From Armatimonadota bacterium (GTDB lineage: Bacteria > Armatimonadota > SYMT01), in NCBI GenBank assembly GCA_041690135.1, contig JAWLHY010000003.1:64001-128000 (forward strand): a DNA stretch of 64,000 bases. Direction: 5' to 3'. Shown piece by piece: positions 1 through 64,000 of this stretch (its first letter is position 1; each line of letters begins with the position of its first letter). The position numbers and the translations under genes are program-made. The notes beneath the pieces were generated by a model. It did not search any database. It worked only from the letters and a program-made list of their open reading frames with translations, and was not told the origin of the DNA.

Positions 1-131
1 CCAAACACGGGCGCACTTTGACGGGTGAGGATTCAACCCTGGGCCCAGGCGTGCCGGTTGGGGAGCAGGAGCCCGACCGTGGCGACGGTGCCGGCCAGGG
101 CATAACGCATCCAGGAAGATTTGCTTTTCAT
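1..131 (-). CDS. N-terminal part of a secreted protein with an in-frame UGA just after the signal peptide (candidate selenoprotein); runs off the window edge
   Basis: Manual translation from ATG at 131: MKSKSSWMRYALAGTVATVGLLLPNRHAWAQG*ILTRQSAPVFG. Signal peptide ends in AWA; TGA is at 33-35 and the frame stays open afterwards. Confidence 0.6.
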
Positions 132-437
132 TGGGAGCAACGCTGTGGATCGAAGGTGGGTCCCGGTAGAGATGACCGAGCTGGCCCCAGGGTAGGAAGA
201 GATGGGGCTCTCCTAAACCCTACCTTGACCAGGCAAGCGCCGTCACCAGAATCTTCGATTCGACCAATGGAATTTTTCTATGACAGAGCATTCGGTTATC
301 GGTCCTGGCTATCCGGCGTTGCTTTGCTTGGCCTCAAGCCCCGGTGCGGTGCCGAAGTGCGAAAGGTGGCATAGCACAGCGAACTCCGAGGGGGCTTTTG
401 CGTCTATCAAAGCGAAGGCGGGAGCGGAGGTGAGCAG

Positions 438-1838
438 ATGCGCGGGAAGATCCGGGTTGGAGTACTGATGCTGCTGGGAGCGGGTCTCCTGGCGAGTGGC
501 GGCAACCTCTGGGGTGCTGCACCCGCGAAGGGGGTCCCCGCGAGCCCGGCCGTCGAGCCCGAATATGTGCCGCGGCCCCGGGGGAGCTTGACCTTCAACC
601 GGGAGATCGCGCCCGTTATCTTCCAGAACTGCTCCGGCTGCCACCGGCCGGGGGAGGTGGCGCCGTTCTCGCTGTTGACCTACGCGGACGTGCAGAAGCG
701 TGCCCGGCAGATCGCCCTGGTTACCGAGCGGCGGCTGATGCCGCCCTGGAAGGCCGAGCCGAATGATCCGCCGCACGAGGACGTGATGCGCCTCACCGCG
801 GATCAGATCGGCATGCTCAAGCAGTGGGCAGAAGAGGGCGCGAAGGAAGGGGATCCGACCGCTCGTCCCGCGCCGCCGAAGTTCACCCAGGGCTGGCGCC
901 TGGGCGAGCCGGACCTGGTCCTCCAACCGGCCGAGGCCTACCAGCTCGAGGCAGAAGGGAAGGACGTCTACCGCAACTTCGTGATCCCCTCCAACTTCAC
1001 CGAGGACCGCTGGCTCTCCGCCATCGAAGTCCGGCCGGACAACCGGGTGGTGGTACACCACGCGCTGGTTTACTTCGATACCCGCGGTAAAGCGCGGGAG
1101 TTGGACGCCGCCCAGCCGGGACCCGGCTACTCAACTTTCGGGGGTATCGGCTTCTCACCCGGGGGTCAGCTCGGCGGTTGGGCACCTGGCAACTACCCGC
1201 GCCACCTTCCGGACGGCGTGGGCATGCACATCCCCAGGGGGGCGGATATCGTCCTCCAGGTGCATTATCACAGGAGCGGCAAGGTGGAGACCGATCGCAC
1301 CCGGCTCGGGCTGTACTTCTCGAAAAAGCCGGTGGATAAACAGCGACGGGTGCTGCCCCTCCTTGGCCGGCCCCTGCGCATCCCGGCCGGAGACGCGAAC
1401 TACACGGTGCGCGCCAGCATGACGGTGCCGCTCAACGCCACCCTGCTGGAAGTGATGCCGCACATGCACCTGCTGGGGAAGGAGATCTCCGTTACGGCCA
1501 CGCTGCCGGACGGCAAGCAGCTCTCGCTGGTGCGCATTCCGGACTGGGACTTCAACTGGCAGGCCACCTACGCCTTCCGGGAGCCGGTGAAACTGCCTCG
1601 GGGCACGAAGATCGAGCTGGTGGCGCGGTACGACAACTCGGCGAACAATCCCCGCAACCCCTCCAACCCGCCGCGCCTGGTCACCTGGGGCGAGGAAACC
1701 ACGGACGAGATGTGCATCGCCTTCCTGCACTACACCCTGGACCACGAGCGCGCTGCCCAACAGGGCCAACGCCCCGGTCTTCTCAGCGACCGTCTCTTGA
1801 ACCTATTCCAGCGCCTCCAGGACCTGGGCAAGAAATAA
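438..1838 (+). CDS. Secreted cytochrome c / copper type II ascorbate-dependent monooxygenase-like protein
   Basis: Signal peptide, CxxCH (NCSGCH), VVHH, PHMH, WDFNWQ and DEMC motifs. Confidence 0.8.
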   Translation: MRGKIRVGVLMLLGAGLLASGGNLWGAAPAKGVPASPAVEPEYVPRPRGSLTFNREIAPVIFQNCSGCHRPGEVAPFSLLTYADVQKRARQIALVTERRLMPPWKAEPNDPPHEDVMRLTADQIGMLKQWAEEGAKEGDPTARPAPPKFTQGWRLGEPDLVLQPAEAYQLEAEGKDVYRNFVIPSNFTEDRWLSAIEVRPDNRVVVHHALVYFDTRGKARELDAAQPGPGYSTFGGIGFSPGGQLGGWAPGNYPRHLPDGVGMHIPRGADIVLQVHYHRSGKVETDRTRLGLYFSKKPVDKQRRVLPLLGRPLRIPAGDANYTVRASMTVPLNATLLEVMPHMHLLGKEISVTATLPDGKQLSLVRIPDWDFNWQATYAFREPVKLPRGTKIELVARYDNSANNPRNPSNPPRLVTWGEETTDEMCIAFLHYTLDHERAAQQGQRPGLLSDRLLNLFQRLQDLGKK

Positions 1839-1892
1839 CTTATCCGCTTCCTTTGCGGCTTTGCGTCTTTGCGCGAGACACACCCTTGCGGC

Positions 1893-2492
1893 TTAAGGCT
1901 CGGGGATGAAGCACCCGATCGCCCTGGTTCGCGTAACTGCCGGCTGTTTCCCCGCCAGCACCGCGTCCAGGGCATCGCGGAGATCTCGGGTTGTAGGCGG
2001 AAAGCGCTTCTTGCCCAGGTCGACGTAAAGGTCGTTGATGCGGCCCCGGTAAACGAGCCGGCCGGTCGCATCGAACACGGCTGCCTCCGGCGTGAGGGTG
2101 GCGCCCGCCTTGCGGACCAGCTTCTGCTGGGGGTCGAGCAACAGGGGGAAGCGCAGGCCGAAGTCCTTCCCGTGGCGCGCCGCGGCCGCGGTCTCCAGCG
2201 TAGGGTCCGGATAGATCCCGAACAGGGCTACCCCCTTCGGCGCGTATTCGGCGTGGATCCGCCCCAACTCCGGCGCGAAGGCGTTGGAGATCGGGCAGTC
2301 GCTGCCCAGGAATACCAGGACTGCCGCCTTCTTTCCCTTCATATCCAGCGGCACGTAAGTCTTACCGTCCACCCCGCGCACCCGGATCGCCTCCGGCGCC
2401 GCCGTTCCGCTCTCCATCGCCGCCAAAGCGAAGACCAGACTCCCTCCACAAAACAAGCGCCGCGTCAGCTTACGCCTCCCCTTCACTCGCAT
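1893..2492 (-). CDS. Redoxin/AhpC-TSA thioredoxin-fold protein
   Basis: VFLGSDCPISN, TPEAAV, YRGRIND and AIGCFI motifs; GGGGAGGG RBS before ATG 2492. Confidence 0.8.
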   Translation of the reverse strand: MRVKGRRKLTRRLFCGGSLVFALAAMESGTAAPEAIRVRGVDGKTYVPLDMKGKKAAVLVFLGSDCPISNAFAPELGRIHAEYAPKGVALFGIYPDPTLETAAAARHGKDFGLRFPLLLDPQQKLVRKAGATLTPEAAVFDATGRLVYRGRINDLYVDLGKKRFPPTTRDLRDALDAVLAGKQPAVTRTRAIGCFIPEP

Positions 2493-2598
2493 CCCTCCCC
2501 TTTCCGAGGCTCCGCCCTCCTGATCTTCATCCTCATCGGCGAAGCTCTCCCCCACTCGCCTCTTACTCCTACTCTTACTCCTACTCTTACTCCCTACG

Positions 2599-3447
2599 TC
2601 AGAGTCCCCCCCGCGGCCGCACGCGCACTGCCAATTCCTTACCCCGGCGCACCACCCGTAGTTCCGCGAGTTGCCCCGGCGCAACCTGGCCTGCGGCCTG
2701 GTGCAGGTCTTCCAGACTGTCTGTCCACCATCCGTCCAGTGTGGTGATCCGGTCCCCCACCTTCAGGCCGGCAGCGGCGGCGGCACCCCCCGGGTAGATG
2801 CGAGTGATCCGCATGCCGGGGTGATCGTCGGGACGGTCCACTTCCAGGCCCCAGAGGGCGGGCGATCCCAGGACTTTCCGCTGCGGGGCGGCCGTGAAGA
2901 GACGGGTCACGAGGCCAGACATCACGTCCTGTGGCTGGTAGTCGACGGGGGTGAGGGTCATCTTTCCCGCTTCGTAGTCGAGCACGGTGCGGTAGCGGGA
3001 GAAGAAGGAGTAGCCAATGATCCCGTCGATCTCCCCCTCGTAACGTGAAAGGACGTCGATGACGGGATGGTCCATTACCAGCAGGTTGAAGTTCCCCAGT
3101 TCCACCGCGCCCACGGCCAGCGTCTTCACCGCAAACTGGCCGCGCATGCCGAAGAAGGACGGCTGCTTCGCGCGCTCCGGCGTGATGAGCCCTGCCTTCA
3201 ACGCCGCCCGCCCGCTGATGAACGTCAGGGGAGAGCCCGTATCGAAGACCAGTCGGAAGGGACCGGCGCCGTTCACCTTGACGGAGACCAGGGCATGACG
3301 CGTCCGGGTGAGCTCCATCGGCACCGAAACGGCCACCGGCGCCGCGACCGGCTTCCCGGGCGGCTCATCCGCGCAGGAAGGCCGCGCACCGCCCAGCAGC
3401 CCACCGGCCAACACGACCGCCGCCCATACTCCGAAGTGCCTTCTCAT
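2599..3447 (-). CDS. Secreted retropepsin-like aspartyl protease with PDZ domain
   Basis: FDTGS catalytic motif, DGIIG, C-terminal PDZ (GGAAAAAGLKVGDRI), signal peptide. Confidence 0.85.
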   Translation of the reverse strand: MRRHFGVWAAVVLAGGLLGGARPSCADEPPGKPVAAPVAVSVPMELTRTRHALVSVKVNGAGPFRLVFDTGSPLTFISGRAALKAGLITPERAKQPSFFGMRGQFAVKTLAVGAVELGNFNLLVMDHPVIDVLSRYEGEIDGIIGYSFFSRYRTVLDYEAGKMTLTPVDYQPQDVMSGLVTRLFTAAPQRKVLGSPALWGLEVDRPDDHPGMRITRIYPGGAAAAAGLKVGDRITTLDGWWTDSLEDLHQAAGQVAPGQLAELRVVRRGKELAVRVRPRGGL

Positions 3448-3949
3448 TGTCTCCACACCTTGTCCAGCCACCCGTTCCAAGAACCCTGCCCCATCCTGAT
3501 CCTTATCCTAACCCGGCGTAGCCGGAACCCAGAGGAAGACGGCGTCATTGCGAAGGAGCCTTAGCGACTGCGGCAATCCCCCTGCCTTCCGCGCCGCTGC
3601 CTTTGCCACTACTCGTCCGCTTTGCAGTATTCACTGCGGACCTCCAAGGCTGGAGGGCGACCTACGGGGGGCGAGACCCGCTGCGGTCACCACGGGGATT
3701 GCCGCGCCCCGCAGAGGTCGGACCACGCACCCGAATGCGATATCAACCAAAGCTCGGCCCACGTGGTTAGATGCGGCCGGATTGGGGCTCGCAATGACGC
3801 ACTCTGGTTTCCAAGAAACACAGTATCTCTGTGCGTGCCACCCAGTGGAGCGGCAATCGAGCACCCTACCCTGGTAGTTACGCATCCTTCCTTATCTTTA
3901 TCCTCATCGCAATCTTAATCGGGCCGCAGGCCCCTTCCGCCTTCATCCT

Positions 3950-4903
3950 TCAAAACCCGTTCCCGGCCCGCACGACCACCGCCAGCTTCCGCTTGCCGCG
4001 GAGGACGGTCAGCCGGACCGCTTCGCCCGCCGCTACCTGGGTCGCCAGGGTCTGGAGCTCCTCGACGGACTTCACGGGCTGCGCCGTCTTGCCGAGGAGT
4101 GCCAGGTGCGTGATGCGGTCTCCGACGGCCAGCTTCGCGCGAGCGGCGGGGCTCTGCGGGAGGACCCGGGTAATCCGTGGGATGCCCGGCGCGGAAGCTA
4201 GTTCGAAGCCGAGGAAGCCACGGGCGACCTGTGGGATCTCGGCACGCTTGGGGACCAGCGTGCCGAGCAGTCCGGGCAGCTTCTCCATCGCCGCGAGTTC
4301 GGCCGGCGGCTCCCCGGGCGTCTCCGGTGGCGCGGAGTTGCCGGCGGGAGGCTTCGATGCGGGCGCTCCCGGTTCGGGGAGTTCCGTGATGGAGACTAAC
4401 GGCAGCGGCTGGTACTTCAGTGGCGTCCAGACCATCACCGGGCGAGTTAGGTCGATCTCCATCCGGAACCGGGCAATCAGGTTATAGCCGAGAACACCGT
4501 CCAGCCGCGCGCCGGGAAGTCCCACCAGGTTCATGCCGGTCAACTGCGGTGGCTCCTGGACGCGTGCCTCCTGCTTCTCGACGACCGCGCCCCCTTCGAT
4601 CTCCAGGCGCTTCACCGTGGCCCAGCCTTCCTCATCCGCCTTCAGCCCCGCCTTCTTCGCGGCCTCCGGAGAGATGAAGAGCGCCGGCGCCCCGGTATCC
4701 AGGATGAAGTTGAAGGGACCTTTCCCGTGCAATTTCGCACGGACCAGGAGATGCTTGGTCGCCGTCAGCCGGTAGGGCACCCGGTAGGTGCGGCCCGGAG
4801 GGGAAGGTGCCGGGGTTGCCGGCACCGCCGGAACCGGGGGAGCCGCGCCCACGGGCAAACCGAGCGCGAGAAACAGGTAAAGGGTGGAGGATAGCTGTCG
4901 CAT
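3950..4903 (-). CDS. Secreted retropepsin-like aspartyl protease with PDZ domain (paralog of the adjacent gene)
   Basis: LDTGA, DGVLG and PDZ (GFLGFE...SPAARAKLAVGDRI) motifs. Confidence 0.85.
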   Translation of the reverse strand: MRQLSSTLYLFLALGLPVGAAPPVPAVPATPAPSPPGRTYRVPYRLTATKHLLVRAKLHGKGPFNFILDTGAPALFISPEAAKKAGLKADEEGWATVKRLEIEGGAVVEKQEARVQEPPQLTGMNLVGLPGARLDGVLGYNLIARFRMEIDLTRPVMVWTPLKYQPLPLVSITELPEPGAPASKPPAGNSAPPETPGEPPAELAAMEKLPGLLGTLVPKRAEIPQVARGFLGFELASAPGIPRITRVLPQSPAARAKLAVGDRITHLALLGKTAQPVKSVEELQTLATQVAAGEAVRLTVLRGKRKLAVVVRAGNGF

Positions 4904-5076
4904 AGAATGGGATGGGAGTAGAAGGCTCATCTGCAGTGTAGCGCGCCCGACGCCGGTTGGCCGATACCCACGTGCGCTCCGCGCAGAGCCGCCGTAGAAC
5001 TCGCCCTCCTAAGGATACGGTTACCAGGGTGTGGAATGATCGACAGAGTTTCAGCGAGGGCAGGGAGGGTGGCGGC

Positions 5077-5478
5077 ATGACTGTCTCCCCGGTGCGCAAG
5101 CTGGCCGTGTTGTTCCTGGCGGCGCAGGGGTTCGGCGCGTTCGGCTGGTGGCTGCTGCTGTGGGCTGTCCCGTCCAGCCGGGCGGCATTTCTCCCGCCGG
5201 GATGGCCCACGTCTACTCTGGCGCCGTTCCTGGTGGGAGACCTGACCCTCTTCGCGGGCGGAGCGCTCGCGGCGGCGTACGGTATCGCGCGCCGCCGTCC
5301 CTGGGCCTGGACGGTCCTCTGCATCCATTCGGGGGCTGCGCTCTATGCCGGGCTTTTCAGCCTGTCCCTGCCGCTCCTGTTCGGCTCTCCGTGGCTGGCC
5401 GCGGCGGTGATGGCGCCCTCCGTGATCGGCCCGCCGCTCCTGCTCTGGCGACTGCGCCCGGAGGCCCGTACGTGGTGA
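5077..5478 (+). CDS. Small membrane protein (about 4 TM segments)
   Basis: Hydrophobic ORF with GGAGGG RBS; its stop overlaps the next start (GTGA). Confidence 0.65.
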   Translation: MTVSPVRKLAVLFLAAQGFGAFGWWLLLWAVPSSRAAFLPPGWPTSTLAPFLVGDLTLFAGGALAAAYGIARRRPWAWTVLCIHSGAALYAGLFSLSLPLLFGSPWLAAAVMAPSVIGPPLLLWRLRPEARTW

Positions 5479-6023
5479 AGGCGCTGCGGGGACGAGAAGC
5501 CCCACCCGCAACCACTGCCGGGAACGTGGCGCGCACGCTGCGCCAGGCCGCGGGGTTCTGGACCGTCTTCTTCCTCCTCATACCGGCGGGGCTCTACGCG
5601 CTGGAAGAGATGCTGGGGTTCGCGGGCTTCCGCTTTGCCGCGCCCATCGGGAGGTGGACCGGCGCGGCCGTGTTCGGGATCGGTGGCGCCTTCAACCTCG
5701 CTGCGGCCCGCGACCTGGCGGTCACCGGCGAAGGGACCCCGCTCCCCCTCACCTGCCCGCGCAAGCTGGTCGTGACCGGCCTCTACCGCTACGTTTGCAA
5801 TCCGATGGCCATGGCCGCCCTCGCCCAGGGCACCGGGGTCGGCCTCTTCCTCGGCTCGCCCCTGGTGCTGCTGTACGCGGCAGCGGGCGCGGTGGTCTGG
5901 CACCTTTTCGTGCGCCCCTGGGAAGAGCGCGACCTGGAAGCGCGCTTTGGCGATAGTTACCGGCACTACCAACGCTGGGTGCGCTGCTGGATCCCCCGGC
6001 GCCCCGACGGCGAAGGGCCGTAG
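5475..6023 (+). CDS. Isoprenylcysteine carboxyl methyltransferase / PEMT-family membrane protein
   Basis: GEGTPLP, LVVTGLYRYVCNPM and EERDLEARFGDSYRHY motifs. Confidence 0.85.
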   Translation: MKALRGREAPPATTAGNVARTLRQAAGFWTVFFLLIPAGLYALEEMLGFAGFRFAAPIGRWTGAAVFGIGGAFNLAAARDLAVTGEGTPLPLTCPRKLVVTGLYRYVCNPMAMAALAQGTGVGLFLGSPLVLLYAAAGAVVWHLFVRPWEERDLEARFGDSYRHYQRWVRCWIPRRPDGEGP

Positions 6024-6052
6024 GGCGCAGGAGTTTCCGCTTCCGGGGGAGC

Positions 6053-7063
<1,011 letters not shown>

Positions 7064-7215
7064 TGCAGTCCTATAAGATCAGCGGAGCCCGCAACCTGCT
7101 ATCGGCCACATATCTCGCTGCGGCACTCTCCGGGCTCCCGGAAGAGTGTAGCGATTCGGGGCGAAAGCGCCAATCTCTCGGCGCAGAAAGTTGTCCATCC
7201 CGTGCCTGCCCATGG

Positions 7216-9046
7216 TCAAGCGGAGGCATGGCTTCCGCCCCGGGTTAGTCGCCGCGCTTCTCCCGAATGTACCCCCGCCCCGTTGGTCCGCCCAGGTCCG
7301 CAGCCAGGCTCCTCTTCCAAGCTCGTTTCCGCGTTCTGCAGCGAGTACATTCCGGCGTATAACCCTCCTGCCATCAGCAGCTCGGCATGGGTCCCCGCTT
7401 CCGCGATGCGGCCTTCGTCCAGGACCACGATCCGGTCGGCCCACCGCGCCATGGAGAGCCGGTGGGTGATGATCAGGGTAGTCCGGTCCTGCGCCAGGCG
7501 CTGCAGCGCCTGCTGGATCAGCCATTCCGACTCCGGCTCCACCGCGGAGGTCGGCTCGTCTAGGATCAGGATCCGGGGATCGGCAAGGAAGGCGCGGGCG
7601 ATGCAGAGCCGCTGCCGCTGGCCTCCGGAGAGCCGGACGCCGCGCTCGCCGACCTCCGTATTCCAGCCTTCCGGCAGCTCCTCTTCGATGAACCGGAGCG
7701 CGTTCGCCGCCGCCGCCGCGGTACGGGCTTCCTCCAGGGTGGCTTCCGGGCGGGCATACCGTACGTTCTCCAGCACCGTGCCGGTGAAAAGAAACGGCTC
7801 CTGCAGCACCATCCCGATCTGCCGGCGCAGGCTCTGCAGGGTGGCCTCTCGGAGGGCCCGGCCGTCGATCCGCACGCAACCGGCCGTGGGATCCCAGAAC
7901 CGGGGAAGCAGGTTCACGAGTGTGCTCTTGCCGCCGCCGCTGCTCCCCACGATCGCCACGACCTCGCCGGCCGCCACCTCCAGATCGATCTCGCACAATA
8001 CCGGCCGCGAGCCGTAGGCGAAGTGGACCCCCTCGAAGGTCACCCGGCCGGAAAGGCGGGGCAGCTCCACGGCCCCCGGCGCGTCGGCGACTTCGACCGG
8101 CGCATCGAGCACCTCGAAGACCCGGGCCGCCGCCGCGTTGCCCCGCTGGAACAGGTCGTTGACCTGGGCCAGGCCGTACACCGGCTCCAGCAACTCGCCG
8201 GCATAGGCGCGGAACGCCACCAGCCCCCCCCAGCGTGAAGCGGCCCTGGAGAATGAGCCAGGCGCCGGCCGCGATGGAGAGGGTGGTGGTGACGTGCCCC
8301 AGCAACCGGAGCGACGGATAGAAGAGCGACCGCGCGTTCAGCGCCTGCTGCTCCGCTTCCCAGTGCTCGCCCGTCAACCGCCGGAAACGGACCGCCTCCT
8401 GCGGTTCCTGCGCGAACGCCTTCACGACCAGCGTTCCCGCGAGCAGTTCCTGGAGACGGGCGCTCACATGGCCGAGCCTCCCGCGGGTCGTGCGGTACAG
8501 GTCCCGGATCTTCTCGTTGAAACGGCGGACCAGCACCCACACGATCGCCACCGGCGGCACCACGATGGCGGCGAGGAGCGGGTTCAGCAGCATGATACAG
8601 GTTCCAATCACCAGGAAGGCATAGACATTGGCTAGCACCGACTGCGTGATCCGCAGCGCGACCGACTGCAGCAGGTCCACGTCGCCGACGACCCGCGCGA
8701 TCAGGTCTCCGGACCGGTGCTGCTGCAGATAGCCCACGGATTGGCTCTGCAGCTTCCGGTGGACCTCGTTCCGCAGGTCCCGCACGAACGCCAGGGCGAC
8801 GCGCTCCAACAGGTTCTCCCGCAGCGCGTCGAGGGCGGTCCCCAGCAGGTATGTCCCCAGCATCACCGCCGCCGCGCCGGCCAGGCGGTCGGCGCGCCTC
8901 GCCAGCACCACTTCGTCCACCAGGTACCGCCAGATCCACGGGTGGGCCAGGGAAAGCGGCGTCGCCACCGCCATGCACAACAGCCCGAACCCCGCCTGCC
9001 AGCGGTAGGGGCGAAGGTAACCGAGGAGCCGGAGATAGGTCTTCAT
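7216..9046 (-). pseudogene. ABC exporter (TMD+NBD half transporter) split by a +1 frameshift in a G8 tract; pseudogene, phase-variable gene or sequencing error
   Basis: TMD from MKTYLRLLGYL (9046) to FTLGG. NBD with GSSGGGKST, LSGGQRQR and ILDEPT lies in another frame (7216-8220). C8 run at 8224-8231; C7 restores FTLGGLVAFRAY. Confidence 0.85.
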
Positions 9047-9130
9047 CAGAAACCACCTGGGAGTGGGGCCGCGTTGAGGGAGGTCGTACAGCATGGCGGA
9101 TAGCTCTTCTTCCACCGGACAAAAACACGG

Positions 9131-9159
9131 TTGACATCCCTCGGCCCTTATTGCATACT
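9131..9159 (+). promoter_or_regulatory. Sigma70-type promoter for the DUF1559-lasso arm
   Basis: TTGACA (9131-9136), 17 nt spacer, CATACT (9154-9159) in an AT-rich divergent intergenic region. Confidence 0.55.
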
Positions 9160-9171
9160 CATTGCAGTAAG

Positions 9172-9183
9172 TATACACACTGA
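9172..9183 (+). promoter_or_regulatory. Shared motif TATACACACTGA (copy 1)
   Basis: Identical 12-mer on the - strand at 20053-20064; 9-mer at 21032-21040. Confidence 0.55.
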
Positions 9184-9216
9184 ATACGCATCCGGGTGGT
9201 GCAGGTGAGGGGAACG

Positions 9217-10089
9217 ATGTCCGGCCCAGGATCCAAAACTCGAAAGCCAGGGAGAACGCCCGGAGTACCGGGAGCTCACTCGCGACGCCGGCGGGGGTTC
9301 ACCCTCATCGAGTTCCTGGTGGTCATTGCCATCCTGGCAATCCTCGCCGGGCTGCTCTTTCCCGTCTTCGCCCAGGCGCGGGAGGCGGCCCGCAAGGCCA
9401 ACTGCCTCTCCAACCTGAAGCAGATCGGCGCGGCCTGGCTGCTCTACGCGCAGGACCACGACGAAACCATCGTGACCTATAACGGCAGCCAGGTGGGGAA
9501 CGTGCTCTACAGCTGGGACGCCGCCTACGACGTGGCGAACGAGACCTTCGATATCTCGCAGGGGCTGCTCCAGCCGTACATGAAGAATGCCGCCGTGCTG
9601 GATTGCCTCTCCGCCGGCGGCATCGCCGCACAGCGCAGCTATCGGCTGGCGTACGGCATCAATCACCTCTACCTCTATTACCCGCGCTACCCCGCCGCGG
9701 ACTACCTGGGCAAGTACCAGCCGGCCACCCTGGCACAGGTTGAGCGCCCGGCGGACACAGTCATCATGGCCGACTCGGCCAGCCGGGGCATCGCGCCGCA
9801 CAACCTCGGCCAGATCATCCGCACGCGCAACCTGCGGGCTCCGAGCTACGAGGGCACCGTCGGTCCCTCGGCCCACGGCCGTCATGCCGGGTTTGCGGCG
9901 GTCCTATGGGGCGACGGCCACGTCAAGGCGGTCCGGACGACGCCCCGCGCCGCCCATCCGGACGGAGCGGCGATGGCCGAGTGGTACCGCTCGCACCAGA
10001 TCGGCGACCTCCTCCCGCCCGGGTGCGGGCACGACCAGCCGTGCCAGGACTACTACTTCGAGCTGCGCAAGACGACGGCGGGCCGCTGA
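9217..10089 (+). CDS. Prepilin-type N-terminal cleavage/methylation, DUF1559 / H-X9-DG protein
   Basis: RRG|[39 protein letters not shown]; [18 protein letters not shown]. Confidence 0.9.
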
Positions 10090-10120
10090 TCTCCCCCGCG
10101 GGTGCGACAGGAGTTTTCTC

Positions 10121-11968
10121 ATGCCGGCATGGGTGGGTGTGTTGAACCTGGATGGCTCCCCACTGGAGGAGGCGGACCTTCGCCGCCTCCAGTGGGCCGC
10201 CGCGGACCTGCGGGGTTCGGCTGTGAGCCTCTGCGCCCCGTCGGGATCGCCCTGTGGAATGGCGATCGCCTCCTGGGAGCACGGGCCCAGGATCGCGGGC
10301 TGGCCGAGCGTTCCGGCTCCCCAGGACGGAAATCATCTGCGCGTCGTGTGCGAAGGCTGGATCGACGCGGAGGGAACGACCAGGGTGACCGGGGCGACCG
10401 GGGAAGGGGAAGGCTCCGCGGAGATCGTTGCGGAGGCTTACCGCAAGTGGGGCGACGGTTGCCCGGCACACCTGCACGGGGATTACGCCTTTGCCCTCTG
10501 GGACGCCCGGGAGCAGCGCCTGTTGTGTGCCCGCGACACCGGCCAGACGAAGCCGTTCTTTTACGCGGTGTGCGGCCACCGCTTCCTCTGGGCCTCGGAT
10601 CCGCGCCCGCTCCTGGAGCACTGGCCGCTCTCCCGTGACTTCGATGTTCCCTATCTCACCACTTACATGGTGATCGCCGACCGGAACTGGGAGCGAACAC
10701 CCTACACCGCCGTCCGGAAGCTGTCGGGAGGGCATGCCCTGGTGGCGGAGCGTGGCGGCGTACGCTCCTGGCGCTGGTGGGAGCTTCCCGAGCCCGGCTC
10801 CCTCCGCTACCGGCGGGCGGAAGAATACCAGGAGCACCTGCGGGAGCTTCTGGAGCAGGCGGTGCGTGCCCGGCTCCGGGGAGCCGAGCGGGTCTCCGTG
10901 GCCCTCAGCCGGGGGATCGACTCGGCCTCGATCGCCGCCGTGGGCGCCGCCGCCTTCCGGCAGGAAGGCGCGTCCCCTTCCCGCCTGCACTGTGTGACGG
11001 TAAGCTGCACGGACTATCCGGAGGCAGACGAGAGCCCGGATGCCCGCCGCATCGCGAAGCGCCTGGGGCTGCCGCACCAGGTGGTGCCCGCCACCCCGGA
11101 GGCCTGGGATGCCCGTGAGGCACTGGCGCTGCTTGCCGAGCCGAGCGGCATCGTCGGCTACTGGGGCATCTGGGAGGCAATCGCGGCCGGCTGCCTCGCC
11201 ACCGGCAGCCGCGTGCTGCTTACCGGGCAGGGGGGCGAGCTGGTTTCCTGCGACTGCTACCTTTCCCGCCTCTTCCGCGCGAAGCGTTACGGGGAGGTCG
11301 CGCGGGAGCTGTGGCGGTGGCGCCGGGCCGGCGCTCCGCACGCGCCCCTGCTCCGGTTGGAGCTGGCGCAGCTCCAGAACCCGGTGACCCACTGGGCGCC
11401 CGTGGACGGCCTGGAGCCCTACGATTGGCTCCGGCACCCCGAGCTCTGCCGGATGGACATGGAGTGCCTGGGGCAGGCGCACCCTATCCTCCGAAACAAC
11501 CACTACGACTTCGTGGAGGTCGCGCAGGCCACGACCGGGCTCCAGCCGCTCTTCACCCGCCACGGGATCGAGCTGCGCCATCCGCTGCAAGACCGGCGGC
11601 TGGTGGAGTTCGCCTACAGCCTCCCCGTGGAATGGAAGCTGCCGGCGAAAGGTCCTGGGAGTCGCCTGCTTGACAAGCCCCTCCTGCGCCGCGCCCTGGC
11701 GCCGGAGCTGACCCTGGAGCTGCCGAAACCTAGCGCGAGCGTCCGGCGCATGCTGGGACGGCATCGGCACCGGTACTGGACGGCGTTCCGGGACCTCCTC
11801 CAGGACCCGCCGGAGGCGCTGGCCGCGGTGGCCGACATCGATCGTTTGCGTGAGCGCTCCGTGGACCTGCTGCAAGATCGCGGCGGAAAGCGGTTCGTGG
11901 CGCTCACGGCCATTCTTGCCTGGTGGCTCGCAGCCGCGGAACAGGCAAGGCATCCCGCCGTTGTTTGA
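10121..11968 (+). CDS. Lasso peptide cyclase (isopeptide bond-forming, asparagine synthetase-like)
   Basis: GDYAFALWD/LLCARD Ntn-like region lacking the N-terminal Cys; ALSRGIDS PP-loop; LTGQGGE; RHPLQDRRLVEF. ACAGGAG RBS; adjacent to PqqD and B2 genes. Confidence 0.9.
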   Translation: MPAWVGVLNLDGSPLEEADLRRLQWAAADLRGSAVSLCAPSGSPCGMAIASWEHGPRIAGWPSVPAPQDGNHLRVVCEGWIDAEGTTRVTGATGEGEGSAEIVAEAYRKWGDGCPAHLHGDYAFALWDAREQRLLCARDTGQTKPFFYAVCGHRFLWASDPRPLLEHWPLSRDFDVPYLTTYMVIADRNWERTPYTAVRKLSGGHALVAERGGVRSWRWWELPEPGSLRYRRAEEYQEHLRELLEQAVRARLRGAERVSVALSRGIDSASIAAVGAAAFRQEGASPSRLHCVTVSCTDYPEADESPDARRIAKRLGLPHQVVPATPEAWDAREALALLAEPSGIVGYWGIWEAIAAGCLATGSRVLLTGQGGELVSCDCYLSRLFRAKRYGEVARELWRWRRAGAPHAPLLRLELAQLQNPVTHWAPVDGLEPYDWLRHPELCRMDMECLGQAHPILRNNHYDFVEVAQATTGLQPLFTRHGIELRHPLQDRRLVEFAYSLPVEWKLPAKGPGSRLLDKPLLRRALAPELTLELPKPSASVRRMLGRHRHRYWTAFRDLLQDPPEALAAVADIDRLRERSVDLLQDRGGKRFVALTAILAWWLAAAEQARHPAVV

Positions 11969-12015
11969 CGGGCGGCGGAGATCGCTCCTCTACGTCAAGA
12001 TAGGAAACCTGTCCG

Positions 12016-12174
12016 ATGAACAAGCAGAAGAAGCAGTATGAAGGAATCCGTCTGGAAGCATACGGCTCGCTGACCGAGCTGGTGCTCGACCGCTGCAACG
12101 GCGGCGACGGCGACTTCAACACCGTCCATGGCGGCGAGGACTCGAGCCCGCTGCCGTTCCAGACCAACAAGTAA
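12016..12174 (+). CDS. Lasso peptide precursor (52 aa), below the ORF-track cutoff
   Basis: MNKQKKQYEGIRLEAYGSLTELVL-DRCNGGDGDFNTVHGGEDSSPLPFQTNK. Y/L/G spacing of the lasso leader motif; AGGA RBS; lies between the cyclase and the RRE. Confidence 0.85.
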   Translation: MNKQKKQYEGIRLEAYGSLTELVLDRCNGGDGDFNTVHGGEDSSPLPFQTNK

Positions 12175-12195
12175 ACCCGGAGCGGCAAGCAGCGT

Positions 12196-12259
12196 CCGGC
12201 CCCTCTCGTTGACCCCGCGAGGGGCCGGCACTTCCGGAGACCGGGGAAACCCGGTCTCC
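12196..12259 (+). promoter_or_regulatory. Two stem-loops directly after the precursor gene
   Basis: CCGGCCCCTC...GAGGGGCCGG (12196-12228) and GGAGACCGGG-GAAA-CCCGGTCTCC (12236-12259). Confidence 0.7.
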
Positions 12260-12301
12260 ACCCATCTCATTGTAGATTGAAACGATCACCCGAGCAAAAC
12301 C

Positions 12302-12598
12302 ATGATGGAGCTGGACCAACCCTTTGTGCTCTCCCCCGCCGTGCAGGATACGGAGGCGGACGGCGATCTCGTGCTGCTCGATCTCGAGCGCGAGCAGTTC
12401 TTCGGGCTGAACGAGGCGGGCGCCCACCTGTGGCGCGGCCTGGCGGAAGGACGCACCCCGCGTCAGATCATCGCAGAGCTGGCCGAGTGCTACGACGCAC
12501 CGGAAGAGCGGCTGCGGGCGGATGTGCTGGCCACGCTGGAACAGTTCGCGACGCGCGGATGGGTGACCCCGCAGGCCTCGCCCGCAGTGGGAGGGTAG
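12302..12598 (+). CDS. PqqD-family RiPP recognition element (lasso B1)
   Basis: DGDLVLLD..QFFGLNEAGAHLWRGL..LAECYDA..LRADV signature. Confidence 0.92.
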   Translation: MMELDQPFVLSPAVQDTEADGDLVLLDLEREQFFGLNEAGAHLWRGLAEGRTPRQIIAELAECYDAPEERLRADVLATLEQFATRGWVTPQASPAVGG

Positions 12599-12603
12599 CC
12601 GGG

Positions 12604-13104
12604 ATGATCGGCACTCTCCGCCGGGCATGGCTCTTCACCCGGGCCTATGCGCAACTGCTCCGGATCCAGAGGGTCCTCCTCCAGCGGGGCTTCTCCGGTC
12701 TCCAGGCGGATTATCTCCTTCCCTGGAAGCCGGGGAGCCGGCCCGTCCGCGCGCAGGACCGCCTGGCCCAGGAGGTGGAATGGGCCGTGGAGCAGGCCTG
12801 CGCCTGGCAACTCCGGCGCACCGTCTGCCTGCATCGCGCCACCCTCGCCTACAGCCTTCTTCGCGCCATCGGCGGCCGGCCCCGCTTCGTGATGGGCGTG
12901 GCCGGCCGCCCGTTCGGCTCGCACGCCTGGGTCGAGCTGGAAGGAGAGCCTTTTGCCGACGGCGAGATGGAAGCCTCTCGCTATCATTTCCGGCCGATCC
13001 TCTCACTTCCGGCGACTGCCCGTCTCAACCCGTCAGGCGGAGAGGAACCGCGATCACCGCTAGCGCGTTGTAATAGCTCAGCACCCGCGCGTCGCGGCGC
13101 ATGA
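12604..13104 (+). CDS. Lasso peptide B2 leader peptidase (transglutaminase-like)
   Basis: CLHRA and PFGSHAWVE motifs; GGGAGG RBS; 3' end overlaps the convergent gene by 80 nt. Confidence 0.92.
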   Translation: MIGTLRRAWLFTRAYAQLLRIQRVLLQRGFSGLQADYLLPWKPGSRPVRAQDRLAQEVEWAVEQACAWQLRRTVCLHRATLAYSLLRAIGGRPRFVMGVAGRPFGSHAWVELEGEPFADGEMEASRYHFRPILSLPATARLNPSGGEEPRSPLARCNSSAPARRGA

Positions 13105-14572
13105 GCGTCAGGAAGAGGCGGGCCGGGCTTCCCGCGCGCAGCAGCGGCACGAGCGAGGGCCAGGCGATCCGGACCCGCACTTCATACATGGGATGACCGG
13201 GCTGCACCACCGCATCACCCGGTCCCGCGAGCCGCATCTCGTCGTCTCCTCCGAGCTCAACGGAAAAGCACTCCCCACAGCCTTCGCCGTCTAGCCGCAG
13301 GCGGTACTCCAGACGGGGGTCGGTCAATCGCGGCAACCGCAGCGCCAATCCCAGGCTACCTTCCTCGCGCCAGGCGCAGAGTGCCGGGAGGTCGAAGTCC
13401 TCGTCCGACGCATGCACGAGGAGCCGGTCCAGGCCTCCCGGCGCCGGTGGAACCGGGCCGCGGCTCCACGGCCCCTCGGCCCGCTCGACTCGCAGCCTGC
13501 TCCACCCTACCTGCTCCAGCAGGTCCATCGGTTCGGGAGCGAGGAGAGCGGTCTCCGGCGCCCCCAGGTCCACCCAGGCACCCCGGAACCCCAGGCAGCG
13601 GGGATAGCTCCGGCGCGGCCGGCCCGGTACCGGGCCGCTTCCGGAGAGAGGGTCCTCACCGCAGAGCCGGCCCAGCAGGCGCCGGGCGAGGTCGACCGCG
13701 TCGCCGGCGCCGAACTCCCACACCAGCTCGCCGAAGCGGCCCGCGTCGAAGTCCGGCAGCCGGAACAGGTCGCGGATCTCCGCCAGCAGTCCCAGCCGGA
13801 CCGGCTGCGCGAGCAGGAACGGCGACTGGAGGTACTCCTTGAACTCGTGCGCGCAGAGGATGAGCGCGGCCATTTCGGGCCGGGGGACGCGGAAGCCCTC
13901 CAGGTCCGGAGTTCGCGCCCGGGTCAGGTGCGGCAGCAGATCCGCGAACCGGAGTTCTCTCTGGCGGGGCATGGCGTGAGGCTGAAGCCAGATTCCCGGG
14001 TTCCGCTCCGGCGTGAGATCGAGGTCATGCATCCCGGGCGGATAGGAGTAGACCGGAAAGTAGCGGTGAATCTCCAGGGCCACACCGCCGCGCCGGAAAC
14101 TTCCGAGCTCGTGCCGCCATTCATAGTCGAACGCGCCGGTGTAGCCCAATGCCTCCAGTGCGGGCTGAAGCGTTTCCACTTCCGAACAGAGGAGGTCGAC
14201 GTCGCCGCTGTAGCGCAGCCCCGCCTGATTTCCGGTCAGAGCGTAGGTAGTCATCCCCTTGATGACCACCGGACGGTGCTCCGGTGTGAGAACGGTGTGA
14301 AGCTCCCGCAGGGCTCCCACCTGACGCTCGTAGTTGGCCAGCGCGGCGGCCCGCTGGGCGCGCATCGCCTGGAGCAGCGCCGGGGTGCACCACGGGGGGA
14401 CCTCTCCCTCCTTGACCCGCCGCAAGAACCGCCCGGCGAGCCGGTGCCGGACCAGCAGATCACAAAGATGGCCGGGGTCGAGACCGGCCTCCACCGGCGC
14501 CTCTTCCCGCAGGCCGGCGGCCCAGCAAAGCGCCTCGAGCCCGGGCGGGTAAGTCTCCTCCGGGGCCCTCAT
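13025..14572 (-). CDS. Nucleotidyltransferase family protein (NTP_transf_5-like) with C-terminal extension
   Basis: VVIKG, RYSGDVDLL and LEIH motifs, typical of lasso-associated nucleotidyltransferases. Confidence 0.85.
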   Translation of the reverse strand: MRAPEETYPPGLEALCWAAGLREEAPVEAGLDPGHLCDLLVRHRLAGRFLRRVKEGEVPPWCTPALLQAMRAQRAAALANYERQVGALRELHTVLTPEHRPVVIKGMTTYALTGNQAGLRYSGDVDLLCSEVETLQPALEALGYTGAFDYEWRHELGSFRRGGVALEIHRYFPVYSYPPGMHDLDLTPERNPGIWLQPHAMPRQRELRFADLLPHLTRARTPDLEGFRVPRPEMAALILCAHEFKEYLQSPFLLAQPVRLGLLAEIRDLFRLPDFDAGRFGELVWEFGAGDAVDLARRLLGRLCGEDPLSGSGPVPGRPRRSYPRCLGFRGAWVDLGAPETALLAPEPMDLLEQVGWSRLRVERAEGPWSRGPVPPAPGGLDRLLVHASDEDFDLPALCAWREEGSLGLALRLPRLTDPRLEYRLRLDGEGCGECFSVELGGDDEMRLAGPGDAVVQPGHPMYEVRVRIAWPSLVPLLRAGSPARLFLTLMRRDARVLSYYNALAVIAVPLRLTG

Positions 14573-15540
14573 GCCGCCGCCTCTCCCCGGCTCAAACCGG
14601 CGTCGTTGGCCCTGAGCGCCAGGGAGCGGATGACGGATACCAGCTCGGGCAGGATGTCGAACCGCTTCGGATACTCCAGGGTATAGACGGGTACCGCCCG
14701 CGCGACCGCCGCGTACTGCGCCATGACGTGTCGCGTCTCAAAAGGGGGCGCGGAACCGAGCACCGCCATCGAGTTCCGCATCAAGAGGGGAACGACCCGG
14801 GCCGCCGGCTGACGCTCGGCGCGTACTTCGGCGGCCTCGGGCCGGGGCTGGAGCGCGAACACGGCGGCCAGGGGAGCCGCCTGGACGGCCCGGCGCTCCG
14901 GGGGCACGGGATACCACCACTTGTCTCGCCCGTTTCCCACTTCCGGCATTCCGCCGCCGTCCACGCCGTACCGGTCGAGCAGTTCGCGTCCGACCTTGGG
15001 GTAAAGGGAAACGGCGGGAACGGCAATCGCCCGCCCGTGCTCCAGGCGCACCGGAACCGCGTCGTCATTGGCGAAGAGCCCGCCCGCCTCCAGCAGCGCC
15101 CAGAGCGTCGTCGATTTGCCCGTTCCCGAAGGGGCGAGGAGGGCGACACGGCGATCCTCCAGGTCCACCGCGGCGGCATGGAGAGACAGATACCCCCGGA
15201 TAGCTGAGCAGAGCCCCAGCCCCATTCCGAGGACGTAGGTCGCGGCCTCCGCGTGGTGCTCGGGCGGCGCGTCCACCCCGATCCGCTCGCCGCGCTCGTG
15301 AACGTGCAACCGGAAGCGGTCGCGCACCCGCAGGAGGAAACCCTCCTCCTGCCGGTACCACGCCAGGGCCCCACCGAAGTAACTGGCGAGGCAATCCGTC
15401 TCCACCGCGGGCGGCAGGTCCTGAAACTCCACGCGGAGGGGTTCGGAGCCGCCGGCGCCCTCCGCGGGACGACAGCGCGCGTCGCACGGGAGCACCAGGT
15501 CGCTCTTCACCTGGAACTGCTGAATGAAATAATGTTGCAT
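14569..15540 (-). CDS. HPr kinase-like P-loop protein (lasso-associated kinase)
   Basis: LHAAAV, APSGTGKST and ANDD motifs; ATGA overlap with the nucleotidyltransferase. Confidence 0.88.
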   Translation of the reverse strand: MQHYFIQQFQVKSDLVLPCDARCRPAEGAGGSEPLRVEFQDLPPAVETDCLASYFGGALAWYRQEEGFLLRVRDRFRLHVHERGERIGVDAPPEHHAEAATYVLGMGLGLCSAIRGYLSLHAAAVDLEDRRVALLAPSGTGKSTTLWALLEAGGLFANDDAVPVRLEHGRAIAVPAVSLYPKVGRELLDRYGVDGGGMPEVGNGRDKWWYPVPPERRAVQAAPLAAVFALQPRPEAAEVRAERQPAARVVPLLMRNSMAVLGSAPPFETRHVMAQYAAVARAVPVYTLEYPKRFDILPELVSVIRSLALRANDAGLSRGEAAA

Positions 15541-15558
15541 TTTCAATCGATGCGAAAA

Positions 15559-16326
15559 CTACGGCACCTTGGTCAGGGTGAAGAGGTTGTCCTGCTTTGC
15601 GTCGCCTCGGCCCACGCCCGGCGGAAGCAGGTCGCCGAGGCGGTTCTGCCGGTGGAAGTCGGTAATTGCCGCGCTGCCGCCCACACTGTCGCGCGGCGTC
15701 ACCCGGACCGCCTTCGCATGGCCGTCGTACCACACCACGTTGGCCCACTCGTTGTGCCTGCCGTGCGCGGTCGGCGTCCCGGCGAAGGAGGGCTGCCGCA
15801 GTGTGCGAGAGCGGGCCAGGGCGCCCGTGGCCGGCGAGCGCCAGCCGGTATCCGCGAGGATGATTGTATCCGTCGGCGCTTCGAAGGCCGCCTGGGAGGG
15901 CGGGGGAACGAACCCCGCCCCGTAAACCATGATGTTGAGACCGTAGGCCAGGCGGTAGTTGTTCGCTACCGGAATACCCGCCGCCGAGGGACAGTCCACA
16001 ATCGGCGCGCTCTTCATATACGGCTGGATCAGCCCCTGGGAGATGTCGAACTGCCCGGTGCTCGCGTCGTAGACGGAGTCCCAGTAGTAGAAGAGATTTC
16101 CGGTCGGGTCGGTGCCGCCGTTCACCACGCAGAACGTCTCGTCGTAGTCCTGGGCGTACATCAGCCAGGCCGTGCCGAACTGCTTCAGGTTGGAAAGGCA
16201 ACTGGTGGAGCGGGCGGCTTCCCGCGCCCGGGCGAACACCGGAAAGAGGATGGCGGCCAAGATGGCGATGATGGCTATCACGACGAGCAGTTCGATCAGC
16301 GTGAAGCCGCGCGCGGATCTGCGCAT
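15559..16326 (-). CDS. Prepilin-type N-terminal cleavage/methylation, DUF1559 / H-X9-DG protein (paralog of 9217)
   Basis: RG|[32 protein letters not shown]; [18 protein letters not shown]; AGGAG RBS. Confidence 0.9.
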
Positions 16327-16385
16327 GGTAGGTCTCCTGAATGAATGGCCGCTCCGAACGGGAACGGCAGGATGGAAGGCAAAGC

Positions 16386-18491
16386 TTATTCCCGGCACAT
16401 GCCCAGTTCCCGCATCTTCGCCAGCACGTCGCGACCGTGAGAGCTCACGCTTACGTTGCGCGTGATCCAGCGCACGATGCCGCGACGGTCGATCAACACG
16501 GACTGCCGGGTGGCGAGCTCGCCGGAGCCGTTGGCGGCGCCGTACAGGACGGAAAGGTTGCGGCTGGTGTCCGAAAGGTAGCGGAACTCGGTCCCCAGCT
16601 CGCCGGCAAAGGCGCGCTGCTGGTCGCCGGCATCCACGGAAACCGCCAGCACCGTCGTGTCGTTCTTCTCGAAGTTCTGGCGCTCGGCACGGAGCGACCC
16701 CAGATGGTTCCGTCAACCATCGGTGAAGCACTTGGGAAAGTAGGTCAACAGCAGGTGCCGCCGGTCGCGGAAATCGGCGAGCCGAACCTCCGCGCCGGAG
16801 GCGTCGGTGAGGGTGAACTCGGGCGCGGGCTCCCCCACCCGGAACGCGGGCGTCGGGTCGGGCGCGGCGGTGCGGAGCAGGGCCCGTAGCGCCGCGGCAT
16901 CCTGCGGCAATTCCCGGCTGCGGCGGACGAAGCCCGCCCGATCGACCAGCAGGAGCGCGCCCGCCGGCGGCACCCGCGAGAGCAACTCGCCGGAGGGGTC
17001 GTGGAGGGGCACCAGTCCCGGAGCAGCGGAGGCGCGCCGCACCGGTTGGGGGGAGACCAGAACCGGCTCCATCCCGGCGGCGCGCCAGCGCTCGATCGTC
17101 CCTGCGTCCATCGCCTCCAGAATCGGGGGCAGCGTCTCGGGCTGCGCTACCGCCACCAGGGCCAGCCCGCGCCGGCCGCGCATCGATTTGGAGCTCCACT
17201 CCGCGGCGATCCCGGCGTGCGGCAGCACAAAGTCCGGAAGGGGCGCGCCTACCGGCAGGGGTGCGGGGGACTTCCGGCCGAGCCCGGCGGTGAGGAGCCT
17301 CTGCCCCTTCTCCACGTCGCGCTCCTCGCGCACCAGGAGGGCCAGGTGTTCCAGCCGCTCGACCCGGCCCCGGAGGGCGCTCCCTTCCTGAAGGTATCCG
17401 GCGGTCCGGATGAGGTGGTCTCCGGCCGACATTGGAATGACTGCCAGCGGCCTTCCCAGCCGTCGGGACAGCTCCGTCACCCGCGCCTGCTGTGGCCGGA
17501 ACTGGTCGATATCAACGAACGGGGCGAGCCAGCGGCCTTCGAGGAACACCCCGTCGAACCGGCCCGTGCCGAGCCACGCGTACCAGTCTTGCGCCGTGCG
17601 CACGTCGTGGAAGTCGCGGTCGGTGTAATACTCGGCGTAGCCGTTGATCCACACCCGGCCGCCGGTCCGGCGCTTCCGGTAATGGTCCGCCAGCTCCACC
17701 GCCAGCCGTCGCAGCGCGTCGCGCCGGGCGTCCACCCAGGCCCGCAGGACCGGGTTGAGCCGGAGCCCGGCGATATTGTCGAGCCCGAAGTCGATGGGGT
17801 CGAGCCCGTGCTTCCGTGCGAACTCCGCGCGGGCCAGCGGGTGGAATCCGTAGATCTCGCGCTCGCTGTAGCGCACATCGAGCACGACACCGGCCGCTTC
17901 CGGAAAGCGCTCCGCCAGCTCGCTCAGGAGATCCGCCAGGGCGCGCCGGGTCTCCGGATGGCTGGGCGAAGCGTAGCGGGCCTCCGGTCGCGGATCGGCG
18001 AACCCGTACTGGTTCAGTTCCTCGAGCCGCGGATGACGCTGAAAGAGACCCTGCGGCCGCTCAACGCCGGTCTTCTGCCAGGCCAGCACGTCCAGTCCCA
18101 GGTACACCGGCACTCCCGCCGTCTGGGCGGCGCGGAGCAGCTCTCGCAGGCTGCGCTCGTCCCGCTCTGGGTCGGGGTTCCGGTCCCGGAAGAGGGAAAC
18201 TTGCGTGCCGTAGAAGCAGCGGCCGTCATCGAATACCGGCACAATAAGACCGCCGACCTTACTGCCGGAGGCCCGGAACGGCTCCAGGGCCCGGCCCCCG
18301 GCACACTGGGAGCGCAGCCACTCCCAATCCGGGGGACGGGAGTCGAGGGTCGAGTGCCCCAGCGAAAGCCAGACCGCCGGGTCGGGGCTCGTCTTCGGAG
18401 GGGCGGGAGCAGCGCCGGCCGCGGGCAGCAGCCGGGTCGCGAGCAGGCCCGCGGCGAGGCCCAGGGGAAGGGGATGCAGGGGAGTTCGCAT
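16386..18491 (-). CDS. Secreted fusion: glycoside hydrolase-like (GHL10-type) TIM domain + degenerate redoxin + peroxiredoxin domain with predicted selenocysteine (UGA 16713-16715)
   Basis: ORFs 16713-18491 and 16386-16652 share a frame with only TGA between them. The joined read is [17 protein letters not shown]..., placing UGA at the peroxidatic Cys of PxxxTxxC. A hairpin follows downstream. Confidence 0.85.
16677..16703 (-). promoter_or_regulatory. Candidate bacterial SECIS element
   Basis: On the - strand after UGA: CTGG-GGT-CGCTC-[CGTGCC]-GAGCG-CCAG; the apical loop containing GU starts 22 nt after UGA. Confidence 0.7.
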
Positions 18492-18509
18492 GGGGAGACC
18501 TGACCTTTC

Positions 18510-20030
18510 CTACTGCAGCAAGAACCGGTGCCGGCCGAGAACGGTAGGCGGGCGCCCCGCGGCGGGCTCCGTCACGTACAGCACCTCCAGGTGCTCGCGC
18601 TGGGTCACCATCACCCGGCCCCGCTTCAGGAACTCCGGAGGAGAGATCCGCCGGGCACCGGTATGACCCTCGGCCCGCAGGCGGCGCAGCTCGGCCAGGA
18701 GCGTCTCGCGGGTCTTGGCGTCGAGAGCCTGGGGCGTGATCCAGCGCGGCCGGGTGATGAAAGGGGTGAAGAGCGGGAGATAGAGATCCCCACGGGCCTG
18801 CGCCCACCGGCCAAGAAACCGGAACCGCTCCTCGCGCCCCGCGTCGAGCCACGGGCCGAAAAACTCCACCGGCCCGAGCTCCCGCCGCTCGACGCCCACC
18901 CCGCGCTCCAGGAGCGGCCAAAGGGACCGCTCCCGATACGGGGCGGGCACGGCGATCCGGAGCGGTAGCTCTCGCAGCCGTCGATCGACCACGATCTCCG
19001 CCCCCGGCCTCTGTTTCGGCAGCAGGTTGCCGCCCCGCAGCAGGTCCCCGAGCTTCCCCTGGATCAGCACCGTGCCGGCGGGTGCGGAACGCTGCAGCGA
19101 CTGCCGGAGAGGTGCGGAGACCCCGGCCAACGGGTGCTGGACCGCATAGCGAGACAGGGAGAGCGGAAACTCCAGCGGCACGGACTCCGCGCCGAGCCCG
19201 CACACGGCGAGAGTCTGCCCCCGGAGGCGGAGCCGGAGCCGTTCACCGGAGACCGAATGCAGGGCCACCGGCCGGCCCGAGGAGTCTCCCCCGCCGATCC
19301 GGACCTCCGCCTGCCGCAGCAGTTCCCGCAACTCCGCGGCGCTGTTCGGGTGTTCTCGCTCCCATTCCGCCAGGGTGATCCCCTCCCGGATCGGATCGGG
19401 CTCCGCGCCGGTCGTCAACTCTCCCATCACCGGCGCGACACGCGCCAGCAGGGCGGGCGGGAGCGAGTGCAGGAGGGGCAGCACCTGGTGCACGACGAGC
19501 TGGTCGTCGTGATGTGCCGGGCGCACGTGCCGGAAGGTGCCGGGGGCGAGGAAAAAGACCGCGTCGGGGGTGCAGAACGAAACCGTCTGCCACTGTTCCG
19601 CCCAGTGGTTCGCGACCTCTACCAGGGAGCCGGCCCCCGGGGGGACCGTCACGCCGCGGCCCACGGGCTTGCCGACATAGACCACCACCCGGCCCGAGTG
19701 GGAGGCGAGGGCCTGAAGGGCCGGGGACAGCGCCACTCCCGAGGAGGCGACTTGCCCAGCGGCCGGACGCCGATCGCTTCCGGTCCGGACCGCGTCCGGA
19801 GCGGCCGTCGCGGAGACTCCCAGCGCCAGGCATGCGATCCCCCAGAGGACCCTTCGCCCCATCCGTGATTGGGTCCTGAAGGTGGTGTTCCCGGATGCGT
19901 TCGCAAGTACGTCGGCAGCGTGGCCCATTCGCTGCGATCGGCGGAAGGGCGTTCCGGATCCGATTGCAAGGTTCCTGGCTGGTGCTTCAGGCAAGTTTCG
20001 ACGCAGGTTCATCCCGACGCGAGGTTCCAT
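18510..20030 (-). CDS. Secreted hypothetical protein (true start may be ATG 19862)
   Basis: Long ORF in the operon; signal peptide-like MGRRVLWGIACLALGVSATA begins at 19862. Confidence 0.65.
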   Translation of the reverse strand: MEPRVGMNLRRNLPEAPARNLAIGSGTPFRRSQRMGHAADVLANASGNTTFRTQSRMGRRVLWGIACLALGVSATAAPDAVRTGSDRRPAAGQVASSGVALSPALQALASHSGRVVVYVGKPVGRGVTVPPGAGSLVEVANHWAEQWQTVSFCTPDAVFFLAPGTFRHVRPAHHDDQLVVHQVLPLLHSLPPALLARVAPVMGELTTGAEPDPIREGITLAEWEREHPNSAAELRELLRQAEVRIGGGDSSGRPVALHSVSGERLRLRLRGQTLAVCGLGAESVPLEFPLSLSRYAVQHPLAGVSAPLRQSLQRSAPAGTVLIQGKLGDLLRGGNLLPKQRPGAEIVVDRRLRELPLRIAVPAPYRERSLWPLLERGVGVERRELGPVEFFGPWLDAGREERFRFLGRWAQARGDLYLPLFTPFITRPRWITPQALDAKTRETLLAELRRLRAEGHTGARRISPPEFLKRGRVMVTQREHLEVLYVTEPAAGRPPTVLGRHRFLLQ

Positions 20031-20052
20031 GAATACGTATCAAGTCTCTATA

Positions 20053-20064
20053 TCAGTGTGTATA
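20053..20064 (-). promoter_or_regulatory. Shared motif TATACACACTGA (copy 2)
   Basis: Exact reverse complement of 9172-9183, 22 nt upstream of ATG 20030. Confidence 0.55.
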
Positions 20065-20101
20065 AGCGGCGCCGGAGATACGTTGGCGAACCGGACTCCG
20101 C

Positions 20102-20995
20102 TTAACGGCGGAGAACGAGGCCTACCCAGTTTCCATGTGCTTGTTGCTCAACGAGACGGAAGCCCGCGTCCCCGGCGGCCCCGAGAAGCTGCGAGAGCCG
20201 GGCGGAAGTGAACCCGGAAGCCAGCAGAAGCCCTCCCGGCCGTACATTCGCCGCCAGTGCCGGCGCGAGGGAGGTAACCACCGCGGAAGGGAGGTTTACC
20301 AGGGTGACATCGCAGCCGTCGCACTCAACCGGGGAGAGCTCCACCTGTTCCACGTGAACCACTCCCGCCACGCCATTGAGGGCCACGTTCCGGCGCGCAA
20401 CCGTAACCGCCGCCGCGTCCGGATCGATCGCTCGTACCGTGGCGGCGCCGAGAAGCGCTGCCGCAAGGGCGAGGATGCCGGACCCGGTGCCCACGTCGAG
20501 CACCCGGTCTCCGGTCCGAAGCCTTTCCCTCAGCATCTGCAAAAGCAACTGCGTGGTGGGATGGGATCCCGTACCGAACACCTGCTGGGAGGGTAGGACG
20601 CCGGGGTCGAGCCGGATCAGATGTTCGACTTCCGGCACTTCCACGCTGTTAGCGGCAACGATCGCCAGGGATTCTCCGAGCCGGACCGGTGCAAACGTCG
20701 GGGTCCACTCCTCTGCGTAGGCAAAGTCGGTGGCCGAAGGATGGGGTAGCGCCAGGGCGCTGACGGGCTTCCCGGTAACCTGCCGGAGCTGTTCCTGCTG
20801 CTCGTTGGTGAGCGGAAGCAGCGTGACGCGGTCCCGGAGCTCCGGCCGGCCGCCCGCATCCAGGACCCGGGCCAGCAGCAGGGCGGCATGCAACTGCTTT
20901 CGTTCCAATTCCACAAACCGGCGGCGCAGGCCGCCGGCGAGGAAGTAGTTCTCCTCTTGTTCGGGAGTCAGATCGATGCGTACCGGATATCCCAT
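20102..20995 (-). CDS. PrmA-like SAM-dependent methyltransferase with atypical N-terminus
   Basis: FGTGSHPTT, VLDVGTGSGIL, ARRNVALN and GGLLLASG motifs. Confidence 0.8.
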   Translation of the reverse strand: MGYPVRIDLTPEQEENYFLAGGLRRRFVELERKQLHAALLLARVLDAGGRPELRDRVTLLPLTNEQQEQLRQVTGKPVSALALPHPSATDFAYAEEWTPTFAPVRLGESLAIVAANSVEVPEVEHLIRLDPGVLPSQQVFGTGSHPTTQLLLQMLRERLRTGDRVLDVGTGSGILALAAALLGAATVRAIDPDAAAVTVARRNVALNGVAGVVHVEQVELSPVECDGCDVTLVNLPSAVVTSLAPALAANVRPGGLLLASGFTSARLSQLLGAAGDAGFRLVEQQAHGNWVGLVLRR

Positions 20996-21168
20996 GAACT
21001 TCCCCGGGCGTGATCGCAGGGTGTGGATCGGGTGTGTATATCCAGTTTATCGCATCAGTGTTGCAGCATCAAGGGTTTTGCAGTGTTGTTTCAGGAGTGA
21101 GGAGCGCCGGGTCGGTTTTAGTCCCGATGGGCTCGGCCGGGACGAGTATCACCACGGCCCGATGGGAG

Positions 21169-21504
21169 TCAGGAGGCGGTTTGCTCCACGCAGTTGGAGC
21201 AGTCGAGCCAGTTCTCATGCGGCAGCCGGGGAAGCGCCCTGGGTCCTTCGCCGCGTTGGAAGACGGGGCGATAGAGAATATCGCCCTCCGGGTGCGGATC
21301 GCCGCAGGTGTGGCAACTGGTCTGCCGGTCGACGACCACCGGCGTATGGCCGGTCACGATCCAGCCCTCATGCCCCGCATGCGCCGCGAGCGACTCCAGG
21401 GCCGAGCGCACGGTCAGAGATTTGTTGCCCTGGTAGTACTTCTCGGCAAGCCGCTCGAGCAGCCTGACCGTATCGTCGTCGAGCGTGAAGTTGAGCCGCT
21501 GCAT
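21169..21504 (-). CDS. Ribbon-helix-helix (CopG-like) + CxxC/CxxC zinc-binding putative regulator
   Basis: MQRLNFTLDDDTVRLLERLA..NKSLTVRSAL N-terminus; CHTC and CSNC motifs. Confidence 0.7.
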   Translation of the reverse strand: MQRLNFTLDDDTVRLLERLAEKYYQGNKSLTVRSALESLAAHAGHEGWIVTGHTPVVVDRQTSCHTCGDPHPEGDILYRPVFQRGEGPRALPRLPHENWLDCSNCVEQTAS

Positions 21505-21783
21505 CGTTGGTCCGTGTCGGGAAAAGAGGTGAGCCGATCCCTTACATGATACCCGCTGGGCGACCCCGGTGGGGGGTTCTATCGCCGGACCCCCCAAGCC
21601 AGGCAAGTTCGATCTCAACGAGTCGTTCCGGCGCGCCGCGGCATCGCCTGCGTGGCAGTATGTACTCCGCATGTCGGCAGGGACGCCGGCGAACGGCGAG
21701 CAAGCGCACGCATGTGGTATCGTTGAGCGAGGCGGCACCCGGTCGATGGGAGCATGATGGGGAATGGAATGCGGAGACGATCG

Positions 21784-23364
21784 ATGGAGAGGAACGGACG
21801 TAACATCCTGGCGGGCCTGGGATTGCTGGGTACACTGCTCGCGGCCGGTTCCGGGCGGGCGGCGGTGGTCGGCACGGAGCTGATCAGTCTCGGCCAGGCC
21901 GGAACCCAGGCGGCGGCGGGCTCCAACTTCAATCGCGGCTTCGTCATCAGCGGCGACGGGCGTTACGTCGTGTTCGTCTCGACCGCCAGCACGCTGGTGC
22001 CGGACGACACCAACGGCGTGGCCGACGTGTTCCTGCGCAACCGGGAGCTGGGGACCACCGAGCGGATCAGTGTTAACAGCGACGGCCTGCAGGCGAACGG
22101 TGCCTGCGAGGACCCGTTCATCAGCGCGGATGGACGGTTTGTCGCCTTCGTATCCACGGCGAACAACCTGGTACCCGGCGACGGAAACGGGGTGCGGGAC
22201 GTGTTCATCCGCGACCTGCAGGGTGGCACGACGGAGCGCGTGAGCGTGGCCGGATCCGGGGCGGAGGGAAACGGCGCCTCTGAATCGCCGGCTCTCAGTG
22301 CGGACGGCCGCTTCGTCGCTTTCGTTTCCGCCGCCACCAACCTGGATGGCCCCGACCACAACAGTGCGGATGATATCTTCCTCCGTGATCGGACGGAGGG
22401 AACGACCGAGCGCGTCAGCATTAACAGCGCCCGCTCGGAGGCCAATGGGCGCTGCTGGGCACCCAGCATGAACGCGAATGGATTGCTGATCGCTTTCGCC
22501 TCTTCCGCGACCAACCTGGACTCCGGCGATACCAACGGCACCGCGGACATCTTTACGCGCAACCGCTCCACCGGCATCACGGAACGCGTCAGCGTGGGAA
22601 TGAGCGGCGCCCAGAGCAACGGCCCCAGCGATTACCCGGTGGTGAACGCCACCGGGCGGTTCGTCACCTTCAACTCGCGCGCCACCAACCTGGTCCAGCC
22701 GGACATCAACCAGGGGGAAGACGTCTTCGTGCGCGACCGTCTGGACGAGGTGACGGAGCTTGTCAGCGTCACCGGAAACCGTCTGCAGGCCCGCGGCGAC
22801 AGCTTCCTCGAGTCGGTGAGTGCGGACGGCCGGTTCGTCGCCTTCCGCTCTTACGCCGCCAACCTGGTACGGCGGGACACGAACCGCACCTTCGACCTCT
22901 TCGTGCGGGACCGGTGGCAGTGGCGCACGGAACGGTTGAACGTGGGCGCCGGGGGAAGCCAGGCGAACGGGCACAGCTACGCCGCGGCTCTTTCGGCCAA
23001 TGGGCAGCATGTGGCCTTCTGGTCGACGGCGACCAACCTGGTATCCGGTGACGCCAATACCGCCGCCGATGTCTTCGCCGCCCGCCTGCTGGCAAACCAG
23101 CCTCCCACGGCCCATGCCGGCCCGGACCAGACGCTCGTCAGTTCCCGGCGCAACCTCCGTGTCCGGTTGGACGGCACCGCCTCCACCGACCCGGAAGGCG
23201 GAAAGCTCCGTTACACCTGGACGGAAGGCCGTCGTCGCCTGAGCACCCGTCCCAACCCACTGGTGCGGCTGCGGCAGGGTGTCCACGAGATCACCCTCAC
23301 CGTCAAGGACCTCTCGGGCGTTACCGCCATGGATACGGTGACCATCACCGTTCAGCCGGAATGA
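21784..23364 (+). CDS. Secreted TolB-like beta-propeller (PD40/WD40 repeats) with C-terminal PKD domain
   Basis: Repeated SADGRFVAF.S.A.NLV..D.NG..DVF.RD units; PPTAHAGPDQT...LDGTASTDPEG. Confidence 0.88.
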   Translation: MERNGRNILAGLGLLGTLLAAGSGRAAVVGTELISLGQAGTQAAAGSNFNRGFVISGDGRYVVFVSTASTLVPDDTNGVADVFLRNRELGTTERISVNSDGLQANGACEDPFISADGRFVAFVSTANNLVPGDGNGVRDVFIRDLQGGTTERVSVAGSGAEGNGASESPALSADGRFVAFVSAATNLDGPDHNSADDIFLRDRTEGTTERVSINSARSEANGRCWAPSMNANGLLIAFASSATNLDSGDTNGTADIFTRNRSTGITERVSVGMSGAQSNGPSDYPVVNATGRFVTFNSRATNLVQPDINQGEDVFVRDRLDEVTELVSVTGNRLQARGDSFLESVSADGRFVAFRSYAANLVRRDTNRTFDLFVRDRWQWRTERLNVGAGGSQANGHSYAAALSANGQHVAFWSTATNLVSGDANTAADVFAARLLANQPPTAHAGPDQTLVSSRRNLRVRLDGTASTDPEGGKLRYTWTEGRRRLSTRPNPLVRLRQGVHEITLTVKDLSGVTAMDTVTITVQPE

Positions 23365-23412
23365 ACCTGCCCGGGGACTTCATTTCCAACCAGCGGCAAA
23401 CTCGCACGGGGT

Positions 23413-23499
23413 CTACGCGGCCCACTCGTGTCCGCAGGCCTCGCACAGGTAGTACGTCTTCTTGCGCTCACGGCAGTTGCCACACCTCTCTTTGAACAC
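23413..23499 (-). CDS. Putative 28-aa zinc-ribbon microprotein
   Basis: GTG start with GGAG 9 nt upstream; MFKERCGNCRERKKTYYLCEACGHEWAA. Confidence 0.45.
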   Translation of the reverse strand: MFKERCGNCRERKKTYYLCEACGHEWAA

Positions 23500-23657
23500 G
23501 GAACGGTTCTCCGCGGAACGGAGGTGTCCGAATCGGAGCGGCCATGTAACCCTGAGGGTGGGAATAGCTTCCAAACAGGCAGCGAATTCCGAACCTTCCG
23601 GGCCGCTGGTCTCGCCACCCCGGCGAGTGCCGCAGCCCATCCTCCGGAGAGAGTGTT

Positions 23658-25772
23658 ATGAAGCGATACCCGTTTCTCATCGTCGCCCTCGGCGGCGCCC
23701 TGTGCGGCTCCGCGGCGATTGCGCAAGCCCCCGAGCAGCCGATCCCGCTGCAGAACGTGGTTCTGTTCAGCAGCGGCGTGGGTTACTTCCAGCGCGAGGG
23801 GAGGGTCAACGGCAATGCCGAGATCGACCTCAGCTTCCGCGCGGATCAGATCAACGACATCCTCAAATCCCTGGTGCTGTTCGACCCGCAGGGCACGGTC
23901 CGGCCCGTAACCTACACGACCAAAGACGCGGTGCTGCGCCGCCTCCAATCCGTGGGGCAGTCGATCGACCGCAGCATCTCGCTGGGCGCGCTCCTGCGGC
24001 AGTTCCAGGGCGCCCGCGTGCGGCTGGAGACCGGCTCGGAAGGGATCGAGGGGCGGATCCTCAGCGTCAGCCTGAAGGCCGTGCCGGTTGATAAAGGCGG
24101 GGTGGTGCAACAGGAGGTGATCAACATCCTCACCGAAGGGGGCCTGCGCGCGGTGCCCCTGGACCAGGTCACCCAGGTGAAGCTGCTCGACGAGCGGCTC
24201 GACCGCGAACTGCGAGAAGCCCTGGAACTGCTGGCCACCGGCCTCGACGACAACCGCCGCCAGGTCGAACTGCGGTTCACCGGCAACGGCGAGCGGGTCG
24301 TGAAGGCGGGTTATCTCCAGGAGATGCCGGTCTGGAAGACGAGCTACCGGCTGGTGCTGGACGAGAAAGCCAAGGAGAAGCCGTACTTGCAGGGGTGGGC
24401 CATCGTGGAGAACACGACGGACGAGGACTGGCGGAACGTACAGCTCAGCCTGGTCTCGGGGCGGCCGGTCAGCTTCATCCAGGACCTGTACCAGCCGCTC
24501 TACGTGCCGCGCCCGGTGGTTCAGGCACAGGTGATCGGGTCTCCCACTCCCCAGACCTATGGCGAGGTCCTCGAGTACGCGGACGCCCTGCGCGAGCGCG
24601 CCGATAAGGCCGAAGCAGATCGGTTCGGAGGCGTTGCGGGAGCTCGCGGGCTCCCTCCAGCGGCCGCGCCGGGACCGGCGGGACCTCCGGGCCTGCCCCG
24701 GATCTCCGGGGGCGCCGACGTGCGCTTCCGGGACGCCGAAACCCGGCGCAAGAATATCGCGGCGTCGGCAGACGAACTGGCGAAGAGCGTCGTCTCCCAG
24801 GCCGCCGGGGCGGAGCGGGGCGAACTGTTCGAGTATGCCATCCAGCAGCCGGTGACGCTGCCCAAGGGTCAGGCCGCGATGGTGCCGATCGTCAGCGAGA
24901 ACATCGGTGGCGAGCTCCTCTCCATCTACGATCCCACCTCCGATGCAACCCACGCGCTGAACGGCTTCCGGCTCAAGAACACGACCGGGCTCCACCTCTC
25001 CGGTGGTCCGATCACCGTGTTCCGCGACGGCATCTACGCCGGCGACGCGCAGATCTCCAATCTGCAGCCGCAGGAGGACCGCCTGATCTCCTACGCCGTG
25101 GACCTCGACCTGGTGGCCGACCGGAAGGCGCCGCGCTTCCACCAGGAGACCCTCTCCGTCTCCGCGAAGAGCGGCGTGCTGGTTATCACCCGGAAGCAGC
25201 AGCGGGAGAATACCTACTCCTTCCGCAACCAGTCCGAAACGCCGAAGACGGTGCTGGTGCTCCAGGATATCGAGCCGGAATTCAAGCTGGCGGTCCCGGA
25301 GAAGCCGGCGGAGAAGACGCCGGAAGAGTACCGCTTCAAGCTGCAGGTGCCGGCGAAGAAGACGGCGGAGCTCAAGGTCGTCACCGAGCGGCCCCTTACC
25401 GAGACTATCGCGCTGCTGAACGCGGATCTCAACGTCTTGATCTCGTACGCCCAGAACGCTCAGGTTTCGGAGAAGCTGCGGGCCGCCCTGAAGCAACTCG
25501 TGGCGATGCGGCGGAAGATCACCGACCTCCAGGCGCAGCGGAGCGCGCTGGAGAACGAGATCAAGACGATCGACCAGGAGCAGTCGCGCATCCGCCAGAA
25601 CATGGAGCGCCTCGACCGGAACAGCCCGCTCTACCAGCAGTACGTGAAGAAGCTGACTGAGCAGGAAGCCCGCATCGAGAAGCTGCGGATGGAGATCGCC
25701 CGCCTCCGCGAGGAAGAAAACGCCGCGCAAAAGGAGCTGCGGGAGTTCGTGGACACCCTCACCGTGGAGTAG
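23658..25772 (+). CDS. DUF4139-domain secreted protein with C-terminal coiled coil
   Basis: VVLFSSGVGYF, WKTSYRL, LQGWAIVENTTDEDW and GELFEYAI motifs. Confidence 0.85.
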   Translation: MKRYPFLIVALGGALCGSAAIAQAPEQPIPLQNVVLFSSGVGYFQREGRVNGNAEIDLSFRADQINDILKSLVLFDPQGTVRPVTYTTKDAVLRRLQSVGQSIDRSISLGALLRQFQGARVRLETGSEGIEGRILSVSLKAVPVDKGGVVQQEVINILTEGGLRAVPLDQVTQVKLLDERLDRELREALELLATGLDDNRRQVELRFTGNGERVVKAGYLQEMPVWKTSYRLVLDEKAKEKPYLQGWAIVENTTDEDWRNVQLSLVSGRPVSFIQDLYQPLYVPRPVVQAQVIGSPTPQTYGEVLEYADALRERADKAEADRFGGVAGARGLPPAAAPGPAGPPGLPRISGGADVRFRDAETRRKNIAASADELAKSVVSQAAGAERGELFEYAIQQPVTLPKGQAAMVPIVSENIGGELLSIYDPTSDATHALNGFRLKNTTGLHLSGGPITVFRDGIYAGDAQISNLQPQEDRLISYAVDLDLVADRKAPRFHQETLSVSAKSGVLVITRKQQRENTYSFRNQSETPKTVLVLQDIEPEFKLAVPEKPAEKTPEEYRFKLQVPAKKTAELKVVTERPLTETIALLNADLNVLISYAQNAQVSEKLRAALKQLVAMRRKITDLQAQRSALENEIKTIDQEQSRIRQNMERLDRNSPLYQQYVKKLTEQEARIEKLRMEIARLREEENAAQKELREFVDTLTVE

Positions 25773-25778
25773 AGGCGA

Positions 25779-25895
25779 GTTGAAAGTTCAAAGTTGAAGG
25801 TTGAAGGTTGGGACCGCAGGAGGCGGTAGCGGTTACGGTTTGGCAGGGGGTTCCCAACCTTCAACCTTCAACCTTCAACATGCCAACTTGCAACC
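25779..25895. repeat. Inverted arrays of heptamer repeats (GTTGAAG / CTTCAAC) between convergent genes
   Basis: GTTGAAGGTTGAAGGTTGGGA pairs perfectly with TCCCAACCTTCAACCTTCAAC. Confidence 0.8.
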
Positions 25896-25910
25896 CTGAT
25901 CCGGTTCGGA

Positions 25911-27263
25911 TTACTCGTAGCCGGCGTTGGCCCACATGGTGGCGTTGCGGAGGATGGTCCGCACTTCTTCCTGGTAGTGGATGGGGAAGCTCTCGTGGCC
26001 GGGTTCGAACGCAAAGAGTCGACCCCGGCCCACCTTCCAGGCCATTCCCTGCCAGGTGTTCTCGCCGGACGCCTCGTACCGGCCGTCGAAGATCACCACG
26101 TCGGGCTTGGGGCCGGCAAAGGTCCCTTCCCGGCGCTCGGTGCGGCCGATGCGGAATGCGGACACGCCGGCCGCGATGGGGTGGCGCGGCGCGGTGACCC
26201 GCAACTGCAGCGCAGCCGGCTCGGAAGTCGCCTGGTCCAGCCAGCGGCATTCCTCGCCCAGTACCGCTTCCAGAACCGGCGCCTCGGCGGCAGAGTGGAG
26301 AACGATCAGGCCCATGCCGCTGTGGCGGACGCGACGGGCGATGGCCGCGAGGCGCTCCGGCGGGAGGCCGCCCGGCTTCCCGAGCCACAGGACGAGCACG
26401 TCCGTCTCTTCCAGGGCACCCTCGTTCAGGTGCTTCGTGGGATCGCCGCTCACGGCGACCACCTGGAAGCGGCGCTCGGTGCGGAGGCCCTCCGCGATTG
26501 CCGCGTGGATCCCCTGCGGGTAAACCTCCAATGGCCCGGCGCTCTCCGCCCACACCCGGACCCGGACCGACTGGGGCTCGGCGGCGGCCTCGTCCATCTC
26601 GGGGATCTGGGTGAGGGCGGCGCCCGCCACGGCGGCCGCGGCGGTACCCATGCGGAGGAAGGCGCGGCGGGAGTGGGTGCGGGCCGGCGGTTCGGGTGTT
26701 TCCGCGGCCCCGGTAAGGTCGAACCCGGCCAGAAAATCTTTCAGCGCCTTGTGCGCCCGGTGCAGCCGGGAGCGGATGGTGCCCACGGGGCACGCCTCTA
26801 CGCTCGCGGCTTCCTCGTAAGTGGCGCCCTCCACGTCGCAGAGCAGCACCGTGGCCCGGTGGATCGGCTGCAGCGCTTCGAGCGCGGACTGGTAGGGATG
26901 GTCCAGCGTCTCCAGCAGCAGGAGTTGCTCCGGGTTGCTCGACTCGTCCGGCAGGTCGAGGGTCTCGCTGCCGCTCTCCAGCGTGGACTGCTCCAGGGAG
27001 ACGGTGGGGTGATACTTGCGCCGGACCCGGTCCAGGTGGTTGTTGGTCATGATCCGCGCGACCCAACTGTAGAAGTTGGTGTCCACGCGGAAGCGGTGGA
27101 ACGCCCGGTAGGCGTCGATCAGGGTCTCCTGAAGGAGATCCTGCGCGTCTTCCGGGTCTTGGGCCAGGCGCCGCGCGAGACGCTCAAACGCCGCCCGATG
27201 ATTCTTCACCAGGAGTTCGAACGTGCTGCTGGTTTCCGCCGGCGGCGCAGGGGCCACACTCAT
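25911..27263 (-). CDS. ECF sigma factor fused to a ThuA-like domain via a twin-arginine/hydrophobic segment
   Basis: DAQDLLQET, FYSWVARI and PVGTIRSRLHRA (sigma regions 2 and 4); SRRAFLRMGTAAAAVAGAAL; ThuA-like VYPQGIH, GMGLIVLHS and FEPGHESFPIHY. Confidence 0.85.
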   Translation of the reverse strand: MSVAPAPPAETSSTFELLVKNHRAAFERLARRLAQDPEDAQDLLQETLIDAYRAFHRFRVDTNFYSWVARIMTNNHLDRVRRKYHPTVSLEQSTLESGSETLDLPDESSNPEQLLLLETLDHPYQSALEALQPIHRATVLLCDVEGATYEEAASVEACPVGTIRSRLHRAHKALKDFLAGFDLTGAAETPEPPARTHSRRAFLRMGTAAAAVAGAALTQIPEMDEAAAEPQSVRVRVWAESAGPLEVYPQGIHAAIAEGLRTERRFQVVAVSGDPTKHLNEGALEETDVLVLWLGKPGGLPPERLAAIARRVRHSGMGLIVLHSAAEAPVLEAVLGEECRWLDQATSEPAALQLRVTAPRHPIAAGVSAFRIGRTERREGTFAGPKPDVVIFDGRYEASGENTWQGMAWKVGRGRLFAFEPGHESFPIHYQEEVRTILRNATMWANAGYE

Positions 27264-27417
27264 ACTGCTTGCTCCTCACCCGAACGCGTCTGTTAAACGC
27301 ATTGTACGAGCGCAGGCGGGAAATGTTCAATACTTCCCGCCCGGATTCCCCTACTTCAGGTAAGCGTTAGCCACGCTCCGGAAGTTCCATCCTGTAAACT
27401 TCCAATATTTCAGGCGG

Positions 27418-27458
27418 CCCTCACCCCAACCCTCTCCCACCGCTGCGGGAGAGGGAGT
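27418..27458. repeat. REP-like palindrome
   Basis: CCCTCACCCCAACCCTCTCCC-ACCGCT-GCGGGAGAGGGAG. Confidence 0.7.
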
Positions 27459-27512
27459 ATCCCACGGGCATTCCGACTTCCTGATATCCGGTCGCCCGAT
27501 GACTCTCCCTCA

Positions 27513-28931
27513 TCACTCCGACGGCGGAAGTTCGATCTGGAGTGGTGCGGGGTTATCCGTCGTTAACGGCTGGGTATCGTCGAGCTGCTGCTGCCACTCC
27601 TTGAGCCGGACCGTCATCCGCTGCACCTGTTTTGCATGACCCGGGTCGGCCGCCAGGTCCTTCATCTCCGCCGGGTCGTTCTTCAGGTCGAAGAGCTGGG
27701 TCTTGTTGACGTGCGGGTAGACGATCAGCTTCCACCGGTCGTCGCGGACGGCGCGCTGGATGTCGCGATACACCGTGAAGACCGAGTCGCGGACCGCCTT
27801 CTTCTTACCGGTCAGGACGGGCGTCAGGCTCCGGCCCTCGCTGCCCTCCGGCGCCGCCACCCCCGCCAGCTCACCCAGGGTCGGGAAGCTGTCGAGCAGA
27901 TAGGCAAAGGCGTCGGTCCGCTTCCCCTTCGGAATGCCGGGGCCTGACATCAGGAGCGGGGCGCCCATGGAGTGCTCGTAGAGGTTCTGCTTGCCCATCA
28001 GCCCGTGGCTGCCGATCGCGAGGCCATGGTCTCCCGCGAAGACGATCAGCGTGTTCTCATACTGCCCCGTTTCCTTGAGCGCATCGAGGATGCGGCCGAT
28101 CTGCGCGTCCGTGAAGGTGATGGCGGCGTAGTAGTCCGCCAGGTGTTTCCGCACCTCATCCTGCGTGCGCGGCCAGGGCGCGAGCTTCTCGTCGCGGATG
28201 ATCATCTCCCCGTTGTTGAACGGGTGCTTCGGCAGGTAGTTCGCCGGCAGCGGCATCCGGGCCGGATCATACTGGGCGTGGTACTCCCGCGGGGCCACGC
28301 GGGGGTCGTGCGGCAGGTTGAAGCTGGTGTAGCAGAGGAACGGCCGGTCTTCCTTCTTGTGCGAGCGGATGAACTCCACGGCGGCGTCCGCGAAGAGCTG
28401 GCAGGAGTGGGTGCCGCTGATCCGCCGGTTCACCAGCTTGCCGTCCGTGCTGATGTCCTGGAGCGGCAGGTTGTAGGGGTCCCCCATCCCACCCATGAAC
28501 ACCGCCTTCCCCTCCTGGAAGGAGCGCAGCAGGCCCGGCGCCTGGTTGTGCCACTTCCCGGTCGCGAAGGTGCGGTAACCCGCTTTACCGAAAAGCTCCG
28601 GCCAGGTGGTCTGCCCCTGGAGGTTCTCCCGGATCCGGAACAGCGTTCTCCCGGTCATCAGCATGGCGCGCGACGGGACACAGACCGCGCCCTGGCGCCC
28701 GCCCATGCAGTAGGCGCGGGTGAAGGCGGTCCCCTCCCGCACCAGGCGGTCGAGGTTGGGCGTGCGGATGTGCGGGTTGCCCAGCGCATGGATCGTGTCC
28801 GGGCGATGGTCGTCGCTGAACAGGAACAGCACGTTCGGCCGCTGAGCCGCGCGCACAGGAGACACGGCCGCAGCCGCGGTCAGGGAAGCAGCCGTTACGA
28901 AGAGGAGAAGTGGGCGGATCAAGTTAGGCAT
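27513..28931 (-). CDS. Sulfatase (choline-sulfatase-like)
   Basis: PNVLFLFSDD, CVPSRAMLMTG (CxPxR), GKWH and GDHG motifs. Confidence 0.92.
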   Translation of the reverse strand: MPNLIRPLLLFVTAASLTAAAAVSPVRAAQRPNVLFLFSDDHRPDTIHALGNPHIRTPNLDRLVREGTAFTRAYCMGGRQGAVCVPSRAMLMTGRTLFRIRENLQGQTTWPELFGKAGYRTFATGKWHNQAPGLLRSFQEGKAVFMGGMGDPYNLPLQDISTDGKLVNRRISGTHSCQLFADAAVEFIRSHKKEDRPFLCYTSFNLPHDPRVAPREYHAQYDPARMPLPANYLPKHPFNNGEMIIRDEKLAPWPRTQDEVRKHLADYYAAITFTDAQIGRILDALKETGQYENTLIVFAGDHGLAIGSHGLMGKQNLYEHSMGAPLLMSGPGIPKGKRTDAFAYLLDSFPTLGELAGVAAPEGSEGRSLTPVLTGKKKAVRDSVFTVYRDIQRAVRDDRWKLIVYPHVNKTQLFDLKNDPAEMKDLAADPGHAKQVQRMTVRLKEWQQQLDDTQPLTTDNPAPLQIELPPSE

Positions 28932-28996
28932 TGGGCGTTGAGCATTGGGCGTTGAGCATTGGGCGTTGAGCATTGGGCGTTGGGTATTGGGCATTC
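28928..28996. repeat. Tandem 14-mer repeat (GCATTGGGCGTTGA)n
   Basis: About 5 copies immediately upstream of and overlapping the sulfatase start. Confidence 0.85.
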
Positions 28997-29450
28997 AGGT
29001 GGCCAGGACCCCTATAGGGATAAACATTTAGGATTTCGGGCGCTCAGGCTTTTGGACCCGTCCGCTAGTAACAGGAGATCGGGCGTCTTGACAGTTAGAT
29101 CTCCGAAGTATCATGTGCGTCATTGCGAGGCCGGCCCCGACGCCCATAGCGCGACTTATCACTGGGGATGAAGGCGGCTTTCCTGGACCGTGAGCCGCCG
29201 CGTTGCCGGCCGCGGCAATCCCCCTGGTACGTGGATCCTACCCCTGAACGCGCGCGCTCCCGGTTTCGCCCTCGCGCTTTGCCACGATCGGCAACTCTCG
29301 CCACTGGACAGAGCCACCCTCTCCAACCAGCGGGCTTCCCATCCGTATCACGCGCAAGAAACCGCTGCGCTCCGGCATCCTTTTCCATGAGGTTCGACAG
29401 GCGAGGCGAAAATCTCTCCTTCGCTTGGCGGCAAGTAAGGAGGCTACCCG

Positions 29451-30668
29451 ATGGATCCGAGTGCCCTGACGCTGATGCCGGAATGGCCGGACGCCGAATG
29501 CCCGGTCCGGGAGCTATTTTGCCGGGCGGGACTGGCCTTTGCCGAGGGCGACCGGGAAACCTGCCTCCGGTTGTTGGCAGAGGCGTTGGGCGAAGCCGAA
29601 GGGAGGCATGGGCCCGGTCATCCGCAGTCGCTGCATATCGGCACCTTCCTGGCGCGGCACCTCCGGCACGGAAACCAACCGGAGCGCGCCATTCCCCTCC
29701 TGCGGCGCGGGCTCCAGGCTGCGGAAGTCGTCCTCGGCGCCGATCACCGCAGCCTGGTGGAGGTCCACCTGGAACTGGCGACCTGCCTGGAACGGCTAGG
29801 CTCCATCGATGAGGGCCTGTCGAACCGCCTGCGGGCCCAGCGGATCCTGCGGGAAGTGCCGGCGGAGGAACCCGACGACCTGGATGATCCGGAAGAGCCG
29901 CAGCCGACGAGTGAGGTCGAGCGCCTGATCTTCGAGGCCCTCGACGCCCGGCTGGACCGTGACCTGGACGCGACCGAGGCGCTGCTTCTCCAGGCCCTCG
30001 ACGTGGGCGAACGGACCCTCGGCTGGGACCATCCCCATACGGCCCGCGCGCTCTCCGAATTGGCGTCCGTGGATTGGGACCGGGGGCGATCTGACCTCTG
30101 GAGACGGCGCGTCTATCAGGCGCTGGAGATCTACCGCCGCACGACCGGTTCGGAATCGGAGGACGTGGAGCATGCCTACAACGATCTGGCGTACTACCAT
30201 CAGATGCTCGGCGACTACGCGCAGGCCGAACAGTGCTGCCGGCAGGCCCTAGCCCTCCGCGAACAGCGCTATCCCGGCGCCCTTCATCCCCTCAACAGCC
30301 GGATCCACCTCGCGGAGTGCGTGGGGGCGCAGGGCCGCCGGGAGGAAGCCGCCTCACTCTTCCGGCGGGTCCAGCAGGAGTGGTGCCGGTGGCATCCGGA
30401 GCGCCTGGTGGACCCGGATCGGCTTCCGGAGTGGTGGGCGATCGTCTACCTGGGCCAGGGCACTGCGGAGCAGGCGGAGCGGTTGGAAGCCGTCACGGCG
30501 CGCACCGTTACGCTTTATGAGAAGACCTGCGGGCCCGACCACTTGCACGTCGCCGAGCAACTCGACCCACTGGCCGCCCTGCGCCGTCACCTGGGACGGA
30601 TGGAAGCGGCCGAGGAGGCCGCCACCCGGGCGGAGGCAATCCGCGCCCGCATTCGGGAAAGCTGTTAG
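29451..30668 (+). CDS. Tetratricopeptide repeat protein
   Basis: LG.DHP.TA..L..LA TPR units; AGGAGG RBS. Confidence 0.8.
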   Translation: MDPSALTLMPEWPDAECPVRELFCRAGLAFAEGDRETCLRLLAEALGEAEGRHGPGHPQSLHIGTFLARHLRHGNQPERAIPLLRRGLQAAEVVLGADHRSLVEVHLELATCLERLGSIDEGLSNRLRAQRILREVPAEEPDDLDDPEEPQPTSEVERLIFEALDARLDRDLDATEALLLQALDVGERTLGWDHPHTARALSELASVDWDRGRSDLWRRRVYQALEIYRRTTGSESEDVEHAYNDLAYYHQMLGDYAQAEQCCRQALALREQRYPGALHPLNSRIHLAECVGAQGRREEAASLFRRVQQEWCRWHPERLVDPDRLPEWWAIVYLGQGTAEQAERLEAVTARTVTLYEKTCGPDHLHVAEQLDPLAALRRHLGRMEAAEEAATRAEAIRARIRESC

Positions 30669-30879
30669 TTGCGTGGCGTTCCGGTCAATCGACGGCCCGC
30701 GCGCCGGATCACCCTGGAACGTGCCGCCTGTTAGCGGCTGCTAAACACAACCGCGGAAATCCTGTCCGCATGGGGTGACGCGACGGGATAAATCCACGTC
30801 GCTTTCCCAACCCTGCGGGGTGCCGGCCTGCGCCGGCACTGCAAGATCGGGAGAAGAACTTCGAAATCCGCAGTTCTGC

Positions 30880-31779
30880 TTAGAGCCCCGGAAGCTCCGA
30901 CCACGACTCCACCTGGGCGGCGGAACGCAGCCACTGTTCCATCTGAGCCAGGTCCGTCTCCGACTCCAGTCGCCGCCGGACTGCCTCCGATGGTTCTCCC
31001 AATCGCAGGGTGCCGATAAGGAGAAGCGAGCGGCGAACCCCGTCGACCACGCCTTCCTGACGGCCTTCCTGACGGCCTTCCTGACGGCCTTCCTCGCGGC
31101 CTTCCTCGCGGCCTTCCTCGAGGATTGCTTGATAGGTATCTGACTCACGCATAGCGCTTATCCCCCGAAATAATTGTGCCACGTTCTCGCGCGAATAACG
31201 CAGCCCGAGGAGTACGAAGGTGTCGGTCCAGAGGTCTTTCCGCGCCTCCGGAGAAAGCTCACTCGCTAACCGTTGATCCATGCGGCGCAGCACCTCCGGC
31301 AACCGATCGGCGGCGGCATCCGTAAGTGGCGCCAGCGGCAGCGTCGCCAGAGAACCTTCGAGTACGGTCTCCAGATCCAGAGTCCAGGCCCGAAGAACAC
31401 CGTAGTCCAGGTGATGGCGCCGCCGGGTGACCGGAGCGACCACGAGATACTCTCCCGTCAGGCTCGGATGGTCCGCTTCCCGCCGCAACACGACCAGCAC
31501 GGTATCGACAGGCAGCAGATGGCGCCGGTGGTGGATGCCATTGTAGTTCATGGCCCGCGCCAGAATGCTGGGATCCCAGGAGGCAAAGGCTTCGAAGTGC
31601 GAGATGAAAGGCTCCGGCCCTTCGAGCCGTACCACCTTATCAGCAGCTCCGGAAACCGTCGAGATGTCCGCATCCACCAGCACCGGCTCGCCCTCCACCG
31701 GGCCGAACGCCAGGCGGACCCAGCCACCGGGATCACGCTCCAGGAGATCTTTGAACACCGAATCGAAAGGCTTGGACAT
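30880..31779 (-). CDS. Rpn family recombination-promoting nuclease / putative transposase
   Basis: FDSVFKDLLE, LPLAPL, MRESDTYQAILEEGREEGREEGRQEG repeats. Confidence 0.85.
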   Translation of the reverse strand: MSKPFDSVFKDLLERDPGGWVRLAFGPVEGEPVLVDADISTVSGAADKVVRLEGPEPFISHFEAFASWDPSILARAMNYNGIHHRRHLLPVDTVLVVLRREADHPSLTGEYLVVAPVTRRRHHLDYGVLRAWTLDLETVLEGSLATLPLAPLTDAAADRLPEVLRRMDQRLASELSPEARKDLWTDTFVLLGLRYSRENVAQLFRGISAMRESDTYQAILEEGREEGREEGRQEGRQEGRQEGVVDGVRRSLLLIGTLRLGEPSEAVRRRLESETDLAQMEQWLRSAAQVESWSELPGL

Positions 31780-31824
31780 AAGGCTATCTTCGGCAGGTAT
31801 CTAACCTTCGAAAAGGTTCGATCA

Positions 31825-32391
31825 TTACTCCAGCACGTACATCACATCGGTCCGGAGTACGTACTTGCGACCCGCGGTAACGGGAGCCCCTTCGTGTAGC
31901 TGGTGGTGGTGGAACACGAGCGCCGCACCCCGCTCCGGGGCCACCCGCGCACGCTCATTCCCCTGCTCGTCGTAGAACACGGTCTCACCGCCCTGGTAGC
32001 CGTCGTTCAGGTAGACCATGAACGTGACCTGGCTCCGCTCTTCCTCGCCGCGCTTGAAGGAGCCGTCGAAGTGCGGCCGGAAGGTTTCGCCCACATCGTA
32101 GCGGTAGTACCGGAACCGTTCGTTGAAGGTCAGCAACTTCCAGGCGCCCAGTTGCGCGGGCAGGAACGGCTCCGCCCGTTTGAAGAGGCTCCGGGCCAGG
32201 TCGTCATCCTCCACCATCAGGCGGGTGTTGTTGCGAACGTCCTTCCGCATCACGGCGCCGGCCCGGGTCGTGATCGGCGCTTCCGCATAGCCCTCCGCCT
32301 CGCTCCGGGCGATGGCGGCGTCGCACTCCTCGGGTGTAAAGAAGTCGTGGATCACATACACCCGATCCCCATCGATCGTCTCTTTCCGCAT
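31825..32391 (-). CDS. 2OG-Fe(II) oxygenase (prolyl 4-hydroxylase-like)
   Basis: FRPHFD, YLND..GGET, HEG and KYVLRTDVMY motifs. Confidence 0.9.
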   Translation of the reverse strand: MRKETIDGDRVYVIHDFFTPEECDAAIARSEAEGYAEAPITTRAGAVMRKDVRNNTRLMVEDDDLARSLFKRAEPFLPAQLGAWKLLTFNERFRYYRYDVGETFRPHFDGSFKRGEEERSQVTFMVYLNDGYQGGETVFYDEQGNERARVAPERGAALVFHHHQLHEGAPVTAGRKYVLRTDVMYVLE

Positions 32392-32397
32392 CCCGGT

Positions 32398-33531
32398 TCA
32401 CCTCCCGCCGGATAGCGACGGCCGCCAGTAGTTAGCCAGCGCCTCGGCAATGGCGTCCGCGTCGAACCCGTCCTCCTGAAGCCGATACTCCAAATACCTA
32501 ACGATGGCCCGCCGCTCCGGTTGCGTAAAGCCGGCAAATCGCGCGACACTGTAGCCGCGCCAGTCCACCGCCGCGGTGTGCCGGCTGGTGTCCGCCAGCG
32601 TCTTCATCACTTCCGGACCGAAAAACTGCTCCAACTCCGCCAGCATGGAAGGGTCCAGTGGAGCCTCTCGCAAAGGACTGAACCCGTGCGTGAGATGGAA
32701 CACCGAATTGGCGTTCGAGTCGTAGTCCGTCAGATCCGCGAGCAGAAAGGCGGGCAGGAAATACCGGAAGCCGCCCTCGGAGAGAAAACTCAGCGCCGCG
32801 TAGTTGCGGGCGAGGAACTCGGGATGCAAGGTTCGCCAGCAGAGCCCGCGGAACTCCATCGCGTACTCGGCCGGCTCATCCCCCTGCTCGGAGCCGCAGA
32901 GCTCGTGGTCTCCCGGATAGGGCGCTTCGGCAAACGCTGCCCGAATCTGTTCGGCCAGTCGCGACCGCTCCGGGTCGTCGAAATCGGGAGCCTGGTAGTG
33001 ATGCAGTTGGTGGTAGTACTCCCGCACGGCTTCGTGGATCGGAAAGCCATAGCCGGACCACCCCCACCGGACCGCCTGCGCCGCCAGGTACTTGAGGGTG
33101 GGATGCTCCTCGAAAGCCAGGCCGAGGAAGCTGCATACCGCACGATACTGGGCAGGGGAGAAGACCGCTTGCCGCTCCCGCAGTTGGCGGTCCTCACCCT
33201 CATAGTAAAGCGACCAGAAGGAAGGGCAAAGCGCATATACCACGGGGTGCGGCAGCCCGTTGGTCTCCGGCAGAACCAGCAAAGCGCTCTTGAGCAGTGC
33301 GGGTAGGTAATACCGGTAGGCCTCGGGCGCCAGGTAGCAGTAGGCCGCCCACCGCTCCTTCAGAAACTCCGGCGTCAGGCTCTGCCACGTCTTGCCCGCC
33401 AGGTCCTTCCGGATCTGTTCTTCGCCCGCCTGATCGCGCGGACCGTGGTGCCGGATCAGTTCTCGAGGGGGTGGAACCGCCAGGCCGCCGAATGCCGCCT
33501 CGATCTGTTCAGCAACCTGGGCTGCGTTCAT
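32398..33531 (-). CDS. Hypothetical protein with tandem duplicated domain (DUF6714-like)
   Basis: Two copies of AEQI.AAF...W..L.PEFL....A...L....(Y/F)RY(Y/F)LPA.L. Confidence 0.7.
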   Translation of the reverse strand: MNAAQVAEQIEAAFGGLAVPPPRELIRHHGPRDQAGEEQIRKDLAGKTWQSLTPEFLKERWAAYCYLAPEAYRYYLPALLKSALLVLPETNGLPHPVVYALCPSFWSLYYEGEDRQLRERQAVFSPAQYRAVCSFLGLAFEEHPTLKYLAAQAVRWGWSGYGFPIHEAVREYYHQLHHYQAPDFDDPERSRLAEQIRAAFAEAPYPGDHELCGSEQGDEPAEYAMEFRGLCWRTLHPEFLARNYAALSFLSEGGFRYFLPAFLLADLTDYDSNANSVFHLTHGFSPLREAPLDPSMLAELEQFFGPEVMKTLADTSRHTAAVDWRGYSVARFAGFTQPERRAIVRYLEYRLQEDGFDADAIAEALANYWRPSLSGGR

Positions 33532-34277
33532 CTCGCTTTCTCGCGAGAAGACGTTACCAGGTCGGTCTCAGGCAGCTCGGATTCGGCGGAGCGCGCAGCC
33601 TGTAACTGCTCGTAATGGGCTTTCAGGAGGCGCGCTTCTACCGGCTGAGTTCTGTCAGCGGATGGTGGCTGGTGCTGTTGCAAAATGCCTCTGGCCGCTT
33701 CTGCTTTCCCTTCCCGCGAGAGGATTTCGAAAAGTGCGAGTGCGGCCACTCGGACCTGCCGCAAATTCTTTCCTTTTGCCAGGTGCTTTAAACGCGGAAC
33801 CCTCTGGTCGGAGGGAAGCACTGCCACCCGCCAGACGGTACGCAAGTCTTCAACCTCTCGCTTCACACCCTGAAAGCCAATGTTACAGCGGAAGGACCGG
33901 CCGGGGAGTGCTTTGTCGAGTGCTTCGAGAGCCTTGGGGTAATCGCCTTGTTCTGCATAAGCCCATCCCAGGCGTATTGCGGCATAGGCTCCGGTTAAGA
34001 AGGGGTCCTGGAGCCCCTTCTCGTACTCAGGCGCTGCCTTCGCAGGCTGTAGATCGAACAACAGGGCGTCGCCGTCAAGTAGCCAACCAAGGATCAGCCT
34101 GAGGAGGGGGTCGACCGTGTTGGGGTCACCCGTGCTCGGGCGAGCTGCTGGATCGCAGGACGAAGGTGTGGCCTGCGATCCGGCGACGCTTGCTGCCGAA
34201 CTCCCGGAAGCACAGCCCAGCCAGAGCACCGCGGCAAAGATCCAGGGATGCGAGATCCTGTTCAAGAAAACCCCCAC
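33528..34277 (-). CDS. TPR-like exported hypothetical protein (start uncertain)
   Basis: RLGWAYAEQGDYPKALEALDKAL; ATGA overlap with the downstream gene. Confidence 0.55.
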   Translation of the reverse strand: MGVFLNRISHPWIFAAVLWLGCASGSSAASVAGSQATPSSCDPAARPSTGDPNTVDPLLRLILGWLLDGDALLFDLQPAKAAPEYEKGLQDPFLTGAYAAIRLGWAYAEQGDYPKALEALDKALPGRSFRCNIGFQGVKREVEDLRTVWRVAVLPSDQRVPRLKHLAKGKNLRQVRVAALALFEILSREGKAEAARGILQQHQPPSADRTQPVEARLLKAHYEQLQAARSAESELPETDLVTSSREKAR

Positions 34278-34489
34278 GGTCGCACCGAGTGATCGGCTCC
34301 GGTTAGGAACCAGCAGCGATGAAACGCTTCGGCGTCCTCCCGGCGCTTGAAAACCACCTTCATGTGCCAGCCTTTGATGGTTTCGTAGGCGACTCGCCGC
34401 ACCATCCGGCTTGCGGGGACGTGCTCGTCGATCCAGTCGAAGACCGGATAGGGGTCGTCGGTCAGCAGGTCCACCCGGTACACCGCCAT
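34262..34489 (-). CDS. Small hypothetical protein
   Basis: MAVYRVDLLTDDPYPVFDWIDE...; GGGGAGG RBS upstream. Confidence 0.55.
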   Translation of the reverse strand: MAVYRVDLLTDDPYPVFDWIDEHVPASRMVRRVAYETIKGWHMKVVFKRREDAEAFHRCWFLTGADHSVRPWGFS

Positions 34490-34650
34490 CGCATACCTCC
34501 CCAGAGACTCTAAATGCGCCATGACTCGCGACGGGATGGAATCCCATACGGGCAAGCTCGCGTCGCTCCCGAGCTCTCCGAGGTGCCTGCACCCCCTCGG
34601 GGCGTAAACCTGCGCAGGCACAGTGACATAGCGCCAGACCACAGTCGGGT

Positions 34651-35019
34651 TTACGAACCGACGAACGGAGGATTCCAAATTCCTTCTCGTCCCGCGTTGG
34701 GAGCTACTTCAAGCAACTCCACATCATAGATCAGGACCGCGTTCGGTGGGATGACCCCCGGGACACCCCGGTCACCATACCCCAGATGAGGACCGAACCG
34801 GATCCGGCGCCGTCCGCCGACACGCATTCCTTCGACTCCGTAGAGGAGGCCGGCGACGACATTCCGTCTCGCGAAATCGATCCACACCTCGGCACTCGCC
34901 TGGAACGGCTCCCCCAGGTTCAGGTAGCCGTCACACCGGATCAGGGCCACGGTGTCGCGAGTCGCGACCGCGCCACTCCCGATCACCCCGTCTTCGATCT
35001 CCACTCCCTTGCGGCGCAT
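34651..35019 (-). CDS. FKBP-type peptidyl-prolyl cis-trans isomerase
   Basis: GMRVGGRRRI..PHLGYG.RGVPGVIPPNAVLIYDVELL. Confidence 0.88.
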   Translation of the reverse strand: MRRKGVEIEDGVIGSGAVATRDTVALIRCDGYLNLGEPFQASAEVWIDFARRNVVAGLLYGVEGMRVGGRRRIRFGPHLGYGDRGVPGVIPPNAVLIYDVELLEVAPNAGREGIWNPPFVGS

Positions 35020-35229
35020 TGACTAACTCTACGGCTGACTCCACCCAGGTGGCCGAAACCTTCGTCAACCGGTATAGATCTATGTTAGAAGGAAACCAAA
35101 TTCTTCGCAACGGCACAGGGCAGGTCGAATGCTTCTGCTGAAGTTGCGGAGGCAGTATCCCTGTGAGGAGATGCGATGCGGGTGGTTGGCATAAACAGCC
35201 CGTCTTCGGGCGCACGCCTTACTCCGGAC

Positions 35230-36078
35230 ATGGAGCAGCTTCGGTCCGCTGCACTACCGGAGGATGCATCCGCCACGGGTCCGGTCCCTGGAACTGCACC
35301 CGCGCGTGAACGGATACCCGGAAAGGTACTCCGGCATCTGCGGTCAAGGGTCGGGTGGGACCGGCTGCAGTCCGCACACCCGGTATCCTTCTACGCACTC
35401 CTCGTGTGCTGGCTGTTGATCACGCTGGCCGTGGTGCTCCTGGTTCCCGTCTATCTGCACCTGAGGGACAGCGACGCCGACCGATTCGTCCCGGCCTGGG
35501 CGCCTTATCTTCTGACCATCCCTGTAGGCTGGGCCACCGCGGCGGTCGCGCGGCGGGTATACGGAGCACAGATCGAGCCGTCGACGCGCGTGGCAACCGA
35601 TGAAGACGCTTCGAGTGGCGGGCTTGCCTTCCGGGATGCCGTAGACGACCTGCAGGAACAACCACCCCCTCCGGCCGGCGAGACCACCGAGGCTGCTGAC
35701 GAAGCCCGTAGCGGCCGGCGATTGGATGCTGCCCTGGCGCGTGATCGCCGGCACCGGCAGGCTTTGCAGGACCGGTTCCAGGGGTGGCTCAATGCCGCTT
35801 ATGCCTGTGAGTTGTTCGGCGAAGCTATCTGCGCTCTGGGATGGAAGAACTTCTGGCGGTGCATCATCCTGGGCTTGGTTCTGGCGGCTCTTTCGGTGCG
35901 GTTCCATCCGCTAGTCAACGGTGCTGTGCTTCTCATCCTTTGTATGCACGCCTCCATGATCGCGATTCCGGTAGGCTGGGCTCTTCACCATTCGAGCCAC
36001 CTGGTCCGCAAGACCCTCTTCCGGCAGGCGCGCAGATCGGCGATAGCCGTGCTGAATCCTGCTTTCAGACGCCGGTAG
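35230..36078 (+). CDS. Membrane hypothetical protein
   Basis: Several hydrophobic TM segments; no recognised motif. Confidence 0.5.
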   Translation: MEQLRSAALPEDASATGPVPGTAPARERIPGKVLRHLRSRVGWDRLQSAHPVSFYALLVCWLLITLAVVLLVPVYLHLRDSDADRFVPAWAPYLLTIPVGWATAAVARRVYGAQIEPSTRVATDEDASSGGLAFRDAVDDLQEQPPPPAGETTEAADEARSGRRLDAALARDRRHRQALQDRFQGWLNAAYACELFGEAICALGWKNFWRCIILGLVLAALSVRFHPLVNGAVLLILCMHASMIAIPVGWALHHSSHLVRKTLFRQARRSAIAVLNPAFRRR

Positions 36079-36135
36079 ATGCCTGCGCCAACCGGGGCGG
36101 GCGGACGCCCGCCCCACCTCAACCTCTGCGTCCCC

Positions 36136-37506
36136 TCAGCGCACGGAACGGGTGATGCAGTAGACGCGGGCGGAGGTCCGGATGAGGAGGCGGTTTCCGG
36201 CAATGGCCGGGGTCGCCATGCCCATGTCGTCGTCGGCGAGCGGGTTGCTGTGGAAGAATTGGAAGCGGTCGCCGGCGCGGAAGACGTAGGTGGTGCCGTC
36301 CTCGTTGAGGCAGAAGACCTTGCCGTCGTAGGCCCAGGGAGAGGCGGTGAAGTTCGTGCCGTTGGGCACCCGCTCCCGCTCGTAGAGGGGCGTGCCGTCC
36401 GCGGCCCGAAAGGCGCCGAAGAGGCCCCGGTCATAGAGCACGTACAGCCGCCGGTCGTACACCAGCGTGGTGGGGTTGTAGGGCGCGGCCCGCCAGTCGC
36501 ACCAGGCGATGAAGCGGTTGGAGCGCTCTTCCCGGCCCAGGGAGATGTCCCCGGAAGCCCCCGGCCGGATGGCGTAGATCGGCTTCAGCGGGCTCCCGAC
36601 GTAGCCGGAACTGATGTACAGGAGACCGTCCGCCGCGTAGGGGGTGCCGATGGTAATGCCGGACATTCCCTCCAGCCACCAGAGGAGCTTGCCCTGGAGG
36701 TCGTAGGCGCGCACTTTCCCGCTGCCGGGCGTGATGATCTCGGTGCGCTGGCCGTTCTCCCATACGTAGGGCGTCGACCAGTTGCTCTTCTCCTCCCGCT
36801 CGACGCGCCAGACCTGCTCGCCGGTCCGCTTGTCGAGGGCCAGCAGGTACGACTGTTCCTCGTTGTCGTTGACGAGGTAGATCCGGTCTTTATGGAGGAC
36901 GGGAGAGGCGGCGGTGCCCCAGGCGAAGCGGGTGGGGCGCGGCTCGAAGCGCCGGTTCCAGAGCGGCTTCCCCTGGAGGTCGAAGCAGTAGAGGCCCAGG
37001 TTCCCGAAGTAGGCGTACACCCGTTCGCCGTCGGTGACCGGCGTCTCCGAGGCGAAGCTGTTCTTCACGTGGATGGTGCTCTGCGGCTTGGCCTGGTGGA
37101 CCGTCCGCTCCCACCGGACCTTGCCCGTCTCCAGGTCGAGGCAGTACACCTTCCACAGGTGGACCGTGCCCGGTGGCTGAGGGCGCTCGCCGCCGAAGTA
37201 GAGGCCCTTCTTCGGCGGCTCCGTTTGCCCCTGGTTGACCACGGTGGTCAGGAAGACGTTCTTTCCCCACACCACCGGCGACGACCAGCCCCGGCCGGGG
37301 ATCTCGGCCTTCCACGCCACGTTCTCCGTGGCGGACCACCGGTCCGGCAGTCCCTTCCCCGCGGCGATGCCTCGAGCCCCCGGACCCCGGAACTGCGGCC
37401 AGTTCCCTGCTTCCGGTCCCGCCGCCCATCCCGCCGCACCCACGGCAGCCGCCAACGCCAGCATTCCCAGCCCGATCCGGTAGGTTTTCGCTCGATGCAT
37501 CGCCAT
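36136..37506 (-). CDS. PQQ-binding-like beta-propeller (BamB-like) secreted protein
   Basis: NWPQFRGP, PGRGWSSPVV, ASETPVTDG and TPAIA motifs. Confidence 0.9.
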   Translation of the reverse strand: MAMHRAKTYRIGLGMLALAAAVGAAGWAAGPEAGNWPQFRGPGARGIAAGKGLPDRWSATENVAWKAEIPGRGWSSPVVWGKNVFLTTVVNQGQTEPPKKGLYFGGERPQPPGTVHLWKVYCLDLETGKVRWERTVHQAKPQSTIHVKNSFASETPVTDGERVYAYFGNLGLYCFDLQGKPLWNRRFEPRPTRFAWGTAASPVLHKDRIYLVNDNEEQSYLLALDKRTGEQVWRVEREEKSNWSTPYVWENGQRTEIITPGSGKVRAYDLQGKLLWWLEGMSGITIGTPYAADGLLYISSGYVGSPLKPIYAIRPGASGDISLGREERSNRFIAWCDWRAAPYNPTTLVYDRRLYVLYDRGLFGAFRAADGTPLYERERVPNGTNFTASPWAYDGKVFCLNEDGTTYVFRAGDRFQFFHSNPLADDDMGMATPAIAGNRLLIRTSARVYCITRSVR

Positions 37507-37979
37507 TTCTCGTCTTTCTTTGGCCCGAACACCGTCGCTCCCGACGGGGCTTTCCTCCGTCAGTGGGGTCTTTGCGTCCCGGATAGTCGCTGCCCTGGCA
37601 CTAGCGGCGTCCCACCTGGCAGGCCGGGTACGCGTTCTGGACCTACCGTGGTGCATTCCGGCTACGGATGCATGATCCTGGTCGGGGACTGCGACCCGAC
37701 CCTACCTTCACCGGTGCGGACCCAGGTGCCTTGGTGTTTGCGAGGGAGCCCCTCCTGTCACGGCACAGATCTGGTGTTGACAACAGGAACTAGCGTTACA
37801 TATAGCCTGCTACGGGTCTCATCTTTCCCAGGCTACAGCCCCGGCGAGATACAACACCGCCCGTCCTCAAAGTGTCCGCCTCTTCCGTTCTCCTTTGCGT
37901 CTTGGCGCCTTTGCGAGAGATTCTTCCGTTCCCTTCCGCGCCCTTCCGCGCGTTCCGCGGGCAAGATGGTTCCTTCCGA

Positions 37980-39506
<1,527 letters not shown>

Positions 39507-39697
39507 AACGCCCATTTGGCCGGATCGGGCCCAATCCCCTCGTACGGCGCGGGAGAGGACCGATTGAAGTGGATTTAACCCGGGGTTAAGTGCGACCGGG
39601 GAGAATATGCCTGGGGAACCTTTCCGTTCCCTGGGCGTCCTGTAGCACGACCGTCCTTTTCTCGTCACCGCCGTTCCCGGCCGAGTGGAGTTCTCCC

Positions 39698-41332
39698 ATG
39701 TCCGTTTCTCGCCGCAAGTTCCTGGTCTACGCCGGCCTCGGCTCCTATGCCACGCTCGCCGGAGCGGCCTCCCAGGCCCGGCTCGCCTTCCCCTCACTCC
39801 GCCGGAAGGGCGAGGGACCGAACTTTCACCCCATCGCGCCGACCACCGCGGATGAGCTCCGCCTGCCGGACGGCTTCCGGTACGACCTGGTGTGCACCTA
39901 CGGGGAGCCTCTCGGCACCTCCGGCCCGCACGGCAAGGAAGTCTTCGGCTACAACAACGACTTCATCGCCTACTTCCCCATCGATGCGCTCCAGGGAGGC
40001 ACCAACAGCCGCGAGGGGCTACTCTGGGTCAATCACGAATATCCCCATCCCCTGTTCGTCAGCGGCTACACCTGGGGCCCGAAGAAGACGGAAGAGCAGA
40101 TCCTCGCCGAAAAGCACTCGGTCGGTGGAAGCGTGATCCACGTCAAGCGCGAGGGGCAGGTCTGGAAGCACCTCCCCGGCTCGCGCTTCACCCGGCGCTT
40201 GACGGCCAACTACCCGAAGATGGCGGTCACCGGACCCGCTTCCGCGCTGCTGCCGGAGGCGGTCGGCACCCTGGCCAACTGCTCCGGGGGCCGCACTCCC
40301 TGGTTCACCGCTCTCTCCTGTGAGGAGAACTACGACTCCTACAACGATGTCCTCGTCCAGGGCAAGTACCGCGGCTATCGCTGGGCGGACGTCCCCGCCC
40401 AGGCGCTGGACGAGCGGCAGTACGGCTGGGTGGTGGAGGTCGATCCGTTCGGGGAGCTGCCGCCCGTAAAGCACAGCGCCCTGGGGCGGTTCGCCCACGA
40501 GAATGCCGCCTGGCGGCTGGCGCCCAGCGGTCAGCTCGTCGTCTACATGGGTGATGACGCCAACGACCAGTACCTCTACAAGTTCGTCAGCGCCGAGCCG
40601 TACCAGGCCCGTGCCTCGCGGGCCGATCGGCGCGAGCTCCTGAGCGCCGGGACCCTCTACGCCGCGGACTTCGCCAACGGTCGCTGGCTACCGCTCGACC
40701 TCAAGCGCAGCGAAGCGCTGCGGAAGGAGGGCTTCAAGAGCCAGGCGGAGGTACTTCTCGAGACGCGGAAGGCGGCCAAAGCGGTGAATGCCACCCCGAT
40801 CGACCGTCCGGAAGACTGCGAGGTCCATCCGCTGGACGGCATCCTCTACGTGGCCCTGACCAACAACTCCAAGCACGGCAACTTCTTCGGGCAGATCGTC
40901 CGGCTGATCGAACACAACGATGACCCGGCCGGGGAATCGTTCCGGTTCGAGATCTTCTTCGCGGGGGGACCGCAGAGCGGCCTCGCCTGCCCCGATAACC
41001 TGGCGTTCGACAGGAGCGGCAATCTCTGGGTGGTCTGCGACATCAGCTCCAGCTCGGCCGGGCGGGGCATCTACGAGCCGTTCGGCAACAACGGGATGTT
41101 CGTGGTCCCCACCTCCGGCCCGGAGGCCGGCGACGCGTTCCAGTTCGCCTCCGGACCGAAGGAGAGCGAGCTGACCGGTCCCTGGTTCACGGAGGACGAG
41201 CAGACGCTGTTTCTCTCGGTGCAGCACCCGGGCGAGGAATCGGCCGGCATGGACCAGTTGAGCAGTCACTGGCCGGACGGCGGTAAGTCCGTACCCCGGC
41301 CGGGGATCGTCGCCATTACCGGCTTCCGCTAA
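39698..41332 (+). CDS. phoX: PhoX-family alkaline phosphatase (DUF839), Tat-exported
   Basis: SRRKFL Tat signal; VNHEY, NCSGG.TPW, CEEN, GRFAHE, DRPED, CPDN and SVQHPGE motifs. Confidence 0.9.
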   Translation: MSVSRRKFLVYAGLGSYATLAGAASQARLAFPSLRRKGEGPNFHPIAPTTADELRLPDGFRYDLVCTYGEPLGTSGPHGKEVFGYNNDFIAYFPIDALQGGTNSREGLLWVNHEYPHPLFVSGYTWGPKKTEEQILAEKHSVGGSVIHVKREGQVWKHLPGSRFTRRLTANYPKMAVTGPASALLPEAVGTLANCSGGRTPWFTALSCEENYDSYNDVLVQGKYRGYRWADVPAQALDERQYGWVVEVDPFGELPPVKHSALGRFAHENAAWRLAPSGQLVVYMGDDANDQYLYKFVSAEPYQARASRADRRELLSAGTLYAADFANGRWLPLDLKRSEALRKEGFKSQAEVLLETRKAAKAVNATPIDRPEDCEVHPLDGILYVALTNNSKHGNFFGQIVRLIEHNDDPAGESFRFEIFFAGGPQSGLACPDNLAFDRSGNLWVVCDISSSSAGRGIYEPFGNNGMFVVPTSGPEAGDAFQFASGPKESELTGPWFTEDEQTLFLSVQHPGEESAGMDQLSSHWPDGGKSVPRPGIVAITGFR

Positions 41333-41399
41333 CTCCCCATCCCGCGGACCGATTCAGGATAAGGCTCCGGTGGGATGGGGAGCCTCCCCGCCGGAGCTC

Positions 41400-43736
41400 T
41401 CAGCCGCCGGTGGGAGCCGAGGCCGCCGACGTGCCCTCCTGGAGGGGCTTCGGATCGCCACTCAACTGGAACGCGGCCCAGAAGTACGGCTGAGGCTGTC
41501 CCTGCTTCACCGCAAGCATTGCCTCGCGGAGAGCATCGTCTTTTCGCCGGCCGGACTTCAAGCCCTGGTAAAAGTGGACCATCAGCTTGCCGGTGGCCGC
41601 GTCGTCCACACTCCAGAGGCTGGCAACGATACTGGGGCAGCCCGCCGCGCGGAACGCCCAGGTGAGGCCCAGGAGCCCCTCGCCGCCGCTCCGCTCGCCC
41701 TGGCCGGTGTCGCAAGCCGAGAGCACCGCCATCTGGGCGGCGAGGCGGATGTTGATCAACTCGCGCGCCTCCAGGAGCTGCGCTTCATCCCGTCCTCCCT
41801 CCGTGGCGAGGAGCAGCCCGGACCGCAGGCCATCCTCCGCATCGAACAGCCCGTGCGTGGCAAAGTGCAGGATCCCGTGGCGCGTCAACTCCGGCAGCAC
41901 CTGCCTGCGGGTCGCCGTTTCCCCCACGAACAGCCGGGCACCGGGGAAAAGTTCGGCCACCGCCTTCCCCTCCGCGCGGGCAGCGGGGAGCGGCGCATTG
42001 CCCGGCGAGCGTGGGTCGGCAGCCACCAGCAGCGGGCCCGAGGCCTTCTCCCGGTCGTCCGGCCAGGTGAGTACGCCAAAGGAGCCGGCGGTCGCCACGG
42101 GTAGCCGCTCGATCAGGCGCTTTCCGTCCGCCGCCATCAACGCGGCCACGGGCGCCGCCAGCAGCGGACCATCGCCCACCAGGACCAGGCGCTGGAACTT
42201 GCCGGGCGCCAGAAGCCCCGCTTTCTCGACGTCGGTAAACAGGGTGCCGTACAGCGCCCGCGCCAGGGCCGGCTCTGCCCGGATGTCCCGTTCCTCGATC
42301 GCCTTGCGCCAGGCGTCGACCTGCTTCTGGACCACGGCCTCACCACCATTGAGGACGAAGCTTTTCACCCCTTCCTTCTGCGAGAGCGTGAACAACAGGG
42401 AGGTCGCTTCAGCGCCCACGGCCCATTGCAGGTAAAGAGTGTCGGGGTTACCCGCAGCCAGCGCCTTCAAGTCGGCGATCGTCGGCGGTGCGGCGCCGCT
42501 CATCCGCCGGTAGGCAGGGTAGCGCGCCCCCAACTCTGCCCGCAGGGCTGCCAACTGGCGCTCCGAATCGTCATAGCGACGGCGGGCGCTGAGGATCTGC
42601 TGCGTGGCGGGCGAACTGCCGGCGCCGTCCGCCAGGAACTCCAGGCCCTCTGTTTTCCGCATTTCGGCGCCCGCGGCACTAAACGCGGTGAGCGCCGCCT
42701 GGAGGCGGCGGCCGTCCGCCGGCCCCAGCACCCGGCTGTAGTCCGCGCGGGTCTGGGCCGCCTGGCGCGCCAGCCCCTGGCTTCGCCCCCGCTCCAGCAC
42801 CGTGAGCGCCTCCTCGGGCTTGCCCTGGTCGATGAGCGTGTGCGCGTACCTACGGTACAGGGAAGAACGGAACCAGTCCTGGTAGTCGCCCACCCGGCTG
42901 GCGTCCCGAATCTCCCGGCTGACCACTTCGTGATGTAATATTGCCTCGGCGAATGCGGAGGCCGCCGGCGCCAGTTTGCGCTGATCGTAATAGATCAGGG
43001 CCAGGTTGGTCAGGCTGGTCGCCAGCTCGTCGCGGGTGGCGAACCGGCGCTTCAGCTCCACCGCCTGCGCGAGGTAGCGGGTGGCCAGGTCATAGTCGCC
43101 CTTGCCCTTCCCCGTGGCCCCCAGGTTATTGAGTACCCGCGCGATGCCTCGCAACTCCCCCGTGGGCTGGATCACCGCGAGGGCTCGCGTCTGGTACTGC
43201 AGCGCCTGGTCGAACTTTCGCATCCGGGCATACGCCTGCCCGAGCCCGTCCAAAGAGGCACTCAGGGCTTTCCGGTCCCCGCGGGCCTGGTCGATCTCCA
43301 CGCACTGGGTCAGGTAGCGGATCGCCAGTTGCGCCTGCCCCGAATCGGTGGCAATCGCGGCGAGACTACCCAGCAGGCGCGAGATCCCGGCCGCATCCGC
43401 CGGATCGGTCAGCGAGAGCGCCCGGTCGTAATACTCCAGCGCCTTCCGGTCCTGTCCCAGCACCCGGTAGACCAGGCCGATGTTGCTGAGGCTGGCCGAA
43501 GTCCCTCGCCGGTCACCCAAGCGCTGGAAGAGGTCTAGCGAGCGCTGGAACAGGCTGAGTGCCCGGTCGTACTGACCCGCCTCGAAGGCCTTGCCTCCCT
43601 GGTTGTGAAGCGCCGCGGCGGCGGCCCGGGGGTCTTCCTGCGCTCGCAGGGGAAGCACGCCCAACGTGAGACAGACCAGCAGGGCTAGAAGAGTGGGAAC
43701 AACCGTGCGGGAGAGATAGGGAACAGGTGCGCGCAT
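41400..43736 (-). CDS. CHAT-domain (caspase-like) protease with TPRs and signal peptide
   Basis: LHFATHG and VLSACDTG dyad, ASLWSVDD, PYFWAAF; N-terminal hydrophobic signal. Confidence 0.9.
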   Translation of the reverse strand: MRAPVPYLSRTVVPTLLALLVCLTLGVLPLRAQEDPRAAAAALHNQGGKAFEAGQYDRALSLFQRSLDLFQRLGDRRGTSASLSNIGLVYRVLGQDRKALEYYDRALSLTDPADAAGISRLLGSLAAIATDSGQAQLAIRYLTQCVEIDQARGDRKALSASLDGLGQAYARMRKFDQALQYQTRALAVIQPTGELRGIARVLNNLGATGKGKGDYDLATRYLAQAVELKRRFATRDELATSLTNLALIYYDQRKLAPAASAFAEAILHHEVVSREIRDASRVGDYQDWFRSSLYRRYAHTLIDQGKPEEALTVLERGRSQGLARQAAQTRADYSRVLGPADGRRLQAALTAFSAAGAEMRKTEGLEFLADGAGSSPATQQILSARRRYDDSERQLAALRAELGARYPAYRRMSGAAPPTIADLKALAAGNPDTLYLQWAVGAEATSLLFTLSQKEGVKSFVLNGGEAVVQKQVDAWRKAIEERDIRAEPALARALYGTLFTDVEKAGLLAPGKFQRLVLVGDGPLLAAPVAALMAADGKRLIERLPVATAGSFGVLTWPDDREKASGPLLVAADPRSPGNAPLPAARAEGKAVAELFPGARLFVGETATRRQVLPELTRHGILHFATHGLFDAEDGLRSGLLLATEGGRDEAQLLEARELINIRLAAQMAVLSACDTGQGERSGGEGLLGLTWAFRAAGCPSIVASLWSVDDAATGKLMVHFYQGLKSGRRKDDALREAMLAVKQGQPQPYFWAAFQLSGDPKPLQEGTSAASAPTGG

Positions 43737-43997
43737 CGGGCCCTCCCAGTATGCATTGGGGGTTACCTTACTGCGGCTGGGACACCCTGCGGCGAACGCT
43801 TGTTACAGACGGATTACAGGCATGCGGAATGAGGAAACGGGGTGTTCCATGAGGTCACTTCGGTCTGACTCCGTTTCACCCGGGTTAGCCGAAAGGGGAC
43901 ACGGATCTCGTGCTGTTTCAGTCCGCGGTTTTCACCACCTGGGGTACAACCGTTCCCCCTCAACCCGAGTGCGGCCCAGAAGCACCGACCGGAGGGC

Positions 43998-44507
43998 CTA
44001 GGGTTCCGGCAGCCCCTTCTCCCCCACGGGCTTCTCCACGGGCCAGCGGGGCCTTTCGAACTTCGGGGCGTCTCCCGAAAAGACGCAGATCAGCACATCC
44101 CGGGACAGTACGCGCAGGTAGGCCGGGTCCGGTTTCTCACCGCCGGACATCACCAGTACCGGGCCCTGCAGCCCCACCAGTTTCCGGGCCTCCCCCAGCG
44201 TGAGGGGCTTCCCTCCTCCGGTCATCAGCAGGACGTCTTTCAGGCTCACGGGAACCTGGATTCGGTAGGAGGAGCCGCTCGGCTTACCCTGCGGTGTGGC
44301 GGGCAGGCGGGTCACGTTCCGGTAACTCTGAACCAGAAGCTCGCCCGCCTCGTTGATTCCGGACACCATGAGGAAGTTGGGAGGGGTTCGGACGGCCTCC
44401 GCGGACCCGGCTGGACAGTGGGAGGCGACGGTTAACGCGCAGGCAACCAGAACCGTCGGCAACCCGAACAGGGAACGGCGACGCAGAAAACTGGGGGATT
44501 TCATCAT
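43998..44507 (-). CDS. Secreted hypothetical protein
   Basis: Signal-like N-terminus (RRRSLF + hydrophobic stretch); GGAGG RBS. Confidence 0.6.
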   Translation of the reverse strand: MMKSPSFLRRRSLFGLPTVLVACALTVASHCPAGSAEAVRTPPNFLMVSGINEAGELLVQSYRNVTRLPATPQGKPSGSSYRIQVPVSLKDVLLMTGGGKPLTLGEARKLVGLQGPVLVMSGGEKPDPAYLRVLSRDVLICVFSGDAPKFERPRWPVEKPVGEKGLPEP

Positions 44508-44708
44508 ACGAACCTCCCGCGGTGCTTGGCCCACTTTGGTTAGGACGCACCTCTCCAGACCACGGTTGCATCCGGACGGCTAAGTATTTTCAAGCCAAGC
44601 ATCCTGGTCACTGGACCATCGGAGTCCGCGACGGCGGACTTCGGTCAGTCAGCCACGGATTTGAATCCGGGGGTGCCGGTCACGGGCACCCGGCGTGCGC
44701 TCAATTAA

Positions 44709-45050
44709 TCAACTCACGTGCCCGTCCGCGTGGAGAGCGATGGCTCGCGTCAGAAGTGCGAGGCGCTCTGCTTCCAGGTGAAACAGCCGCCCGTTGAGGA
44801 GCCCGGCAAAGGCGGCGGCTCTCCGTCCATGGTCCGGGTCGGCGCCTTCATCCCATCGGTGGGTATCGTGGAGGATGGCAAAGAGGCGCACGACTTCCAT
44901 ATCGGCGCCGGTTCGCCCGGCAATCCAGATCCCGGCCTTCTCCACACGCCGCCAGTGGGCCGGCCCATGAACGGACTGCCCCCCCGGTGTGAAAGTCTCG
45001 CGGGCGTAGGTCCACACCTGACTGAAATCGATGTCGTTGGGTAGGCTCAA
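44709..45050 (-). pseudogene. HD-domain protein, apparently C-terminally truncated
   Basis: HGPAHW, LHD and DHG motifs; ends at HADGHVS before the usual DADRLD motif. Confidence 0.6.
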
Positions 45051-45055
45051 GCCGG

Positions 45056-45631
45056 TTACGCTTTCCCACGAGGCTCGACGGGTGACTTCTGGGTTCGGAT
45101 GATCCCCAGCGCTCTCTCCAGGGAAAGGGCTCTCCCACCCCTCTTGCCAGGAACGACCGGCACCTCCCCCGGCGCCTCAACGTCGAAGGGCAGTACCACG
45201 TGGGTCCGCCCCTGGACAGTTCGCAACGGCATGCGCCCCCGTCCGGAATGGGCCAGGGTGTATAGCGGTTTCACCGGCACCCGCGCGCCCGGCTGGCGAT
45301 AACCTTTGCGGGAGAACCGGTCGGTTTCGGCCCGGTTGAGGAACAGCAGCACGGTTTCTCCGCGGACCGCGGTGCTCATGTCGCAGGACCAGGTAGGCCC
45401 AGCCACGAAGTGGAGGGGACCCTGGCCCAGGTTCCCCTTGAGGACCCGCGTGGGCACGGCCCGCGCCACCGGCAGCCCGTCGAAAGAGGGAACCCCCTCC
45501 ACCCGCGCGATGACGATGGCATCGGCATTCCGTGCCAGGTCTACCAGCGTGGTGCGGGCCACCCTTGCCTGGGCCGGCACTGCCAGCACCGAAGCCATCA
45601 GCAGGGCTACCTTGACATACTCGAATGTCAT
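45056..45631 (-). CDS. Secreted hypothetical protein
   Basis: Signal peptide (AQA); LVDLARNADAIVIARV. Confidence 0.6.
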   Translation of the reverse strand: MTFEYVKVALLMASVLAVPAQARVARTTLVDLARNADAIVIARVEGVPSFDGLPVARAVPTRVLKGNLGQGPLHFVAGPTWSCDMSTAVRGETVLLFLNRAETDRFSRKGYRQPGARVPVKPLYTLAHSGRGRMPLRTVQGRTHVVLPFDVEAPGEVPVVPGKRGGRALSLERALGIIRTQKSPVEPRGKA

Positions 45632-45786
45632 ATGACGCTCTCCGCCTGAGGACCTACCAACGGACCGCTGCACTCAGGTTAGCCGAAGCAGGCGGGCGCC
45701 CGCTACCCACGGAGTGGGTGTGGGCAGTCGCCGTGTGTAGGCGTGAGTTTACTCGCCCAACTGCAACAGTAGTTTCCTGGTAGTCC

Positions 45787-46653
45787 CTAAAACCCGTAGA
45801 ACGGATGCTGCCACCAGCCGGTGGGCATCCAGATTTCCCGGTCGTAATGATGGACGAGACCGCCGCGCCGCAGGTTGCGCTCGCTGGCGGAGTCGATCGC
45901 CACCAGGGCCATGGCCAGGGTGCAGCCGGCCTCGCGCCCCTCGGCCAGGCGCCGGGCGATCAGGGCCGTCTGGCAGCCGCGGCCCCGGAACGGTTCCAGG
46001 GTGGCGGCATGGCAGAGATACGCCACGCCCTGGTCCAGGAATAGCTCGGCCCAGGCCGCGGGCTCGCCCTCGATCCGCAGGAGGTAGCCCCGGTAACGCG
46101 AATCCCGCAGCCGTCGCCGGGCAGCTTGCGCGCGGAGATCGCGCAATTCCGGGTCGCCGGGCCAGATCCGGTCCGCCAGGTCGGCCAGGAGCCCGCCCTC
46201 CTCCGGGGCCAGCCGGACGATCTCACCGGGGGCGCCGGCAAGGCTGGGCAGGCTCTCGGGTATGGGACCCCACAACACCCGGCGAGAGAGGAACGGCAGC
46301 GTCTGCGGCTCCAGCCCCCGCTCCACAAGGGCTGGAGCGAGGGGAGCGGCGTGTGCGGGCGGGCTCACGTCGATCCGGGCCGGAACGTCCCGCTCCGCAT
46401 ACCACGCCAGCACCGCATCCACCGCATCCAGCGGCGGGTCGCCGGGGTCCGTTTCGCGGAAGCCGAAAGAGCGGTTGTGGAGCGAGGTCTTCGAGGTGCG
46501 CTGAAGGATTGCCAGGACACTCCCGAACCGGGTCCACTCGGCACCGGCCGGGTTGTCGGCGGTGGTGAGGGCCTGGAGGGAAACCTCGGCATGCGCGGCT
46601 TCGACCCGATCGAGAAGATACGCTGTCCTTGGCGAAGTCATGGATGATGTCAC
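45787..46653 (-). CDS. GNAT family N-acetyltransferase
   Basis: AATLEPFRGRGCQTALI and SERNLRRGG motifs. Confidence 0.85.
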   Translation of the reverse strand: MTSSMTSPRTAYLLDRVEAAHAEVSLQALTTADNPAGAEWTRFGSVLAILQRTSKTSLHNRSFGFRETDPGDPPLDAVDAVLAWYAERDVPARIDVSPPAHAAPLAPALVERGLEPQTLPFLSRRVLWGPIPESLPSLAGAPGEIVRLAPEEGGLLADLADRIWPGDPELRDLRAQAARRRLRDSRYRGYLLRIEGEPAAWAELFLDQGVAYLCHAATLEPFRGRGCQTALIARRLAEGREAGCTLAMALVAIDSASERNLRRGGLVHHYDREIWMPTGWWQHPFYGF

Positions 46654-47612
46654 TCGCTCTGGCCGCTCTTTGTGAACCGCTGGCTGATGTCGCGCCAGGC
46701 AAACTCGGCGGGGCGTGGCGAGCCTTCTGCAAAGGCAGTCAGAATCTCCTTCACATGGCCCGCACTGAGGCGCTCGTTCTTCCGCACGGTCACCCTGTAT
46801 CCGTTGGTCGGTATGGCAACCATTCCGAAACCACGCACCCCCGGAAGTCCGGCCACCCAGTGGCGGAAGTTCTCGCCGGTGTACTCGCGCCACTCTGCGG
46901 TATACACGCCGTCTCCGCCCGCTACCTGGGCGTAGTCTTCTCCCCGCCCCTCAAGCACCAGGAAGCTGGGGCCGCCCCGCGGCGTCATCCGATCCACCGC
47001 GGTCCGGATGGACTCCAGCCCGGGAGCCTCCCGGTCGGGCTCGTCTTCGACCGTGAGCTTGAGCCCCAACATCCCTTCGCGCGGGCCGCGTTCGTCCAGC
47101 ACTTCGAAGGGCCTGGTCTCCGCGCCGGCAATATCCTGATCGTATCGGAACCCGGTGATGGCCCGGAAAGCCTCCACCGGCGCATCGAAGAAGATTGCGG
47201 TCGCCGGATCCAGGCTTTGTTCCTCGTGCAGGCGTTCGAGAAGCGATGTCACCTCCCGTGGCAATTCTCCCCGGGTGTGTAGAGAACCCCCATCCGTCGC
47301 CGAATCGAAACGGAGCGCCCAGCCCTCTCGCCCCCCACTCCACGCGGACATGGCGGAAGACGCTTCCCGTTCGTTCACCTCGCAGGCAACCACCTCCCCG
47401 GCGTTGGAAAGGCGTTCCAACGCGGGCTCGCGGATGAACCGGTGTCCTGCCTGGTTACAGAAGAGGAGTAGCCAATCGCCGGGCAGCCGGGCCGCGAGAA
47501 GCGGTGCCTCGGGCACCTCCTCGCGCTTGCCGGTGGGAGTCACGCCCAATTCTGAAAAGACCACCTCCGGCATCTTCCCGCGAACCGCGAGGTAGGAGAC
47601 TACGTAGCCCAT
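46650..47612 (-). CDS. Two-domain hypothetical protein
   Basis: MGYVVSYLAVRGK... with GAGGG RBS; coupled to neighbouring genes. Confidence 0.7.
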   Translation of the reverse strand: MGYVVSYLAVRGKMPEVVFSELGVTPTGKREEVPEAPLLAARLPGDWLLLFCNQAGHRFIREPALERLSNAGEVVACEVNEREASSAMSAWSGGREGWALRFDSATDGGSLHTRGELPREVTSLLERLHEEQSLDPATAIFFDAPVEAFRAITGFRYDQDIAGAETRPFEVLDERGPREGMLGLKLTVEDEPDREAPGLESIRTAVDRMTPRGGPSFLVLEGRGEDYAQVAGGDGVYTAEWREYTGENFRHWVAGLPGVRGFGMVAIPTNGYRVTVRKNERLSAGHVKEILTAFAEGSPRPAEFAWRDISQRFTKSGQSE

Positions 47613-47626
47613 ATGGGTGCCCTCTC

Positions 47627-50365
47627 TCAGTCCGAGGCTAACAGTCCGTTGAACAAGAGCTTGAACGTGCCGTGCGGCTGGGCGCGGAAGGTGATCTCCG
47701 GACCGAACAGGTAGAGGCGGCCCTTCCCCACCGGCGCTTCCACCACGCTGGCGGCGTCTTCCAGGTAGTGCTGCCCCCAGGCCCAGCCGCTGCGGAGGGG
47801 TGTTTTGCCCTCGTACCAGCCCACGCGGCGGACTCCTCGTGCGGCGGCGTCCGGGCCGAGGCGGAAGGCGGGGCTCTCGTCGAACATTACGTCCACCTGC
47901 TTCGGCATGCCGTAGGCGATGGGGCGCGTGGGGTCGATCCGGCTGCGGAGGAGAGAGCCGGGGATGTAGTACTTCTCCTTCGGCAGCTTTTTGGAGGGGT
48001 TCTCCGGGTCGACGAGCGCGTCCGTGACCGGGAGGCCGAGGTGGTAGGCGAGTTGCGTGGAGCTGCCCACCGTAAGGACCGTCCCGCCATCCTCCAGGAA
48101 CTTCCGGAGCTGCGGCACGGTATCGGCTACGGTAACGGAACCGAGCCAGGAGTGGTACTCGGCCGGAATGGAGGCGAGGTTCGGCCCGGTGTTGCGGCCG
48201 GAGTCGCGAACGGGAATGGCGCCGGTCATGAAGATGATGGCGTCGTACTTCCGGCGGAGGTCCCCCGCGTCCAGCGCCTGGGGATAGACCACCTCGAAGG
48301 GGAACTCGAACTGCTCCAGCAGCCACCGGCACCAGCCCGAGGGCATCGAGCCGCCGTAGCGGTCCCACAGGGCGATCCGCGGGACGCGCAGCTTCACGGC
48401 ACCTTCGGGTCGGGCAGCGACCGCCTGGAAGCTGACGCCGAGATCCCGTGCCAGCTTCTCGATCCGTTCTTCCACCCCCGCCCCGCCGGGAATATAGAAG
48501 TCCCCCGCCTGCGCCCCACTGGAACCGGCCGTCGCCAGGGTGTAGACCTCCTGCCCCTGCTTCTGGAGACGGTTCACGGCCCGGAACGAGTCGTTGGCCT
48601 TCCGGCTCAAGAGGTACCCCGCGAGGCGGGAGGCGGCCTTTTCGATCCGCCCCGCCACGGACGCGGGACCTTCGAGCCGCTCGAACGGGCCGTCGAACCC
48701 GTCGAGGATGCGGTCGAACCGCACGCCCATCTGGAAGGCGAGCGTCCAGCCGGCGCTATCATAAGGGGCGATGGGCGGGCCGCCGGGATACTGGAAGTCG
48801 TTCGGGTGGTCCTGCGGCTCGAACATGTCGAGCACGTGCGGCCGGAACGCCTGCGCGGTCTTCACCACCAGCGAGCCGGCCGGGTAGCTCTTCCCCGCCA
48901 CGGTGAAGTCACGGGTCGCCCGGTGGACGATGACCCCCGTCTCCATCAGCGTGTTGGCGAACTTCACGGCAGTGAGGAAGTCCGGCTGGTCGGCGGGCAG
49001 GATGTAGCCGCGGGCATCGCGCGCGGCGGGATCGCGCAGGGGATCGCCGCCGGAATCGCCGCCGTTCCGCTTCGCCTCCGCCCGGCGGGCCGCCTCGACC
49101 TGGCTCGGGGTGATGGTCCAATGGTCCCGGCTGCCGCGCTCGATGCTGTTCCGGCCCATCCGGTAGATGTTGTGGAGGAAGGTCTCGCGGTACCGGGATG
49201 CCACGTCCAGCACGGCGTAGTTGGCGGTTACGGAGTAGTCCACCGACTGCCGGAACCGCCACTCCTGCGGCGCGATGGGGAACGGCTGATCGCCGTTCGG
49301 GAGGCGCCGGCTGAGGACCGAGGGGATCCGCATGGGGTTTGGGTGGCCGATGGTCTCGGTCAACAGCCCGATCATGTTGTGAAAGTAGGTGGTGGTCCGC
49401 AGGCCGCCGTTCCACCAGGTGGAGTAGTTGGCGCCCTTCCGCATGGTAACTCCCGGCTTGTTCTCCGCGGCGAAGCGGCTGTGCATCGCCGCCCCGACCA
49501 GGTCGATGCCGGTCACCACCAGCGGGTCGTAGAAGTAGTTGAACGGGTCCCGGAACGGCGGCGCGAACATCACTGTGCCGGCGGGACCGGTCTGGTGATG
49601 GTTGTAAACGATCTGCGGGAGCCACTCGTGATACATCACCCGGTTCATGTTCCGGGTCTCGGCCTGGGTGCTGGCGTAGAAGTCGCGGTTGTTGTCGTGG
49701 CCGATGTACTTCTGGTAGAGGCGCGGCACGTTCGCGGTGGAGCGCTTCGTGAGGTCCGGGGTGCGGGTGTACCAGTCCGAAAGGAGGTCGTGCCCGTCCG
49801 GATTGGCGTGGACCGCCAGCACGATCACGTCGTTCAGGATGCGCAGGGTTTCCGGGTCCCGCCGGCTCACCAACTGGTAAACCGTCTCCATGAGCTGCTG
49901 CGCGCCCAGTACCTCGCTGGCGTGGAGGCCGCCGTCGATCCAGACCACCGCCTTTCCCTCTCGCGCCAGCTTTCGGGCTTCTTCTTCCCCCAGGTCCTCG
50001 GCGCGGGCCAGGCGCCGGGCGATGTTCCGGTACTGCTCCAGCCGCTGCAGGTTCTTCGGCGCGCTCACGATCGCCATCCACTGGCGGCGACCTTCCGCCG
50101 TAGTCCCGATATCCACCACCTTCATCCGGTCCGACTCGCGGTCCAGCTTCTGCCAGTACTCCGTGAGCTGGTGGTAATTTGGCAACTGGTAGTCCGCCCC
50201 GATCGCGTGCCCGAAGAACTGGACCGGGGTGGTGACCTTTTCGGAGGCCGCGGCGGAATGTCCCGCTCGGGGCGCGGCCACCGCGCCGGCGGCGAGGGCC
50301 AGGGCCAGCCCCCAGGTGGTGAGGCTGCGGCCGGGGATGTGGGGGGAAGGATGAGAGGGGCGCAT
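47627..50365 (-). CDS. Secreted M14-family zinc metallopeptidase
   Basis: GGLHASE, NPDG, HDNNRD and HHQ motifs; AGGAG RBS. Confidence 0.9.
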   Translation of the reverse strand: MRPSHPSPHIPGRSLTTWGLALALAAGAVAAPRAGHSAAASEKVTTPVQFFGHAIGADYQLPNYHQLTEYWQKLDRESDRMKVVDIGTTAEGRRQWMAIVSAPKNLQRLEQYRNIARRLARAEDLGEEEARKLAREGKAVVWIDGGLHASEVLGAQQLMETVYQLVSRRDPETLRILNDVIVLAVHANPDGHDLLSDWYTRTPDLTKRSTANVPRLYQKYIGHDNNRDFYASTQAETRNMNRVMYHEWLPQIVYNHHQTGPAGTVMFAPPFRDPFNYFYDPLVVTGIDLVGAAMHSRFAAENKPGVTMRKGANYSTWWNGGLRTTTYFHNMIGLLTETIGHPNPMRIPSVLSRRLPNGDQPFPIAPQEWRFRQSVDYSVTANYAVLDVASRYRETFLHNIYRMGRNSIERGSRDHWTITPSQVEAARRAEAKRNGGDSGGDPLRDPAARDARGYILPADQPDFLTAVKFANTLMETGVIVHRATRDFTVAGKSYPAGSLVVKTAQAFRPHVLDMFEPQDHPNDFQYPGGPPIAPYDSAGWTLAFQMGVRFDRILDGFDGPFERLEGPASVAGRIEKAASRLAGYLLSRKANDSFRAVNRLQKQGQEVYTLATAGSSGAQAGDFYIPGGAGVEERIEKLARDLGVSFQAVAARPEGAVKLRVPRIALWDRYGGSMPSGWCRWLLEQFEFPFEVVYPQALDAGDLRRKYDAIIFMTGAIPVRDSGRNTGPNLASIPAEYHSWLGSVTVADTVPQLRKFLEDGGTVLTVGSSTQLAYHLGLPVTDALVDPENPSKKLPKEKYYIPGSLLRSRIDPTRPIAYGMPKQVDVMFDESPAFRLGPDAAARGVRRVGWYEGKTPLRSGWAWGQHYLEDAASVVEAPVGKGRLYLFGPEITFRAQPHGTFKLLFNGLLASD

Positions 50366-50567
50366 GGAAACTCCTGGAATAGCGGGGTGACAGGTGTCTG
50401 TTCTTCCTCCCGACCCGGAAATCCCTGCCCGTGCCTGCGGCTGATTAGGGTAAGGATTACGATTAGGGTAGGGCTGGGACAGGGCACGGGGGTGTGGGGC
50501 GAAAGCAGGGGATTGCCGGCCCGAAGAACAACGAGGAAGGGGAGAATTTTCCGAGCGAGGAGAAGGG

Positions 50568-51545
50568 ATGAAGCCGAAAGTCTGGATTACGGGGCCGGTG
50601 TTCGAAGCGGAGTTGGAGCCGTTGCGCGCGATCGCGGACGTGGAGATCCGCCCGGCGCCCGAGCGGCCCACGTTGGAGGAGACGCAGTCCAAAGTCGCCG
50701 GACTGGCCGGCCTGTTGCCGGTGAACGGCGCCCGGGTGGATGCCTCCGTGCTGGACGCGGCCGGGCCATCGCTCCAGGTAATCAGCAACTTCGGGGTCGG
50801 CTACGACAACGTCGATGTCGCGGCTGCCACAGAGCGTGGCATCCCGGTGACCAACACGCCCGACGTGCTCGTCCCCGCCACCGCCGACTGTGCCTTCGGG
50901 CTCCTGATTGCGGCGTCCCGGCGCTTCGGAGAGGGACAGGCCGCCGCGCTGGAAGACCGCTGGCAGTGGGCGCAGTGCCTGCTCTGGGGCCCGGAAGTCT
51001 CCGGCGCCACGCTGGGCATCCTCGGTCTCGGCCGGATCGGGACGGCGGTCGCACGCCGGGCGCAGGGGTTCGGCATGCGGGTGCTCTACCACTCCCGTAC
51101 CCGCAAGCCGGAGGTGGAGTTCGCGCTCGGCGTGGAATATGTCTCCTTCGAAGAGCTGCTGGCGCAGTCCGATTTCCTCAGCCTGCACTGCGCCCTCACG
51201 CCCGGCACCCGCCACATCCTCAACGCGGACCGACTGCGCCAGATGAAGAAGACCGCCATCGTGGTGAACACGGGCCGGGGCGGCTTGATCGACCAAGCCG
51301 CGCTGATCGAGGCCGTCCGCGAGGGCCGCATCGGCGGGGCCGGCCTGGACGTTACGGACCCCGAACCGCCTTCGCCGGACGACCCGATCCTCCACACCCC
51401 CGGTATCTACGTTACCCCGCACCTGGGAAGCTGCAGCTTCGTCGCGCGCGCCGGCATGACCCGCACCTGTGTCACGAACCTGGTCGCCGTGCTCAACGGC
51501 CGGCGCCCACCCAACTGCGTCAACCCGGAAGTGTTGGAACGATAA
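50568..51545 (+). CDS. D-2-hydroxyacid dehydrogenase (glyoxylate reductase/D-glycerate dehydrogenase)
   Basis: VGYDNVD, GLGRIG, NTGRG, LDVTDPEP and TPHLGS motifs. Confidence 0.93.
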   Translation: MKPKVWITGPVFEAELEPLRAIADVEIRPAPERPTLEETQSKVAGLAGLLPVNGARVDASVLDAAGPSLQVISNFGVGYDNVDVAAATERGIPVTNTPDVLVPATADCAFGLLIAASRRFGEGQAAALEDRWQWAQCLLWGPEVSGATLGILGLGRIGTAVARRAQGFGMRVLYHSRTRKPEVEFALGVEYVSFEELLAQSDFLSLHCALTPGTRHILNADRLRQMKKTAIVVNTGRGGLIDQAALIEAVREGRIGGAGLDVTDPEPPSPDDPILHTPGIYVTPHLGSCSFVARAGMTRTCVTNLVAVLNGRRPPNCVNPEVLER

Positions 51546-51571
51546 GCACCTGTGCCCCCGCAATTATGGGG

Positions 51572-54500
51572 TTACCTGCCTCGATCCCCCGTCAGGACGA
51601 ACGCCCCCCAGTGGTAGGGGTGTTGACAGCCGGGACGCGCCGCTACCTCCCGCATTGCCTGGTGCAAGGCCACGTCTTTCGCCACACCACCGCGCACGCG
51701 CCGATGGAAAGCGAGCATCAACTCGCGCGTGCTGTCGTCCCGCACCTTCCAGTGACTGGCGACGACACTGCGCGCTCCGGCGGCCTGGAACGCCCGCACT
51801 AGCCCGTTGATCCCTTCTCCCCGCACCACGGAACCCCGGCCGGTCTCGCACGCGGCCAGCACCACGAGGTCCGCCCGCAGGCGTGGGAGACCGTAGATCT
51901 CCCACGCCTGCAGGAGGCCATCCTTCTCCGGGGGCGTAGCGTTGTCCGCGTGTTGGGCATGGGAAAGGACGAGGCCGGATGCCCGCGCCCAATACGGATG
52001 CAGGTATCCGTGGGTGGCAAAGTGTACGACATCCGCTTCCGGGAGCAGCTTGCGCACCTGTTCTTCCGAAGCATCCACCCCCAGGAGGGGCCGGGCTCCG
52101 TAGAGCTTCCCGACCGCTTCGGCATCGACCCGCGTGCCGGGAAGCGGTCCCAGGTTCAGCAGGCCCGGTAGGCCCGAGCGCGGGGCGGACCCGCGGACGG
52201 CTACCTTGGATTCCGGCACCGGCTCGGGTACGGCCGCGGGCACCAGCGGATCGCCCGCAACAAGAGTGCGGAACACGGACCGCTCGTCCGGCGCAACAGG
52301 CCCGGGAGGCGTTCGGGCGCGCATGGCTTCCTGTGCGAGCAGAGCCAGGGAAGGCGCGGAGGTGAGGGGCAACTGCAGCCCCAGAAATGCCGGAGAGACC
52401 GCGGTCGCCGCCTGCTTGCCGGTCGGGCTCGCTTCGTTACGGCCGACGGGTTTCGGGGTAGGAGCGGTCGGTGACGGAAGCGCCAGGGCGGCGAAGGGCA
52501 ACTCCCACAGTGGGCCGTCCGGGAAGATCAGCGCCCGGCGAGAGCGGAGCAGATCCGCACGGACGGCCGCCGGTAGCAGACGTGCTCCCAGGGCTCTCCC
52601 GAGCGGGATCCCTTCCGCGCGTTCCTCGCGCAGTGCGCGGACCACCCCCTCCACCTCCGCGGAAAGCGCTTTGAGGCCCAACGGGAGGAAATGGACCTGG
52701 AGCTGCGGAGACGCCGGTAAACCAGGCGCGGGTGGAGCCACGACGAAGAGCGCGGTCCGTTCGTCCCCCACGGAGTAGTACAGCGAGAGGGTGCCGTCGA
52801 CCGCGGCTCGCCGCGTCTCCGCCAGCGCCGTCGCAAAGGAAACCGGCGCCCGGTGGGGGCCGGGCTTCCGGAGCAGGCTTTCCAATCGCGCTTCCCGGTC
52901 CCGAGCCAGCGTCAGCTGTTTCTCCGCTGCTTCCAACTGCTCTTCCAGTTCGTCCAGTCGGCGGCGCAGGGTCGCGGCCCGGGAAGCGTCTCTTCCGGAC
53001 ACTTGTGTCTGGTCCCAGGCGGACCGGGCCATCATCGCGTGATCCGCCGCGGAGGCCACCGCCTCTTCCGCCTGCCGTCGCGCCAGGCCTGCTCCGCAGA
53101 GCTCGCTCCACTGCTGATCCGTGCACCCGGCAGGGCGGACGCGCGAGTCGGAGAGGAGGTGCTGCAGGGCCTGGGCCCGGTTCTCTTCCGCAATACGGAG
53201 GGCGTCCTCCGCCTGTCCCGCTTCCGCCAGCATCGCCGCTATCCCCGCGGCGATCGGCGCTTGCTGCTGCCGGTAGGCCTGCACCGCGTCATCTCCGGTG
53301 ATGCCGCGCGCCAGCGCCTGGTAGGTACTCCAGGCCTTGAGAGCCAGGGAGACCGCCTCTTCACGCTTTCCCTGCGCGCGCAGGAGTTGCGAGAGGCGGT
53401 AGAGGGTCAGCGCGTGGCCCGGCCAGCGCGGGTTCGGGTCCTTCCAGAGCAGGAGCGCTTTCCGATAACTTGCCTCCGCTTCTAGGGGCTTACCCGATGC
53501 CACGAACAGTTCCCCGCGGCGGGTGTGGACCATCGCCCGGGCGGCGAGGGAAACCGGCTGGCGCTCCAGCAACGCTTCCGCTTCCCGGACCCGGACTTCC
53601 GCCTCCTTCCAGCGTCCGGCTTCGAGCTCAAGCTCTACCAGGCTGGCCAGCGCTCGGATGCGGAGGTCGAGTCCGCGTGCTCCCGGTACCGGGTCCGTCG
53701 CGACCGCCGCAAGGTAGCCACGGGCCGCTTCCCCCTGCCCATCACTGGCCACGCTCGTGCCGAGGTTGAGGAGGAGTTCGGCCCGCGTCGTGCTCGATGA
53801 CCGGATCTTGCGCCCTTCCTCCAACGCCCGTTCCAGCAGCGTGCGGGCCACGTCGAAGTCGCCGCGAAGACGCGCGATTTTCCCCAGGCCGCCGAGGGCC
53901 CGGACGATCCCCGGATCGGACCGTTGCTCTTTCTCGAGCACCGCTAACGCGCGGGAGTACTGCTCCCAGGCTTCCGGCAGCGCCGCGCGGTGATAGTCCA
54001 GCTCGGCCAGCTCCATCAAGCACTCAGCTCGCAAAGGGGAAGCGGGAGCGCGAGCGTCGTAGATCGCCAGCGCGCGGCGGAACAACTCCGCGGCGCGTGT
54101 CAGTTGCCCCCGGGCCGTGGCTACCTCGCCCTGAAGGCGCAGCAGGCCGGCGATCCCCAGGGTTTGCGTCCCGAAACGGACGCGGATCCGGTGGGCCTGG
54201 GCGAGCTGTTCGTCCGCGGCATCGAGCTCGCCGCGCCGGAGATGGATACCGGCCAGGTTAGCGAGACTGACGCTGACAGCTTCCGAGTTCGGATCGAGCG
54301 ACCTGCGCAACTCGTAGGCTTCGGAAACCAGCCGGTGCGCGGTCTTTAGTTGCCCCCGGCGGCTGGCCACCGCTCCCAAAGCCTCGGTCGTGTTGGCTCG
54401 CGCCGTTGCACTGCCCTTTACCTCGGCCCCCGCTCCCTGGTAGATGTTCAGGGCGGCCTGGAAGGACGCCTCCGCTTCATCCAGGCGCCATTGGCCCAGA

Positions 54501-55414
54501 AGAGTCGCTCCGAGGTTGTGATGGGCGCCGGCGAGCTGGTTAGAGCCGGCCGCGCGGCGGTCCAGCACCTCCACGGCCTTCCGGCGCACCTCCTCGGCCT
54601 CCCGGTAAGACCCCTGACCGTGGAGCACCGTGCCGAGGTCGGAAAGCGCCAGCGCGAGCTCCGCGCTGTCGGGATGCCGGCGTTGAGCTATCTCGGCGGC
54701 TCGGCGGGCCTGTTTCTCCGCCGCATCGAGCTCGCTCCGGGAGATGCCCAGATGAACCAGCTTCCGCAGGACCAGGGTAACCGTGGGCGACTCCGGTTCG
54801 CAGCGCTCGTACACCCGCAGGGCCGCCTCGTAAAGCCGCCGTGCGGAAACACCGCGACTCGATGCACGGAGAAAATCGCCTCCGCGCACGCAGGCCCCGG
54901 CCGCCGCACGCGGCCGCTGCGTCTCACGGTCCAACAACTCGATCGCACGGGTGATCCCCTCCCGCGACTCCGGCGAGTTGACCGGAGCGGCCAGGGAGGC
55001 CCTCCAGGAGGCTTCCACCATCCCCGGGCCGTATCCGGCGCGAGCCCACGCTTCGGTGCAGGCCTGCCATGCCGCCAGCCAATCGGAAGTCCGGCGGACC
55101 TGTTCGAAAATGCGCGCCCGACCCGCCTGGGCCAGCGCCTCCCCAGCGGCATCGCGGTCGCTCCGGCTTTTCGCGAGCGCCATGTCCGCCGAGCGTAGCG
55201 CTTCGGTGAGGCTCCCCTCCCGTCGCAATCGATCCACCTCGGCCAGCATCCGCCGGATCTCCGCGTCCTGCGGCTCCGGTGCGGGCGGCTCCGCACCCGG
55301 CTGGCGGGCGGCGGAAACCTCCGGAATCGCACCGTTGCCCGGAGCCTGCGATGCACTCACCCCCGGGAAGAGGGAGAGTGCTGAACATAGGAGCAGAAGA
55401 TTCCGGTTCCACAT
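51572..55414 (-). CDS. Large CHAT-domain protease with many TPRs and signal peptide
   Basis: HFATHG, VLAACETG and HPYHWGAF motifs; N-terminal signal peptide. Confidence 0.9.
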   Translation of the reverse strand: MWNRNLLLLCSALSLFPGVSASQAPGNGAIPEVSAARQPGAEPPAPEPQDAEIRRMLAEVDRLRREGSLTEALRSADMALAKSRSDRDAAGEALAQAGRARIFEQVRRTSDWLAAWQACTEAWARAGYGPGMVEASWRASLAAPVNSPESREGITRAIELLDRETQRPRAAAGACVRGGDFLRASSRGVSARRLYEAALRVYERCEPESPTVTLVLRKLVHLGISRSELDAAEKQARRAAEIAQRRHPDSAELALALSDLGTVLHGQGSYREAEEVRRKAVEVLDRRAAGSNQLAGAHHNLGATLLGQWRLDEAEASFQAALNIYQGAGAEVKGSATARANTTEALGAVASRRGQLKTAHRLVSEAYELRRSLDPNSEAVSVSLANLAGIHLRRGELDAADEQLAQAHRIRVRFGTQTLGIAGLLRLQGEVATARGQLTRAAELFRRALAIYDARAPASPLRAECLMELAELDYHRAALPEAWEQYSRALAVLEKEQRSDPGIVRALGGLGKIARLRGDFDVARTLLERALEEGRKIRSSSTTRAELLLNLGTSVASDGQGEAARGYLAAVATDPVPGARGLDLRIRALASLVELELEAGRWKEAEVRVREAEALLERQPVSLAARAMVHTRRGELFVASGKPLEAEASYRKALLLWKDPNPRWPGHALTLYRLSQLLRAQGKREEAVSLALKAWSTYQALARGITGDDAVQAYRQQQAPIAAGIAAMLAEAGQAEDALRIAEENRAQALQHLLSDSRVRPAGCTDQQWSELCGAGLARRQAEEAVASAADHAMMARSAWDQTQVSGRDASRAATLRRRLDELEEQLEAAEKQLTLARDREARLESLLRKPGPHRAPVSFATALAETRRAAVDGTLSLYYSVGDERTALFVVAPPAPGLPASPQLQVHFLPLGLKALSAEVEGVVRALREERAEGIPLGRALGARLLPAAVRADLLRSRRALIFPDGPLWELPFAALALPSPTAPTPKPVGRNEASPTGKQAATAVSPAFLGLQLPLTSAPSLALLAQEAMRARTPPGPVAPDERSVFRTLVAGDPLVPAAVPEPVPESKVAVRGSAPRSGLPGLLNLGPLPGTRVDAEAVGKLYGARPLLGVDASEEQVRKLLPEADVVHFATHGYLHPYWARASGLVLSHAQHADNATPPEKDGLLQAWEIYGLPRLRADLVVLAACETGRGSVVRGEGINGLVRAFQAAGARSVVASHWKVRDDSTRELMLAFHRRVRGGVAKDVALHQAMREVAARPGCQHPYHWGAFVLTGDRGR

Positions 55415-55695
55415 CAGAATTCAGTTGCCGCGATCGACGGAGAGAGCGGCAAATCTCACGAGCAACACGGAACCATCCGTATAGTAACCCACGTTGACTC
55501 TTTCGGCAGCACGGCGCCAGCCTCCTTGATGCAGGGCGGTGAGGTCCCCGGCATATAGGTTCACTTGTATTATAGGGTCTGACCCGTAGTCATAGAGACA
55601 ACCACCTTGCCGTCGTGTTGATTCCGTCCTGGGAAATCCCAAGCAACGAAGGTGTACCGCTCCGGGGTCTCTACTCATTAAATTGAAGATGAACA

Positions 55696-56142
55696 GTGAT
55701 CTCAGGAAACCCGGACGTGGGACAGTATCTAGCATTGCCGACTGTTTTGATCGTGGATGACAACGACGACTTCCGCCGCACGGCGGGTGATGCGTTGCGG
55801 GAAGCAGGCTTCACCGTGCGGGAAGCCGGTGACGGCCTGGAAGCGCTGCGCAAACTGCGGCGGGAAGAGCCCCCGGAGTTGATCCTGCTCGACCTGCTCA
55901 TGCCGGTGATGGATGGCTGGCAGTTGCGCGAGAATCTCACGGCCGATCCCCGGCTGCGGGATGTGCCGGTGGTGGTAACCACCGCCGTCGGCCACGAGTA
56001 CGAGCAGGAAAACTCGCTGCAAGCGGTCGCCTACCTTCCCAAACCCTGCTCACTGGAGGCCACCCTCGACGTCGTTCGGCAGTTTTGCTCGCCGGAGCCG
56101 CTCGGGTCGTGCCAGGAATCCCGCACCGCGGTCCCGGGGTAA
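55696..56142 (+). CDS. Single-domain response regulator (receiver); start uncertain
   Basis: LIVDD, LLDLLMPVMDG and LPKP motifs. Confidence 0.88.
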   Translation: MISGNPDVGQYLALPTVLIVDDNDDFRRTAGDALREAGFTVREAGDGLEALRKLRREEPPELILLDLLMPVMDGWQLRENLTADPRLRDVPVVVTTAVGHEYEQENSLQAVAYLPKPCSLEATLDVVRQFCSPEPLGSCQESRTAVPG

Positions 56143-56280
56143 CCGTATCGAACTGCCGGTCGCGCTGGCCCGGCAGTTCGACGGAGGTTGCTTCGGTTTC
56201 CGGCTTCTCCCGCTCCTTGGGTGGAGGGCCCGGCTCACCGGCCCTCCGACAACGAACAAGTACGAGTCCAACCGGTCTGC

Positions 56281-56865
56281 TTACGGGGTTTCACGCGGCT
56301 CCTGGTCGGGTAAGCCCGCCGGTTCTACCAGGGTCGCTTCAATGAAGGCGGTCTGCCCCTGTGCGATCTCCGCGGTTTCCCGCTCCAGGTACTGAAGTAC
56401 ATCCGGCGCCGGTGGGGCGGCGGGGGTTCGCACCACTCCCGTCAGGCGCACCTCCTGGCCCTGCGAGACTTCCGGCATTTCCACGGCTCCCGGCCGGGCG
56501 ACGACCAGGATGCGGCGTTGGCCTTCCTGCAGCCAGATAGCATTCTCCGAGACCACTTCCACGACGCTGCCCGTTCCCGAAACGACGGTCCCGTTGTACT
56601 GGCGCGGGGCGGCTACCATGGCCGTGATCGGAAGTCGGTCTCCTACCGCGTCGGGGGTCGCCGGCGTTTCCGGATAGATACCGTCACGAATCACTTCGCG
56701 TTCGCCGGCAACCCGCTCCGTCGGGACGACGGTTTCCTGGATGGACGGCGGAGTCACCACCGCGAGCACCGCCCACACGAGAAAGGCGATCGCCAACACG
56801 ATCCCGAACCAGGCCCACCAAGGCAGGCCCGTATCCCGCCGGCGCTGAACGTTGATATCCGACAT
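56281..56865 (-). CDS. Membrane-anchored hypothetical protein
   Basis: GLPWWAW + TM segment; paralog of the next gene (ERVAGER motif). Confidence 0.7.
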   Translation of the reverse strand: MSDINVQRRRDTGLPWWAWFGIVLAIAFLVWAVLAVVTPPSIQETVVPTERVAGEREVIRDGIYPETPATPDAVGDRLPITAMVAAPRQYNGTVVSGTGSVVEVVSENAIWLQEGQRRILVVARPGAVEMPEVSQGQEVRLTGVVRTPAAPPAPDVLQYLERETAEIAQGQTAFIEATLVEPAGLPDQEPRETP

Positions 56866-56934
56866 GCTCCACTCCTCTCCAAACTTCCTGTACCTCTCAA
56901 CTTGCGCGTGATTGTCTTGTTTTGCGTTCTCCCG

Positions 56935-57525
56935 TTAGAAGGTGGGCCGGGGGGTTTCACGGACACCCGTAGGTATCTCGTTGCCGAAGGCAATCGAGTC
57001 CAGTTCGACGAAGGCGGGCTGGCTCAGGGCCAGTTCTCGCGTGGTTTCCTCGACATTGACCAGCGAAGGGAGGTCGCGCGAGATGATGCTGCTGCGGACC
57101 GTGCCCGTCAGGTTGATGCGCTGGCCGGCGGCCATCCGTGGCCACTCCGGTGAGGCTTCTTCAGTGACGATTAGAATCCGCTGGTCTTCCTGTTCCAACC
57201 AGAAGGCGCGCTCCGTTGCCGCTCCGGCAAAGGTGCCGGTCATGGTGACTTCCCGGCCGGCATAGTCCGCCGGCTGCCGGGTGATGCTCGCCAGAGGAAC
57301 GAGTTCCGTGCCCAACTCGCCTACCGCCGGGCCGGGTGTATCGCCACCGATCACCTGGCGTTCCCCTGCCACGCGTTCGCTGGGTCGTACGACGCCCACT
57401 TCGCGCTCGGGCGTGGTCACTTCGACAATCGCCCACAACACCAGGATGACCGCCAGGCCCATTCCCAGCCACGCCCACCCTGGCAGCGCCGCGCCGCGCC
57501 GCGACCGCCTGTCCCGATTCGCCAT
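56935..57525 (-). CDS. Membrane-anchored hypothetical protein (paralog of 56281-56865)
   Basis: LPGWAW + TM segment, PSERVAGERQVI, QPAFVE; GGAGG RBS. Confidence 0.7.
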   Translation of the reverse strand: MANRDRRSRRGAALPGWAWLGMGLAVILVLWAIVEVTTPEREVGVVRPSERVAGERQVIGGDTPGPAVGELGTELVPLASITRQPADYAGREVTMTGTFAGAATERAFWLEQEDQRILIVTEEASPEWPRMAAGQRINLTGTVRSSIISRDLPSLVNVEETTRELALSQPAFVELDSIAFGNEIPTGVRETPRPTF

Positions 57526-57802
57526 CTTCCCTACCTCCGTATTCATTTCTCTACCGATCTTTGCCGACGGCCTGCCCGGATGGTGGCCGCGGTGCTTGCT
57601 CATGCCTTTTGCCGAATCCGGCCGGACTGAAACGGCCCAACCTCCAGTCCCATGGGGTAGGGGGCCTCGCAGTCCCGGAGAGGAGTCAGGCGGGCGGTGC
57701 GTGTAGCTTGCGGGATTGCTGGGGAAGTTTCGCTCGGAGCAGGCCCGGCGCCGGAAGGCTCGGGTCTTGCCGAGGCAAAACGAAGGAAAGGGAGGTGCCT
57801 GC

Positions 57803-58696
57803 ATGGCATATCCGGAGACAGTTGGACGAACGGACAGGACAGACTACGGTTATCAGCAGATGCCCAGCGACCTGGCACTGTTGAAAGACCTGGATGACTA
57901 CGATGTCGCGGACTACGACGTCGATCCCCGCGGCTGGAAGGTTGTGGGTCGCGACGGGGACGAGATCGGGAAGATCGACGACCTCATCGTGAGCACCGCG
58001 AGCGAAAAGGCGTACTTCGCGGTGGTGGACACCGGCGGGTGGTTCCAGAACAAGCGATTCGCCATCCCCCTGGAACGGGTCCGCTTCGATCGGAACGACA
58101 ACAAGGCGTACGCGCCGTACGTGAAGGATCAGTTCCGCGAAGCGCCCGAGTACAACATGGCGCGGCCGGACTACACGGGCTACTACGGCTACTGGAGCGG
58201 GCTCCGCACCGAGGCCGTGGCTCCGGAACGGGAAACCGCCTTCGCCGGTGAGCACCGCGAGCGCGAGGTGGGGCTCCGTGAGGGCGAAGTCCGCGTGCCC
58301 GTCACCGAGGAGACGGCGGAGGTCCGCAAGGAAGCTCACGAAGCCGGCTTCGTCAACATCCGCAAGCGGGTGGATTACGAGACGAAGCACATCTCCGAGC
58401 CGGTGACCCGCACCCGGGTCGTCGCGGAGACGCGGGAGGTGCCCGCGGGCGGAGCCTACGCCACGGAGGGGGCGACCACGCTGCGTGAGGGTGAGACCCT
58501 GCGCGTGCCGATCGTGGAAGAGGATGTGACCGTGACCAAGACCCCGCGGGTCACCCGCGAGGTCGTCCTCCACACGGAGCAGGACACGGAGATGGTGGAG
58601 CGCGACGTGCAGCTTCGCCACGAGGAAGTCGAAGTCGACACCGAGGGCGACGTAGACATCGAGCAGCCGACCGGTACTGGCCGGATGCGCCGCTAG
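57803..58696 (+). CDS. PRC-barrel + DUF2382 (YsnF/AvaK-like) protein
   Basis: DPRGWKVVGRDGDEIGKIDDLIV; VPVTEE.AEVRKE and VPIVEEDV.VTK motifs. Confidence 0.88.
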   Translation: MAYPETVGRTDRTDYGYQQMPSDLALLKDLDDYDVADYDVDPRGWKVVGRDGDEIGKIDDLIVSTASEKAYFAVVDTGGWFQNKRFAIPLERVRFDRNDNKAYAPYVKDQFREAPEYNMARPDYTGYYGYWSGLRTEAVAPERETAFAGEHREREVGLREGEVRVPVTEETAEVRKEAHEAGFVNIRKRVDYETKHISEPVTRTRVVAETREVPAGGAYATEGATTLREGETLRVPIVEEDVTVTKTPRVTREVVLHTEQDTEMVERDVQLRHEEVEVDTEGDVDIEQPTGTGRMRR

Positions 58697-58728
58697 GCGA
58701 ACGGCCGATTAACCGGTCCCTGGGAGTA

Positions 58729-58765
58729 AGCGCGGGTGGAAGCCAACTCCACCCGCGCTCCTTTT
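58729..58765 (+). terminator. Intrinsic terminator-like hairpin between convergent genes
   Basis: AGCGCGGGTGGA-AGCCAAC-TCCACCCGCGCT followed by CCTTTT. Confidence 0.6.
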
Positions 58766-61319
58766 ACCGGCCTACGGGAGCGCCTGCGTTCTCTGACGCG
58801 GAAGGCCCGGGTACGGTGAGGTCCACCCCGGGTTCGAATACTTCCCAGTGTCCCATCCGCTGGATCAGGAGCATCAGCCGCATGCCGCCCTGGCGCGGAT
58901 AGCGCACGACGGCAACGCGACCGCCCTCGATCTCCGGAAGGGGGAAGTTGGCCGGCGCGGTGGCGGGAGGGTCTCCCGCGGACCGCACCTGCGCGAGCAA
59001 CCGGGGATAGGTGAACAGGAAGGCCAGGTCCCAACGCGAGAAGCGGGTTTCCAGACGGACGGCCTCCGGATCCGCCTGGGGAGCCACCCCCCCCTCGGGG
59101 CGGGCCTTCCAACCCTCGGCAAAGCGCTCCCGGTCCGGCGCGTGCTCCAGAGCCGATGGATGGGTGAGGAGCCGCATGGCCTCGAGGTCTCCCGTCTTCC
59201 AGGCTGCCAGGTACTTCCGCGCTACCGCCAGGATGGGCCTCTCCGCGGGAGCGGCGTAGGATACCCCGAACAGGGCACCGTCGCCCTTAACGGAACTGAG
59301 GCCGATGGGCTCGTACAGCAACCCCCCTACCACCTTCCACGCACCCCTCTCGCGGTGAACCACGAGCAGGACATTGACGCCCACGCCGCCGCGATATCCC
59401 ACCAGCGCCCAGGCGGAACGCGCAAGCGCGGTTCGCAGGCGTTGTCCGGCCTCACTCGCGGGGTCTACGCCCAGTAGCGCTCCCCACAGCAGCCGGGGCA
59501 CCAGGGGAATTGGATGGAGCTTCTCCGCGGTCAGCCCGGCCGCTTCCGGAGGGAGCAGGAGCGAATGCTGCCGGAGAAACGTCGCCCGATCGGGGCTGTA
59601 ACCCGGAGTAAGCGGGGACGTCAGCGCGTGCACCCCGGCTAGGTCGCCCGCCCGCGTGGCCTGAAGATACTCCGCGGCCGCCGCCCGGGCCCCGGAAAGG
59701 GCCTCGGGATCAGACAAGGGAAGCAGCGCAAAGGCGTCGGCGAGGTTCGCCGTGGGCGCGGCCGGCGCCGCGGGCGGCCGCGCCGGGGCCATTCGCACGT
59801 CGCCCAGATCCAGCTCACCCTGCGGGGGAGTGCGGTACTCCCGGCTCTCGAACAGCTGGCCCTGGACGGCCAATCCCACGAAGAAGGCCACGCCGCCCTT
59901 CAAGGCATCAAACGTAAAGCGGCCCTCCGGGTCGGTACGCCCCAGGCCGATCGGCCGAGTTCCATCGGGGCCCCGGTGAATTAACAGGACCTGCGTTTGG
60001 GATACCGGCTTCCCGCCGCCATCCAGGACGCGCCCACGCACCAGGGCCAGCACCCCCGATCGCAGCGAGAGCGTGGGCGGGGCCTTCAAGTCCCGGGGGC
60101 GCAGCACCTGCTCCGTCATCCCCGTGCCCGCCACGGCCCGCAGCACCACCTCCTCCGCTTCCCACGGGAACTGCGCCATGCTGAAACGGCCGTCCGGTCC
60201 GGTGGCGACGGGGTCCGCTAAGCACGGAGGCCAGTTTCGGCGCGTGTGGCGAATCTCCACTCCCACACGCGCTCCAGCCACCGCCTGCCCCGCCGCATCC
60301 ACCACCCGCCCGGTAAACGGTTCATTGCGCGTCTCCAGACGCACCGGTTCGTCCCGCTTTCCCTCTCGAACCCGCGCCGGGAACACGCGTCCGGCGATGG
60401 CCACCTCGTAGTCGCCCGGCTGCAGCCCATCGAACCGGGCGAGGCCCCGGGGATCCGTTACGCCGGTCATCGGATCGTCCCGCAATGGACTCAGGAGCAG
60501 ATCCTGTAGCTCCGTGAGGGGGCCTTCGGGGTCTAATGGCCAGGAGCGACGTACGGAGACCGTTGCATCCGGCACCGGTTTTCCCTCGGGCGTCTCCACC
60601 CGGGCCTCCAGTCCTCCCAGCCGGGTGACGATGAGCGTGCCCAACTCTTGCTGCCCGGGCGCGCCGAGGCGGAGTACCTGTGGGGTGCCCTGCGAAAGCA
60701 CGACGCCGCCGCCCAGCACCCAACCCACGCGGGTCCGGGCCGGCAGCCCGGTCCACTGAAACCGGCCATCCGCCCCGGATCGCCCCACCAACTCTCGCCG
60801 CACCCCTTGCGGCACCAGCAGCTGGGCATAAGCCCATGGATGCGGCGGCCCCGGCACCCCCGACGTCGTGGCGGGAGGCACGAAGCGGTCGACCCCGAAA
60901 GGCACCCCGGCCGCCGGTTTGCCATCGGCGGAGAGGAGCCGACCACTCAAAGTAACCGGGGCCGCCAGCTTCAGGGTGAGGGGGGAGGGTGCCTTTCCAC
61001 TCTTCAGGGTTCCGGTCTTTGGCTTCGACTGCGACAGGCGCTGCAGGGTCGGCGCCGCTCCGCGCGCGACGCCTCCCACGACGACCAACGGCACGGCGGG
61101 AATGGAAGCCGGCAGGCGGAACTGCCCCCGTGCGTCGGCTTCTCCCTCCACCAGGCCATGCTGCCGGCCCCCATCCGTCCACCCGACCCAAACTCGCGCG
61201 CCCGCAGCTGGTTTCCCGTTCGGCAACAGGGCCTTACCGGTCACAAGCTGCTCGGCCGCCGCCACCTCCGGCGCCAGCAAGACCAAAGCCCCAATTCCCC
61301 AAAGCCAGCTTCGAAGCAT
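58764..61319 (-). CDS. Secreted protein with multiple carboxypeptidase-regulatory-like (transthyretin-fold) repeats
   Basis: Repeated G.V.D..GKP..GA.V...TD..GRF units; signal peptide. Confidence 0.8.
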   Translation of the reverse strand: MLRSWLWGIGALVLLAPEVAAAEQLVTGKALLPNGKPAAGARVWVGWTDGGRQHGLVEGEADARGQFRLPASIPAVPLVVVGGVARGAAPTLQRLSQSKPKTGTLKSGKAPSPLTLKLAAPVTLSGRLLSADGKPAAGVPFGVDRFVPPATTSGVPGPPHPWAYAQLLVPQGVRRELVGRSGADGRFQWTGLPARTRVGWVLGGGVVLSQGTPQVLRLGAPGQQELGTLIVTRLGGLEARVETPEGKPVPDATVSVRRSWPLDPEGPLTELQDLLLSPLRDDPMTGVTDPRGLARFDGLQPGDYEVAIAGRVFPARVREGKRDEPVRLETRNEPFTGRVVDAAGQAVAGARVGVEIRHTRRNWPPCLADPVATGPDGRFSMAQFPWEAEEVVLRAVAGTGMTEQVLRPRDLKAPPTLSLRSGVLALVRGRVLDGGGKPVSQTQVLLIHRGPDGTRPIGLGRTDPEGRFTFDALKGGVAFFVGLAVQGQLFESREYRTPPQGELDLGDVRMAPARPPAAPAAPTANLADAFALLPLSDPEALSGARAAAAEYLQATRAGDLAGVHALTSPLTPGYSPDRATFLRQHSLLLPPEAAGLTAEKLHPIPLVPRLLWGALLGVDPASEAGQRLRTALARSAWALVGYRGGVGVNVLLVVHRERGAWKVVGGLLYEPIGLSSVKGDGALFGVSYAAPAERPILAVARKYLAAWKTGDLEAMRLLTHPSALEHAPDRERFAEGWKARPEGGVAPQADPEAVRLETRFSRWDLAFLFTYPRLLAQVRSAGDPPATAPANFPLPEIEGGRVAVVRYPRQGGMRLMLLIQRMGHWEVFEPGVDLTVPGPSASENAGAPVGR

Positions 61320-61337
61320 CACTATCCCCTTTTTCAG

Positions 61338-61560
61338 TAGGCAGTCGGCAGTAGGCAGTGGGCAGTGGGCAGTGGGCGGCGCTGGCGAAAGGCTGATTCC
61401 ACGTCCCCTCGGTCGGCGCCGCCCCAGCCGGCAACTGCCGCACCCACTGACCAACACCTGCACCCCAACGCCCAACGTTTACCCCCCAGCGGGGGGCCAA
61501 CGCCTAAAAACCTGAACACCCGAACACCCGAACGCCTGCCCGCCTGAATACCCAATGCCC
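61338..61560. repeat. Short tandem heptamer/octamer repeats
   Basis: (GGCAGT[AG/CG/GG])n at 61338-61376; CCAACRCC and CCYGAAYRC-type units at about 61450-61560. Confidence 0.7.
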
Positions 61561-61791
61561 ACCCCTTCCCTCATAGTCGGCCACAAGTCCCCCGCGCTCC
61601 TCGTTTGGCTGCGTTTCCAAAAAGTTCATTCGAACCGCCGCCGACAGGCAGGATTTTCGGGGTGCGAGCGACAACAGGTCGCGGGCACTGCGGCCCACCG
61701 GGTGCGCCGCACCCGCTTTAACACCCGGACGAAGCTGGATCAAAGCAACCAAACGCGGCGGTAGCTCGCACGCTGCAAGAGGAGATTTCGA

Positions 61792-62787
61792 GTGGCACGA
61801 CCCGTTACACTTTTTACCGGCCAGTGGGCCGACCTGCCCTTCGAGACGATGTGCCAGAAGGCCAAGGAGTTTGGCTACGACGGCATCGAACTGGCCTGCT
61901 GGGGCGATCACTTCGACGTCCAGAAGGCCCAGGACAAGGCCTACTGCGACGAGCGATGGGAAACGTTGAACCGTCACGGTCTGCAGTGTTTCGCCATCAG
62001 CAACCACCTGGTAGGGCAGGCCGTGTGCGATAACATCGACGCCCGCCATAAGGCGATCGTGCCGCCGTACGTCTGGGGCGATGGCGACCCGGAAGGGGTC
62101 CGGCAGCGGGCCGCCGAGGAGATGAAGGCCACGGCTCGCGCGGCCGCCAACATGGGACTGAAGGTGGTCAACGGCTTCACCGGCTCCTCGATCTGGCATC
62201 TGCTGTACTCGTTCCCGCCGGTTCTCCCGTCGCAGATCGAGAACGGTTTCCAGGACTTCGCCGATCGCTGGAACCCGATCCTGGATGAGTTCGACCGGGT
62301 GGGCGTGCGTTTCGCGCTGGAAGTGCATCCTACGGAGATCGCCTTCGACATCGCCTCCGCGGAGACGGCGCTCGCCGCCCTGGGACGCCGGGAGGCCTTT
62401 GGGTTCAACTACGACCCCAGCCACCTGGGTTACCAGAACGTCGACTATGTGCGGTTCATCGACCGGTTCGCGGATCGCATTTACCACGTCCATATGAAGG
62501 ACGTGTGGTGGTCCGCGGTGCCCGTGGAAGCCGGCGTGTTCGGCGGACACACCAACTTTGGGGATCCCCGCCGTGCCTGGGATTTCCGCAGCATCGGGCG
62601 GGGCCGGGTCGATTTCGAAGAGGTGATCCGCGCACTCAACCGCGCCAACTACTCCGGGCCGCTTTCGGTCGAGTGGGAAGACATGGGGATGGACCGCGAA
62701 GCCGGCGCCGCCGAGGCTGCGGCCGCCGTGAAGCGGTACGACTTCAAGCCCAGTACCCGTGCGTTCGACGCGGCATTCTCGGAATGA
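61792..62787 (+). CDS. Sugar phosphate isomerase/epimerase (xylose isomerase-like TIM barrel)
   Basis: [27 protein letters not shown] and SVEWED motifs. Confidence 0.92.
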
Positions 62788-62947
62788 GCTTCCGGACGGA
62801 ACGGTAAGCGCCTCCAGTGCAGGCCGGCGATCCCAGCGGGAGAGCCGGCCTGCCTTGATTCCAGGTTGCGCCCCGTGTTAGCATTACCCCACTAATCCCT
62901 CCCAGCCCGATCGCTCGATCGTCTGGCACTCCCCTGGAGGTCTCCCG

Positions 62948-63331
62948 ATGCAGCACCGCGCCTATTCCGTAATCGGCGGAGCCGTGCTCGGCTTCAGTCT
63001 CGGTGTGATCTGCTTTGCCGGCGGCTGGGCCCGACCGGCGACCGCGCAGTTCCAACAGCCCTTGATCCCGCAGTCGCAACCGAACATCATCGGTCAGAAC
63101 GCGGGCACTACCCCGCCCGTTCAGCCGATCGAGATCCAGGCACTGGAAGCGGACCGGTTCGTGGTCGCCACGCGTGAGCCGCGCCTGGTGGCTCAGATCG
63201 GTCGAGAGGGTGCGGCCCAGAACATGATCGTGACCGTCGTGACGCACTACACGGTCAAGGAGAACCGGCTGATTCCGCTCGAACACGTGCGGGTGCCGGC
63301 CGGATACCGCCTCATCACCCTCGCCGAATAG
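62948..63331 (+). CDS. Secreted hypothetical protein
   Basis: GGAGG RBS; signal peptide ending in ATA. Confidence 0.65.
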   Translation: MQHRAYSVIGGAVLGFSLGVICFAGGWARPATAQFQQPLIPQSQPNIIGQNAGTTPPVQPIEIQALEADRFVVATREPRLVAQIGREGAAQNMIVTVVTHYTVKENRLIPLEHVRVPAGYRLITLAE

Positions 63332-63446
63332 CGCGGGCACGCGGTCCGCGGGCCGTTTTGTCCGGATAACCGGCGGGGATGCGCAGGCTGGCGTATAATG
63401 GGTCGGGGTTCTACCCCGAGAGTTTGTCGGCATTGAGGAATAGCGC

Positions 63447-63764
63447 ATGGATGCACGGTTTCGCTTCACCCGCCTCGTTCGGACCCAGAGTTCGGAAATC
63501 TACCTGATCTGGGAGGAAGAGAACCGGGTCGGGCAACTCGATCTCCACTACGCGGGCGAGACCATCCACGCAACGTTGATTCTGGAGACGGACCTGTCGG
63601 TGACCTCCGAAGAGGAGTTGCTCACGCAGATCGATGAGGATATCGTCTCCTCCTACCTGCCCAGTTTCGACCGCACGGATTTCCTCGTCACCGTCTTCCG
63701 CGGTGAAGAGATCAGCTCCTATACCGACTCCGGCAGCATGGAGCCGGAAGACGAAGAAGAATAG
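63447..63764 (+). CDS. Small acidic hypothetical protein
   Basis: GAGGA RBS, TATAAT at 63394-63399, terminator downstream. Confidence 0.75.
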   Translation: MDARFRFTRLVRTQSSEIYLIWEEENRVGQLDLHYAGETIHATLILETDLSVTSEEELLTQIDEDIVSSYLPSFDRTDFLVTVFRGEEISSYTDSGSMEPEDEEE

Positions 63765-63783
63765 TTCACGCCCCCGAAGCACG

Positions 63784-63823
63784 AAAGGGTGCTCCCGGAT
63801 CCGTTCCGGGAGCACCCTTTTTT
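63784..63823 (+). terminator. Rho-independent terminator
   Basis: AAAGGGTGCTCCCGGA-loop-TCCGGGAGCACCCTTTTTT. Confidence 0.9.
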
Positions 63824-63859
63824 GGTTTCTACTGGCCGAAGTGGGGCGGTTGTGCCTCG

Positions 63860-64000
63860 TTAATCCGCACCGTCCTGCCGGGCCCGTGCTACCACCAGAT
63901 CGGCAATGCTGTGGCCGGCGGTGAGCCCGTCGTCGCTGTCCGCGCGGTAGTGGATTCCGCCGTAGACCCGAGAGAGGGCCGCCTGGTCCGCGGCGGCTGC
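63860..64000 (-). CDS. C-terminal end of a vanadium-dependent haloperoxidase / PAP2-superfamily protein (partial)
   Basis: Manual translation ...DQAALSRVYGGIHYRADSDDGLTAG...QDGAD*; SRxxxxxHxxxD motif. Confidence 0.8.
   Translation of the reverse strand, partial: AAAADQAALSRVYGGIHYRADSDDGLTAGHSIADLVVARARQDGAD

Follow-up and report, generated by a model that had tools for sequence, protein, structure and literature searches.

Genes at the locus and the precursor reading frame

The window, by which we mean the whole 64,000-nt stretch of Armatimonadota DNA that was analysed, contains a group of genes in the order C-A-B1-B2 on the forward strand together with a convergent K-N pair on the reverse strand. 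These genes, and the features that flank them or lie between them, are as follows.

6053-7063, reverse strand: O-methyltransferase gene, farther upstream
7079..9178, reverse strand: ABC exporter, candidate D gene; ABC_membrane domain, apparent frameshift near 8222
9196..10089, forward strand: DUF1559/prepilin-type gene, 31 nt upstream of C; N_methyl and DUF1559 domains
10121..11968, forward strand: lasso cyclase gene C; 615 aa from ATG 10121; matches to Asn_synthase (5.2e-31), GATase_7 and NF033535
12016..12174, forward strand: lasso precursor gene A; 52 aa and a stop; assigned from translation, GC3, homologues and leader profile
12194-12231 and 12236-12259, forward strand: two G+C-rich hairpins between A and B1, without a U tract
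12302..12598, forward strand: B1, PqqD-type leader-recognition element; 98 aa; PqqD 5.4e-19
12604..13104, forward strand: B2, transglutaminase-like leader peptidase; 166 aa from ATG 12604
13025..14572, reverse strand: N, NTP_transf_5 nucleotidyltransferase-like protein; 515 aa; PF14907 1.8e-19
14569..15546, reverse strand: K, HPr-kinase-related kinase; 325 aa; TIGR04352 (HprK-related kinase A) 1.7e-6
15559..16326, reverse strand: second DUF1559/prepilin-type gene, approximate start; N_methyl and DUF1559 domains, motif at 16308

The ORFs of C, B1, B2, K and N are unbroken, and their GC3 is that of genes. Cyclase C matches the model for the lasso peptide isopeptide bond-forming cyclase (NF033535) at 1.6e-56, below its curated cut-off of 525 bits, and B1 matches the model for the lasso PqqD chaperone (NF033530) at 2.1e-13, likewise below the cut-off. 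B2 scores above the cut-off of 33 for the lasso B2 model (NF033537; 8.8e-17, 61.7 bits) and also matches Transglut_core3 (9.3e-19); its translation contains a Cys, a His and an Asp spaced 32 and 12 residues apart, a spacing that we take to agree with that of the McjB triad. The family scores of K lie below the curated cut-offs (1.7e-6 for TIGR04352, 0.027 for Hpr_kinase_C). N, convergent with B2, shares 80 nt with the 3′ end of that gene, the stop codon of K overlaps the start of N, and a gap of 47 nt separates the end of the cyclase gene from A. The gene content and order suggest that A is probably the precursor gene of a class II-type lasso cluster made up of C-A-B1-B2 and K-N.

The candidate exporter gene has its domains in two frames, ABC_membrane in the 7079..9178 frame and ABC_tran in the 7216..8220 frame, with the switch near 8222; this apparent frameshift may be an assembly error. 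Judging from their position, the exporter and the O-methyltransferase would belong to the lasso cluster. The DUF1559 gene at 9196..10089 may be part of it as well. A DUF1559 gene that heads a related cluster on the metagenome contig L123, described below, is 42% identical to it, and among the 85 matches of that L123 gene in this genome the top two, at 132 and 121 bits, are the pair that flanks the cluster here, with the third at 80. The two DUF1559 genes seem to travel with the lasso cluster, and if the pair is functional in it this would be the first functional link for a very large orphan family.

The translation of 12016-12174 on the forward strand is MNKQKKQYEGIRLEAYGSLTELVLDRCNGGDGDFNTVHGGEDSSPLPFQTNK, 52 codons followed by a stop. 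ATG 12016 is the sole start codon in this open frame, which opens 4 codons upstream. Our translation reproduces exactly the peptide sequence given in an earlier note on this DNA, as well as all of its residue counts, from Tyr(-17) to core residues Asp1, Asp7, Asp9, Phe10 and His14 and the one Cys. The same note had called the precursor unannotated; this could not be confirmed, as a public protein collection already contains the exact 52-aa sequence with NCBI as its source, so some gene caller has called it. No curated precursor or leader model in Pfam or NCBIfam matched the peptide at E up to 1.

A reading frame of this size could in principle have arisen by chance in the spacer of a G+C-rich genome, where long spurious ORFs are common, and four other ORFs of 50-94 aa overlap the spacer that holds A. 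The G+C content of A by codon position is 0.58/0.36/0.85, a gene-like pattern, and the GC3 values of the neighbouring genes are 0.77-0.85. An antisense ORF (11904..12188) shares its third-position phase with the frame of A, with a GC3 of 0.87 in the overlap, so GC3 alone cannot fix the strand of A. It is the homology and synteny of A that rule this antisense ORF out. A leader profile that we made from the precursors of other clusters finds A at an E-value of 2.5e-15 among the 151,827 small ORFs of the genome. In addition, two close variants of the peptide differ from it by few, mostly conservative, amino-acid changes, and homologues occur at the corresponding place beside a 44%-identical cyclase. 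Set against this evidence, a chance ORF is extremely unlikely. The proposal of the earlier note that the ORF encodes a lasso precursor is upheld by the cyclase and B1/B2 context, the leader profile and the homologues, and we have very little doubt that 12016-12174 is a real lasso precursor gene.

The RNA of 12172-12301, which includes both hairpins, folds at -57.3 kcal/mol (z -4.33), and none of 200 shuffled sequences was equally stable. Stem-loops between A and B genes are known from other lasso operons and the hairpins between A and B1 resemble them; by analogy, they may act in the stability or attenuation of the A transcript. The sequencing runs listed include none of RNA, and the single run (X1) yielded no more than unrelated pieces and one 264-nt contig from within the cyclase gene, which is uninformative on expression.

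Relatives of the precursor

A search of 5.8 billion protein clusters with the A peptide returned one cluster, consisting of A itself and two variants, P0003 and P0004. Both variants are 50 aa long, lack the last two residues and end in Ala, and they carry 6 and 3 substitutions relative to A, respectively (86% identity for P0003). The substitutions found among them (N2K, I11L, A15E, L24M, N28D, F34Y and T50A) are mostly conservative.

More distant relatives were reached through the cyclase. A search of the 401 genomes of the phylum with cyclase C gave a match at E 1e-20 or better in 54 of them. The only full-length close relative (44%) is that of G196, titled an Abditibacteriia MAG and reported as belonging to the same phylum; the remaining matches are 27-36% identical and mostly partial, and may include ordinary asparagine synthetases or more distant lasso cyclases. 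The G196 cluster recurs in contig L123, with the order C-A-B1-B2-K-N on one strand. Directly after its cyclase lies a 54-aa counterpart of the A peptide, MNNEVKKAYEAPKMTDFGTLEQVVLNLHDTGTGDAGTEHGGADSGWVAIEEQLS, to which A is 35% identical. K is 43% identical to its counterpart (L123:7777-8868) and B1 35%, and a counterpart of N is found at L123:9235-10731. In the alignment of the two K proteins the LHA, GTGKST and NDD motifs, which contain the His, the P-loop Lys and the Asp-Asp pair, are conserved. Given these homologues in the corresponding place of a cluster with a 44%-identical cyclase, A is a conserved, syntenic gene. The earlier note had proposed a search for homologous precursors beside cyclases. 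Homologues exist in P0003 and P0004 and in the G196/L123 peptide, the last of which lies next to the 44% cyclase.

A profile built from three sequences retrieves the G196/L123-family peptides at E of about 1e-31. Scans of genomes and metagenome contigs found the same peptide family only in L043, which is the G196 contig, and in L123. No matching precursor was found by the cyclase relatives on L044 (40%) and L124 (33%), and six other genomes of the same taxonomic family gave no relative, the best E-values being 0.27 and above and the one good match being the window itself. Across the four family members Tyr(-17), Gly(-8), Val(-2), Gly6, Gly8, Asp9, Thr12, His14-Gly15-Gly16 and Asp18-Ser19 are invariant, and variation is seen at -14 (Ile/Leu/Pro), -1 (Leu/Met), 1 (Asp/Asn), 3 (Cys/His) and 7 (Asp/Thr).

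Within the 9.1-Mb genome itself we found no paralogue of the A peptide; the best other tblastn match, at E 0.057, lies inside a long ORF. The leader profile, derived from an alignment that we refer to as A2, places three of the small ORFs below E 1e-5, namely A and two others, on contigs C4 (1.4e-8) and C9 (3.8e-6). The C4 and C9 precursors each lie beside their own cyclase, and the one on C4 is accompanied by a B2, a B1 and a K of its own as well. Canonical precursors are therefore present in the genome, but in separate clusters, which argues against the possibility, raised in the earlier note, that the true substrate of the enzymes described here is a canonical precursor encoded elsewhere.

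A different concern is that A could be a genuine precursor gene in a silent or decaying cluster, the loss of Pro(-14) and a broken exporter leaving no mature product. The ABC exporter is indeed split over two frames near 8222, and Pro(-14) has given way to Ile or Leu in the three close variants alone, the distant G196 counterpart keeping Pro. For the related bsf cluster, the published report states that attempts to obtain product failed in five hosts (PMC10368454). However, C, B1, B2, K and N are intact and have gene-like GC3, and the few changes among the close variants are mostly conservative (I/L, L/M, F/Y, N/D and N/K, with A/E and T/A less so), as under selection. Loss of the proline also need not prevent processing, as the accessible part of the same report shows a P(-14)A variant of BsfA still being cleaved (PMC10368454). 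The frameshift in the exporter gene may be an assembly error, and it is position that links the exporter to the cluster. On balance we regard a silent or decaying cluster as improbable.

Leader, and predicted cleavage site and ring

The leader and core of A can be divided as follows.

12016-12087, forward strand: leader of A, codons 1-24; predicted boundary
12082..12090, forward strand: predicted cleavage, Val23(-2) Leu24(-1) / Asp25(+1); from the Tyr(-17) spacing, with Val invariant and Leu/Met conserved
12088-12171, forward strand: core of A, codons 25-52; predicted, 28 residues
12112..12114, forward strand: Asp33 (core 9), predicted isopeptide acceptor; invariant in four family members

With a cut between Leu24 and Asp25, Tyr8 is residue -17, Ile11 is -14, Leu13 is -12, Gly17 is -8 and Val23 is -2. 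The canonical leader has Tyr(-17), Pro(-14), Leu(-12), Gly(-8) and Thr(-2); A has the Tyr, the Leu and the Gly, but Ile in place of Pro and Val in place of Thr. The core then has Asp at positions 1, 7 and 9, Phe10, His14 and its single Cys at position 3.

This division was compared with 76 distinct ORFs that carry the pattern [YFW]xxPx[LIVM]xxxG and adjoin related cyclases. The residue 15 positions after the aromatic is Thr in 45 of the 76, Val in five and Ser in five, with scattered, mostly noise-like others; Val(-2) is likewise seen in L174/L182, L197, L195 and L060. When the core is placed by the Tyr(-17) rule, 35 ORFs have their sole acidic residue of core positions 7-10 at 9, eight at 8, six at 10 and one at 7; one further ORF is acidic at 7, 8 and 9 alike, and the other 25 show no acidic residue there. 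The A peptide, whose Asp33 falls at 9, matches the commonest pattern. Across the 40 rows of A2, conservation reaches 90% or more at Tyr8, Pro11 and Asp33, and Gly17 does not vary; since the rows had been pre-selected for Pro, for Thr, Val or Ile at -2 and for Asp or Glu within core 7-10, this near-invariance is partly circular. The leader half of the profile matched dozens of small ORFs near cyclase relatives, and the picture was the same when the requirements used for A2 were dropped.

The same gene and pathway could use a different cut or ring, with cleavage before Arg26 or before Cys27, giving an 8-residue or a 7-residue ring to Asp33, or with a 7-residue ring from Asp25 to Asp31. Rings of 7 or 8 residues are usual among lasso peptides, and Cys, unlike Asp, is a classical residue for position 1; the relatives include the eight ORFs with their sole acidic residue at position 8 and the one with it at 7, and Asp31 is kept in three of the four family members. 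However, Asp33 is invariant in the family, whereas Asp31 is Thr in the G196/L123 counterpart, so of the two it is Asp33 that is conserved. With the core beginning at Arg26 or Cys27, residue -2 would become Leu/Met or Asp/Asn instead of the beta-branched Thr, Ile or Val of the relatives, and the Tyr(-17) spacing kept by 45 + 5 of them would be broken. The residues aligned with Arg26 and Cys27 in G196 are Leu and His, and neither position is conserved. We consider such alternative cuts and rings rather unlikely. Thr20 was also tried as residue -2, with the core starting from Leu22, and was rejected because no Asp or Glu would then fall at core 7-9 and the Tyr spacing would be broken.

The Tyr(-17) spacing, some 40 precursors of neighbouring clusters and the conservation of Asp33 together mean that the parse of the earlier note, with Val at -2 and Asp at position 1, holds as the best-supported boundary. 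Of the two ring acceptors that it offered, Asp9 (Asp33) is the likely one and Asp7 (Asp31), which is Thr in G196, is not; its alternative of a Cys27 start with a 7-residue ring to Asp33 is correct as arithmetic but is disfavoured by the broken Tyr(-17) spacing and by the His that replaces Cys27 in G196. From these sequence comparisons, cleavage between Leu24 and Asp25 with a 9-residue Asp25-Asp33 ring appears to be the likeliest outcome.

The earlier note had also suggested modelling the B1-leader complex. Co-folding of B1 with the precursor gave a score of 0.45 (0.46, 0.45 and 0.45 in the individual runs) and the best of three controls scored 0.00; contacts coincide between runs to at least 96%, and the pLDDT of the partner is at least 52. 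The mark that was used is reached by 116 of 157 solved complexes and by 2 of 215 mismatched pairs, counts that hold roughly, own alignments having been used here. With scores of 0.60 or under, only 18 of the 157 solved complexes attained the mark, as did both mismatches that passed. The predicted complex is classed as weak support for binding of the precursor by B1. RRE-leader complexes have already been solved, and the pass of B1 may reflect likeness to them. The aromatic residues of the B1 'YYGL/FFGL' segment showed, by eye, no consistent pattern linking them to Thr or Val at -2.

How unusual the leader and the first core residue are can be judged from relatives and from published work. Leaders without Pro(-14) occur elsewhere, in L196, which has Met at this position and the same Val(-2) and Leu(-1) as A, and in L114, which has Ala. 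When Pro was not required by the search pattern, 41 of 50 matches still had it, and three of the other nine were judged real by their position. A natural Ile(-2) leader was bench-tested in BsfA (Duan et al. 2023, PMC10368454). The accessible part of that study calls Ile/Val(-2) 'rare but not uncommon' and confined to lasso clusters that bear a kinase, so the Val(-2) of A is a known trait of a subgroup. In the same source the I(-2)V variant of BsfA was barely cleaved, which suggests that Val(-2) is tolerated only by matching enzymes. Position 1 is highly variable among the relatives of A (G, A, S, T, K, Q, F, Y, V, E, D and N). The accessible parts of the literature also contain a characterised lasso peptide with Asn1, metanodin (PMC12670498), and one with a Glu1-Glu8 ring, palassoptide A2 (PMC13632552), and a large survey where, of all residues, Pro alone had not been seen at position 1 (PMC13632552). 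In the part of the literature that was covered we did not find a characterised natural lasso peptide with Asp1.

The earlier note had concluded that the locus represents a new lasso chemotype and an unusual mode of substrate recognition by B1 and B2. Neither claim is supported as a novelty. Val(-2), leaders without Pro and an acidic or polar position 1 all have precedents, Ile/Val(-2) having been published in the accessible part of PMC10368454, Val(-2) occurring in five of the 76 ORFs and non-Pro leaders in L196 and L114. The A peptide is a member of the known Ile/Val(-2) subgroup that is linked to a kinase and a nucleotidyltransferase, and does not represent new chemistry.

Proposed pathway and comparison with known lasso systems

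In the pathway that we infer, down to where the peptide is cut, which ring forms, what each enzyme does, how the tail is threaded and which residue is phosphorylated, the 24-residue leader would be bound by the PqqD-type B1 through the segment from Tyr(-17) through Leu(-12) to Gly(-8). K would phosphorylate a hydroxyl residue of the still-linear precursor, and N may then decorate the phosphate. The cysteine protease B2 would cut after Val23-Leu24, and the cyclase would activate the side chain of Asp33 and join it to the new alpha-amine of Asp25. The product would then consist of a ring of 9 residues, with the remaining 19 forming the threaded tail.

Of the 202 loci examined, 98 have a K homologue close to the cyclase relative, so cyclase C falls in a kinase-associated branch of lasso clusters. 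According to the relevant papers, kinases of the paeninodin type act on the linear precursor and phosphorylate its C-terminal Ser and, in pseudomycoidin, the N protein is needed for addition of a hexose to the Ser phosphate (PMC9266682, PMC6993621). In BsfA it is a ring residue, Ser3, that is reported as phosphorylated in the part of the paper available (PMC10368454). A has no C-terminal Ser of the paeninodin type, since it ends in Lys and P0003 and P0004 end in Ala, a Ser being found at this place only in G196/L123; and it has no Bsf-type Ser3, core position 3 being Cys in A and His in G196. Of the hydroxyl residues, just Thr12 and Ser19 are shared by the whole family of four. Whether K and N act on the A peptide is, in our estimation, an evenly balanced question. 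A more elaborate version, in which K and N modify an internal tail residue (Thr12 or Ser19) and the flanking DUF1559 genes work in export, self-protection or delivery, is speculative and on present evidence unlikely; if it were true, a bulky phospho or phosphoglycosyl group would sit on the threaded tail of an Asp1-Asp9 lasso.

If the cluster is expressed, it would yield a natural lasso peptide in which Asp is the first ring residue, made from a leader with Val(-2) and Ile(-14), in a phylum with essentially no characterised lasso peptides; lasso peptides and Armatimonadota were found mentioned together in two papers, neither time in the title or abstract. The locus would also provide a natural set of enzymes and substrate with which to ask how B1 and B2 read a leader lacking both Pro(-14) and Thr(-2), how a cyclase accepts an acidic first residue, and where a kinase acts when both of its known targets are absent. 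These are useful increments to an active field and open no new question. The features that remain unusual are the absence of a C-terminal Ser or a Ser3 for the kinase, the DUF1559 pair and the exporter with its apparent frameshift.

A system for comparison within the genome is the paralogous C4 cluster (G000:C4, about 140817-145735), which like the A cluster has B2, C, A, B1 and K genes and a predicted core that begins with Asp1. In contrast to A, it has a canonical leader (Tyr, Pro, Ile, Gly and Thr(-2)), a 15-residue core and a predicted 8-residue Asp1-Asp8 ring; its gene order is different and the two cores have no sequence similarity. Metanodin and palassoptide A2, as described in the accessible parts of their papers, resemble the A family in having a polar or acidic residue at position 1 (Asn1 in G196, Asp1 in A). 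Their leaders have Thr(-2), which is stated there for metanodin, and those parts of the metanodin and palassoptide A2 papers mention no kinase, whereas A has Val(-2) and a K gene.

The kinase gene is shared with two systems of the Bacillota, paeninodin (PadeA) and pseudomycoidin (PsmA), and the psm cluster has in addition an N gene, assigned in the accessible part of its description to an uncharacterised NTP-transferase family. The precursors of the two have Thr(-2), and the cyclase relatives from Paenibacillus are 25-28% identical to cyclase C. In the parts of the literature consulted, PadeA and PsmA are (poly)phosphorylated on the C-terminal Ser, with hexosylation in pseudomycoidin, whereas A ends in Lys and its close variants in Ala.

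Also among the closest published systems is the bsf cluster of Bradymonas sediminis FA350, which, in the part of its report that was accessible (PMC10368454), has split B1 and B2, a cyclase, an HPr-kinase-like K and a nucleotidyltransferase-like N, as does the A cluster; the likeness is drawn from this published description and not from protein sequence. Both have a beta-branched hydrophobic residue at -2 instead of Thr, and Val(-2) is reported there in silico for other clusters that bear a kinase. The two differ at -2 (Ile in Bsf, Val in A), at -14 (Pro against Ile), in the ring (Gly1-Asp8 against a predicted Asp1-Asp9) and at core position 3, which is the phosphorylated Ser in Bsf and Cys in A.

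Genes bordering the lasso cluster

The lasso cluster is flanked on both sides by genes of the DUF1559/prepilin type, and a gene of the same family heads the distant sister cluster on the metagenome contig L123.

Window 9196-10089, + strand: DUF1559/prepilin-type (N_methyl) gene, flanking the lasso cluster
Window about 15559-16326, - strand: DUF1559/prepilin-type (N_methyl) gene, flanking the lasso cluster
L123 415-1281: DUF1559 gene heading the sister cluster

The L123 gene is 42% identical to the window gene at 9196-10089, and when it was compared with the source genome the top two of its 85 matches were the two window flanking genes, with bit scores of 132 and 121, followed by 80 for the next match. 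Apart from this flanking pair, the window's first 30 kb contains no DUF1559/prepilin-type gene. The pair looks to have been inherited together with the lasso cluster.

Two further genes lie on the C-gene side of the cluster.

Window 7079-9178, - strand: ABC exporter adjoining the lasso cluster, with a frame switch near 8222
Window 6053-7063, - strand: O-methyltransferase (Methyltransf_2 plus dimerisation domain, 2.9e-34), beyond the exporter

The ABC_membrane and ABC_tran domains of the exporter fall in different reading frames, and its sequence runs on smoothly over the switch, which is either a true frameshift or an assembly error. Lassomycin-like clusters encode C-terminal methyltransferases of the same fold class as this O-methyltransferase (PMC9266682); a tie between the window O-methyltransferase and the lasso cluster is unsupported, because no counterpart was seen in the L123 sister cluster. 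Within the cluster, the convergent genes B2 (+) and N (-) share 80 nt at their 3′ ends (window 13025-13104), and since the Pfam domains of both stop well short of this overlap, the end of one or the other ORF may be over-extended.

Further lasso loci in the source genome

Three other loci of the source genome, together with the window cluster, bring its lasso loci to at least four.

Contig C4, about 140817-145735: second kinase-linked lasso cluster (genes B2, C, A, B1, K)
Contig C9, about 286966-289144: lasso-type locus (cyclase, then precursor)
Contig C1, about 1187311-1193920: lasso-type locus (cyclase, B2, ABC transporter, kinase-like match, candidate precursor)

In the C4 precursor the leader is of the canonical Tyr/Pro/Gly/Thr(-2) type; applying the leader spacing used for the window's peptide gives a core of 15 residues that would begin with Asp (Asp1-Asp8). 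The C9 precursor combines a canonical Thr(-2) with a Gly1-Asp8 core, and the leader of the C1 candidate has Trp and a shifted Pro.

Precursors beside related cyclases

Apparent lasso precursors without Pro(-14) also occur at two loci around cyclase relatives.

L196 3806-4015: apparent precursor with Met at -14
L114 5258-5581: apparent precursor with Ala at -14

Like the window's peptide, the L196 precursor has Val(-2) Leu(-1); its neighbours are a kinase, a cyclase and a B1, the last being among the best matches to the B1 of the window cluster. At the other terminus, paeninodin-type peptides are described as ending in Ser, whereas many precursors adjoining kinase-bearing cyclase relatives (e.g. 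L129, L133, L144, L160, L162, L132 and L045) end in Thr instead, with the endings …NTRT, …KPKT, …TKRT, …MAKT and …QSMT.
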